NCBI RefSeq assembly: GCF_965237495.1
Contig: NZ_OZ250143.1
Span: forward strand, 2,533,809 to 2,597,808
Length of the DNA stretch: 64,000 nucleotides
From: Candidatus Palauibacter sp.
Lineage (GTDB): Bacteria > Gemmatimonadota > Gemmatimonadetes > Palauibacterales > Palauibacteraceae
Reading direction: 5' to 3'
The position numbers and the translations under genes are program-made. Below the pieces are notes generated by a model. It saw nothing but the letters and a program-made list of their open reading frames with translations. It searched no databases and was not told the origin of the DNA. Below, piece after piece: positions 1-64,000 of the stretch; the first letter of the stretch is position 1, and each line of letters begins with the position of its first letter.

Positions 1-829
1 CGTGATTTCCTCCACGTCGGCGCCGGCGAGGCGTTCCAGCGCCGGTCCCGAGAAGAGCGGGTGCGTGGCGAGGATGTAGATGTCCAGCGCCCCCCGTTCC
101 TTGAGGACTTCGACCGCCGACACCATGGTGCCCGCGGTGTCGATCATGTCGTCGGGGACGATACAGTGTTTTCCCTCGACGTCGCCCACGATGTTCGAGA
201 CCTCCGCCTCGTTGGGCGCCGGCCGCCGCTTGTCGATGATCGCGATCTCACCACCAAGCCGGCGGGCATAGCCTCTCGCCATCTTCGCGGCGCTCACGTC
301 CGTCGCCACCACGACCAGGTTGTCCAGCTTCTTCATCTCGTAGTAGCGCCGGAACACCGGAGCCGCGTACAGGTGGTCCACCGGGATGTCGAAGAAGCCC
401 TGGATCTGGTGCTGGTGGAAGTCGATGGAGAGGACCCGGTCCGCGCCGGCGGCCGTCATCAGGTTCGCGAGCAGCTTCGCCGCGATGGACACGCGGGGCT
501 GATCCTTGCGGTCGGAGCGCCCGTATCCGTAGTAGGGCACGACCGCCGTGACTCGCTCCGCCGAAGCCCGCTTCGCCGCATCGATCAGGATCAGGAGTTC
601 GAGCAGGTTCTCGGCGGGCGGGTTCGTGGGCTGAATCAGGAAGACATCGCGCCCGCGCACGTTCTCGTTGATGCGGACGAAGATCTCTCCGTCCGCGAAC
701 CGCTTGATCGTGACGTCGCACAGCGGCTCGTCGAGCACGTCCGCGATCCCCTGAGCCAGAGCGGGATTCGCGCTGCCCGAGAGCAGCATGATCGGACTCG
801 TGTGGAACGAGAAGTCCGTGGTGTCCATG
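1..829 (-). CDS. prs: ribose-phosphate pyrophosphokinase (PRPP synthetase), 3' end beyond window edge
   Basis: Own reverse-complement translation from ATG near 829: MDTTDFSF...KRFADGEIFVRINENVRGRDVFLIQP...DFHQHQIQGFFDIPVDHLYA...CIVPDDMIDTAGT, a canonical Prs sequence. Not in the ORF track because it runs off the window edge. Confidence 0.8.
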
Positions 830-1024
830 CGTGTCGACCTGGCTCGCTGATCTGGTTCCGGCTCGCTCGCGTCCACGAGGACACGGAGGTCATGCCGGAA
901 GGAGGAAAAACATGTGGGTCCCGAACCCGTGCGCCGCGGGGCCTCACACCCCGGCGACAGCCGCCTAGACTACCGGTGGAAGCGTGTTTCTGTCAACGAG
1001 ATGGCACTGGTCGCGCGCGGGCCG

Positions 1025-2092
1025 CTATTCCCCGGCCGACGCGTCCGGGGCCGGGATCGTGTACACGACCCTCGTTGGATACGCAAACGCCACTCCGTGC
1101 CGCTCGAAGCGTTCGTGGAGGGCGAGTAGTATCGCCTGCTTCGCATCCATGAAACGGTCGTACTCGGGGACGGTCATATGGAAGATCGCCTCGAACTCGA
1201 CGGCCGACTCCCCGAAGCCGGAGAGGTGGCAGCGATCGAAACGCGCCTCCGCCTGCGTCCCGACGATCTCCTCGATCCAGGCCGGGATCCTGGCCAGAAG
1301 TTCGCGCGGCGTGTCGTAGGTGACCCCGACCTTCAGCACCCCGCGCCGGTCCTCCATCCGTCCGAGGTTCCGGATCCGGGTGTTGATCACGTCGCTGTTT
1401 CCGACGATGAGCTGCTCGCCCCCCAGGCTCCGCAGCCGCGTCGTCTTGAGGCCGATGCGCTCCACCGTGCCCATGTAGTCGCCGACGACGAGGAAGTCGC
1501 CGATGACGAAGGGTTTGTCGAGGATGATGGACAGCGACGCGAGCAGGTCTCCGAGGACGTTCTGGGCCGCGAGGGCGACGGCGATGCCGCCGATCCCGAG
1601 GCCCGCGAGGAGGGCCGCGACCTCGACGCCGAGGTTGTCGAGGATGAGGAGGAGGACGACGGACCACACCCCGAGCCGGCCCACGAACGAGAGGGCGCTC
1701 ACCAGCGTCACGGCCTCCGCGTCCTCGCCCGCCGTGTGGTCCACGAAACGCGTGACCCAGAAGGCGATCGCGGCGTTGGCCCACATGCCGCCCTGGACGA
1801 CGATGGCGATCGCGGCGGCGCGCCGGATGATGAGCGCCACCGTGGCGTCGAGTTCGAGCGCCAGCGAGGCGACGAAGAGGGCCACGAAGAGGATGAGGCC
1901 GAACTTCGTCTCGCCGAGCACGTCGGCGACGAGGTCGTCGATCGAGGTCTGCGTGCCGCGGGCGAAGCGTACGAACCCCCGCAGCGCGTAACGTTCCAGG
2001 ACCCACAGCCCCAGCGTCGTCGCCGCGTAGATGCCGGCGGCGCTCAGCCACCCGCCAAGGGTGTTTCCGTAGATGGTCTGGTCCAGGCCCAT
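1025..2092 (-). CDS. mechanosensitive ion channel, MscS family
   Basis: 355 aa; N-terminal TM helices followed by the MscS-like beta domain (LVVGDYMGTVERIGLKTTRLRSLGGEQLIVGNSDV). The opposite-strand ORF 1178..2182 is Arg/Asp-rich noise. Confidence 0.8.
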   Translation of the reverse strand: MGLDQTIYGNTLGGWLSAAGIYAATTLGLWVLERYALRGFVRFARGTQTSIDDLVADVLGETKFGLILFVALFVASLALELDATVALIIRRAAAIAIVVQGGMWANAAIAFWVTRFVDHTAGEDAEAVTLVSALSFVGRLGVWSVVLLLILDNLGVEVAALLAGLGIGGIAVALAAQNVLGDLLASLSIILDKPFVIGDFLVVGDYMGTVERIGLKTTRLRSLGGEQLIVGNSDVINTRIRNLGRMEDRRGVLKVGVTYDTPRELLARIPAWIEEIVGTQAEARFDRCHLSGFGESAVEFEAIFHMTVPEYDRFMDAKQAILLALHERFERHGVAFAYPTRVVYTIPAPDASAGE

Positions 2093-2119
2093 GCGCCGGA
2101 CTCCTCTGTATCAGGTGTA

Positions 2120-4294
2120 TCAGGAAAGTTGGTTCAGCATCTCCGCTACATCGGTCGTCGGACGGCGGCATGCGAAATGTGAACAGACGTACGCGGTCGC
2201 GCGTCCGTCGCGGACGTCGTACGCCCCGGTGAAGGGGGCGACCGCCTCGAGGTCGGCCGCCGCGCGCCCGCCGGCCGCGCCATCCGCCGGCTTGAAGAGG
2301 ACCGCCGTGCGCGGCCCGTAGCGGTCCGTCAGCGCGGCGAGCATGTGCTGGGTATCGGTCGAGTCCGGTTCCCCGCTCACCACCACCTCGTGCGCCGGCC
2401 CCAGCGCCAGATCGAGCGCCACGAGCGACATCGTGTGCGCGGAGGGGGCGCCGCCGACGGGACCGGCGAGCGCGCGGCGCAGCGACTCGGCCCGGTCGAG
2501 GAGCTCGAGGTCGCCCGTGAGCCGGCCCAGCCGGAGCAGGGCGTACCAGGTGGCCGCGTTGGCCGAGGGCGTCGCCCCGTCGTAGACCTCCTTCTGGCGC
2601 ACCGGGACATCGCGCTGCTCCGCGTCCACGTTGAACACGCCGTGCCGGTCCGGATCCCAGAATCGCTCCAGCAGTTCGTCCAGCAGACCGCGGGCCTCGC
2701 GGAGCCAGCGCGGGTCCCAGGTGGCCGCGTACAGTTCGATGAGTCCCCAGGCCAGGCAGGCGTGGTCCGCCGCCCCGGCCGGGATGGCCGATTCGCCGTC
2801 CCGGTGGCGATGGAGCAGGCGCGCGTCTTCGTCGCGCAGCCGTTCGAGGATGAAGTCCGCCGCCCGCGCCGCGGCCTCGACGAGCGGCTCGTCCCCGAAG
2901 ACGCGTCCGCCGCCGGCCATGGCGGCGATCATGAGGCCGTTCCAGTCCGTGAGGATCTTGTCGTCGAGCAGCGGTCGGACGCGGGTCACGCGTCTCTCGA
3001 ACAGGACCCGCCGGACCTCCTCCAGGCTCTCCTCGACGGTGGTGACCTCCTCGCCGAGCGCCGCCGCGATCTCCGCGGGCGTCTCCCTCAGGTGAAGGAT
3101 GTTCTCGCCCGTCCGGAGTCCCGACGCCTCGTCGGCGAAGTTCCCGCGCGCCTCGACCTGGAACGCGCGCCGCGCGAGGCGTGCCGCCTCCTCGCCGAGC
3201 GCCGCGCCGACCACCTCGTCGAGTTCCTCGCGGGTCCAGACGTAGAACGCCCCCTCCCTGCCCTCGCTGTCCGCGTCTTCCGCGGAATGGAACGCGCCGC
3301 CGGGGTCCGTGAGATCGCGCGCCACGTACTCGAAGATCTCCCCGGCCACGCGCCGGTGCGCCTCGTCACCCGTGATCTGCCAAAGTTCCGTGTACGCCAT
3401 GGCGAGGAGCGCCTGGTCGTACAGCATCTTCTCGAAGTGCGGGACGAGCCAGCGCGCGTCGGTCGAGTAGCGGTGGAACCCGTACCCGACGTGGTCGAAG
3501 ATCCCGCCCCGCCGCATCGACACGAGGGTCTTCTCGACCATCTTCACGCCGCGCGGATCGCCGGTACGGTCGCTCCAGCGGAGGAGGAAGAGGAGCTGGT
3601 GTGGCGCCGGGAACCTGGGGGCGCGCGAAAACCCGCCCTGGTGAGGATCGAAGCGCGCCAGCAGATCGCTGAACCCCCGGCGCAACGTCTCCTCGTCCAG
3701 CGACCCGTCCGCGGAGCCGATGCCCTGCGCCTCGACCTCCCGCACCGCCTGCAGCGCCGAGGCCCCGGCCGCCTCGACATCCGCCCGCCGTTCCCGCCAC
3801 AGCCCCGCGAGCCGGGGCAGCAGTTCCAGCATCCCCCTGCGGCCGACCACGCTCTCGCGCGGGAAGTACGTGCCGGCGAAGAAGGGTTGCTTGTCGGGCG
3901 TCATCACGATCGTGAGCGGCCAGCCGCCCTGACCCGTCATCAACTGGCACACCGTCATGTAGACCCCGTCGATGTCCGGCCGCTCCTCCCGGTCCACCTT
4001 GATCGAGATGAAGTCCCGGTTGAGGAGCGCCGCCACGTCGGGGTCCTCGAACGACTCGTGCTCCATCACGTGACACCAGTGACAGGTGGCGTAGCCGATC
4101 GAGAGGAAGATGGGACGATTCTCGGCCCGGCTCCGCTCGAACGCCTCCTCGCCCCACGGATACCAGTCCACTGGGTTGAAGGCGTGCTGGAGGAGGTAGG
4201 GGCTCTTCTCGCGCGCGAGCCGGTTGGCCCGGTGCCCGGCGTCCCGGGGCGCCGGGTCGCAGTCGCAGTCGGAGTCGGAGTCGGAGTCGGACAT
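2120..4294 (-). CDS. thioredoxin-domain protein, YyaL/SSP411 (DUF255 + six-hairpin) family
   Basis: Real start is [13 protein letters not shown]...; [13 protein letters not shown]...[22 protein letters not shown] is the DUF255 thioredoxin-like N-terminus. The track ORF 2120..5608 (1162 aa) is read-through across the tRNA and ispE in a GC-rich frame; the upstream part is Arg/Pro junk. Confidence 0.75.
4262..4291. repeat. hexanucleotide microsatellite (GTCGGA)x5, first unit imperfect, encoding the (Ser-Asp)n N-terminus of the YyaL-type protein
   Basis: Direct reading: gtcgca gtcgga gtcgga gtcgga gtcgga immediately before the CAT start codon on the + strand. Confidence 0.6.
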
Positions 4295-4297
4295 AAG

Positions 4298-4368
4298 TTG
4301 GCCCCCCAGGGGTCGAACCTGGATCACCGGCTCCAAAGGCCGGTGTCTTGCCATTAGACGAGGGGCCA
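4298..4368 (-). tRNA. tRNA-Gln (anticodon TTG)
   Basis: Minus-strand 71-nt cloverleaf: acceptor TGGCCCC/GGGGCCA, D-arm GTCT-AATGGCA-AGAC, anticodon stem CCGGC/GCCGG with loop CTTTGGA (U33, anticodon TTG), T-arm CCAGG-TTCGACC-CCTGG, discriminator A. CCA is not encoded. Confidence 0.7.
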
Positions 4369-4431
4369 GAAGCGCCGAAGATGGCGCGCGGCGCCCGACC
4401 GAGTCAATCGCTGAAACGGCGTCCCGACGCC

Positions 4432-5352
4432 TTAGACGGGGAGTTGGACGTCCACGAGTTCCGGCATCCGCCCGCCCGCCGCAACGGAGAGTTGGTGCCG
4501 GGCGCGGCTGCGTTCCGCCTCGTTGCGGAAGACAGCGAACAGGGCGGAGCCCGATCCCGTCATCCCGGCCGCCTCCGGCTCGCACGACCGGAGCCGCTCG
4601 AGGGTCTCCGACAGCTCCGGGTGGCGGGCGAGGACCGGCGCCTCGAGGTCGTTGCGAATGAGCCGCTCGAGGGATTCCCAGCCCGCCAGACGGGTGGCCC
4701 CCGGGAGCACCGAAGCCGATCCGGGGTCCGCGTCGCCCCGGCCCAGCCAGCGATAGGCCTCGGGCGTCGAGACGTGGATCGGGGAGCAGACGAGGAGCGC
4801 CGGGCGGGGCCGTGGCGGCCGCAGCGGCAGGAGGCGGCGGCCGCGTTCCCACCCCAGCGCCATCGGCACCCCGGTGAGCGCGAACGGCACGTCGCTCCCG
4901 ATCTCCCCGGCCAGTTCCACCACATCCCGCTCCTCGAGCCGGGGCCAGCGGCGCGCAAGAAGCCGCAGCGTCACGCCGGCGTCGGCGCTCCCCCCGCCGA
5001 GGCCGCTGCCCATGGGGATCCGCTTCTCGAGACGGATATGGACGGCGGGGCGCCCCCGCTTCGGGAACGCGCGCTCGAGGAACCTCTCCGCCGCACGCCA
5101 GCACAGGTTCTCGGGTCCCTCGGGCACGCCGGCCGCCCGCGGTCCCTCGAGCGAGAGGTTCACGCCACCACCGGCCGCCTCCGGCCCGGCCTCGAAGAGG
5201 CTGACCGTGTCGGTCAGGCTGGTGCGGGCGAGCAGCGTCTCGACCCCGTGAAAGCCCGTCTCGTCCCGTGCGAACACCCGGTGCCGCAGGTTGATCTTCG
5301 CGTGCGCCTCGGCGGTCCCAATGAGCCCGGGCGCACCGTGGGCGGGTGTCAT
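4432..5352 (-). CDS. ispE: 4-diphosphocytidyl-2-C-methyl-D-erythritol kinase
   Basis: MTPAHG...[17 protein letters not shown]...[15 protein letters not shown] is the GHMP-kinase IspE pattern. Start taken at the internal ATG (~5352) of track ORF 4432..6252; it overlaps the upstream gene's stop by 4 nt. Confidence 0.85.
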
Positions 5353-6368
5353 CCCGAGGCCTCCGGCGTCGGCGCCGCGCTCCGACCGAACTCCTTCCGG
5401 CTGATCCCCAGCCGCCGCATGTACCAGATCCCGAGCACGGTGATGGGGATGAAGGTGAGGATGTGGTAGCCCGCCGCGAAGCTGATGATGCGCGCCGGTT
5501 CGATCTGATGCAGTTCCAGCGCCAGGCGGGCCGCGGTCTCGAACGGTCCGAAGAAGCCCGGCGTGGACGGGATCGCGACCGCGAAGCTGATGGTCGTCTG
5601 GAGGACAAGGGCGCCCTCGAAGCCCGGCTCGCGGATGTCGAAGGCGAGAAACCCGAGGTAGAAGGAGAACGCGTTCCAGCCCCAGACGGCGAACGACCAC
5701 AGCATCGCGCGGGCGAAGACGTGCGCGTGGCGCAGCGCGCCCAGTCCCTCCACGAACGCGGTGAGGATCTCGTTGATCCGGTCCGCCATGCGGTCGGGGC
5801 CGAGCCGGTGGGACCACTTCCTCGCCAGCCGCAGGAAGCGGCCCGGGAAACGGACGAGCAGCCCGAACGTGATCAGGCTCAGCGAGACGAGGATGACGAC
5901 CACCGTGAAGAAGTCCCTCAGGGTGCCCGACGCGGCCTCGTCGACGCCGCCGATGAGGAAGGCGGGGACCAGGAACACCATGAGGACGATCGCGTCGAGC
6001 AGGCGCTCTACCACGAGCGAAGCGAGAGACGCGCTGAGCGACACCGGTTCGATGCGCGTGAGCGAGTAGGCGCGGGCGAACTCCCCGAGACGTCCCGGGA
6101 GGACGTTGTTGGCCATGAACCCGATGCACACGGCGGCATATCTCGAGGCGAACGGGAGGTGCCCGTCGGAGACACGGAGGAGGATCCGCCACCGGATCGC
6201 ACGCAGGTGGAAGGTGAGCGTGGCGACGACCGTGGCGGCCAGCAGCAGCCACGGATCGGCCTCGCCGAGGTGTCGCAGGAGTTCGGCGGCGGAGACGTCC
6301 CGGAGCGCATAGAAGAGGAGGGCGATCGAGACGAGAACGCCGACGAGAACCGTGATCCGGCTTCTCAC
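5349..6368 (-). CDS. UPF0104 / flippase-like (MprF C-terminal-like) integral membrane protein
   Basis: Multi-TM protein with a family-typical hydrophobic pattern. A GTG start at ~6368 overlaps the pdxJ TGA stop (GTGA). The track ORF's first Met would overlap pdxJ by ~108 nt. Confidence 0.65.
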
Positions 6369-7120
6369 CCCCGCGCCTCGCGCACGAGATCCGACATCTC
6401 GAGCACCGCGCGTTCCATGCCCACGAGCACCGAGCGGCTCACGATCGAGTGGCCGATGTTGAGTTCCTCGCACTCCCCGATCGCCGCCACCGGCCGCACG
6501 TTCTCATAGGTGAGCCCGTGCCCGGCGTGCACGCCGAGGCCGACCGCCGCGGCCCGCGTCGCCGCATCCTCCAGCCGCGCCAGTTCGTGGTCGGCGCTGG
6601 TCTGGTCCGGCGCGTTGGCGTACTCGCCGGTATGCAGTTCGATCGCGTCGGCACCCAGTTCCGCGGACGCGTCGACGGCCCCGGGGTCCGGGTCGATGAA
6701 GAGCGAGGTGCGGATCCCGGCGTCCTGCATCCGCGCCACCGCGGCGCGGATGCGAGCCGGATCGGCGGATAGGTCGAGCCCGCCCTCGGTCGTCAGCTCT
6801 TCCCTTTTCTCCGGGACGAGGGTGGCCTGGCCCGGCTCCCAGCGTTCGGCCAGGGCGAGGACCTCCTCCTGGGCCGCCAGCTCGAGGTTCACGAAGGTGC
6901 GGACGGTGCTCAGCAGAAGTTCGACATCGCGGTCCTGGATGTGGCGGCGGTCCTCGCGCAGATGCACGGTGATCCCGTTCGCCCCTCCCAGTTCGGCCAG
7001 CACGGCGGCGCGCACGGGGTCCGGCTCGTCGGTGCCGCGCGCCTGCCGCACGGTCGCCACGTGGTCGATGTTCACGCAGAGCCGGCAGTCGATCAGGTGC
7101 AGAAAACTGGTGTTCGCCAT
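6365..7120 (-). CDS. pdxJ: pyridoxine 5'-phosphate synthase
   Basis: 251 aa; [19 protein letters not shown]...[17 protein letters not shown]...ELHTGEYA are PdxJ hallmarks. Confidence 0.9.
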
Positions 7121-7176
7121 GGTGTGCTCCGGTCCTGGCCTGGCCTGGCGGCCCGCGGCAAAGGGTCTGGCAGTTG

Positions 7177-8463
7177 CTAGGCGGCGTCGGCCTGTTCCAC
7201 GGCCAGGCCGCTCTCGCGCCAGCGGCCGATCACGCCGGCCGGCACGCGCGCAAGAATAACGACCCGGCCCTCTTCGTACGCCCGCTCCAGCACTTCGCCT
7301 TCGCGATAGGCTTCAGCGAGCCGGGCGCCATCTCCCGCCGGCAGGCTCACCCGCACCGTCTCCAGCCGAGCCCGCATCGCGGCCTGGAGCGCCTCGCGCA
7401 GCGGGTCCAGTCCTCCCTCCTCGAGAACCGAGGTCAGGACGTGCGGACGCGCCGCCGCGACCGCCCGCTCGCGGAGAGCCCGCTCCTCCTCGTGCGTGAG
7501 CCGGTCGATCTTGTTGAAGACGTGCAGGACCGGGCGGTCCGCCGCGCCGACCTCCGCCAGCACCGCCTCCACCACATCCCGCTGCGCCTCCCAGTTCGGC
7601 GACGACGCATCGATCACGTGCAACAGGAGATCGGCCTCGGACAATTCCTCCATCGTGGCCCTGAACGAAGCCACCAGATGGTGGGGCAACTTCCGGATGA
7701 AGCCCACGGTGTCGGTGAGCAGGATCGGGCCGGGCCCGTCGAGATCGCAAACCCTCGTCGCCGAGTCGACCGTGGCGAACAGCCGGTCCTCCACGAAGAC
7801 CTCGGTGCCGGAGAGGCCGCGCAAAATGGACGACTTTCCGGCGTTCGTGTACCCGGCGAGCGCCACCTTGAACTGCTCGCTCCGTGCGCGGCGCTGGGTG
7901 ACGCGCGCCCTGGCGATGTGGTCGAGCTTGTGCCGCAGCCGGGCCAACCGCCGGTCGATCAGGCGGCGGTCGGTCTCGATCTGCTGCTCGCCGGGCCCGC
8001 GGGCGCCGATGCCGCCTCCCTCGCGCGAGAGGTGGGTCCACATGCGCTTGAGCCGCGTCCGCATGTATTGAAGCTGGGCGAGTTCGACCTGGAGTTTCGA
8101 CTCCGAGGTCCGGGCTCGGAGCGCGAAGATGTCGAGGATGAGTTCGGTTCGGTCCAGCGCGCGTATGCCGAGTGCGGCTTCGAGGTTGGCCCCCTGGGCC
8201 GGCGAGAGCTCCTCGTCGAAGATGGCGAGCGTCGCCTCGTGTTCGTGGAGCATCCGGGCCAGTCGCTCGACTTTGCCTTTGCCGATATACGTCGCGGCGC
8301 TGGGCGTTCGAAGACGCTGAATCACGACGCCGCGGACGTCCGCACCCGCCGTACCGGCGAGCCGGGCGAGTTCCTCGAGGTGCTCGTCGACGGCTTCCTG
8401 CGGCATGTCGCGGGGCGGCGCGCCGACCAGGATCGCGCGCTCGGTCGCGTCGTTCGATGTCAT
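7177..8463 (-). CDS. hflX: GTPase HflX
   Basis: HflX N-domain (ERAILVG...[10 protein letters not shown]) plus G-domain (GYTNAGKSS...DTVGFI...NKID). Start at the internal Met [14 protein letters not shown] (~8463). Confidence 0.85.
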
Positions 8464-9872
8464 TCTGTCGATGAAAGCTCCTCCTCCGCGGCCTCCCCCG
8501 GCCCGACTTGAGCGCGGTCCCGGAGCCGACGGATACGCTCGAGCCTGCGCCGCGCCTCGACTTCCCACCCGCGGTCCCCGGGATCGTACCAGATTCTCCC
8601 GCGCAGCGACTCGGGAAGGTACGACTGGCGGGCCACGCCGTCTGCCTCGTCGTGATCGTAACGGTACCCCGATCCGTAGCCGAGTTCCTTCATGAGGCGC
8701 GTGGGTGCGTTTCGGATGTGGAGGGGCACGGGCGCGGCCGGCGTCTCGCGGGCCGCGCCGGATGCGGCGCCGAAGGCCCGGTAGACCGCGTTCGACTTGG
8801 GGGCGATGGCCAGATACGCGACGGCCTGGGCGAGCGCGAGATCACCTTCCGGGCTGCCGAGAAAGTGGTACGCATCCCGCGCCGCGATCGTGACGGCGAG
8901 CGCGCCGGGGTCGGCGAGGCCGATGTCCTCGGAGGCCATGCGCACGAGACGCCGTGCCAGGTACAGGGGGTCCTCCCCGCCGTCCAGCATCCGGGCGAGC
9001 CAGTAGAGGGCCGCGTCCACGTCGGAGCCGCGCACCGCCTTGTGGAGGGCGGAAATGAGGTTGAAGTGCTCCTCGCCCGACTTGTCGTAGCGCGCGAACC
9101 GCTTCTGCAGCGCGGCTGCCACATGCTCGACGGCGATCGCGGGCGCACCGTTGGCGCGGGCCAGGTCCGCCGCCGTTTCAAGCGCGTTCAGCGCCCTCCG
9201 GGCGTCCCCGTCGGCCTCGATCCCGAGGCGAGAGAGGGCGTCCGCATCGATCGTGAGACCGTAGGCCCCGAGCCCGCGCTTCGGGTCGCGGAGGGCGCGG
9301 GCGCAGATCTCGCCGACTTCCTCCGGCGCCAGCGGGTCGAGCACGAACACTCGGGTGCGTGAGAGGAGCGGCCCCACGACCTCGAAGCTCGGGTTCTCGG
9401 TCGTCGCTCCGATCAGCGTGACCGCGCCGCGCTCGACGTGCGGGAGGAGGGCATCCTGCTGCGCCCGGTTGAAGCGGTGGATCTCATCCACGAAGAGGAC
9501 GGTACCGCGGCCGGTGGCGACCCGGCGCGCCTTCGCCTCCTCGAGGATCTTTCGCACGCGGGGGATGCCGTCCGTGACCGCCGAGAAGGGGATGAACGCG
9601 GCCTCCATGCGGCTGGCGAGCAGCCCGGCGAGGGTCGTCTTCCCGGTCCCGGGCGGACCCCAGAAGATGAGGCTCGGCACGCGGCCGCTCTCGATGAGCT
9701 GGCGCAGGGGCCGGCCCTCCCCCACGAGCTTCGACTGGCCGACGAATTCGTCCAGCGAGCGCGGCCGCACACGGGCGGCGAGAGGCGCGGCGGCGGCGCC
9801 GGAGCGCTGCGCGCGCGGCTCCAGACCCGGGAACAAGCTCGGTTCGTCAGGCATCGGCTCCTGGTGGCTCAT
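8460..9872 (-). CDS. rarA: replication-associated recombination protein A (AAA+ ATPase)
   Basis: MSHQEPMPD...LDEFVGQ...LIFWGPPGTGKTTLA...VLFVDEIHRFNRAQQDALLPHVE and a MgsA C-terminal domain. The true start is the internal ATG of track ORF 8460..10844. Confidence 0.85.
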   Translation of the reverse strand: MSHQEPMPDEPSLFPGLEPRAQRSGAAAAPLAARVRPRSLDEFVGQSKLVGEGRPLRQLIESGRVPSLIFWGPPGTGKTTLAGLLASRMEAAFIPFSAVTDGIPRVRKILEEAKARRVATGRGTVLFVDEIHRFNRAQQDALLPHVERGAVTLIGATTENPSFEVVGPLLSRTRVFVLDPLAPEEVGEICARALRDPKRGLGAYGLTIDADALSRLGIEADGDARRALNALETAADLARANGAPAIAVEHVAAALQKRFARYDKSGEEHFNLISALHKAVRGSDVDAALYWLARMLDGGEDPLYLARRLVRMASEDIGLADPGALAVTIAARDAYHFLGSPEGDLALAQAVAYLAIAPKSNAVYRAFGAASGAARETPAAPVPLHIRNAPTRLMKELGYGSGYRYDHDEADGVARQSYLPESLRGRIWYDPGDRGWEVEARRRLERIRRLRDRAQVGPGEAAEEELSSTE

Positions 9873-11236
9873 CGCCGGCGGGGGGGGGGGCCGGATCCGC
9901 GGCCCGGCCGGGATGCCTCGGTGAGCGCGCCTATCTCGATCAGCCGCCGGGCCTCCCCGAGCAGGCTCCCGCGGTCGTTGCGGCCCGGGTCCTCGAGCAC
10001 CTGCTCCAGCAGTTCGTCGAGCAGGAGCCGCACGAGAGGACCGGGTGACACCCCGAGCGAGAGGAGATCGTCGCCCTTGACCGCGAGGTCGGCGAGGCTG
10101 AGCGGCGGCGCTTCGAGCCACTCCCGGCGCACGCGCTCGCGGGTCGCCTCCAGGTAGCGCTCCGCCTGCTCCGCCCGCTCCGCCTCTTCGGCGCGCGCCC
10201 CGGCGAAGTGCAGCGCGAAGACGTCCTCCCACGCCTTGCCGGCGGAGGCGAGCCAGCGCCGGTGCTCCGCGGCGGAGCCCGTGGGCCCCACGAACGGGAG
10301 GAAGAGCCGCGCCAGCCGCGTGACATGGCGCCGGTCGGCGTTGGAGAATCTGAGCCGCGACAGCAACGCCTCTGCGACCCCGGCGCGCCCCTCCGGCGTG
10401 TCGGCCGCCGATACGACCAACCGAGCCAGCCGTACGTTCAGTGTCTGCGCCGGGACGGCATCCACGGCGCCGAGCGCGGTCAGCCACGCGTCGCGGTCGG
10501 CGGCGAGCCCGAGCATCTCCGGGTACCAGTGGGCGAGCGCCCCGCGCGTCGCGTACAGGTCGAGCCCGGCGGACGGCTTCAGGTCGCCGAGCACCTTCAG
10601 CAGTTCCTCCCGGACGCGCTCGGCCGACAGCACGGCCAAGCCGTCGACCGCCTCCCGCAGGGCCGCGTCCGTGCCAAGCTCCACGGCCCAGCCGAAGCGT
10701 CCGGCGAACCGGAACCCGCGCAGCACCCGCAGATAGTCTTCCCGGAAGCGGGCCCCGGGATCGCCCACGGCGCGCAGGATCCCGGACTCGATGTCCGCCA
10801 GGCCGTCGTACGGATCCCGGACCTGGCCCGACGCCGGCCGCCACGCGATCGCGTTCACCGTGAAGTCGCGGCGGCCCAGATCTTGCTCGATCGACGACGC
10901 GAAGACCACGCGGGCGTGCCGGCCGTCGGTCTCGATGTCGCGCCGAAAGGTCGTGACCTCGTACAGAACCCCGCCGTCGAGCACGCCCACCGTCCCGTGC
11001 GACACGCCGACGGGGACGGTGCGCGGGAAGAGATCCATGACCTCGTCCGGACGCGCGTCCGTCGCGAGGTCCCAGTCCGCCCGCTTCGGATCGGCACCGC
11101 CCCCGATCTGCTGTACGAAGGCGTCGCGGAGGGAGCCGCCGACGGCCCAGGCCTCGTGGCCCGCGCGCTCGAGCCGCCGGGCGATCCGCCGAAAACCTTC
11201 GGGCGGCGCGAGGCGGCCCGGATCGAATCCGGTCAT
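9869..11236 (-). CDS. CCA tRNA nucleotidyltransferase / poly(A) polymerase family protein
   Basis: Head-domain motifs GGSLRDAF and DWDLATDARPDEV (GGxVRD...DxD), 455 aa. It overlaps the rarA start by 4 nt. Confidence 0.75.
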   Translation of the reverse strand: MTGFDPGRLAPPEGFRRIARRLERAGHEAWAVGGSLRDAFVQQIGGGADPKRADWDLATDARPDEVMDLFPRTVPVGVSHGTVGVLDGGVLYEVTTFRRDIETDGRHARVVFASSIEQDLGRRDFTVNAIAWRPASGQVRDPYDGLADIESGILRAVGDPGARFREDYLRVLRGFRFAGRFGWAVELGTDAALREAVDGLAVLSAERVREELLKVLGDLKPSAGLDLYATRGALAHWYPEMLGLAADRDAWLTALGAVDAVPAQTLNVRLARLVVSAADTPEGRAGVAEALLSRLRFSNADRRHVTRLARLFLPFVGPTGSAAEHRRWLASAGKAWEDVFALHFAGARAEEAERAEQAERYLEATRERVRREWLEAPPLSLADLAVKGDDLLSLGVSPGPLVRLLLDELLEQVLEDPGRNDRGSLLGEARRLIEIGALTEASRPGRGSGPPPRRR

Positions 11237-11291
11237 GGGAGGACCGTTGAAACCCCGAGCCTCGCAGCGTTCCCGCGCGGGCGGTCGGGAC

Positions 11292-12065
11292 TCAGCCGCA
11301 CAGCACGCTGCCGCCGTTCACGTTGAGGATCTCGCCGGTGATGTGACGGGCGGCGTCGGAGAGGAGGAAGCAGATCGGCCCGGCGATATCCTCGGGCGTC
11401 GCGACGCGCCCGAGCGGGATCAGGGCCAGGGCGGCACGGCCCGCCTCGCCCTGGAGCGCGGGCGCGGACAAGTCCGTGGCGACCCACCCCGGGGCGACGG
11501 CGTTCACGTTGATCGAGCGCGGTCCGAGTTCGGTCGCGATCGACTTGCAGAACGCGTTGATGGCGCCCTTCGATGCCGCGTAGTGGCTGTGCTCCGCCTC
11601 CCCTCGCTGGGCCGCGGTCGAGGAGACGAGGACGATGCGGGAGTCCGGGCCCATTCGGCGCGCGGCCTCGCGCGTGCCGGCGTAGATCGATGTGAGGTTG
11701 ATGTCGAGCATTCGGCGCCATTCATCCGGACCCAGCGCCTCGATCGGCCTCGGGTCCACGTTCCAGATGCCGGCGTTGCCGACGAAGCCATCCAGGCCGC
11801 CGAACTCGGCGTCCGCACGCTCGAACAGCGCGCGACACTCCGCGGGCTCGGCGAGGTCGCCCCCCGCGCACCAGTGGGTCCCTCGCGGGGCCAGTTCTCG
11901 CGCCTCCTCGACTGCCCGCCGCGCTTCATCCGAAGCCCGGTAGTAGGCGACCCCGACGGACGCGCCGGAGGCCGCGAGACAGCGCACCGTCGCGCGGCCG
12001 ATCCCGCGCGAGCCGCCCGTCACGAGTACGCGCTTGCCCGCCAGCCCGGGCAGACTCCCGCTCAT
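11292..12065 (-). CDS. SDR family oxidoreductase (3-oxoacyl-ACP reductase-like)
   Basis: MSGSLPGLAGKRVLVTGGSRGIGRA (Rossmann TGxxxGxG) and YAASKGAINAF (YxxxK catalytic motif); the real start is the internal ATG near 12065. Confidence 0.8.
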   Translation of the reverse strand: MSGSLPGLAGKRVLVTGGSRGIGRATVRCLAASGASVGVAYYRASDEARRAVEEARELAPRGTHWCAGGDLAEPAECRALFERADAEFGGLDGFVGNAGIWNVDPRPIEALGPDEWRRMLDINLTSIYAGTREAARRMGPDSRIVLVSSTAAQRGEAEHSHYAASKGAINAFCKSIATELGPRSINVNAVAPGWVATDLSAPALQGEAGRAALALIPLGRVATPEDIAGPICFLLSDAARHITGEILNVNGGSVLCG

Positions 12066-12439
12066 CCGGCGTCTTCCCGCGCCTCGGCGCGCGTGTGGAA
12101 GCGCTCGCCGATCACGCCGCGCGGACCGATCCGACGCGCGAGGCGGAGCGCCCGGGCCGCGCTCCCGCCGAGGCCCGGTTCGGCGGCGGCTTCGAGCGCG
12201 TACGTAAGGATCGCGTCGGCCGCCAGCAGGTTGATCGCACTTCTGCGAGTTCCCTCCCCGTTGGCGACGGTCTCCAACGCGTCGAGGGCCACGGACACGA
12301 GCCCCTCCTCGTCGTCGCTCGGGACGCCAACCACCAGCGAGCGGATCGCGTCCGCCAGCTCCGGCGGCGCCTCCCGGAGCCGGGCCTGCAACCACGTCTC
12401 GAGTGTGATCGACGGGCCGGTCACGTGGGGCAGGTTCAT
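12062..12439 (-). CDS. hypothetical protein (~125 aa)
   Basis: ORF between alaS and the SDR gene with a 4-nt overlap to the SDR start; composition is protein-like, but I recognise no family. Confidence 0.4.
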   Translation of the reverse strand: MNLPHVTGPSITLETWLQARLREAPPELADAIRSLVVGVPSDDEEGLVSVALDALETVANGEGTRRSAINLLAADAILTYALEAAAEPGLGGSAARALRLARRIGPRGVIGERFHTRAEAREDAG

Positions 12440-12443
12440 GCGA

Positions 12444-15182
<2,739 letters not shown>

Positions 15183-15262
15183 CGTCTGATCTTCCGACCC
15201 GCTGTATTCGGTTTTCCCGTTGCCGGCGGCCGGCCCGGCGGCAGCCGCCGGCCCCGCCCGCC

Positions 15263-15916
15263 CTACGCGCCCGCGCCATCGTCCTCAGGCCAATATGCCT
15301 CGATCCAGGCCCGAACGCTCCCCGCGGAGAACCCCCGCCTCGCCAGATAGGCGAACAGGCGGCGGCGCGCCGCTGCCGGTTCCGTCTCCTTCAGCCTCGA
15401 CGCCCGCCTTACGGCGACGCGCTCGAGCAGCGCGCCCTCCGTGACCCCTTCTTCGGCCATCGCGGCGCGAATCCCCTGCTCGGCAGCCTCGGGCGACACG
15501 CCTCGCGCCAGGAGATCGGACCGCATCCTCCGAACCCCGCACGGCCGCAGCCGAATACGGTCGCGGGCGAAGGCGGCCGCGAACTCCCCGTCGTCCAGAT
15601 ACCCCAGTGCTTCCAGCCGTTCCAGGGCGCGCTCGATCCCCGCCGGATCGATGCGAGCCCGCCCCAGCCGTCGCTCTACTTCCCGGCGGCTCCGCGGACG
15701 GACGGAAAGGTATCGCAGCCCCACTCCCATCGCCTCGGCCCGGGCCGCGGACGCGCGTACGGCGGCGAGTGCGGTCTCGCCGAGGTCGGCCCCGACCTCG
15801 AGCCGCAGGCGGTACACGTCCTCATCGGGAAGCAGGCAGGGGGCGGCCCCGTCGAGTTGGATCTCCGTCCAGCCGGACCGGCGCTTCGCCGGGGAGAGAC
15901 CGGTTACTTCAGGCAT
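15263..15916 (-). CDS. recX: recombination regulator RecX
   Basis: 217 aa, helical repeats rich in Arg/Ala/Glu, and located directly downstream of recA as is typical. Confidence 0.75.
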   Translation of the reverse strand: MPEVTGLSPAKRRSGWTEIQLDGAAPCLLPDEDVYRLRLEVGADLGETALAAVRASAARAEAMGVGLRYLSVRPRSRREVERRLGRARIDPAGIERALERLEALGYLDDGEFAAAFARDRIRLRPCGVRRMRSDLLARGVSPEAAEQGIRAAMAEEGVTEGALLERVAVRRASRLKETEPAAARRRLFAYLARRGFSAGSVRAWIEAYWPEDDGAGA

Positions 15917-15998
15917 GGGCGGTGCGACGGGCCGAAAGGACAGCGTCCTCTTCCCGCACCGGCCGCGGCCGGCGATGGGCCGCGGCCGGTGCCGCGAT

Positions 15999-17097
15999 TC
16001 AGCGGCGCGCCGCCTGATTCATCGACGCGCCGGCCTTGCCGGCGGCTTTGTCCGAGGGCGCACCCTTCGCGGCACCGTCCGGTTCCGGCACCGTCATCCC
16101 GAGTTCCTCGCGGATCCGGGCCTCGATTTCCTCCGCGATGTCGGGATTCTCCCGCAGGAAGGCCTTCGAATTCTCACGGCCCTGGCCGAGCCGGACGTCG
16201 TCTCCGTAGGAGTACCAGGCTCCGGCGCGATTCACGATGCCGTGCTGCTCGCCCATGTCGACCAGGAGGCCTTCCCGGCTCACGCCATGGTTGAACATGA
16301 TGTCGAACTCGGCCTGCTTGAACGGCGGCGCGCACTTGTTCTTGACGATCTTCACGCGCGTCCGGTTGCCGACCAGGTTCGTGCCTTCCTTGATCGACGC
16401 GATCCTGCGGATGTCGAGCCGGAGCGACGCGTAGAACTTCAGCGCCCGGCCGCCCGTCGTCGTCTCGGGACTCCCGTACATCACGCCGATCTTCTCGCGG
16501 ATCTGGTTCGTGAAGATGACGGCGGTGTTCGAGCGGCCGATCGCTCCCGTCAGCTTGCGGAGCGCCTGCGACATGAGCCGCGCATGCAGGCCGACGTGGG
16601 AATCCCCCATCTCGCCCTCGATCTCCGCGCGCGGGACGAGCGCCGCGACGGAGTCGATCACGATGACGTCCAGCGCCCCGGACCGAACGAGCACTTCCGC
16701 GATCTCGAGCGCCTGTTCGCCGGTGTCCGGCTGCGAGACGAGCAGGTTCTCGATGTCGACGCCCAGCTTCTGAGCATACCCCACGTCGAGCGCGTGCTCG
16801 GCGTCGATGAAGGCCGCCACGCCCCCGTCCTTCTGCGCGTTGGCGATCACATGCAGCGTGAGGGTCGTCTTTCCGGAAGATTCCGGGCCGAAGATCTCGC
16901 TGACGCGCGACCTCGGAATCCCTCCGATCCCGGTGCCGTGATCCAGGTTCAGCGCCCCGGTGGAGATGGCCGGGATGCGGACCCGGGCCCCATCGGTCCC
17001 CAGTCTCATGATGGCCCCCTTTCCGTGGGCCCGCTCGATCTGGTTGAGGGCGACGGCAAGCGCTTTCTTCCGCTCCTGGTTCATCTCCACACCCATT
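15999..17097 (-). CDS. recA: recombinase A
   Basis: [22 protein letters not shown]...[16 protein letters not shown]...IDAEHALD...VIDSVAAL is canonical RecA. The start is likely MGVEMNQ (~17097), preceded by GGGAGAG. The track ORF's upstream 40 aa are junk. Confidence 0.92.
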
Positions 17098-17297
17098 TCA
17101 CTCTCCCGGATTCCGAGGGTCCGCGTATGCGACGACCCGACCGCCCATGGCCGGGGGTTTCGTCGGTTCGGTTGCGGCCCGTCGCGACGGAGCTTGAGAA
17201 TACCATGATTCTCGACCTTTCGCAATTTCTTCGGTTTCCTTCCGACCGCGCCGTCCGCTGGCTTCCGACCAGTGTGCGGGCGGGTCTCAACCGGACG

Positions 17298-17684
17298 TCA
17301 ACCGCGGGTCGCGAGGGCGGCCCCGCACGCGGGACAGAAGGCCTCATCGCCGCCCAGCGGCGATGCGCAACCCGGGCAGCTTCCCGGGGGCTCGGGGCCA
17401 TCCCCGGGGCCGCGGGCACGGCCGCCCTCCGCCCCCGAGGCCGCGGCGTTACGCGCTTCCAGGGCCTCCCGCTCCAGGCGCTCGCGGACGGCCGTGTACT
17501 CCTCGTCGGAGAGCTTGCCGGTGCGGTACTCCAGTTCGAGATCCCGGAGCGCCTCGATCGCGGCGTCGCGGCGCTCGGCGGCCCCGAGCGCCGCCCCCGT
17601 GTCCTCTCCGGCCCGTATCGCGGCCCAGATGATCGTGGCGAGGAGCACGAGCAGGATGCCGCCGAAGAGCACGAACCCGGTCAC
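17298..17684 (-). CDS. membrane-anchored zinc-ribbon protein (hypothetical)
   Basis: An N-terminal TM helix, a coiled region, and C-terminal CPGC...CPAC double Cys pairs. A GTG start overlaps the upstream TGA stop (GTGA). Confidence 0.5.
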   Translation of the reverse strand: MTGFVLFGGILLVLLATIIWAAIRAGEDTGAALGAAERRDAAIEALRDLELEYRTGKLSDEEYTAVRERLEREALEARNAAASGAEGGRARGPGDGPEPPGSCPGCASPLGGDEAFCPACGAALATRG

Positions 17685-18160
17685 GCGGGCCTCGCCCTCC
17701 GGCCCGCGGCGAGTTCGAGGGCGCGCTCCGCGGCCTCCACCGCGCCGTCCGCGGTCTCGTCGGTGACGCCCTCGGGGAGCCTCGAGGCGAGTCCGATCAC
17801 GGGAATACCGAACTTCCGGCAGAACGCCGCTTCGCTCAGCGTCCCCCACTCCCCGGCGATCGCGACGACCGCCTCCGAGGCCCGCGCCACCAGCACGTTG
17901 CGCGCCTCGCCGAGTCCCGTGGGGATCGGGATCGTGACCCCGCTCGCCGCACCGGCCGCATCGGAACCGGGCAGGATCCCGACCACCGTACCTCCCTCGG
18001 CCGCGGCGCCCTCCGAGGCGGCTTGCATGACGCCGCCCATGCCGCCGCAGATGACGATCGCGCCGGCGCGGGCGAGGGTCGCCCCCGCGGCCCGCGCCAG
18101 GTCGGCCTCCCGCGCGGTCGCGACGCCCGAGCCGATGATCCCGATCCTCAGCGGACGCAA
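17681..18160 (-). CDS. TIGR00725 / LOG-YgdH-like Rossmann-fold nucleotide-binding protein
   Basis: 159 aa; IGIIGSG...VICGGMGGVMQAASEGA...GEWGTLSE pattern. Confidence 0.65.
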   Translation of the reverse strand: MRPLRIGIIGSGVATAREADLARAAGATLARAGAIVICGGMGGVMQAASEGAAAEGGTVVGILPGSDAAGAASGVTIPIPTGLGEARNVLVARASEAVVAIAGEWGTLSEAAFCRKFGIPVIGLASRLPEGVTDETADGAVEAAERALELAAGRRARPA

Positions 18161-18162
18161 GC

Positions 18163-18597
18163 TCAGCGCTCCAGCTGCAGGGTCACCGGCCCGTCGTTCG
18201 TCAACTCCACCTCCATCATCGCGCCGAACTCGCCTTCCGCCACCTCACCACCCTCCCGGCACAGCGCCACGAATCGCTCGTACAGCGCGCGGGCCGCGGC
18301 GGGCCGCGCGGCACCGACGAAGGAGGGGCGCCTGCCGCGGGATGCATCGCCGTAGAGGGTGAACTGTGAGACGACGAGCAGCGCCGCCCCCGCGTCGCGC
18401 GCCGACCGGTTCATGCGGCCCTCGTCGTCCGCGAACACGCGCAGGCCCCACAGTTTGTCCGCCATCCAGCGCATCCCGGCCTCGGAATCTTCCGGCGCGA
18501 ACCCCACGAGGACCACCAGGCCGAGGCCGATCCGGCCCACGACCTTGCCTCCGACCCTCACCCGGGCCCCGCTGACCCGCTGGATCACGACTCGCAA
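18163..18597 (-). CDS. dtd: D-aminoacyl-tRNA deacylase
   Basis: 144 aa; MRVVIQRVS...GLVVLVGF...SQFTLYGD...GPVTL is a typical Dtd sequence. Confidence 0.85.
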   Translation of the reverse strand: MRVVIQRVSGARVRVGGKVVGRIGLGLVVLVGFAPEDSEAGMRWMADKLWGLRVFADDEGRMNRSARDAGAALLVVSQFTLYGDASRGRRPSFVGAARPAAARALYERFVALCREGGEVAEGEFGAMMEVELTNDGPVTLQLER

Positions 18598-18714
18598 TTA
18601 TGCGACCTCCCCCGGTTCTCAGTGCGCCGACTTGTCCACAGGAAGTGGAAAACCCGGGCCCGCAAAAAGATGCGTCGAGTTTGGGCGTCGAGCGACGGTG
18701 CCGCTGCGTCCACG

Positions 18715-18780
18715 ACAAATCGACTTTATATGGACATTATATCCACATTTTATGGACGCACTTTTTTGGAAAAATATCGC
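18715..18780 (-). promoter_or_regulatory. AT-rich island with a perfect -10 hexamer (TATAAT on the minus strand at ~18736-18741) ~140 nt upstream of dtd; candidate promoter of the dtd-recA array
   Basis: About 30% GC over ~60 nt within a 70% GC genome. attata on + is TATAAT on -. Also a direct repeat TATGGAC x2. Confidence 0.35.
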
Positions 18781-19393
18781 CGGTGCGACCGACGCCCTCT
18801 CCCACACGGAACAACCGGCGATGGGGGGGAGCCGGTGTGGGGGAGTGGCGCCTCCCGAGGGAAATCCTCCCCGGTGTTCCCGCCCGCTTCCCGGCGCACG
18901 GGACCTCGGAGCCACAGGGGGTAGATGCACTCAGCCCCTAGCCGCCCAGAGGGCGTCAGGGGCTGAGCGAGGAGGCTTGTTTACAGCTATCAACCGCCCG
19001 ATCCTGTTAGCTTGCGCGGTCCTTCAGGATCTCTGCGAGCTTCGGTACCCGTTGCCCGATCCAGCTGTGCGTGATCCCTCGTTCGTTGGCCACTTCGTTC
19101 CGTCGCCGGAACTCCGCCGCCTCCGAACCCCGGGGTGCGCGCCCCGGTTCGCGATCCCGCATCGGGCGACTCGCGGTGCGGTCGTCGGCCTCGACCTCCG
19201 GTAGGTCGGTACCGCCTCCCTTGGCACACACGAATACTAAAAAGATTTTTTTCCATCGTCAATCCCCGATGGGACCGAGTCGCAGTTTTTCAAAAAGTTC
19301 GTCAACGAGATGCGCGATTCCCCTAACGATCCGGGAACAGAATTCTCTGTTTTGCGTTTCGTCGCTGCCGTCGGCACGGGTTTCGATAGGGGC

Positions 19394-21381
19394 TCATCGT
19401 CCGGACCAGAGGTCCGCGGGGCGCGCCGATACGCGCGAACCCGACCGCACCAGGTGTTCGAGCAGGCGGTTCAGGAGGGCGTCCGCGGGAAGGGTCCGCC
19501 TGAGTCCGGACACGGTGGCCACGATGACGAGACGGTCCCGGGCGCGGGAGAGCGCGACGTTGAGGAGCCGGGGGAAGTCGCGGTTTCGCCGCTCGTCCAG
19601 GAACCAGCTGCGTCCCGGCGGCGCGTCCACGGTGTCGATGACGACGAGCCTCTTCTCCTGGCCCTGGAAGCGGTGGATGGTACTGATCTGGAGATCGGCC
19701 GGGGCCGCGCGCCCGAGCCGCCGCCGGACGAGGTCCCGCAGCTGCCGCGTCTGCGCCCGGTAGGGGCACACCACGGCGATTTCGGCGAAGCCTTCTCTCG
19801 CGGCCTGCGCGAGGAAGTCCGCCACGACCTCCGCGTGGGTCCGGTTGCGGCGCGATCCGTCCGCCCGTTCGACCCGGGGGTCGAGCCCGCTCGTGTCGAG
19901 CACCGTCACCGGGCGGCCCTTCGTCGCCCGGTCGCGCACTTCCGGCGCGTCCCGCAGGCGCCCGCCGTAGAAGAACTCGCTCACCAGCTCCCGAATGCCG
20001 GGGGCCATCCGGTACTGGAGGTCCAGCATCGCGCAGAGTCCGTCGCTCGCGGACGGCAGACCCGCGTCGCGCACGTTATCCACCACGCCGACTTCCCGGA
20101 ACAGATCCGTCCGGAGCCACCGCTCCGCCGTCGCGGCCGTACTCGTGACGACCGGCGGCAGTTGCTGGAAGTCTCCCACGGCGATCGCGGGCCCCGCCAC
20201 TCGCGACGCCGCGAGCGCCACGTAGGGGAGCGGCGCCGTGCTGGCCTCGTCGATGAGGAGGGACTCGAACCGCAGCCGGCGGAGTTCCTCCCGGATCGAG
20301 AGGCGGGCGAAGGTGGTGAGGACGATGTCGGCCTCCTCGAGCACGCGCTCCGCCTGTCGGGTGATCCCGAGCAGCGCGCGGCCCAGGGTCCGCGCGGCCT
20401 CCGCGTCTCCGCGCGACCTGGCGAGCGAGAGCAGGCGGCCCGCGCGGGCGTAGGGGTTGAAGGCGGAGGCGTCCCCGCGCTTCCCGGCCCCCGCATTCGC
20501 CCCCGGGCGGGCGATCGCCCCGAACTGGCCCTCCAGACCCGCGAGCGTGCGATCCACACCGCCGGCCCCGCCTTCGATCCGCCGCGCCACGGCGGCCCCG
20601 AAGTCGATCCGCGCGTCCGGGGCGCTCCCGAGGTCGAACCCCACCCGGATGATCCGATCCCCGTCGAGGAGGGCCGGGTCGGCGATCGACGCGAGGCGGC
20701 GCGCGATCTCGTCCACCGCGCCGTTCGTCGTCGCCGTGACGAGCACCCGTCCGCGGCGGGCGAGTTCCAGCGCGGCCCGCGCCACGAGTCGCGACTTGCC
20801 CGTTCCCGGCGGACCCCAGACGAGCTGGGCGCTGCTTCCCAACACGCGCTCGAGCGCGTCGCGCTGGGGTTCGTTGAGGTCTTCGGACGAAGCGAGGCGC
20901 GGGGCATCCCGGCCCAGCCGGGGCGGGAGCCTGCCGAACGCCTCGAGCACCGTCTCCGGGAAGAACTCGTCCGGGTCCTCGGCCACTTCGGCCAGCCGGA
21001 GAGAGAGTTCGCGCAGAAGCCAGGTGGGATCGAACTCCAGTTCCGCGCCGTCGAGGCGTTCGCCCAGCCATTCGGGGCTCACCACCTGCAGGAGACCCAA
21101 CGTGCGGTCGAAGCGCTGGACGACGCCCAGCACGTCCCGTGCGCCGGCGTGAATCCGGACGCGGTCGTCCGCCCGGATGTCGTACATTCCGCCCGCGATC
21201 TGGAAGGCGTACCGGTAACCCGTCCCCGCCTCGCCGCGCGAACGCCCGGAGAGCGCCGATACGGGCCGGTCCAGCCCCCGGCGGACCAGGTCCGCCGTCA
21301 CGGCCTCGATCTCTTCCTCGACCGCGAGGCGGAGGTCGGCCACGAGAAGCCACAGCGACTCGAGCGAGTCAGGAGTTTGCA
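19394..21381 (-). CDS. superfamily-1 (Upf1-like, AAA_11/AAA_12) DNA/RNA helicase with an uncharacterised ~170-aa N-terminal domain
   Basis: Walker A VWGPPGTGKSRLVA, motif II LLIDEAST, and a C-terminal IHRFQGQEKRLVVID...LNVALSRAR (AAA_12). The start is MQTPDSL, an internal ATG ~21381. Confidence 0.8.
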
Positions 21382-22866
21382 TGCCGGACCATACGAAGAG
21401 GGCGGATCCTGCGCGCGAGAACGCCCGCACGGACCCCGCGCCCGCGGACTGGAGCCCCGAAACGCTGCGCGCGGCGCTCGGGCGCGCCTCCGAGTGGACG
21501 ATCGACTACCGGCGCCGTGTGGGAGGGTTCCCCGTCTTCCCTGCCATCGAACCCGGCCAGGTGCGGCGCGCACTCGGGGACCGGCCGCCCCGGGAGCCGG
21601 ACCCCTTCGAGCGGGTGCTGGCCGACTTCGATGAGCATATCGTCTCCGGTCTCACGCACTGGAACCATCCGGGCTTCCTCGCGTACTTCTCGAGTTCCAC
21701 GCGGGCGCCGAGCATCGTGGCGGAACTCCTCATCGCCGCGGTCGGGGTCAACGCAATGTTGTGGCGGACCTCGCCCGCCGCGACCGAGGTCGAGCGCACC
21801 GCGGTGGACTGGTTGCGGCAGGCCGTCGGCCTGCCGGCGTCCTTCTCGGGCCTGATCCTCGACACGGCGTCGACGGCCACCTTCACGGCTCTCCTGGCCG
21901 CGCGTGAACTGGCCGGGACGCGAGTCCGGGCAGATGGGCTCGCGGGAGGCCCCGCCCTCGCGGTCTACACCTCCGAGCAGTCGCATTCGTCGGTGGAGAA
22001 ATCGGCGCTTGCCGCCGGGCTGGGGCACCGTTCCGTGCGGCGCATCGCGGTAGACGACGCCTTTCGCATGCGGCCGGAGGCGCTCGAGGCGGCGATCACG
22101 GAGGACCTGGCGAGGGGCGTGCGGCCCACCATGGCGTGCGCGACCATCGGCACGACGTCCACCGGCAGCGTGGACCCGGTGGAGGCGCTGGGGGCGGTGG
22201 CCCGGCGCCACGGCGTGTGGCTGCACGTCGACTCAGCCTACGCCGGGCCCGCGGCGATGGTCCCCGAACAGCGCGAGCATTTCCGCGGCTGGGAGGCGGC
22301 GGACTCGATCGTCCTTAACCCTCACAAGTGGCTCGGGACCTCGCTCGACTGTTCGGTGCTCCTGTACCGGGACGTGGCTCCCTTCCGGGAGTCGCTCGCC
22401 CTCACCCCCACCTACCTCGAATCGGAGGACGACGAGATCGATCTCATGGACATCGGCCTCGCGCTCGGCCGCCGCTTCCGGGGGCTCAAGCTGTGGATGC
22501 TCTTCCGGTGCGTGGGTACCGACGGTCTGGCCGGGACGATGCGGCGGCACATCGCGATGGCCGAGGCGGCGGCGGACCGGCTCGCGGGGGGCGGCGTGTT
22601 CGAGTTGGCCGCCCCGGTGTCGTTCAGCACCATCTGCTTCCGGGCAGCGTCGGGGGGCGATCCGGCGACGGAGGATGGCTGGAACCGCGAGATCCTGGCC
22701 CGGGTCAACGCGGGGGGCCGCTCCTTCATCTCGCACACGGAACTCGCCGGACGTTATGTTCTCCGTTTGTCCGTCGGGAGCGTTCACACGGAGGAGCGCC
22801 ACCTTGACGAGGTGTTGGAGGCGCTGCACCGGGCCGCCGACGAACTCTCACCGGGAGGACCGGGTA
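21381..22866 (+). CDS. pyridoxal-dependent (group II, aromatic-L-amino-acid/glutamate-type) decarboxylase; no stop codon before the next gene
   Basis: HWNHPGFLAYFSS, the LNPHKWL PLP-lysine motif, and C-terminal ...HTEERHLDEVLEALHRAAD. The reading frame continues uninterrupted into the downstream DsbA-like gene. Confidence 0.75.
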
Positions 22867-23552
22867 TGAACGCCACATCACGCATCAGAGTCGTCGCGGC
22901 CCTCCTGCCGGGTCTCGCCCTCGCGTGGGCGGGCTGCGCGGCCGAGGCCGGGAGTACGCAGGAAAGCTCGGTCGTACCGGCCAACGCCGAGGTCGCCCGC
23001 GAACGCGCGGACCGCAGCCGGATCAAGGGCGAGGAGGGCGCCCCCCTGCGGGTGGTGGAGATCTCCGACTTCCAGTGCCCCTTCTGCCGGCAGTTCCACG
23101 AGCAGACGCTCACGCGGATCGACAGCGCGTACATCGAGGCGGGCAAGGTCAGCTACCTGTGGATCGCGTACGCCAACCCCGGACATCCCCAGGCCTTCGT
23201 CTCGACCGAGGCCGCCTACTGTGCCGGGGCCGTGGGCAAGTTCTGGCCCATGCACGACATCCTGTTCGAGCGTCAGGACGAGTGGAGCGGCGTGCCGGAC
23301 CCTTACGCGCAGTTCATGGAATACGCGGACGAGATCGACATCGACACCGAGTCGTTCGGCTCGTGCGTCCGCAACAGCGTACTGGCCCCGCTCGTGCTGC
23401 GTGACTACACCAGCGTGACCCAGGCCGGGATCTCGAGCACGCCCTACTTCATCCTCGGCGACAGCGTGGCCATCCGGGGCGCCGCCGACTTCGGCACCTT
23501 CTCGTCGGCGATCGACACCCTGCTGGTGCTGAAGGGCGGCGGCACGCCATAA
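22867..23552 (+). CDS. DsbA-family thioredoxin-fold lipoprotein (thiol-disulfide oxidoreductase)
   Basis: Lipoprotein signal MNATSRIRVVAALLPGLALAWAGC and a CPFC active site (ISDFQCPFCRQF). GGAGGA sits 6 nt upstream of its ATG. Confidence 0.7.
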
Positions 23553-23601
23553 CCGTCAGAACCGGCGCCGGCCCGCCGGCGCCGCGCCGACGCCGGCCGT
23601 C

Positions 23602-24747
23602 TCAGTCGCGCGAGTCGGGAATATCCTCCAGCGTCATTACCCGAAGCACGAGATCCCCCTGCCGCGAAATGCCTTGCTTACGGAAGATCCGCTTCGCGTG
23701 CGCGCGCACGGTCCCCTCTGATCGGCCCTTCGACCGGGCAATGTCCCTGATGGTATGGCCGGCGGCCAATTCCACGGCCACCTCGCTCTCCATCGGCGTG
23801 AGGCCGAGAGCCGCCGCGACGAGCTTCGGATCGATCCGGCTGCGGCGGGCCGGATCCACGACCAGCACCAGTGCGGCGACCTGCCGCCCATGCCATTCGG
23901 GATGCGGCTCGCCCACCGGATTGATGTGAATGACCAGAGGCGTTGGAGCGAGGGAGCGCGTGATCAACATCGAGCCGGCGCGGCCCTGGGCACCGAACGG
24001 CGGCAACGCGTTCGCCAGCAAGCGCGACAGCTCGGAGTTCTCCATCGGCAACGAGGCGCGCAGGAATCCTCCCTCGTCGCCCAGCCCAGCGCCCTCCTTG
24101 AGGAAGGTCAGCGCTCGGTCGTTCGCCGTCACGATCCGCCCGCGCTGGTCCAGTTGGATGACCCCCAGACGGGTGCTGTCGAGTAGCCCGCTGAGGGATG
24201 TCCCGAGCGCCCTGGCCTCAGCCAGCTGTTGGCGCATACTCACGTACCGGAATACATGCGGCTGAAGATGGTGGATCAGGCGGACTTGAGCAGACGTCCA
24301 GTCCTCTTCCAACGAGTCGGCAAGGATCCACGCGACGTGGGAGCCCGAGGGCCCGGCCTGGCGCACATGGAGACCGTTCTGCGCCTCCGTATCGAGGAGC
24401 GCCTCGTATGCCGGTGAGTTCCTTTTCTCCCGCTCCGTGTACAGATCGGGCGTGTGCAACAGTTCACCGCCAGGCTGTCGAAGGACGCGCGGGACGCGTG
24501 GATCCCACGGGAAATAGTCCTCGAAATACTTGCGCTCCCAATCCTCGCGGCGTTGTCCATTCAACCAGAACCGGGCGAATGAGACCTCCATGTCGGCCGG
24601 AGAACACCCGTCAAGGAGAAGCAGGACACTTCCCCGCGTCCCGCAAGTCTCGTTCAACTGGCAAGCTGCATCGAACGAGCGCGTATCGTCGAGCGTGGCC
24701 TCGTGCAGCAATGCCAGAGTACGATTCAACGGATCCTGTGCCCTCAC
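23602..24747 (-). CDS. LuxR-family transcriptional regulator with an uncharacterised ~300-aa N-terminal domain (paralog 1)
   Basis: C-terminal HTH LTPMESEVAVELAAGHTIRDIARSKGRSEGTVRAHAKRIFRKQGISRQGDLV (GerE/LuxR type). Confidence 0.75.
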   Translation of the reverse strand: MRAQDPLNRTLALLHEATLDDTRSFDAACQLNETCGTRGSVLLLLDGCSPADMEVSFARFWLNGQRREDWERKYFEDYFPWDPRVPRVLRQPGGELLHTPDLYTEREKRNSPAYEALLDTEAQNGLHVRQAGPSGSHVAWILADSLEEDWTSAQVRLIHHLQPHVFRYVSMRQQLAEARALGTSLSGLLDSTRLGVIQLDQRGRIVTANDRALTFLKEGAGLGDEGGFLRASLPMENSELSRLLANALPPFGAQGRAGSMLITRSLAPTPLVIHINPVGEPHPEWHGRQVAALVLVVDPARRSRIDPKLVAAALGLTPMESEVAVELAAGHTIRDIARSKGRSEGTVRAHAKRIFRKQGISRQGDLVLRVMTLEDIPDSRD

Positions 24748-24832
24748 GAGTCTCCCCTTCCGGTCGATGATCCAGCCAATCGTAAGAGCCCCGGGTGCCC
24801 CACGTACATAGCCCGGATCGGGTAGCCGGGAT

Positions 24833-25984
24833 TCACCCGCGAGACTCCGGAATGCCCCCCAGCTTCAGCACCCGTCGCACCAGATCGACCTGCCGGGAAA
24901 TGCCCTGCTTTCGGAAAATCTGCTTCATGTGCCAGCGTACGGTCTGCTCCGTACGGCCCGTCGAAAGGGCAATTTCGCGCACGGTCTGGCCGGCGGCGAG
25001 TGCAACGGCCAGCCGGCTCTCCGTCGGCGTGAGGCCCAGGACCACGGCCACGATCGCAGGATCGATCGGGGTAGGGGTGGCGGGATCCACGACCAGCACG
25101 AGCGCGGCGACCCGCCGAGGCTGTGACTGCAGTTGTTGCTCGCCCACAGGATTGACGTGAAGGGCCAGCGGCCCGCGGGAGGAGGAGCGCCCGACCATCA
25201 TCGAACCGGAAGCGCCCCCGGTGCCGAACCGAGGCACCGCGGACTCCACCAACCGCGACAACTCGGCGTTCTCTGACGGCACACGAATCCCGAGGAACCC
25301 GCGGTCGTCCCTGAGGCGATCGCCCTCCTGAAGCAGATTCCGGGCCCGGTCGTTCGCCGCCACGATGCCGCCGGCCCGATTCAGCTGAATGAGGCCGAAG
25401 CGGGTGCTCTCGAGCAGCTCGCCGAGCGACGCACCCAGCGCTCCGGCTTCGACAAGCGCCTGGCGCACGATCACGAACTGGCGCACATGCGGCTGAAGAC
25501 GTTCGATCATCTCGACTTGATCGGCCCCCCAGCCCCCCGGCTCGGTGGAGTCGGCTGTAACCCATGCGATGTGCGATCCCTCCGGACCATCGAGGCGCAT
25601 GTGGAGACCGTCCTGTGCCTCGATGTCGCGCAACGCCTCATTGTAGGTGGGGGAGGTCTTCTTCTCGCGATCCGTGTACACTTCGCCGGTGTGCACCAGC
25701 TGGCCGTGAGGCAGTCGGAAGAGGCGCGGGATGCGTTCATCCCGGGGCCAGTAGTCCTCGAAATACCTGCACACCCAGTCCTCGCGGGGTTCCCGACCGA
25801 GACAGAGCTCCGCGTAGAAGATCTCCGCGTCGGACTGTGAATACCCGGTGGAGAACGACAAGCCACTGCCTCGCGTCCGGATGGCCCGACTGATCAGGCA
25901 AGCCGCCTCGGGCCAGGCGGCGTGGCCCAGGGCCGCATCCTGCAGCTGCCTCACGGTACGCTCGAACACATCCACGGAACTCAT
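24833..25984 (-). CDS. LuxR-family transcriptional regulator (paralog 2)
   Basis: Same architecture as paralog 1, from a side-by-side read of the two ORFs (the shorter fragment copy is ~88% nt identical to this one over ~370 nt). Confidence 0.75.
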   Translation of the reverse strand: MSSVDVFERTVRQLQDAALGHAAWPEAACLISRAIRTRGSGLSFSTGYSQSDAEIFYAELCLGREPREDWVCRYFEDYWPRDERIPRLFRLPHGQLVHTGEVYTDREKKTSPTYNEALRDIEAQDGLHMRLDGPEGSHIAWVTADSTEPGGWGADQVEMIERLQPHVRQFVIVRQALVEAGALGASLGELLESTRFGLIQLNRAGGIVAANDRARNLLQEGDRLRDDRGFLGIRVPSENAELSRLVESAVPRFGTGGASGSMMVGRSSSRGPLALHVNPVGEQQLQSQPRRVAALVLVVDPATPTPIDPAIVAVVLGLTPTESRLAVALAAGQTVREIALSTGRTEQTVRWHMKQIFRKQGISRQVDLVRRVLKLGGIPESRG

Positions 25985-26309
25985 AAAGCCTCGTCTGCCC
26001 GGGGAGGACGGCGCGCTAGAGCTAGAGTGCGCATCTTTCCTTATGCTACCTAATATTGGGGATCGCGCGCCTGGAAAACGCCCCCAACATTAGGGGGCTG
26101 CTCGCCAGCGGTTCCCCGCCCGGCACGTCACATCCTGGACCCTGGATGCCACCCGGTTGAGGTGTTTTTTCACCAATGGGGGGGGAGTCCACCGCCCCGC
26201 AGTGGTTCGCCAAAGAAACCGCGCGCCGCGTGATCTGTCGTACCACCGCAGACCTGCCAAGGTTCGCAACGGGCACCCGTCGGTCGGCGTGCCACAACCG
26301 GCGACGGAT

Positions 26310-26678
26310 TCAGCCGCGAGAGTCGGGGGCGCCCCCCAACATCAGCACCCGCCGCACCAGATCCACCTGCCGTGAAATGCCCTGCTTTCGGAGAATCCGC
26401 TTCATGTGCCAGCGTACGGTCTGCTCCGTGCGGCCCGTCGAAAGGGCCATGTCGCGCACGGTTTGGCCGGCGGCCAGGGCAACGGCCAACTCGCTCTCCG
26501 TCGTGGTGAGGCCCAGGGCCGCCGCCACGAGCGCCGGATCGATCGGTGCGGGGGTGGCTGGATCCAGGACCAGAATGAGCGCCGCGACCCGCCGAGCCTG
26601 GCAATGTGGTTGTTGCTCGCCCACGGGACTGATGTGAAGGATCAGCGGTCCGCGGGAGGAGGAGCGCCCGACCATCAT
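26310..26678 (-). pseudogene. truncated LuxR paralog: HTH-only 3' fragment (122-aa ORF)
   Basis: Nucleotide comparison 26310-26680 vs 24833-25205 gives ~88% identity. The N-terminal two-thirds are absent. The frame continues upstream to the CRTAC1 stop codon. Confidence 0.55.
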
Positions 26679-26735
26679 CGAACCGGCGGCGCCCCCAGAA
26701 TCAGGGGAGGATGATCCCGCGTTCTTGCAGAGCGT

Positions 26736-28970
26736 TCAGATGCCGCCGAGGCGGATGGTGGGTCGCTCCAGCGGCTCGGCGGTGCCGGTGCCCTCGCGGA
26801 TGCGGTAGGCGCGGTCCAGGGCGAGGTCCGTGAGCCGGTCCACCGTGCCCGAACCCGGCCAGCGAATCTCGACCGACTCGATTCGTGTCGCCCGGCCCAG
26901 CCCGATCTCCTGGCGGAGCGGGTTCGACCCGAAGCTGCCGCCGGTGCCTGCCGAGCGGTGGATCCGTCGCAGGCCGTCCGGGCCCTCGACAGTCAGGGTG
27001 ATGCGAGCCCCGATCCCCGGCCGGTTGGCCCGGTCGCCCTCCAGCGTGAGCGCGATCCAGCGGTTGCCGAACCCCGGGTTCTCATAGAGGGCGTTGGGCG
27101 AGAGGTCCCCCTCGTTGGCGCCGCCGAGTTCCATGTGGACGTCGGTATCCCCGTCGTTGTCGATGTCCACGAAGGAGACGCCGTGCCCCTTGTCGAGGCG
27201 CCCGAACCCGCCGGCCCCGGTCACTTCCACGAACCCTTCGCCGAGGTTGCGGAACATCCGGTTCGGCATCAGCTGCCGGAGGTCGGGGTCCCCGGTGCCG
27301 ACGAGGAAGTCCAGCCAGCCGTCGCCGTCGAGGTCGCCGTAGTTCGAGCCCATCGCGTACATGATGCGGTCGAGCCCCTGCACGGCCGTGACGTCGGCGA
27401 AGGTGCCGTCTCCCAGGTTCCGGTACAGGCGGGGGAGTTCGGCGGAGTGCGACTCCCCCGTCATCTCCCGCACGAGGTCGGCGGTCTGCGCGGCGTAGCC
27501 CGCCACGTAGATGTCCAGCCGCCCGTCGTTGTCGAAGTCCCAGAACCAGGTGGGGAAGCTCGCCAGCGGCTCTCCCACACCGGCCCGCTCGGTCACGTCC
27601 TCGAACCCCCACCCGCCGCCGGCGTCCGGACCCAGATTCCGGTACAAACGGTTGGGGGCGTGGAGGATCGACACATATAGATCCGGGCGCCCGTCGTCAT
27701 CGTAGTCTCCCCACGTCACACCTTTCACGAATGCGGCCACGTCCAGGCCGACCTCTGCCGTCACCTCCTCGAAGGTGCCGTCGCCCCGGTTCCGGTAGAG
27801 TTCGCTGCGGTGCGTGAGGCTGTCCCTCGACTCGTTACCGATGAAGAGGTCGAGCCAGCCATCGCCGTCGAAGTCGGCCCACGCGCCGGTCTGGGTCGGG
27901 TGCTCGGAGTAGAGTCCCGCCTCGCGGGTCACGTCCGTGAAGAATCCCCCGTCGTTGCGGAGGAGTGAGTTGGGATACGCCTGCACGAGCCAGCCGCCGC
28001 GCAGGACGAGGACGTCCGCGTCACCGTCGTTGTCGTAGTCGGTGTGAACGAGGTTGAGGCCGCCGAGGAGCCCTTCCAGCCCCGCCGCCTCGGTGCGGTC
28101 GACGAACCGCCCCGCGCCGTTGCTCTCGAAGTAGCGGAGCTGGTGCAGGAGACCACGGGAGGAGGTCATGACGTCGGGAAGGCCGTCGCCGTTCAGGTCG
28201 TCCACGATCGCACCGCCGGAGAGGGAGACCGCGTCCAGGCCGGCGCGGCGGGCGACTTCCTCGAAGCGGGGGAGGTCGCCCGGACCGCCCAGCGCGGCTG
28301 CGTCGAGCCGATACCCGGGCGGGACGCTGTCGGGCCACACTCCCTGGGTGATCGCGGCCAGGTTCAGGATCCAGCGGGCCCGGAGGTCGTCGGGGCGCAG
28401 CGCCAGGAGGGAGAGGTGCCACCCTCTGGCGGCGGCGAGGGCGGCACGCGCCGAGTCGGAGACAAGGACCGGGGCGGCCGCTGGCACGGCCGGCCAGCAG
28501 GGGAACCGCTGCCCGATCTCGGCGACCGTTCCGGCGCGCGGACGATTGGATGGGCAGACGAGTTCAGCCCCCAGCCGCAGGAACGCGACCCCGATCAGCT
28601 CCTCGACCTCGCGGCGGAACCCCGGGACCGGCTCGGCCGGCACCTCCTCCAGCGTCTGATCGAGGAAGATGAGTTGTTCGAGCGCCGGCTGCGTGAGCCC
28701 CGCGTTGAGGAGTTCCCGCGCGGCGCTGGCCACGCGGACCAGCATCTCCGCCGGGTCCGCCGACGGCGGCAGGCTCGTGTAGTAACGCAGGCGCGCGGTG
28801 TTGAGTTGCTCGTCAAGGAGCGGGTCCGCGGAGTCGGCCAGCGCCCGCAGGCGGACGGCCATCTCGGCGGTCTGCCGCGCGGCCCCGGCCGGCGACTCGG
28901 CCGATTCGCCGCAGCCCGCCAGGAGCGCGACCGCCAACACCCCGGCCGCCAGCAGCGGCGACCCGCGCAT
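26736..28970 (-). CDS. CRTAC1 / ASPIC-UnbV family FG-GAP (VCBS) repeat lipoprotein
   Basis: Lipoprotein signal MRGSPLLAAGVLAVALLAGC. Repeated FG-GAP motifs (DxDGDGxxD, YRNxGxGxFxDVT) and a C-terminal UnbV_ASPIC-like region. Start at an internal ATG ~28970. Confidence 0.8.
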   Translation of the reverse strand: MRGSPLLAAGVLAVALLAGCGESAESPAGAARQTAEMAVRLRALADSADPLLDEQLNTARLRYYTSLPPSADPAEMLVRVASAARELLNAGLTQPALEQLIFLDQTLEEVPAEPVPGFRREVEELIGVAFLRLGAELVCPSNRPRAGTVAEIGQRFPCWPAVPAAAPVLVSDSARAALAAARGWHLSLLALRPDDLRARWILNLAAITQGVWPDSVPPGYRLDAAALGGPGDLPRFEEVARRAGLDAVSLSGGAIVDDLNGDGLPDVMTSSRGLLHQLRYFESNGAGRFVDRTEAAGLEGLLGGLNLVHTDYDNDGDADVLVLRGGWLVQAYPNSLLRNDGGFFTDVTREAGLYSEHPTQTGAWADFDGDGWLDLFIGNESRDSLTHRSELYRNRGDGTFEEVTAEVGLDVAAFVKGVTWGDYDDDGRPDLYVSILHAPNRLYRNLGPDAGGGWGFEDVTERAGVGEPLASFPTWFWDFDNDGRLDIYVAGYAAQTADLVREMTGESHSAELPRLYRNLGDGTFADVTAVQGLDRIMYAMGSNYGDLDGDGWLDFLVGTGDPDLRQLMPNRMFRNLGEGFVEVTGAGGFGRLDKGHGVSFVDIDNDGDTDVHMELGGANEGDLSPNALYENPGFGNRWIALTLEGDRANRPGIGARITLTVEGPDGLRRIHRSAGTGGSFGSNPLRQEIGLGRATRIESVEIRWPGSGTVDRLTDLALDRAYRIREGTGTAEPLERPTIRLGGI

Positions 28971-29008
28971 CTTCAGGGGACGCGCGCGCGCGGACCCGCG
29001 GGCGTGGC

Positions 29009-32000
29009 TCACGACCCTTCCCCTCTCCTCAACGTCACCTCCAGTGTGCCGGTCTCCACCTCGAACACCTCCTCGGTACCGTCCGTCCACCGGACCGTCA
29101 CTGCGCGGATATCCGCCGCGCGCCCGAACACCTGTACCGGGCCGTTGAGCGACCAGTAGCCGCTCCCGGCCTGGATCTCACGCACAGGCCCCTCGGCGCC
29201 GTCGCGGTACCTCGGGCGCAGTCGCGCCCCGATCGCGCCGGGGGAGCCGCCGCCCGGCAACAGCCGGACGCGCAGCCCCGGCAGCCCGCCCCGGCCCCGG
29301 AAGATGAGGGTCTCGGCCCCGTTCTGCCCGACCGCCAGGTCCCAGCGCCCATCAGCGTCGAAGTCCGCCGCGGCGGCCCCGCGGGCGTCCCCGTACACCT
29401 CGACGCCGCTTTCGGGGGCGTCGAGGATCCGAAAGCCGCCGCGGCCGTCGCCGAGCAGCAGCGCGCCGCGGCCCGCGTCGTGACGGGGGAGCCCCCGGGG
29501 CGTCGCGAGGTAGTTCTGCGCCAGGAAGAGATCCTCATGGCCGTCCCGGTCGAAGTCCGCCACCGCCACGCCGAACGCGGGGGCCATCTGGGCGCCGGCG
29601 GGGAGCGGGCGCGCCTCGAACCCGCCTCCGTTTCCGGGCTCTCCCGGACGGTTGAGGAACACCGTGTGGCGAAGGGTGGAGGCGCTCGTCCGGTACAGCC
29701 CGGTGCGCCCGCCGCCCAGCAGATCCTCGACCGAGGCTCGGGCGAAGGCCTCGAACGTCGGCGCCGCGCGCCGCAGGAAGGGGAGCGTGCGGCCGAGTGT
29801 GAGATAGTCGCGCACGGGGCGCGCCACCCCATCCTGCCCCGTCTCGACCTCGATGAGATCGACGAGTCCGTTCCCGTCGAAGTCGGAGGCGACGACGCCG
29901 ACCGGGCGGTCGGCGGTCGCCACGAGCCCCGTGTTGTCGCCCCAGGCCGTCACCACAAGGTCGGAGCGCCCATCCCCGTTGAAATCGCCCGTCGCGATGC
30001 CGTTCCAGCGGCCGGTGTGCGCTCCCAGGCCCCAGGCGTCCGTCACGTCCGTGAAGCAGCCGCCGTCGTTCTCGAGCAGCCGTACGGGCCCCCACTCCAC
30101 GGCAAGGGCGAGGTCGGGGTCGCCGTCCCCGTCGACATCGGAGAACACCGCCCCCGAGACGAGCCCGATCCCCCGCAGCGTCGCGGCGGCGGCCGCGTCG
30201 ACCGTCCAGGCGTCGCCGTCGGCGAGCAGGAGCCTCGAGTCGGCCGGCCGGGGGTAGGCGCCGGGGGTTGCGCGGGCGCCGACGAAGAGGTCGAGATCGC
30301 CGTCTCCGTCGACATCGGCGGCCGCCAGGGGCCCCGTCGCGTGGGGGCTCGGCGGCACGGCCGGCGGGGGGCCCGCATCGAGGCGGGCGAGGGGCGGGAT
30401 CGCGTAGAGGTCGGCCGACGAGCGAGCCTCCCAGCTGCTCACGCCCGCGAGGATGACCGGGCGGGCGGCCGTGGGCAGCGCGAGGATCGACGTGTGGTCG
30501 CCGACGGCCGGGGCGCCGAACGGCACCGGGTCCGCGAGCCGACCCGCTTCATTGATCGCGAGTTGGGCGCGGCCTCCCGCCCCCGCGCCGACGAGCAGGT
30601 CGGGGTCACCATCCGCATCGACGTCCGCCCACGCCACGCCCGGGCCGCTCCGCGACAGCTCGAGCGGCACGAGCGGCTGCCGGGCCAGCTCATCGAACGT
30701 CGATTCGCCGTGCCGGCCGACCGGCTCCGGACCCGCGAACAGCGCCGGGCCGCCTCCCGCGCCGGCCGCCCCGCGCATCGCGGGCTCCCCGCCCGCGGCG
30801 TCCCCGGGCGGCGCGACCTCGTACGCGCGATTCGCGGACACCCGCAGCGTCCGGCGGCGCCCCGAGGGCCACACGATCGTCGCCTCCGCGGCGGCCCTCT
30901 CCCCCATCGCGAAGGTGAGCCCCGGATCCGAACCCGACAGGTACAGCCCGCCCGACGTCAGCTGGCGGGTCTGGGCCGGGAGCGCCCCCCCGCCGGCGAG
31001 CACGACCCGCGCCCCGATCGCCTGCGTGTTCCCCCCTTCCCCGCGCACGCGCAGGGCGACCCGCGCGCCCCCCGCGTCGTTCCGCAGCACGAGGGGCGGC
31101 TCGTCCAGCCGCGTGATCACGACGTCCCGGTCCCCGTCCCGGTCGAAGTCGGCCGCGGCGAGCCCGTGGCTCACGTCGGGCTCCACCCCGTATCCCCACG
31201 TGCGGCCCATCTCGGCGAAGGTGCCGTCGCCCCGGTTCCGGAAGGCGAGATTGCGCAGCCGCAGCGGCGGGAACACCCCGAGTTCCTCGCGCCAGTCCAC
31301 CTGGATGCGGCCGGTCCGCAGCGCTTCCTGCGTGTCCCCGTCGAGCGGGTCCCACCCGTGCCCGTTCGTGATCAGGAGGTCCTCGTAGCCGTCGAGGTCG
31401 ACGTCGAGAAACATCGCCCCCCACGTCCACTCCGAAGCGTCGAGCCCGGCGGCGCGGGCCGTCTCCGCCCACGTCCCGTCCCCGCGGTTGAGTTGCAGCG
31501 TGTTGCGGTCCGCGGACCTCCGCGCGGCATGTTCCCCGGGGGACGTCCGCACCGCCGCCCCGAGCGACACCTGCTCGCGCCGCCGCACCGGATCAAGGGC
31601 CAGCATCTCCGTCGTCACGAAGTCCGTATCGCCGTCGCCATCGATGTCCGAGAAGTCGACCCCCATCGACGAAGTGCTCTCGGTGCGGAAGGCGAGACCC
31701 GACGCGGCCACGAAGATCCCGCCCTCGTTGAGCCAGAACCCGTCCCGGCTCCCGAGGTCGTTGGCGACGAAGAGATCCGCGTCTCCGTCGTCGTCCGCAT
31801 CGAAGAAGCGCGCCGCCAGTCCCCACTCCCGGGGCACCTCCGTGACCGCCTCACCGTCCGCGCTCCGGAAGGCGCCGCCCCCGAGGTCCACCGGCTCGAA
31901 GCGACCCGTCCCGTCGTTCAGATAGAACTCGTCGGGGTCCGCGAGTTCGAACCGCAACGCCCGCTCCCCTTCGAGGCGCATCCGGTAGTGCGCGTCGTAC

Positions 32001-32719
32001 GGAGGCGTCACCACGAGTTCGTCCCCCACCCGCTCCGCGAGCCCCCGCAGACTCCGCTCCTCGGGGCCGAACAGGTCGTCCCCCTGGATCGTCTTGTAGT
32101 TGGCGAAGTAGGCGTCGAGGTCCTCGTCTCCGTCGACATCGGCCAGCGCCACCGTGCTGCTCCCCCAGGCGCCCTCGAACCCCGCGTCACGTTCCTCGAA
32201 GACCCCGCTCCCGTCGTTCAGAAGGAGCGCGTTCGTCTCCCCGTGGACGGCCACGATCAAGTCCAGGTCTCCGTCTCCGTCCGCATCGGCGAGGACGGCG
32301 CCGCGCGACAGCCGATCCGCGAGCGCCGTCCCGGAGCGTCCGGTCACGTCCTCGAAGCGCCACCCGCCGAGGTTGCGGTAGAGGACGTTCGGCCGGTCGA
32401 GCATGCACAGGTAGAGATCGACCCACCCGTCCCCGTCCACGTCGCCGAGGGCGACCCCGACCCCGTGGATGAGCGTCCGGTTCGCGAGCCGTGCCTCCCG
32501 CGAGACGGAGGACGTCGCCGTGATCCCGGTCCGGTCCGGCGAGAGCCGCGTGAAGCCGCCGCCGGGCTCACCCTCGAACCGGAGCGTTCGCTCGCGGGCG
32601 CCCTCCCCCTCGATCCAATCGATCGAGACGGGCGGCGGAGAGTTCTCGCAGGCGCCGAAGAAGATGACCCCGATAGTCGAGGCGAGAAGGGCACGGAGGC
32701 CGGAGGGTCTCGCGGCCAA
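29009..32719 (-). CDS. large ASPIC-UnbV / FG-GAP repeat lipoprotein (1236 aa)
   Basis: Signal GVIFFGAC; a dozen or more FG-GAP-like repeats (DVDGDGxxDL, LxNxGxGxF); adjacent to the paralogous CRTAC1-like gene. Confidence 0.8.
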   Translation of the reverse strand: MAARPSGLRALLASTIGVIFFGACENSPPPVSIDWIEGEGARERTLRFEGEPGGGFTRLSPDRTGITATSSVSREARLANRTLIHGVGVALGDVDGDGWVDLYLCMLDRPNVLYRNLGGWRFEDVTGRSGTALADRLSRGAVLADADGDGDLDLIVAVHGETNALLLNDGSGVFEERDAGFEGAWGSSTVALADVDGDEDLDAYFANYKTIQGDDLFGPEERSLRGLAERVGDELVVTPPYDAHYRMRLEGERALRFELADPDEFYLNDGTGRFEPVDLGGGAFRSADGEAVTEVPREWGLAARFFDADDDGDADLFVANDLGSRDGFWLNEGGIFVAASGLAFRTESTSSMGVDFSDIDGDGDTDFVTTEMLALDPVRRREQVSLGAAVRTSPGEHAARRSADRNTLQLNRGDGTWAETARAAGLDASEWTWGAMFLDVDLDGYEDLLITNGHGWDPLDGDTQEALRTGRIQVDWREELGVFPPLRLRNLAFRNRGDGTFAEMGRTWGYGVEPDVSHGLAAADFDRDGDRDVVITRLDEPPLVLRNDAGGARVALRVRGEGGNTQAIGARVVLAGGGALPAQTRQLTSGGLYLSGSDPGLTFAMGERAAAEATIVWPSGRRRTLRVSANRAYEVAPPGDAAGGEPAMRGAAGAGGGPALFAGPEPVGRHGESTFDELARQPLVPLELSRSGPGVAWADVDADGDPDLLVGAGAGGRAQLAINEAGRLADPVPFGAPAVGDHTSILALPTAARPVILAGVSSWEARSSADLYAIPPLARLDAGPPPAVPPSPHATGPLAAADVDGDGDLDLFVGARATPGAYPRPADSRLLLADGDAWTVDAAAAATLRGIGLVSGAVFSDVDGDGDPDLALAVEWGPVRLLENDGGCFTDVTDAWGLGAHTGRWNGIATGDFNGDGRSDLVVTAWGDNTGLVATADRPVGVVASDFDGNGLVDLIEVETGQDGVARPVRDYLTLGRTLPFLRRAAPTFEAFARASVEDLLGGGRTGLYRTSASTLRHTVFLNRPGEPGNGGGFEARPLPAGAQMAPAFGVAVADFDRDGHEDLFLAQNYLATPRGLPRHDAGRGALLLGDGRGGFRILDAPESGVEVYGDARGAAAADFDADGRWDLAVGQNGAETLIFRGRGGLPGLRVRLLPGGGSPGAIGARLRPRYRDGAEGPVREIQAGSGYWSLNGPVQVFGRAADIRAVTVRWTDGTEEVFEVETGTLEVTLRRGEGS

Positions 32720-32764
32720 GTCAGCAGCCCGTGGCGGAGAGTCCGCCGCCGGCCGCGGGGCTCG

Positions 32765-33427
32765 CTATTCGCTGTCTCCGCGGAAGACGGACCGCAACGC
32801 CTCCACCGCGTCGGCGGCCGCCTCCGCCACCCGCGTGAACACCTCGGCGAGTTCCCGCTTGCCGGTGCCGACGAGCGGAATGTCGAAGGTGAAGTGGACC
32901 GCGACCCCGGCGGGGCGGACGCTTTCCCGTGGATCGTTCCACCCGCCCCCGGGATCGAGGGCACCCTCGATGTGGACCTCGACCGTGTCGGAGACCGCGC
33001 CCACCTCCTGCGCCACCCGGGTGAGCCGTGAGGCGAGCGCGTCATTCCTGGAGGGGTTCGACTCCCGCTCGTCGAGCCACAGGACCGGCGGCGCGACGTC
33101 GATGTGGACGCACCCGAGCATCACCTCGCCGTCGAGTTCCAGCGGGTCGCCGCCGGGCACGTCCGAGGACGGCTGCGCCAGGTAGGTGGCCAGGCCCTCG
33201 GTCCCGATGTTGATGAGCCCGAGGGCCATCTCGTCGACCGCCAGTTCCACCATGGCCGAGGGCGCGTGGAGCGTGTCGAGCGCGCCGGACTCGAGGATGT
33301 CGAGTTCCGACTGGTCGTACGCGAGCACCCGGAAGAACCACGAGAGCGGTTCCTGCCGGCCCTCGAAGAGGTCGCGCACACCGAGCCCCCGGTCGCGCAG
33401 CGCGCTCAGGAGGAGTCCGCCCAGTTG
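32765..33427 (-). CDS. hypothetical protein
   Basis: The ORF is protein-like from ~VAELTRHQLGG onward. The first Met of the track ORF would overlap the neighbouring gene by 50 nt, so the start is uncertain. Confidence 0.35.
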   Translation of the reverse strand, partial: QLGGLLLSALRDRGLGVRDLFEGRQEPLSWFFRVLAYDQSELDILESGALDTLHAPSAMVELAVDEMALGLINIGTEGLATYLAQPSSDVPGGDPLELDGEVMLGCVHIDVAPPVLWLDERESNPSRNDALASRLTRVAQEVGAVSDTVEVHIEGALDPGGGWNDPRESVRPAGVAVHFTFDIPLVGTGKRELAEVFTRVAEAAADAVEALRSVFRGDSE

Positions 33428-33477
33428 GTGTCGCGTGAGTTCGGCCACGGCCCGTCGAAACCTTCCCGGGGATCCGC

Positions 33478-34041
33478 CTAGGGCGTGATCATGACGTGCG
33501 CGTTCGCCGTGCCGGCCCCCATGAGCCACGCGCCCCGGGTCGCCACGGTGGGGAGACCCAGTGCCTCGGCGGTCGCGAACGGGGTGTAGATCACGGATTG
33601 ACGCCTCTGAACGGCGTCCATGTCGCCGGACCAGCCCTCGGCCGCGTAGATCGCGTGGAGGAAGGCGTAGCCCGGCATCTCCAGCGTGCCGGCCTCGATC
33701 TCGGCCATCCGCATCTCGACGTTGTCCCGGCCCGTCACCCCCTGTGCGGTGAGCTCGCGACCGCGCGCCATGTAGGGCTCGAGCGACTCATGGTAGCAGG
33801 CGGTGTGGAAGCGGTCGTCGCCCGCTTCGTCCGCGATGCAGATGAACGATCCCGTACCCTCGCGGAGCGTCACCCACTCCGATCCCTGCTTCTGGATCAC
33901 CCTGGCGCCGGCCTGCTCGGACTCCGAGGGGATGGGCGCTACGGCGAGCTCGACCGCGTCCTGGGCGGTCACTTCCGCGGCGGCGACGATGGACAGAGCG
34001 GGGATGAGAGCGGCCAGCGCGGTGAACGAACGGCGGAGCAT
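33478..34041 (-). CDS. secreted hypothetical protein
   Basis: Sec signal peptide MLRRSFTALAALIPALSIVAAAEVTAQ; 187 aa; no family recognised. Confidence 0.5.
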   Translation of the reverse strand: MLRRSFTALAALIPALSIVAAAEVTAQDAVELAVAPIPSESEQAGARVIQKQGSEWVTLREGTGSFICIADEAGDDRFHTACYHESLEPYMARGRELTAQGVTGRDNVEMRMAEIEAGTLEMPGYAFLHAIYAAEGWSGDMDAVQRRQSVIYTPFATAEALGLPTVATRGAWLMGAGTANAHVMITP

Positions 34042-34298
34042 GCGGTCCTCCTTGGGTAGGAACGGTCAGCGCCCTCCCGCGGCGCGGCGCGCGCGCAGGC
34101 GAGCGGGATGAATAGGCACCCGCCGGGGCCGGGGCGCAATCGAGACGGCGCCGGCAGCCCGAAGTTCCGCAGGGGGGGGCGCGGGGGGCGCGTTGCGCGC
34201 GGCCGTCGGGCTCTCAAGATTCGCGCCCTGCACGCACGCGGAGCCGACCGTCACGTCGGTCGTACGTCGGCGCGGCTTCGACGTGACAAGCACGTCAC

Positions 34299-35450
34299 AT
34301 GGACCCATCACATGGATCGGAGCGGCCGTTGAGCGTTCGAGTCTGTGTTCCGCGCGAGACGGCCGCCGGGGAGACGCGGGTCGCCCTCACGCCGGATGGC
34401 GCCAGGCGTCTCATCTCCGACCAGATCTCGGTGGCGGTCGAGGCCGGGGCGGGCGCGTCGGCGGGCTTTCCGGACGCATCGTACGAGGAGGTCGGCGCGG
34501 AGATCGTCGCCAACGCGGGGCGGCTCCTGGACGAGGCGGACATCGTCTTCAAGGTCGCCCCGCCGACGGAGGCCGAAGTGGATCGGCTCCCGGAGGGGAC
34601 GGTGCTCGCCTGCCTGCTCCGGCCGCACGAGAACGAGGCGCTCATCGAGCGTCTGGCCGGGCGGGGCGTCACGGTCCTCGCCCTGGAACTCGTCCCCCGG
34701 ATCACGCGCGCGCAGTCGATGGACGCGCTCTCCTCGCAGAGCAACCTCGCGGGCTACAAGGCCGTCCTCATCGCCGCCAACTCGCTGGGCCGGATCTTCC
34801 CCCTCCTGATGACGGCGGCCGGCACGCTGTCGCCGGCGCGCGTGCTCGTCCTCGGGGCGGGCGTCGCGGGGCTGCAGGCGATCGCGACGGCCCGTCGCCT
34901 GGGCGCGGACACATGGGGCTACGACATCCGCGCCGCGGTGAAGGAGGAGGTCAAGAGTCTCGGGGCGAAGTTCGTGGACCTCGACGAGGGGGCCGCCCAG
35001 GACGCGCAGACCGAGGGCGGGTACGCGAAGGAACTCGAGGCGGCGGAGCAGTCGCGGCAGCGGGAACTGCTGGCCCGGCACATCGCCCGGGCGGACGTCG
35101 CCATCACCACGGCGCTGGTCCCGGGGCGCGCGGCGCCCGTGCTGATCACCGACGACATGGTGGACCGGATGAAGCCGGGCTCCGTGATCGTCGACCTCGC
35201 CGGCGAGGCCGGGGGCAACTGCGCACTCTCGAAGCCCGGCGAAACGGTCGTCGAGCGTGGGGTGACGATCCACGCCCCGCTGAACGTCCCGGGGTCGCTC
35301 CCCCACCACGCGAGCCAGCTGCTCGGCCGCAATCTCTCCGCGCTCGTGAAGCCGATGATCGGCGAGGACGGCGTGGCCGTGGATCTGGAAGACGACGTGA
35401 TCGGGCCCTGCTGTGTCGCGCACGCGGGAGAGGTCCGGTTCGGCGCATGA
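34299..35450 (+). CDS. pntAA: NAD(P) transhydrogenase subunit alpha part 1
   Basis: AlaDH/PNT N- and C-domains; NAD-binding VLVLGAGVAGLQAIATARRLGA. A TTG alternative start is possible ~34332. Confidence 0.88.
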   Translation: MDPSHGSERPLSVRVCVPRETAAGETRVALTPDGARRLISDQISVAVEAGAGASAGFPDASYEEVGAEIVANAGRLLDEADIVFKVAPPTEAEVDRLPEGTVLACLLRPHENEALIERLAGRGVTVLALELVPRITRAQSMDALSSQSNLAGYKAVLIAANSLGRIFPLLMTAAGTLSPARVLVLGAGVAGLQAIATARRLGADTWGYDIRAAVKEEVKSLGAKFVDLDEGAAQDAQTEGGYAKELEAAEQSRQRELLARHIARADVAITTALVPGRAAPVLITDDMVDRMKPGSVIVDLAGEAGGNCALSKPGETVVERGVTIHAPLNVPGSLPHHASQLLGRNLSALVKPMIGEDGVAVDLEDDVIGPCCVAHAGEVRFGA

Positions 35451-35515
35451 GACCCGAGACGGGGGCTGGCCGACCCTGCCGACCCCCGGCGCAACCCGTA
35501 CACGAGGCCTGACGG

Positions 35516-35809
35516 ATGGACGGAACGCTCCTGATCGGACTGTATGTGTTCGTGCTCGCGATGTTCGTCGGGTTCGAACTCATCACGAAGGTTCCCCCGA
35601 CGCTGCACACGCCGCTCATGTCGGGTTCGAACGCGATCTCCGGGATCTCGATCGTGGGCGCCCTGCTCGTCATCGGCCGGGCCGGAGACGCGCCGCTCAT
35701 GCGGTGGATCGGGCTGGCGGCGCTGATCCTCGCCACGATCAACGTGGTCGGCGGCTTTCTCGTCACCGACCGCATGCTCCAGATGTTCAAGAGCAAGGAC
35801 GCGAGCTGA
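35516..35809 (+). CDS. pntAB: NAD(P) transhydrogenase subunit alpha part 2 (membrane)
   Basis: 97 aa, three TM helices, HTPLMSGSNAISGI motif. Confidence 0.85.
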   Translation: MDGTLLIGLYVFVLAMFVGFELITKVPPTLHTPLMSGSNAISGISIVGALLVIGRAGDAPLMRWIGLAALILATINVVGGFLVTDRMLQMFKSKDAS

Positions 35810-35812
35810 GCC

Positions 35813-37210
35813 ATGGGCGCGACAGGACTGACGACGATGATTCCGCTCGCCTATCTGGTGTCCGCCGTTCTGTTCATCCTCGGGATCAAGCGACTCAGCC
35901 ACCCGGAGACGGCGGCGGGCGGCAACCGGCTCGCTGGAATCGGGATGCTGCTCGCGGTCATCGCGACGCTGCTCGAACGCGATCTCGGCTACACCTGGAT
36001 CATCGTCGGCCTCGCGATCGGGGGCCTCATCGGCGCGGTCATGGCCCGGACCGTGAAGATGACCTCCATGCCGGAGATGGTGGCGGTGTTCAACGGGTTC
36101 GGAGGGGCCGCTTCCGGCCTGGTCGCGGTCGGCGAGTACCTGATGGTCCTCAATGGGGCGGAGACGCTCGCGGTGGACTCGGGTGTCTCGATCATGGCCG
36201 GGACGCTGATCGGGGCCGTGACCTTCTCCGGCAGCATGATCGCGTTCGGAAAACTGCAGGGGTTCGTGACGGGCAACGCGATTTCGAACCCGTTCGTGCG
36301 ATTCTCGGCCGGCTTCTTCCTGGCGGTCGCCCTGGTCGTGGCCGTCTACCTCGCCGGCTTCGAGTCGAACCTCCTCTTCTACTGGGGTCTGGTCGCGGCC
36401 GCCCTCATCCTCGGCGTCCTGTTCGTGATCCCGATCGGGGGCGCGGACATGCCGGTGGTGGTGGCGCTGCTCAACTCCTATTCGGGGCTTGCGGCGGCGG
36501 CCGCCGGGTTCGTGCTCGAGAACAACGCGCTCATCATCTCGGGCGCGCTCGTCGGCGCGTCGGGGCTCATCCTTACCGGCATCATGTGCCGCGCCATGAA
36601 CCGCTCGCTGAGAAACGTGCTGTTCAGTGCTTTCGGCACGGGCACGGCGGCCGCGGTCCGGGCCGCGGACGGCGACCGGGTCGCGACGCCGATCGATGCC
36701 GAGGACTCGGCCATGGTCCTGGGCTACGCCTCGCAGGTCATCTTCGTCCCGGGCTACGGTCTCGCCGTCGCGCAGGCGCAGCACCGGATCCGTGAGCTGG
36801 CGGACTTGCTGACCGCGCGCGGGGTCTCGGTCCGCTACTGCGTCCACCCCGTCGCGGGGCGCATGCCGGGCCATATGAACGTGCTGCTGGCCGAGGCCAA
36901 CGTCCCTTACGAGCAGCTGTGCGAGCCCGAGGACGTGAACTCCGACATGGAGAACATCGATGTCGCGGTGGTCGTGGGGGCGAACGACGTCGTGAACCCG
37001 CTCGCGCGCGACGACCCCTCGAGCCCGATCGGCGGCATGCCGATCATCGAGACGGACCGGGCGAAGACGTGCATCGTCATCAAGCGCTCCCTGTCCGTGG
37101 GGTACGCGGGGATCGACAACCCGCTCTTCTACCTGCGGAACAACCGCATGTTCTTCGGGGACGCCGCGGACGCCCTCGCCCGCATCGCAGAGGAGGTGAA
37201 GCAGCTGTGA
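35813..37210 (+). CDS. pntB: NAD(P) transhydrogenase subunit beta
   Basis: 465 aa; N-terminal TM domain plus a C-terminal NADP(H)-binding domain (VFVPGYGLAVAQAQH...GANDVVNP). Confidence 0.9.
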   Translation: MGATGLTTMIPLAYLVSAVLFILGIKRLSHPETAAGGNRLAGIGMLLAVIATLLERDLGYTWIIVGLAIGGLIGAVMARTVKMTSMPEMVAVFNGFGGAASGLVAVGEYLMVLNGAETLAVDSGVSIMAGTLIGAVTFSGSMIAFGKLQGFVTGNAISNPFVRFSAGFFLAVALVVAVYLAGFESNLLFYWGLVAAALILGVLFVIPIGGADMPVVVALLNSYSGLAAAAAGFVLENNALIISGALVGASGLILTGIMCRAMNRSLRNVLFSAFGTGTAAAVRAADGDRVATPIDAEDSAMVLGYASQVIFVPGYGLAVAQAQHRIRELADLLTARGVSVRYCVHPVAGRMPGHMNVLLAEANVPYEQLCEPEDVNSDMENIDVAVVVGANDVVNPLARDDPSSPIGGMPIIETDRAKTCIVIKRSLSVGYAGIDNPLFYLRNNRMFFGDAADALARIAEEVKQL

Positions 37211-37250
37211 GCCGCCGCCGCCGCCCGCAGCGGACCGCCGCCACCCGGTC

Positions 37251-38555
37251 GTGACCGTCGACCGCCGCGGCTTCGTGATCCGGACGGGGGCCGGGGCCGC
37301 CGGCCTCACCATGGGGCTCTCGGGGTGCGAGCCCGGGTCAGGCGGAAGCGCGCGGAGCCCGGTGCAGGACGATTGGCCTACCGACCCGGAGGCGCTCGCG
37401 GCGGTCTACCGCGACAACATCTACACGCGGCTCCTCGGCGTCCGGCCTCACCTTCCGGCCCACGAGCACGTCTCCCGGCTCGGCGGCGGGCGCATGGACC
37501 CGGAAGTCATCGCGGCCATGGCCGAGGCGAACGAGTTCTTCGTCGACATGCACGAGTTGCTGGAGGCGGCGGGGGCGCGGATCGCCGAGCGGCTAGGGAC
37601 CGAGGCGGCGCTCGTCACCGCCGGTGGCTTCTCGGCCATGGTGCTGGGAGCGGCCGGCTGCCTGACCGGAACGGACCCCGAGCGCGTCCGCGCCCTCCCC
37701 CTCCCCCTCCCCACCTGGCCGCGTCGCGAATGTCTGATCCAGACGCCGCACCGGTTCGGCTACGACCGCGCGTATCGCGACGCGGGGATGACGATCGTCG
37801 AGGCCGCGACCCGGGAGGACTTCCGGGCGCAGCTCTCGGAGCGCACCGCGATGATCGCCGCGCTCGCGACGGCCGAGCGGCAGACGATGTTCGCGCCGCC
37901 CGCTCCCGTCGACTGGGCGCCCGCCCCGGGGCCCGAGGTGATGACGGTTCGCGAGCAGATCGAGATCGGGCGCGAGGCGGACGTCCCCGTCCTCGTCGAC
38001 ATGGCGTCGGACCTTCCGACCGGCGTCGGCCTGCGCGAGTTCGTGGGCGCGGGCGCCGATCTCATCGTGATCAGCGGCGGCAAGGGGATCGGCGGACCGC
38101 AGTCGTCCGGCATCCTCGCCGGCCGCGCCGACCTCATCGAGGCGGCCGGCCTCAACGCCTCGCCGAACGACGCCATCGGCCGCGGCATGAAGGTCGGGAA
38201 GGAAGAGATCGTCGGCCTCGTCGTCGCGCTGGACCGCTACGTCGCGCGTGACGTCGACGCCTGGGTCGCCGGCTGGTCCGAGATGGCCGGACGCATCGCC
38301 GCTGAACTGGCCGACGTCCCCGGACTCACCGCGGAGGTTGTGACGAACACCGCGGGCTATGAGGACGTGGAACTCACCTGGGATCCCGAGGTCATCCCGC
38401 TCTCGACCGACGAGGCGAAAGCCGCCCTCATGGCCGCAGAGCCGCGGCTCGCCTACCTGATGACGATCCGGACCCGGCTCCTCCGCGAAGGCGAAGACGC
38501 CCTCGTCATCCGCGCACTGCGCGAAGCGTTCACGCGAGCCGCGCGCACCGACTGA
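37251..38555 (+). CDS. SelA-like / DgaE-like PLP-dependent enzyme with a Tat-lipoprotein signal
   Basis: N-terminal RRGFVIRTGAGAAGLTMGLSGC (twin-Arg plus lipobox); body resembles L-seryl-tRNA(Sec) selenium transferase-like fold-type I PLP enzymes (ISGGKGIGGPQSSG). Confidence 0.6.
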   Translation: MTVDRRGFVIRTGAGAAGLTMGLSGCEPGSGGSARSPVQDDWPTDPEALAAVYRDNIYTRLLGVRPHLPAHEHVSRLGGGRMDPEVIAAMAEANEFFVDMHELLEAAGARIAERLGTEAALVTAGGFSAMVLGAAGCLTGTDPERVRALPLPLPTWPRRECLIQTPHRFGYDRAYRDAGMTIVEAATREDFRAQLSERTAMIAALATAERQTMFAPPAPVDWAPAPGPEVMTVREQIEIGREADVPVLVDMASDLPTGVGLREFVGAGADLIVISGGKGIGGPQSSGILAGRADLIEAAGLNASPNDAIGRGMKVGKEEIVGLVVALDRYVARDVDAWVAGWSEMAGRIAAELADVPGLTAEVVTNTAGYEDVELTWDPEVIPLSTDEAKAALMAAEPRLAYLMTIRTRLLREGEDALVIRALREAFTRAARTD

Positions 38556-38829
38556 GCGCCACTCCGGCGTTCCGGCCCACCGCTTCCCCGCCGCACGAAC
38601 CCAGGAACCATTCCTGCGCTGGGCCAGTATCCTGATGATGTGAACGCAGCGGGACGGACCCCGGTCGCGAACGGAGGCGTCGTGATGCAACGACACCGGA
38701 GCCTACCTATGAAGACAGGGGTCGAACATGCAATCGGCATACAGACGTTGGCCCATATATCATTTTCGCCTGGAACAACTTTCCTTTCGGACCCGTCGGT
38801 GGCGGGGAATTCGCCTTCGACGAGTGTCG

Positions 38830-41238
38830 ATGCGGTCGCTCCTGACCGCGCTGGCCGTCACGGTAGGCACGCCCGTACAGGCTCAGACGCTACCTGCACT
38901 TCCTGAGGAGACCGCCGCAGCCAACAGTTCGACGTGGGCGGACGGCAACCGTGCCGCCGGACCGCTGTTCGGGGTCGAAAGCACTGACCGAAGAGCGGAG
39001 CCGGAGCTCTTCATCAGCGCCGAACCCGACACGATGTTCGCGAGGCTGGAGGACCTGCACCTCGCGGTGAAGCGCACCGCGCCGGGGAATTGACTCCCGG
39101 TGAGGGTCAAGCTGGAGCAGGAGCAGGAATGGCTCGCCGACAGCTTTCGCGACGTGACTCTTCGCGCCGGCGACACGATCGCGGTACTGACCATTCCTCG
39201 CAGTGATTTCAAGCAAGGCGTCTCCCACAGCGGCGCTCTCACGGCGACCGTGGATGACGTAGACGGTTACGATACGGCCCACGCGAAGGCGGCCGTCCAC
39301 GTCATCGCGCAGGAAACCCCGGTGGTGAGCTTCTCCCTGTCCCGCGACTCCTACACGTTCGCGGAGGACGTGGGGCGCGCCCGCGCGCAGTTCGTCGCAC
39401 GAATGGCGCCCGGCATGCCCAGAGGGGTGACCGTCGGCGTCCTGGTTGCGACGAGAGGAGAGGAATCGTCCATCGACGGACTCACCGCGACATCGGGCGA
39501 AGACTATGAGTCGGTGAGCGGCGGGCTGCTCATGATGGGGGAGAAGTACGCATTGGAAGATGGCCGGTGGGTGGGGCGTACGGACCTGATCCTGCCGCTC
39601 TTCGACGACGATGTCCGCGAAGGCACCGAGACGTTCGAGTTGCTCCTGCAGCCCACCTCCGGCGAAATCGACATCGCGCATCCTGACCACTAGATCGAAC
39701 TGCCGACGGGCTCCAGTTCCGTCGAATTGACGCTCGCGGCGCGCGACGACGAACGCGAGGAAGGGGACGAGCGGATCAGGATCTCCGCGACTCTCGCCGA
39801 TGTCGCGACCAGCACTGAGATCATCCGCATCCTGGATCGGTTCCCGGGGCCGCGGGTCGAGATCACCTTCGAGGGGGTCCAGCCGGCACGGGACGAGTAT
39901 GACGCGGGGATCGCGACGGGTCCGTTCACCACGCGCTTCATGTTCAGCGAGCCGGTCGAAGGCTTCACGCGGGAGGACATCGACTGGCAGACCCACTCCC
40001 TTACGACCGTGGACACCACGAATATCGGCGTGCTCCTCTGGGACTACACGGAGGTTCGCGCGGGTCTGGAATACACGGCCAGGATGATGCCGGACCAGGA
40101 CGGGCGTCTGTGGATCGGCGTTGATCCTGGAGCCGCGAGATCGGTGGCGACGGGCGACGGGAACCAGCTCGGCGTCAACAGCCTGTGGGTCGACCTGCCC
40201 CCGGACCGCCTCATGGTGGCGCCGACCGAGTTGACCATCGATGAGGGGGATGAGGACGGCGCCGCCTTTATAGTCGTGCCGACGAGCGCGCCGACGGGCC
40301 CTGTGACTGTGACGGTGACGGGAACGGATGGCACGGACCTCGATGTCGATTGGTCGACGTGGACGTTCAGGCTCCCGTATTGGAACGGGGGTTGGGCCGT
40401 CACGGTCACGGCGGCCCACGACGCCGACACCGCGGACGAGCAGGTGAGACTCTGGGTGAAGGCGTCCGGCGGCGGCTACGACGGGCGCGGCGCGGACCTC
40501 GTCGTCAACATCAGGGACGACGACGGGGCCTCGGCGGACCAACCTCGAGTCGTGGGCCCGCTGCAGCCTGGGTCGGAGGAGGCGCTGAAGCTGCTCGGCG
40601 ATGTAACACCGGATGCGGCGGCGGCGGCGCTGCTCGGAGGAGGAGGCCTCGGCGAAGCGCAACTGAACGCACTGGACCGTCTGGGCAACCGTAACGGACG
40701 CTATGACTTGGGGGATATGCTCTCCTGGGCCGTCCGCTGCCGGCGAGCTGAGCGGTCCAACCGTCCGAGGAGACGGCGGTCTCGCTGCTATCCCCGTGGC
40801 CATCGACCGGACAGGGGTGGCCGAAGGCGCAGAAGCCGGACCCGGACCGCGCTCGCGTTCCTCGCGGTGGTCACCCTTTCGTGGGGCTGCGATCAGGGGG
40901 GCGGCCTCATCGAGCCTTCCGCCGGGGAGCCGGAGCCCGGTTTCCTTGCGGTCGAGTTGATGGCACCGGCCGGTGCGCGCCTCGGCGGCGCATGGCTGGC
41001 GGTCGAAGGCCCGGACATCGGGGCGCTCCGTGCGCCAGGGTCGGAGGTGTTCGAGTCCGACGATGGAACCCGGAAGGAGGTCATCGTGGCGGGCCCGCTC
41101 TCCCCGGGGCGCATCCTGGAGTTCCGAGTCCCCGATCGGCGACTCGGTTCACACTACCGGGTCCGCCTGATCGAGGTCACGGGAGAGGACTACCAACCGA
41201 GAGACGTGTCGGCCTACTCGACGCGGATCTCACGCTAG
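38830..41238 (+). pseudogene. Calx-beta domain secreted protein interrupted by two in-frame stop codons (TGA ~39091, TAG ~39691); three same-frame ORF segments
   Basis: Segment 1 carries a Sec signal (MRSLLTALAVTVGTPVQAQT). Segments 2 and 3 carry Calx-beta-like motifs (LFDDDVREGTETFELLLQP; LAARDDEREEGDERIRISATL). All three track ORFs (38728, 39100, 39727) share frame 1, and neither restart has a convincing RBS. Confidence 0.45.
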
Positions 41239-41258
41239 CTAGGCCCGCAGTACCCAGT

Positions 41259-41296
41259 GTGCCCGGCGCGCACGAGGCCTGTGCGCGCCGGGGCAC
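41259..41296 (+). terminator. GC-rich hairpin (15-bp stem GTGCCCGGCGCGCAC / GTGCGCGCCGG(G)GCAC, 7-nt loop) just after the Calx-beta gene stop
   Basis: Inverted repeat read directly from the sequence; there is no strong U-tract. Confidence 0.4.
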
Positions 41297-41366
41297 TTCC
41301 CCCAACCATGCCGTCAACGCGTCATGCCGGGCGTGGAGACGGCCTCCGCGCGACGGCCTCCGTTCG

Positions 41367-41395
41367 TTGACATGATTGCATTGCAATCACAAGTT
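41367..41395 (+). promoter_or_regulatory. vapBC promoter/operator: TTGACA -35 box followed by a perfect 8-1-8 palindrome TGATTGCA-t-TGCAATCA occupying the 17-nt spacer
   Basis: Seen directly, ~50 nt upstream of the vapB start; the SD GAGGGAGAG precedes the ATG. Confidence 0.5.
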
Positions 41396-41442
41396 GTGTG
41401 TCCGTCCCGGCAGATCAACCGTGGACCCGCGAGGGAGAGCCC

Positions 41443-41697
41443 ATGGCCAGCATCACAATTCGTAACCTGGACGACGAAGTGAAGACCCGGCTTCGCATTC
41501 GTGCGGCGAGCAACGGTCGCTCGATGGAGGAGGAGGCACGGACCATACTGCGCGCGGCGGTCGAAGAGCGGGCCGAACCTCGAAACCTGGCGCGGGCCAT
41601 CCGCGCTCGCTTCGAACCCTTCGGCGGTGTCGAACTCGAACTTCCGGCGCGGGAACCCGTGCGCGAGCCACCCACCTTCGACGGCGCGTCATCCTGA
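41443..41697 (+). CDS. vapB: ribbon-helix-helix antitoxin (FitA/VapB-like, 'plasmid stability protein' type)
   Basis: MASITIRNLDDEVKTRLRIRAASNGRSMEEEARTILR is a classic Arc/MetJ-like antitoxin N-terminus; the stop overlaps the vapC ATG. Confidence 0.75.
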   Translation: MASITIRNLDDEVKTRLRIRAASNGRSMEEEARTILRAAVEERAEPRNLARAIRARFEPFGGVELELPAREPVREPPTFDGASS

Positions 41698-42116
41698 TGT
41701 TCGTTCTCGATACGAACGTCGTGTCCGAACTGATGCGTCCGGTGCCCCGTCCGGCCGTCGAGGCCTGGGTAGGAGGACGTCCCGCCGCCAGCCTCTTCTT
41801 CACGGCAATCGGGGAGGCAGAACTCTGGTTCGGGGTCGAGATCATGCCGCGGGGGGTGCGCAGAGATGCGCTCGCCGCCGCTATCGAACAGGTGCTGAGG
41901 GAAGATTTCGCCAGCCGCAGCCTGCCTTTCGACAGCAGGGCGGCCCGTCACTACGCGACGATCGCCGCCACGCGGCGCGCGGCCGGCCGGCCCATCTCGC
42001 AGGCCGATTGTCAGATCGCGGCGATTGCCGGTTCTCGTGGCTCCACGATCGTCACGAGGAACGTCCGCGACTTCGAGGGGCTGGGCATTGCCCTCGTCGA
42101 CCCCTGGGAGCGGTGA
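41697..42116 (+). CDS. vapC: PIN-domain toxin (VapC/FitB-like ribonuclease)
   Basis: MFVLDTNVVSELMRP...EAELWFGVE...IVTRNVRDFEGLGIALVDPW shows the conserved acidic PIN residues. Confidence 0.85.
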   Translation: MFVLDTNVVSELMRPVPRPAVEAWVGGRPAASLFFTAIGEAELWFGVEIMPRGVRRDALAAAIEQVLREDFASRSLPFDSRAARHYATIAATRRAAGRPISQADCQIAAIAGSRGSTIVTRNVRDFEGLGIALVDPWER

Positions 42117-42273
42117 TCCCGGATCCGTCAGGCGGCACCCCCGACTTGTGATTGTCGGGACGCCCATCATCGATCTACGTTTGCGCTCCCGCGGGTCCTG
42201 ACCGGCGCCCCGTCCGGCGGCCCCGCATAGCCACAGCCGATTCAGGTGTCGCCGGAACAGGAGCCAAAGCCCC

Positions 42274-52582: not shown

Positions 52583-53670
52583 GTCGCGCTACGCAGGGCG
52601 TCATGCTGCGCGGCGTGGAAAAGCGGTACGGCAAGGTCGTGGCCCTGCGGACGGTGGACCTCGAGGTCCGGCCCGGGGAGCTGATGGTGCTGGTGGGCCC
52701 CTCGGGGTGCGGCAAGAGTACCCTGTTGCGCCTCATCGCCGGGCTCGACGAACCCACCTCGGGGGAGGTGTGGATCGGAGGACGGCGCGTGGACGATGTC
52801 GAGCCGGGCGCCCGGGACGTGGCCATGGTGTTCCAGAGCTACGCGCTCTACCCGCACATGACCGTGGCCCGGAATCTGGGCTTCGGCCTGCGCGTGCGCG
52901 GCACGCCGCGCGCCGAGCTCGAGCGGCGCGTCGCGGACGCCGCCGCCGCCCTCGGGCTCTCCGAGCTGCTGTCGCGGAGGCCCGGCCAGCTGTCCGGGGG
53001 AGAGCGCCAAAGGGTGGCTCTGGGACGCGCCATGGTCCGCGATCCGGGCGTGTTCCTGTTCGACGAGCCGCTCTCGAACCTGGACGCGGAGCTGCGCTTG
53101 CGGACGCGCGACGAGATCGCCGCCCTGCACCGGCGCCTCGGCACGACGATGATCTTCGTGACGCACGACCAGGTGGAAGCGCTGTCGCTGGGCCAGCGGG
53201 TCGCGGTCATGGATCGCGGCCTGCTCCAGCAGGTGGGCACGCCGCAGGAGGTCTACCGCCGACCGGGCAACCTGTTCGTGGCGGGCTTCGTGGGGTCGCC
53301 GCCCATCAACCGCATCCCCCTGTCCCGCGACGAAGGGGGGCGCCTCGCGGGCGGTCCGTTCGCGCTCGCGGAGCCGTCGCGCCTCGACCGCGCCACGCTG
53401 GCGGTGCGGCCGGAGGACCTCGCGCTGGCCGAGACCGGCGACTTCCGGGCCACCGTGCTCCGCGTGGAGCCGCTGGGCAGCGAGCAGCGCGTGCACCTGG
53501 ACGGCCCCGGCGACGCGGCGTGGGTGGCGCGCGCATCCCCCGCCCTGCGGGTCGCCCCTGGCGACCGCGTGAGCGTCTCCGTCGCATGGGACCGCAGTCA
53601 CCTGTTCGGTCCACATGGCCGCCGCGAGGAGGCCGCGCCGCGACCGATGGGCCGGCCGGCCTCGCGATGA
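52579..53670 (+). CDS. sugar ABC transporter ATP-binding protein (MalK/UgpC/MsmX type)
   Basis: Walker A GPSGCGKST, signature LSGGERQRVALGRA, Walker B VFLFDEPLSNLD, and a C-terminal TOBE-like domain. A GTG start overlaps the upstream TGA. Confidence 0.9.
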   Translation: MSRATQGVMLRGVEKRYGKVVALRTVDLEVRPGELMVLVGPSGCGKSTLLRLIAGLDEPTSGEVWIGGRRVDDVEPGARDVAMVFQSYALYPHMTVARNLGFGLRVRGTPRAELERRVADAAAALGLSELLSRRPGQLSGGERQRVALGRAMVRDPGVFLFDEPLSNLDAELRLRTRDEIAALHRRLGTTMIFVTHDQVEALSLGQRVAVMDRGLLQQVGTPQEVYRRPGNLFVAGFVGSPPINRIPLSRDEGGRLAGGPFALAEPSRLDRATLAVRPEDLALAETGDFRATVLRVEPLGSEQRVHLDGPGDAAWVARASPALRVAPGDRVSVSVAWDRSHLFGPHGRREEAAPRPMGRPASR

Positions 53671-54998
53671 CGAGCCCTCGACCGCGCGCGCGCCGGCCCC
53701 TTCTGGCCGCCACCGGTTGCGCCACCGTCGTCCTCGCGGCGGTCGCCTGCGGCCCCGGCGAGTCCGGCGCCGCGTTGCGCGTGGCCCTCTGGGCCGGAGG
53801 CCACGAACTCGAGATCGAGCGGCAGGTGGCCGACCGCTACGAGGCCTTGCACCCCGGCGTGCGGGTCGTGCTCGAATCGGCTCCCAACGGATACGAGGAG
53901 CGGCTGCTGACCTCGATCGCGGCGGGGCGTCCGCCCGATGTCTACCTCATGGACTCACCCGACATCCCCACCTTCGTGGAGCGCGGGCTGGCGCTGGACC
54001 TCGCACCCTGGCAGGAGGCGCTCGGCTTTCGACCGGACAGCGTGTTCGGGCCGGTGGCGGATGCGTTTCGCCGGGGCGAATCCATGTTCGCGCTGGCGAA
54101 GGACTTCACTCCCATGGTCCTGTACGCCAATCGGGCCGCGCTCGCCGCCGCGGGCGTCGAAGACCTTCTGCCGGCCGCGCCGTCGCCCACCGCGCCGCCG
54201 GCCGGCTGGACCTGGAGCGACTTCCGGCGGGCCGCCGAGGCGGTCGTCGCGGACACCGACGGCGACGGTCGGAAGGACGTGTTCGGGTTCGACTTCCCGC
54301 GCAACCTGTACCAGTGGATTCCGTTCGTGTGGTCGGCGGGAGGCGACATTCTGGCGCCCGACGGCAGCGGGGCGGCGGGCTACATGGACGGGCCGGAAGC
54401 GCTGGAGGCCTACCGCTTCCTCACGGCCCTGGCGGAGGACGGCCTCACCCCGGGCGCGCAGTTTGTCCAGCAGGGAGACCCCGCGCGGGAGGCGCGCTTC
54501 GCATCGGGCGGACAGGCGTTCCTGCTGTCGGGCCACTGGACGCTCCCCGTGTTCCGCGATCTGGTGGAGGCGGGCGCCCTGGACCTGGCCATCGTCCCCA
54601 TTCCGCACCATCCGTCGCGGACGGCGGCGTCCAGCGTACTGTACGCGTCGGGGTGGGCCGTGCCGCCCAACGCGCCGCACCTGCGCCGGGCCATCGACCT
54701 GGCTGGCTTCCTCGCCTCGCCCGAAGCGCAGCGCATTCGGGCGCGGTCTGGACTCGCCATTCCCGCGCGGATGGATGTGGCGGCGGAGATCGCCGCGGCG
54801 GACGGCACGGGGGTCGAGGGCGCGTTCATCGCGCTGGTGGAGGGCGCGCGGATGACGTGGGGCGCCCGGGTGCGCGACTTTTCCCGCATCGAGGCGCTGG
54901 CGGTCGAGATCATGGACCGCCGCTTGGTGCGGGGAGAGTCCCTCGCATCGAGCGCCTCGGACGTGGCCCGCCGCATCGACGCGGAGTTCGGGTGGTGA
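53667..54998 (+). CDS. ABC transporter substrate-binding lipoprotein (family 1 sugar SBP)
   Basis: Signal/lipobox LLAATGCATVVLAAVAC. Typical SBP_bac_1 length and aromatic pattern. Its ATG overlaps the ATPase stop (ATGA). Confidence 0.8.
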   Translation: MTSPRPRARRPLLAATGCATVVLAAVACGPGESGAALRVALWAGGHELEIERQVADRYEALHPGVRVVLESAPNGYEERLLTSIAAGRPPDVYLMDSPDIPTFVERGLALDLAPWQEALGFRPDSVFGPVADAFRRGESMFALAKDFTPMVLYANRAALAAAGVEDLLPAAPSPTAPPAGWTWSDFRRAAEAVVADTDGDGRKDVFGFDFPRNLYQWIPFVWSAGGDILAPDGSGAAGYMDGPEALEAYRFLTALAEDGLTPGAQFVQQGDPAREARFASGGQAFLLSGHWTLPVFRDLVEAGALDLAIVPIPHHPSRTAASSVLYASGWAVPPNAPHLRRAIDLAGFLASPEAQRIRARSGLAIPARMDVAAEIAAADGTGVEGAFIALVEGARMTWGARVRDFSRIEALAVEIMDRRLVRGESLASSASDVARRIDAEFGW

Positions 54999-56758
54999 GC
55001 GGCGTGCGGCAGCCGGCCCTCGCCGCCCTCGCCGCCCTCGCCCTCGCCGCCGGCTTCGGGTTGGTTCTGGCCGTCGGCGCGGGCCGGGTGGAGGGCGCAC
55101 GGGTGGAGGGCGCGGAAGCCGAGGCGCGCATGGCGGCCGCGCTGTGGGAGGAGGAGGGGGGCGGCGCCCAAGCCGTGGCCAGGCTGCTCGGCGAACGGGC
55201 GACGATCGTCGGCGCGGGCGCCGGAGGCGCCGGGGCGGGGGCGTACGCCTACGAGGCCGGCGCGCTCGAGCCCGCCGCCTGGATCGCGGTCGCGCCGCGC
55301 CGCGCGGGCGGCCCCTGGACCGCCTTCCCCGCCATCGCCACCGCCATCGCGCTGGGGGGCGTGGCGCTCATCTCGGGCTGGGCCGCCGCCCGGCGCCGCG
55401 GTCCGACGCGCTCGCGCTACCCGGCGGGCATCGCCCTCCTCTCCGTCGGCTGCATCGCCCTGACGGCGGTCGCCGCCGAGCGATGGGCGGACCGCGAACT
55501 CCGATCGCTGAGCGCCGCCACGGTGGCCCAGGGCGCGCGAGCCGTCGAGCTTGTCATGGCGACTGGCGCGGATCCAGCCCGCGCCGCCCGGGTCGCCGGC
55601 CTCCCGTGGGCCGAGGACCGCTCGCTGGAGTCCGCGAACCAGCAGTGGACCATGCCGGCCGCAGTCGCGGCGGCCATCGCCGCCTCGCCCGAACGAGGCG
55701 TGGTGACGCCGTACGCGGTGGAAGCGGGCGGCGCCACCTACCACGCGGCCCGCGTCGCCGACGTCCACCTCGCCTTCCTCGGATACGAGCGCACCGCCTC
55801 GCCCGCCGTCGCGCTGGCCGCCGCGGGCGGGCTCGCCGCCCTGCTGCTGGCGCTGGTCCTCCACCTCGCGCAGCTCGCGGCCCGCCCCCGCGCCTTGCGC
55901 CGAACCCTGGCGGCGTGGGGCCTCCTCGCGCCGGCGGCGGCCCTCATCCTCGCGTTCACCCTTGGGCCGCTCCTCTTCTCCCTATGGATCTCGCTGCACG
56001 AATGGCGCCTCATCGACCCCGCGCCCCTCTTCCTCGGACTCGACAACTATGCGGCGCTGCTCTCGAACCGCGAGTGGTGGTCGGCGATCGGGAACACGGC
56101 GCTGTTCACGCTGCACGTGCCCGCCGCGATGGCCGTCGCCCTCGCCCTGGCGCTCCTCACCCAGGGGTCGCGCCGCGGACTGCGCTGGGCCCGGCTCGCC
56201 CTCTTCCTGCCCGGCATCACCAGCGTGGCGGCGATCGCGGTGGTGTGGAAGTGGCTGTTGAGCGACCAGTACGGACTGCTGAACCAGGTTCTGGTGCGCG
56301 CGGGGCTCGAGTCCGTCCCGTGGCTCACCTCGCCCGACACCGCGCTCATCAGCCTGATGATGATCGGCATCTGGATGGTCGTGGGCTATCAGATGGTGGT
56401 CTTTCAGGCGGGCCTCGCCGCCATCCCGCGCGACTGGTACGACGCGGCCCGGGTCGACGGCGCGGGGCCGTGGCAGCGGTTCCGCCACGTCACCCTGCCC
56501 GGCCTGCGCCACACCCTGTTCTTCGTGCTCGTCACGTCGGTCATCGGATCCTTCCAGGTCTTTGGACTCGTCTATGTGATGACCGAGGGCGGCCCGCTGG
56601 GCGCCACCGATGTGGCCGTCTATCACATTTACCGGGAGGCGTGGGAGTTCCTGCGCTTCGGCAACGCGGCCGCCATGAGCTGGCTGCTGTTCGCGGTCGT
56701 GTTCGCCGCCACCTGGCTGCATTTCCGCTTCCTCGACACGCGCCGCGCCCATGGCTGA
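54995..56758 (+). CDS. ABC transporter permease (MalF/UgpA-like) with a ~300-aa N-terminal multi-TM extension
   Basis: The C-terminal 290 aa form the canonical permease with the EAA-type loop region (DAARVDGAGPWQRFRHVTLP). A GTG start overlaps the SBP stop (GTGA). The extension contains ~4 extra predicted TM helices. Confidence 0.75.
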   Translation: MSGVRQPALAALAALALAAGFGLVLAVGAGRVEGARVEGAEAEARMAAALWEEEGGGAQAVARLLGERATIVGAGAGGAGAGAYAYEAGALEPAAWIAVAPRRAGGPWTAFPAIATAIALGGVALISGWAAARRRGPTRSRYPAGIALLSVGCIALTAVAAERWADRELRSLSAATVAQGARAVELVMATGADPARAARVAGLPWAEDRSLESANQQWTMPAAVAAAIAASPERGVVTPYAVEAGGATYHAARVADVHLAFLGYERTASPAVALAAAGGLAALLLALVLHLAQLAARPRALRRTLAAWGLLAPAAALILAFTLGPLLFSLWISLHEWRLIDPAPLFLGLDNYAALLSNREWWSAIGNTALFTLHVPAAMAVALALALLTQGSRRGLRWARLALFLPGITSVAAIAVVWKWLLSDQYGLLNQVLVRAGLESVPWLTSPDTALISLMMIGIWMVVGYQMVVFQAGLAAIPRDWYDAARVDGAGPWQRFRHVTLPGLRHTLFFVLVTSVIGSFQVFGLVYVMTEGGPLGATDVAVYHIYREAWEFLRFGNAAAMSWLLFAVVFAATWLHFRFLDTRRAHG

Positions 56759-57569
56759 CCGCGCGATGGCGCCGCGGACGGCGCGGGGGCTGCTGCTCGC
56801 CGCGGCGTGCCTGGTCATGGCGGCGCCCTTCGCGTGGATGGGACTGACGAGCCTCATGGGACAGCTTGAAGTGTTCTCCGGGGGCATCCTGCCGCGGGCG
56901 CCGCGGTGGTCGAACTACCCAGAGGCGCTGACGATCCAGCCCTTCGGGCGGTACTTCGTGAACTCGCTGGTGTTCGCGACCGTGGTGGCGGCGGGCCAGG
57001 TCGCGACCTCGGCCGCCGCCGGCTACGCCTTCGCCCGCCTCGACTTTCCGGGGCGGGATGGGCTCTTCATGCTCTTCCTGTCGACGATGATGGTTCCAGC
57101 GGTCGTCGTGCTCATCCCCCGCTTCCTCATGATCGAGGCGGTCGGCTGGATCGACACCTACCAGGGGCTCATCTCCACGGAGCTTGTCTCGGTGTGGGGC
57201 ATCTTCCTCATGCGACAGTATTTTCGGACGATGCCCCGGGAACTGGAGGACGCCGCGCGCGTGGACGGCGCCGGGCACCTGCGCATCTTCTGGAGCGTCG
57301 CCCTGCCGCTCGCGAAGCCCGCCGTGGCCACGCTCGCGCTGTTCGCGTTCGTCGATGCGTGGAAGAACCTGCTGTGGCCGCTCCTCGTCACCCGGTCCAT
57401 GGAAATGCGGGTCGTCGAGGTGGGGATCGCCGCCTTCCATTCGACCTACGAAATCAACTGGCCCTACCAGATGGCGGCCGGCGTCGCCGCGGTGCTGCCC
57501 ATCGCGCTCCTGTTCCTGTTCACCCAGCGGTATTTCGTGCGGGGGATCCAGCTGGAGGGGATCCGGTAG
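56751..57569 (+). CDS. ABC transporter permease (MalG/UgpE-like)
   Basis: 272 aa, 6 TM helices, EAA motif region EDAARVDGAGHLRIFWSVALPLAKP. Confidence 0.85.
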   Translation: MADRAMAPRTARGLLLAAACLVMAAPFAWMGLTSLMGQLEVFSGGILPRAPRWSNYPEALTIQPFGRYFVNSLVFATVVAAGQVATSAAAGYAFARLDFPGRDGLFMLFLSTMMVPAVVVLIPRFLMIEAVGWIDTYQGLISTELVSVWGIFLMRQYFRTMPRELEDAARVDGAGHLRIFWSVALPLAKPAVATLALFAFVDAWKNLLWPLLVTRSMEMRVVEVGIAAFHSTYEINWPYQMAAGVAAVLPIALLFLFTQRYFVRGIQLEGIR

Positions 57570-57602
57570 CGTGGCGCACGCTGGCACCCGGCACGGCCCG
57601 GC

Positions 57603-59561
57603 ATGATGCGCGTCGGGGCCTTCGAGGCGCGCCGTTGGGCCGGCCTCGTGTTCGCGGCCGGACCCGACGACGGCATCGGCCTCCGCCTCGTCTTCACGAC
57701 TCCCGGAGGCCAGCGCCGCGAGTTGGAGGACTGGTACTGGATGGTCGCCCGCGTCGGTCCCCACGCGCCGGACGGATGCTACGCGCGCATGGAGTTCGAC
57801 CTCGCCGCCGAGCCGTCGCCCGCGTCCCGCCCCGGAGAGAGCACACTCACTCTGGAGTGGTCGCGCCGCGAGGACGCCGTGGCGCTGCGGGCGGTGGCGC
57901 GCGCGCCGGGCCGGGTGGAGCTGGTGGGCGACGATCCGTGGGGGTGGAAGGCACGGTGGGAGGAAGCTTCCGACGGCTGGCGCGCGGCGCTTGGAAGCGT
58001 GGAGATCGCCGCTGCCTTCGGGCCTCGCGCGGGGGGACGCGCGGCCACCGTGGTCGCCTGGGAGCCGAGGGGGGCGCCGTCTCGATCCGCTGCCGCCCTG
58101 GCCCGCGCCCGACGCCTTCTCCCGGGGCTGGATCGCTGGATCGACGACGCGCGCGCCGACTGGGACCGCCGCCGTCCGCGTTCGTCGGGGGCCGCGGAAG
58201 GACTGGTCGAAGCCGTCGCGGACAACCTGATGTGGACCGTCCTCCTGCAACCGGAGACCGGACGCCTGTACGCGCCGGCAGGACGACGCTGGATTTTTCC
58301 GAAGCCGGGGGACGGCGCACGGGAGGGCGCGCCGGCTCCCGACGACTGGACGGTCTTCGGGTGGGATTCCTTCTTCAACGCCCTCGCGCTCGCCACCGCG
58401 TCGGGACGCCTGGCCTGGGACGTTCTCCTCGCCGGGCTCGAGTCGCGCTACCCGAACGGGAACGTGCCCAACTGGAGGAGTCGGCTCGGCGGCACGCCCG
58501 ACCGCTCCCAGCCCTCGGTCGGGTCCTTCGCGGCGCTGAAGCTGCATCTTGCGCGCCCTGATGTGGACGCGCTGGCCGCCGCCTGGCCCGGGCTCCGCGC
58601 GTGGAGCGACTGGTGGGTGGCCGACAAGCGTGGACGCCCGCGCCGGGAGGGCCTCTCGCCGGGACTGTTGGCGTGGGGCTCGGATGCGGAGCTGGTTCCG
58701 GGGCGCGAGCAACTCCCGGAGTGGGAAGTGGGCGCGAACGGCCATCAGCGCGCGGCGTGGGAATCGGGCCAGGACGACCTGCCGCTGTGGGAAGAGGCGA
58801 AATGGGATCCTGGGCGGGAAGTCCTTGCCATGTCCGCCGTCGATCTGTGCAGCTACCGGGCCCTGGACCTGGAGTGCCTGTCGCGGATTGCCCGCATCCT
58901 GGGCGACCCGGCGGCCGCGCGACGGCTGGAGGCCGAGCGCGACCGCCTCGTCGCGGCGATGAACGGGGTGTTGTGGTCCGAGGCCGCCGGGCTCTACCTG
59001 GACGAGCTGCCTGCGGGTCGGTCTCCGCGCGTGGCGTCGTCGAACTTCCTTCCCTTGATTGCCGGCGTGCCGTCGGCGCGGCGGGCGCGGCGCATGGTCG
59101 GCGTGCTGCGCGACCCCGCGCGCTTCTGGGGCGAATGGGTGCTGCCCACGATCTCGCGCGATGACCCCGCGTTCGACGACCAGCAGTACTGGCGCGGTTC
59201 CATCTGGCCGCCCATGAACTACCTCGTGCTGCAGGGATTGCGGCGCTACGGGTTCGACGAACTCGCCAGCGAGCTGGCGTGGAAGGGAGCGCTCATGTTC
59301 CTGGCCGACCGCCGGCGCACGGGGTTCTGCCGGGAGAACTTCGACGCGCGCAGCGGGCGGGGGCGGGGCCGCCGCTTCCAGAGCTGGGGGCCGCTGTTCG
59401 CGCTCGGCGCCATCGAGGAGTTCGTCGACGCCTGTCCATGGCGCGGATTGCGCATCGGCTCCCGGCTGCCCGCGTTCGTCGCCGCCCAGGCGACCGGCCG
59501 AGCCCGCATCGAGGAGCTCCGCGTGGCGGGTCGGGCGCGGACGGTCGAGCTGTCGCGATGA
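57603..59561 (+). CDS. cytoplasmic six-hairpin glycoside hydrolase, GH63-like, copy 2
   Basis: 652 aa; VFGWDSFFNALA, NYLVLQGLRRYG, and C-terminal barrel features. It is paralogous in architecture to the first gene of the operon. Confidence 0.6.
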   Translation: MMRVGAFEARRWAGLVFAAGPDDGIGLRLVFTTPGGQRRELEDWYWMVARVGPHAPDGCYARMEFDLAAEPSPASRPGESTLTLEWSRREDAVALRAVARAPGRVELVGDDPWGWKARWEEASDGWRAALGSVEIAAAFGPRAGGRAATVVAWEPRGAPSRSAAALARARRLLPGLDRWIDDARADWDRRRPRSSGAAEGLVEAVADNLMWTVLLQPETGRLYAPAGRRWIFPKPGDGAREGAPAPDDWTVFGWDSFFNALALATASGRLAWDVLLAGLESRYPNGNVPNWRSRLGGTPDRSQPSVGSFAALKLHLARPDVDALAAAWPGLRAWSDWWVADKRGRPRREGLSPGLLAWGSDAELVPGREQLPEWEVGANGHQRAAWESGQDDLPLWEEAKWDPGREVLAMSAVDLCSYRALDLECLSRIARILGDPAAARRLEAERDRLVAAMNGVLWSEAAGLYLDELPAGRSPRVASSNFLPLIAGVPSARRARRMVGVLRDPARFWGEWVLPTISRDDPAFDDQQYWRGSIWPPMNYLVLQGLRRYGFDELASELAWKGALMFLADRRRTGFCRENFDARSGRGRGRRFQSWGPLFALGAIEEFVDACPWRGLRIGSRLPAFVAAQATGRARIEELRVAGRARTVELSR

Positions 59562-61723
59562 AGGGCACGGAGCCGGCCGAACGGCCGGAGCGGCCCACGC
59601 TCGTGATCCTCGCCGCCGGGCGGTCCACCCGGTTCGGTCGCGCCAAGCAGCTCGAGCCCGTGGGGCCGGGCGGCGCATCGCTGCTCGAATACGCGATTCA
59701 CGACGCCTTGCGCGCGGGCTTCGGGCGCTTCGTACTCGTGGTGAGGGAGAGCCATCGCGACGAGTTCGAGGCGCGCCTGGCTCCGCTGCGGGCGGCGGGG
59801 GTCGCGCTCTCCTTCGCCTGCCAGCGCCTCGCGCACGCCGACCTCGTGCCGCTCCCCCCGCCCGGGCGCGTCCGGCCCTGGGGCACGGGATTCGCGGTGC
59901 TGGCCGCGGCGGCCGCCCTGCCCCGCCGGGGTCCGTTCGCCGTCTGCAATGCGGACGACTTCTACGGGCGGGCCGCTTACGAGAGCCTGGCGCGCTTGCT
60001 CGCGGCCCCTCCCCCGGGCGTTCGCGCCTTCACCGTCTCCTACCCCTTGGCCGGCACCCTGTCCGCCTTCGGCGGCGTGTCGCGCGGCCTCTGCGAAATG
60101 AAGCCGGACGGCACGCTGCTCCGCATGACCGAGGGCCTGGACCTCCGCCTCGAGCGCGAGGCGACGCGGACGGGTTCCGGCGCCGAAGCCACCGCCGCCG
60201 GCGGGCGCAGTGCCGTTACTGGAACCACCACCGCCGGGACGTCGATCCGCGTCGACGCGGACAGCCAGGCGTGCATGGGGCTGTGGGGGTTCTTCCCCGA
60301 GATCCTGCCGCTGCTGGCGGAACGCTTCCGCGCCTTCCTCGCCGCCTGCCCCGGGGCCGACGACGAGTTCTACCTCTCCGAAGCCGTGAGCCACCTGGCC
60401 GCCGCCGGACGGGCGCGCTGCGGCCTTCTGCGCGCGGGCGAGGGTTGGATGGGCCTCACCTTCTCCGGCGACCGCGCGGGCGCCGCGGCCTCGCTCCGGC
60501 AGCTGACTGCGGCCGGGGCCTATCCCGCCGATCTCCGGACGCCGCCCGATCCCCCGGAGTCGGCCCCGCGCGCGCAGGCCCCGCCCATCCGCCCGCCTCA
60601 GGCGCCGCCCCGTGGGGTCGCGATCGCTCCCGGGCGCATCAACCTGATCGGGGAGCACCTCGACTATAACGGCCTCTCCGTGCTCCCGATGGCGCTCGAG
60701 CGGAACATCCGCCTGGAATTCGAGGTGCTGCGCCAACCGGCGGTCGAACTCACAGGCGATGCCGACCATGGCCCCTTCGCCTTTCGCCTGGACCGGCCGA
60801 TCGAACCCGCACCCCAAGGCCACTGGTCGAACTACGTGAGGGCCGCCGCCAGGGGGTTGCTGGACCACGGCGTGGAACTGAGACGAGGCATTGGGGGGAA
60901 CGTCGCCGGGACCGTGCCGGTGGCGGAGGGGCTCTCGTCGTCGTCCGCCCTCGTTGTAGCGTCGGCGCTGGCCCTGTTGCACGCGAACGAGAAGCATGTG
61001 GAGGTGCTGGAGCTGGCGGCGCTGCTGGCCCGCGCCGAGCGTTTCGTCGGGTTGCAGGGTGGCGGGATGGACCAGGCGGCGTCTCTCTGCGGAGCGAAGG
61101 GGCACGCGCTCAGGATCGACTTCGGGCCGCTGCGCGTGACGCCGGTGCCGGTGCCCGAGGGATGGCGGTGGGTCGTCGCGTCGTCGCTGGCGCGCGCGAA
61201 GAAGGCCGGGTCGGCGCGCGAGCCGTACAACGAGCGGCGGGCCCAGTGCGCGGAGGCGCTCGAGCGGCTGGGCCGGGCATCCTGGCTGGAAGTGGTGGTG
61301 GCCGACGAGGCCGAGTTCGCATCCCTCCTGGCCGGGGCGCGCCGGTCGCTGCCGCCCACGCTGTGGCGGCGCTTTCGCCATGTGGCGACGGAGGGCCGCC
61401 GCGTGATCGAGGCCGAGGCCGCGCTGCACCGGGAGGACATGGCCGCCTTCGGCACGCTGATGAACGCGTCCCACGCCAGCCTGCGCGACGATTTCGGCGT
61501 GAGCACGGCGGCGCTGGACGAGATCGTAGAGGTGGCCCTCGACGCGGGCGCGGCGGGGGCGCGGCTCACGGGGGCGGGATTCGGCGGCTGCGCAATCGCG
61601 CTCTGCCGGGCGAGCCGGGCGGAAGGCGTGATGGCCGCGCTGCGCGAGCGCTTCTACGCTCCCCGGGGCGGGGTCGGCGGCGGCGCGCTGTTCGTGGCCG
61701 CAGCGTCTGATGGAGCACGGTGA
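59557..61723 (+). CDS. bifunctional sugar-1-phosphate nucleotidyltransferase / galactokinase-family GHMP sugar kinase (FKP-like fusion)
   Basis: N-terminal LVILAAGRSTRFGRAKQLEPVG (NTP-transferase G-loop). C-terminal galactokinase signature GRINLIGEHLDYNGLSVLP, GHMP motif GLSSSSALVVA, and a C-terminal GAGFGGCAIAL. Its ATG overlaps the upstream stop (ATGA). The frame and start come from the internal Met of track ORF 59279..61723. Confidence 0.75.
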
Positions 61724-61938
61724 CCTGATAGAGGGGTTGCACCCCCGTCTGCGGCATGGGGGGCGAACACCCTATCAAGTCTTCAAAGAAAGGGATCTGG
61801 AAACCCCAGAACCGCAAGAAGTCAGCCGGAAAGGGGGTGAAGACCGCAGCCTAAGCGCTGAGCTCGGCGAGGCCGGGTGTCAGGTGACTACCGTACTTGT
61901 ACCGAGGGCGGCAGCACAGAAACCCTGCCAATCGCCGG

Positions 61939-62511
61939 TCAGCATCCCGAAATCAAGCCGCAACCCACTATCCCGCAGCCTCCAACCCCTCCACCGACTG
62001 CCAGCACAAGGCGGGTGTGGCGATGCCACGTAGAGCGCGCCACGGCCCGAGAGCGTTCCCCACATTGCGAGTCCGATATGGCCGGCAGCACCGCATTTAC
62101 CTTCAAGGTGTCCCTCTCGAGCCTCGGATCCAGGCGATCGTAGATCAACGCGGGAATACTGTCGATCGATACAGGCATCAACCCGGAATCCTCGGGGGGC
62201 GTGAAGGTCAAGAACACACAGCCCGGCCAGGTGCGCCCAGACATGCCGATCCTGACCCTCACGATATATCTGCCGTTCGAGAACGTCTTCACGGTCGGGA
62301 TCCACGCGCTGGGACCTTTGCAATCTCTGCCAACCCAACCTTCAACTGTGACATCGTACACCGCTCGGCCATCAACATCGGTGACGACTCCAGCGATGTT
62401 CAGCTCGCTCTGGCCGTGCGGCAAGACCAAAGGAGGAGAAGGCGTCGCCGGATCCGTGCCGCAGCCCACGGCAACAATACAGCTTACAGCGAGACATCCC
62501 CAGGTATTCAT
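61939..62511 (-). CDS. hypothetical lipoprotein
   Basis: MNTWGCLAVSCIVAVGC lipobox with GGGGGAG just upstream; lies in a lower-GC segment. Confidence 0.45.
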   Translation of the reverse strand: MNTWGCLAVSCIVAVGCGTDPATPSPPLVLPHGQSELNIAGVVTDVDGRAVYDVTVEGWVGRDCKGPSAWIPTVKTFSNGRYIVRVRIGMSGRTWPGCVFLTFTPPEDSGLMPVSIDSIPALIYDRLDPRLERDTLKVNAVLPAISDSQCGERSRAVARSTWHRHTRLVLAVGGGVGGCGIVGCGLISGC

Positions 62512-62537
62512 CTTTCTCCCCCTTTCGCTGTCCGGCG

Positions 62538-64000: not shown

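Follow-up and report, generated by a model that had tools for sequence, protein, structure and literature searches.

The final gene of a seven-gene operon in Candidatus Palauibacter sp., a marine member of the Gemmatimonadota, encodes a single polypeptide in which an N-terminal sugar-1-phosphate nucleotidyltransferase domain is fused to a C-terminal galactokinase domain. This protein is probably a bifunctional enzyme that takes galactose through galactose-1-phosphate (Gal-1-P) to UDP-galactose independently of GalT, a reading that draws on the domain identities, the conserved catalytic residues, the partnership in a GH63-like/ABC-importer operon and the absence of a detectable GalT from the examined loci. 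In the proposed mechanism, the C-terminal GHMP domain would phosphorylate α-D-galactose at C1 with ATP, and the N-terminal domain, carried on a flexible 24-residue linker, would convert Gal-1-P and an NTP, most likely UTP, into UDP-galactose and PPi. This would be a reaction of the EC 2.7.7.10 type (the 'Isselbacher' route), as opposed to the uridyl exchange catalyzed by GalT, and UDP-galactose would then pass to an epimerising GalE whose gene lies elsewhere, or feed glycan synthesis directly. Three points are inferred here: which sugar is used, which nucleotide (UTP, dTTP or another), and whether the flux is catabolic or serves salvage.

The features of the gene and its operon are collected in the table, with positions given in the window, i.e., the whole 64,000-nucleotide stretch that was analyzed. 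The initial annotation had described an ORF of 722 aa at 59557-61723. The ORF is indeed uninterrupted, but its start had been set one base early, the true start being 59558 and the product 721 aa. The ATG of the fusion shares bases with the TGA that ends the upstream gene (ATGA at 59558-59561), which suggests translational coupling. A longer reading from a GTG at 59279 was rejected: it would run over 283 nt of the upstream gene and finds no support in the fusion orthologues, which are 721-743 aa long. Codon-position GC of the ORF (0.79/0.59/0.85) is typical of real genes in this genome, where GC content is about 70-72%, and the domain and family scores of the predicted protein are far beyond chance. 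The continuous ORF and the Pfam domains (NTP_transf_3/NTP_transferase, aa 16-150; GalKase_gal_bdg, 351-384; GHMP_kinases_N, 425-512; GHMP_kinases_C, 620-700) bear out the earlier claim of one polypeptide carrying both domains, and the three motifs then noticed were all confirmed: LVILAAGRSTRFG at aa 15-27, GRINLIGEHLDY at aa 359-370 and GLSSSSA. The AF2 model shows both domains with confidence and, between them, a linker that is disordered. The same architecture was found in ~36 orthologue clusters (90% identity clusters) and in nine independent genome assemblies, complete chromosomes among them. Among 32 aligned fusion proteins, the catalytic motifs show little or no variation in either half (conserved in at least 30/32), and mean identity is 46% in the linker versus 81-85% in the domains.

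Features of the fusion gene and its operon (positions in the window)
Feature	Position	Strand	Basis or remark
Second MGH1-like (GH63-like) glycoside hydrolase, first operon gene	50255..52582 (start uncertain)	+	Pfam MGH1-like_GH 2e-41
ABC ATPase, MalK/UgpC type, with TOBE domain	52579..53670 (start approximate)	+	ABC_tran + TOBE_2
Extracellular solute-binding protein, family 1	53667..54998 (start approximate)	+	SBP_bac_1/8
ABC permease 1, long N-terminal extension	54995..56758 (start approximate)	+	BPD_transp_1
ABC sugar-transporter permease 2	56751..57569	+	BPD_transp_1; in 6/9 Palauibacter loci
GH63-like glycoside hydrolase	57603..59561	+	Pfam MGH1-like_GH / Glyco_hydro_63 / Trehalase; 4-nt overlap onto fusion
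Fusion gene, nucleotidyltransferase-galactokinase	59558..61723	+	2166 nt, 721 aa + TGA
N-terminal sugar-1-phosphate nucleotidyltransferase domain, aa 12-326	59591..60535	+	3PNN / predicted 'GalY' family
G-loop and lysine motif LVILAAGRSTRFGRAKQL, aa 15-32	59600..59653	+	Conservation in fusions and family
NADDFYG, aa 131-137	59948..59968	+	D133, D134 invariant in family
Lineage-specific Gly/Ala/Thr-rich insertion in transferase domain, aa 202-215	60161..60202	+	pLDDT <50
Pro/Ala/Arg-rich interdomain linker, aa 327-350	60536..60607	+	24 aa; pLDDT <50 for aa 333-347
C-terminal galactokinase domain, aa 351-721	60608..61720	+	TIGR00131 above cut-off
Galactokinase signature GRINLIGEHLDYNG	60632..60673	+	R360, E366, H367, D369 = E. 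coli GalK R28, E34, H35, D37
GHMP ATP-binding motif GLSSSSA, aa 458-464	60929..60949	+	Alignment to E. coli GalK
GGGMDQ with catalytic base D505 (E. coli D174)	61058..61075	+	
PYNERR with Y557 (E. coli Y223)	61223..61240	+	GalNAc kinase GALK2 has Phe there
GHMP motif III TGAGFGGC, aa 671-678	61568..61591	+	

The kinase half scored 242.6 bits (E 6.5e-72) against NCBIfam TIGR00131 'galactokinase', for which the cut-off is 226.65 bits. Its PDB sequence matches include GALK2 (1.9e-53) and GALK1 (1.3e-49), and in Foldseek galactokinases were the top matches (GALK1, TMt 0.83; P. furiosus GalK, 0.90). All six sugar-contact and catalytic residues of E. coli GalK are kept, namely the four of the signature, which are invariant in 32/32 fusions, together with D174/D505 and Y223/Y557, and so are all three GHMP motifs. 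Judged by family score and residues, the C-terminal half is a complete galactokinase; the initial annotation had noted its GalK signature. The idea raised there of an unusual Glc-1- or Man-1-kinase is unsupported, given the equivalog score, the six retained residues and the relatives that encode both halves with an SGLT-type symporter and GalE; galactose is accordingly the ordinary substrate and the best-supported one.

The transferase half matches PDB entry 3pnn_A (phmmer E 3e-54 over aa 12-326), with 36% identity to the crystal structure in the Foldseek alignment. The AF2 model of this domain (pTM 0.88) retrieved 3PNN at TMt 0.88, followed by RmlA at ~0.67, and the next matches of the family profile after its own family were GalU-type enzymes (~1e-7). 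GalU and RmlA, its nearest relatives, are pyrimidine-nucleotide hexose-1-phosphate transferases; in a curated-family profile search, no curated family covered this half. Residues 18-32 are invariant in the 32 fusions except for R22 (30/32) and A29 (22/32), and many positions of the G-loop and lysine motif are invariant or nearly so across the transferase family. A weak hhalign match (E 0.003) places the motif on the G-loop and lysine of GalU, and in this same alignment the family-invariant Gln89 does not fall on GalU's base-contacting Gln. NADDFYG is the probable metal-binding Asp region, its alignment to the 'LPD' region of GalU being weak. The G-loop, K30, PWGT, NADDFYG and GGVSRG are kept in 32/32 fusions, the exceptions being G172 of GGVSRG and Y136 of NADDFYG (31/32 each). 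The insertion at aa 202-215 is missing from 3PNN in the phmmer alignment.

The fusion gene stands last in a compact operon, and the GH63-like gene lies directly upstream of it in 9/9 Palauibacter loci. That hydrolase is distantly related to TTHA0978 (2z07, 2.7e-17) and YgjK, and the second one, with a 772-aa orthologue in locus L166, had no PDB relative by sequence search. The neighbours had been called alpha-glucosidase/mannosidase-like, and Pfam agrees in placing them as GH63-like, i.e., alpha-glucosidase / mannosylglycerate-hydrolase-like. The best PDB relatives of the solute-binding protein are oligosaccharide-binding proteins. In permease 1, BPD_transp_1 covers only aa 399-569 of the 585-aa translation; its L166 orthologue was called at 598 aa, and gene order at the ABC ATPase is the same in that locus. 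There is no GalE, GalM or obvious galactosidase in the fusion operon, and the families of its hydrolases, known for alpha-glucosides and mannosyl-/glucosylglycerate, do not release galactose. Because the fusion ends a hydrolase/importer operon, galactose would probably be freed in the cytoplasm, by cleavage of an alpha-glycoside or oligosaccharide that has been imported.

The fusion is probably derived from a transferase / SGLT-type symporter / GalK set, which is the standard arrangement in Gemmatimonadota. In the 59 genome loci of Gemmatimonadota type that lack the fusion, genes found at most 7 kb from the homologous transferase include GalK (49 loci), an SSF symporter (54) and GalE (12); the usual order is transferase, symporter, GalK, often beside GalE, and the closest solved relatives of the symporter are vSGLT and SGLT1/2. 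Bacteroidota-type metagenome contigs carry related orders: GalK-GalE-NT-GalM (L098, where the transferase has the same sequence as BBL13540.1, a 'nucleotidyltransferase' of Alistipes communis), GalK-NT-GalE (L103), GalK-GalE-GalM-NT (L118) and GalK-NT-GalM (L158). A tblastn search with E. coli GalT, a query that could miss divergent GalT types, gave no match in 160 loci or in the window. Palauibacter also has a split transferase-symporter-GalK-GalE set, which one MAG carries (L038) along with the fusion (L006); the fusion would thus be a specialised paralogue. Gal genes were absent nearby in 62/80 metagenome loci of close 3PNN relatives, and P. gingivalis, the source of the 3PNN structure, is asaccharolytic, so the transferase family is not tied exclusively to galactose. 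In Hymenobacteraceae, a 3PNN-family transferase is paired with a homologue of NahK, another anomeric sugar kinase (E 4.7e-79), which suggests that the general partner of the family is a C1 kinase. For the function of this widespread family, the fusion offers good circumstantial evidence.

Both the fusion and the split loci match the prediction of GalY, likened here by description and gene context. GalY (Amuc_0031 and orthologues) was predicted from phyletic patterns to be a non-orthologous replacement of GalT: a ~291-aa PF00483 protein adjoining galE and, in Alistipes, galM and a Na+ symporter (Ravcheev & Thiele 2017, PMC5583593). Like GalY, the 3PNN family comprises proteins of ~290-300 aa in the PF00483 superfamily, present with galK and without galT, and grouped near galE and galM along with a Na+ galactose symporter; a 3PNN-family gene holds exactly GalY's position in the Alistipes/Bacteroides contigs and in Gemmatimonadota. 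GalY has been described only in silico, as a stand-alone gene of gut Bacteroidetes and Akkermansia (PMC5583593), whereas the Palauibacter transferase is fused to GalK and belongs to another phylum. We found no biochemical test of the GalY prediction in the literature.

Parallels exist among characterized systems. As in the classical Leloir pathway (GalK, GalT and GalE), GalK would take the first step and UDP-galactose would be the central intermediate, but an NTP-dependent pyrophosphorylase of RmlA/GalU fold, fused to GalK, apparently stands in for the HIT-family GalT, which takes uridyl from UDP-glucose. UDP-sugar pyrophosphorylases of plants, Leishmania and Bifidobacterium (USP) provide the Isselbacher alternative to GalT (UTP + Gal-1-P -> UDP-Gal + PPi); they differ in belonging to the large eukaryotic-type UGPase family (~500-600 aa versus ~300 aa for the 3PNN family) and in having no kinase fusion. 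NahK/LnpC of the GNB/LNB pathway and AmgK/MurU of MurNAc recycling likewise couple an anomeric kinase to nucleotidyl transfer, but the kinases are of APH rather than GHMP fold, LnpC is GalT-like and none is fused; MurU is a shorter transferase of ~220 aa. Zebrafish DrGKUP shares the order of an N-terminal bacterial-type short nucleotidyltransferase and a C-terminal GHMP sugar-1-kinase, and its authors compared the transferase only with RmlA and GalU (PMC3938481). It differs in being eukaryotic, with a glucuronokinase and a putative UDP-glucuronate pyrophosphorylase of barely measurable activity (PMC3938481).

Four other readings were weighed. The transferase-first order and the logic of an anomeric kinase joined to a pyrophosphorylase, which had prompted the initial comparison with FKP of Bacteroides fragilis (FKGP in Arabidopsis), do hold, and FKP also converts a free sugar into a nucleotide sugar in two steps with a kinase of the shared GHMP fold (PMC11982464). 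The family relationship does not hold: Pfam gave no fucokinase/GDP-fucose pyrophosphorylase match on the fusion, and FKP was absent from the phmmer PDB matches and from the top 50 Foldseek matches. FKP uses GTP, has an L-fucose-specific kinase and has no detectable sequence relation to the fusion, where the kinase half is a GalK equivalog. Its pyrophosphorylase, ~496 aa long, comes from a different family and includes a beta-helix domain as well as a second nucleotide site, while the RmlA/GalU-like transferase half has no beta-helix domain. FKP has a structured linker subdomain of three helices, at first predicted to span 153 residues (PMC11982464), in place of the disordered 24-residue linker seen here. 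An FKP orthologue or variant making GDP-fucose or another GDP-sugar is thus highly improbable. Still less credence can be given to a sequencing or assembly frameshift that joined two neighbouring genes, a general possibility in 72% GC metagenome-derived sequence; separate ORFs, which the initial annotation had held out as an outcome of resequencing, are ruled out because the fusion is conserved across the clusters and assemblies, with the reading frame kept while linker length varies.

The protein might instead function as a galactokinase only, with a transferase domain that is dead, regulatory or directed at an unrelated substrate. NCBI names it simply 'galactokinase', its N-terminal half falls in no curated family, and the faint activity of the zebrafish fusion sets a precedent (PMC3938481); but the retention of the family-invariant motifs in 31-32 of 32 fusions, the 81% conservation of the transferase domain against 46% in the linker, and the systematic gene partnership of the family with anomeric kinases belonging to two folds make this quite unlikely. 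A less remote alternative, which we still regard as unlikely, keeps the chemistry but assigns it to an anabolic or salvage role, or to a broader or different sugar (GalNAc, L-arabinose). The enzyme would then recycle galactose or a sugar resembling it into an NDP-sugar for cell-surface glycans, as FKP does with fucose, and would not serve catabolism. The operon without GalE or GalM, the split galactose set already present in Palauibacter, from which a fused paralogue may differ in role, the best single PDB match of the kinase half (GalNAc kinase), the pairing with NahK-type HexNAc kinases in Bacteroidota and the long branch of the fusion clade in the trees of both halves all point this way. 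Against it stand Tyr557, which is Phe in GalNAc kinase, the GalK equivalog score, the catabolic look of an importer with two hydrolases, and the lack of adjacent glycosyltransferase genes. The GalT-independent conversion of galactose to UDP-galactose is therefore the reading we prefer.

NJ trees built for each half agree broadly. Linkers of 15-30 aa are seen within Palauibacter and one of 82 aa in a second fusion clade (L001), and a third fusion (P0185) carries a different transferase family; this second clade and third fusion show that the fusion architecture arose repeatedly.

The fusion gene is a single forward-strand open reading frame of 721 codons plus stop, in which a nucleotidyltransferase-like half precedes a galactokinase-like half. 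The initial annotation had identified this frame with a start one base early and a length one residue too long, and the motifs that it named, i.e., LVILAAGRSTRFG, GRINLIGEHLDY and GLSSSSA, were all found. The start codon ATG shares bases with the TGA that ends the preceding gene (ATGA), and the codon-position GC is as in a real gene, in a window of ~70% GC. Pfam domains NTP_transf_3/NTP_transferase cover aa 16–150, and three galactokinase/GHMP domains cover aa 351–700. Among 5.8 billion clustered proteins searched, ~36 clusters showed the identical two-domain architecture, at 76–95% identity; every cluster with a named source belongs to Candidatus Palauibacter or another member of the Gemmatimonadota, and these sources label it only as ‘galactokinase’. 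In a genome scan, nine genomes proved to carry the fusion, with several complete chromosomes among them, and the N-terminal half encoded in the window is 96% identical to its counterpart on NZ_CBDANE010000003.1. Among 32 aligned fusion proteins, none of the catalytic or signature positions, in either half, is kept by fewer than 30. Mean identity is 81% and 85% for the domains versus 46% for the linker, whose length in Palauibacter ranges between 15 and 30 residues. AlphaFold2 (mean pLDDT 84.5) resolves two confident domains and a disordered linker (aa 333–347), with an insertion at aa 202–215 modelled at low confidence. Thus, recurrence in clusters and genomes, conservation of the motifs and drift of the linker confirm a single-protein fusion and exclude a frameshift artefact.

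The C-terminal half is a putative galactokinase, for which ATP-dependent C1 phosphorylation of D-galactose is predicted from its sequence. The whole protein scores 242.6 bits against the TIGR00131 galactokinase equivalog (EC 2.7.1.6), with a cut-off of 226.65, while lineage-specific NF galactokinase models fall short, as expected given the distant phylum; Pfam GalKase_gal_bdg is matched at 1.2e-14. The galactokinase signature G-R-x-N-L-I-G-E-H-x-D-Y is present as GRINLIGEHLDY, GHMP motif II (P-x-G-x-G-L-S-S-S-A) as VAEGLSSSSA and GHMP motif III (T-G-x-G-x-G-G) as TGAGFGGC. Residues R360, E366, H367, D369, D505 and Y557 are invariant in the 32 fusions and align to R28, E34, H35, D37, D174 and Y223 of Escherichia coli GalK, which in GalK structures form the catalytic Asp/Arg pair and the contacts to galactose. 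The closest solved relatives are human GalNAc kinase (1.9e-53) and human GALK1 (1.3e-49), followed by the galactokinases of Lactococcus, yeast and Pyrococcus, and the Foldseek TM score is 0.83 for GALK1 and 0.90 for the GalK of P. furiosus. In the alignment, the position of Tyr557 is occupied by Phe in GalNAc kinase. A glucose or mannose kinase had been considered in the initial annotation; nothing points to either sugar, the galactokinase cut-off being passed and the GalK residues being kept.

The N-terminal half is probably a hexose-1-phosphate nucleotidyltransferase, and probably one using a pyrimidine nucleotide. It is matched by PDB 3PNN, a Porphyromonas gingivalis protein of 303 aa from structural genomics and the sole solved structure strongly matched (E 3e-54 over aa 12–326; 39% identity in alignment A2; Foldseek TMt 0.88); no relevant literature on PDB 3PNN was found. 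After the 3PNN family, the next profile matches are GalU-type UTP-glucose-1-phosphate uridylyltransferases (~1e-7), the next fold matches are RmlA thymidylyltransferases (~0.67 over ~325 columns, i.e., the whole domain), and none of the curated NCBIfam models reached its cut-off against this half. The G-loop (G-x-G-x-R) and downstream Lys are present in LAAGRSTRFGRAKQL, with G21, R25 and K30 invariant, and hhalign sets them, weakly (E 0.003), on those of GalU. The motifs LAAGxxxRxGxxKQL, PWGT, NADDFYG, GGVSRG, WGF, EF and WxGxT are invariant in the 3PNN family. The invariant Q89 was considered as the uracil-contacting Gln and dropped, as a marginal hhalign alignment to E. coli GalU (E 0.003) sets it elsewhere than the Gln of GalU. 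Because this alignment is so weak, the attempt to read nucleotide and sugar specificity from it was given up.

Relatives of the two halves are also encoded by separate genes in Gemmatimonadota. On a Longimicrobiales chromosome the order is transferase, SSF (SGLT-type) symporter and GalK, with a GalE-like epimerase divergent upstream; this transferase is 50% identical to the N-terminal half (E 2e-98), and the stand-alone GalK is 56% identical to the C-terminal half (tblastn). With the transferase as query, 59 Gemmatimonadota-type genome loci without the fusion were found; GalK lies within 7 kb of the transferase in 49 of them, the SSF symporter in 54 and GalE in 12. The nearest solved relatives of the symporter are vSGLT and human SGLT1/2. 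That the fusion is a paralogue follows from the Palauibacter MAG RHO1_bin_50, which carries it (locus L006) together with a split set that includes GalE (L038).

In many Bacteroidota and in Akkermansia, galK and galE are present and galT is absent. A non-orthologous replacement for GalT, named GalY, was predicted from phyletic patterns (Ravcheev and Thiele, 2017; PMC5583593). GalY is Amuc_0031, a 291-aa member of PF00483. Of the 70 gut genomes recorded as having it, 15 have it in a cluster with galE and two in a cluster with galM and a permease (PMC5583593). GalY, GalM and a Na+ symporter are consecutive genes in Alistipes indistinctus (table in PMC5583593), and in Alistipes communis (locus L098) a 3PNN-family gene occupies the position of GalY, beside GalM. 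Length, Pfam family and this position next to galM in Alistipes strongly suggest that the 3PNN family is the GalY family. GalT is listed as missing from Algoriphagus in a 2017 study, and a 2026 Akkermansia paper still states that there is no GalT candidate (PMC13313206). Our literature search, which reached few subscription journals, found no experimental follow-up of GalY and, in the literature searched, no biochemical report of UTP:Gal-1-P uridylyltransferase activity for the 3PNN/GalY family.

A 3PNN-seeded metagenome scan yielded 80 Bacteroidota-type loci (51–71% identity), and gal genes adjoin the transferase in 18 of them. The gene orders are GalK-GalE-transferase-GalM in L098, GalK-transferase-GalE in L103 (human gut), GalK-GalE-GalM-transferase in L118 and GalK-transferase-GalM in L158, and several further loci have transferase-GalE. 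An exact look-up identified the L098 transferase as the A. communis ‘nucleotidyltransferase’ BBL13540.1; the cluster at 90% identity to which that of L118 belongs has a Bacteroides sp. protein as its named member. When E. coli GalT was used as the tblastn query, neither the window nor any of 160 loci gave a match to this HIT-family enzyme. The GalK fusion and the near-universal transferase-symporter-GalK operon of Gemmatimonadota are together strong guilt-by-association evidence for the GalY assignment. The fusion and operon survey make the missing-GalT annotation gap in Bacteroidota, Akkermansia and Gemmatimonadota directly testable, with the fusion as a ready-made construct for in vitro or complementation tests; activity would also correct the annotations ‘galactokinase’ (fusion) and ‘nucleotidyltransferase’ or ‘hypothetical protein’ (family).

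In Hymenobacteraceae and other Bacteroidota, among them eight metagenome loci, the next gene after the transferase instead encodes an APH-fold kinase, a clear homologue of the N-acetylhexosamine 1-kinase NahK (PDB 4wh1, E 4.7e-79). Because the family pairs with GalK as well as with NahK, its recurrent partner is an anomeric sugar kinase of either fold, and the transferase-NahK pair looks like a GalT(LnpC)-independent module for UDP-HexNAc salvage. An AmgK/MurU role for the family was weighed and rejected: P. gingivalis reportedly has no AmgK (PMC7670621), and the partner kinase in Bacteroidota is NahK-like, not AmgK-like. Around the pair in L059 lie genes for a NagB/PIG-L fusion, a CBM9 protein and a GH109-like enzyme.

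FKP (fucokinase/GDP-fucose pyrophosphorylase) and zebrafish GKUP (glucuronokinase/putative UDP-glucuronate pyrophosphorylase), like the fusion, have the transferase first and a GHMP sugar-1-kinase second (PMC11982464, PMC3938481), but the fusion belongs to neither family. The match to FKP in the initial annotation holds for domain order and working logic and fails for family membership, with no fucokinase Pfam match and no FKP among the PDB sequence matches or the top fold matches. The FKP arrangement of an N-domain with a β-helix and an L-fucokinase-type C-domain was not found, the N-terminal half being a single α/β domain in the secondary structure of the model. The protein is best filed as a galactokinase joined to a 3PNN/GalY-type nucleotidyltransferase, as a variant within the already known kind of bifunctional sugar-1-kinase/NDP-sugar pyrophosphorylases; the architecture as such would not surprise a specialist. 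Should the protein prove active, it would take galactose to UDP-galactose in one compact enzyme, which could be of practical use in the chemo-enzymatic synthesis of glycans, a field that already employs FKP in this way.

Fusions of this composition are rare. In an exhaustive HMMER scan over 1.84 billion cluster representatives, a 3PNN-type transferase is fused to GalK in only two representatives among the best 150 matches listed: P0011, of the Palauibacter clade, and P0038 (~800 aa), of a second clade, whose member P0037 was located in locus L001. The L001 fusion has a charged linker of 82 aa, versus 24 aa in the window fusion, is without GH63/ABC neighbours and, in neighbour-joining trees of both halves, joins split-gene relatives, not the Palauibacter fusions. 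This tree placement and the difference in linker length suggest that it arose independently; from neighbour-joining trees without support values, we tentatively place the number of independent origins at at least two, and probably three. P0185 (658 aa) is a fusion unrelated to the other two, in which a canonical PF00483 transferase runs directly into a GalK-like kinase; its context is bacterial, its sequence comes from only two short Logan contigs, and its called start is without the G-loop.

Positions of the genes, motifs and regions discussed (window coordinates, residues of the fusion, or coordinates within a compared locus)
Feature	Position	Remarks
Fusion gene	59558–61723 (+)	ATG to TGA
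Nucleotidyltransferase motif LVILAAGRSTRFG	aa 15–27	
Galactokinase signature GRINLIGEHLDY	aa 359–370	
GHMP motif II	aa 455–464	
GLSSSSA	aa 458–464	
GHMP motif III	aa 671–678	
First hydrolase	50255–52582	
First permease	54995–56758	~590 aa
Second hydrolase	57603–59561	
Two eukaryote-like repeat proteins	42274–45453; 46533–49292	upstream of operon
Region of lower GC	62001–64000	directly after operon
480-aa ORF	62538–63980 (–)	
Transferase-NahK pair	L059:7004–9074	also in L061–L063, L067, L071, L072, L075, L078, L080, L140–L146, L153, L154, L161
P0037/P0038 fusion	L001:10001–12439	
DUF5107-TPR gene	L001:4199–8083	upstream of fusion
P0185 fusion	L167:4377–6353	

In the window, the fusion gene is the last of a seven-gene run with 4-nt overlaps or short gaps, in the order MGH1-like hydrolase, ABC ATPase, binding protein, permease, permease, GH63-like hydrolase and fusion; the run is clearer in the called genes of L166, a locus on a related complete chromosome. 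No convincing terminator was found 3′ of the fusion gene on the + strand. The ABC importer genes lie between those of the two divergent MGH1-like/GH63-like hydrolases. These share ~26–27% identity (tblastn cross-matches, loci L008 and L011), and the second precedes the fusion in 9/9 Palauibacter loci. The second has only distant relatives, i.e., the Thermus mannosyl/glucosylglycerate hydrolase (TTHA0978) and YgjK; for the first, sequence comparison gave no relative of solved structure, and the binding protein resembles oligosaccharide binders, with an arabino-oligosaccharide binding protein as a distant relative. The attempt to read the substrate of the operon from these proteins was given up, their relatives being only distant. 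If the kinase is a galactokinase, the imported substrate should contain or yield galactose; floridoside, galactosylglycerate and collagen-type Glc-α1,2-Gal were considered. The first permease has a ~300–400 aa Ala/Gly-rich, apparently membrane-spanning N-terminal extension before its BPD_transp_1 core; the extension is conserved in Palauibacter, the permease of L166 having 598 aa.

Each fusion locus, in either clade, also encodes a large DUF5107-TPR protein (~1000–1300 aa) next to the fusion, downstream in L003–L011 and L166; the protein is absent beside the split transferase-symporter-GalK operons, save for a 27% match in L064. A mutarotase-like nature was considered for it, but an hhalign comparison with E. 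coli GalM did not reach significance. For the fusion studied here, its gene is expected ~4 kb past the 3′ end of the window.

The domain families, conserved residues, gene partnerships and lack of GalT from the examined loci are observed; which sugar and nucleotide are used, which way the flux runs and whether Gal-1-P is channelled are inferred in the route proposed here. An imported glycoside would be hydrolysed in the cytoplasm, the C-terminal half would phosphorylate galactose at C1, and the tethered N-terminal half would convert Gal-1-P and UTP to UDP-Gal and PPi. GalE, encoded elsewhere, would equilibrate UDP-Gal with UDP-Glc, which in turn would give Glc-1-P by pyrophosphorolysis or enter glycans. 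Accumulated Gal-1-P is toxic (PMC13313206); fusing would hold Gal-1-P low and keep both activities stoichiometric. On the broadest reading, the 3PNN-type transferase would be an NTP-dependent GalT-type replacement across Gemmatimonadota, many Bacteroidota and probably Akkermansia, serving a Leloir-type pathway with GalK and a GNB/LNB-type HexNAc pathway with NahK. The Palauibacter fusion, two GH63-like hydrolases, ABC importer and DUF5107-TPR protein would then form a new pathway for a galactose-containing α-glycoside of marine or host origin, with Gal-1-P passed directly between the active sites. Taken jointly, this is a tentative proposal that we would somewhat sooner doubt than accept.

Directly after the operon, GC falls from ~0.72 to 0.60, and the 480-aa ORF located there has no Pfam match. 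At the position of this ORF, L166 has a hypothetical gene and an ECF-sigma block; because its content differs there, the region appears variable, and it is possibly acquired DNA. Upstream of the operon lie two large eukaryote-like repeat proteins, one with Sortilin/BNR repeats and the other with leucine-rich repeats, a bacterial Ig domain and a weak M66-peptidase match; eukaryote-like repeat proteins are typical of host-associated (sponge) symbionts.
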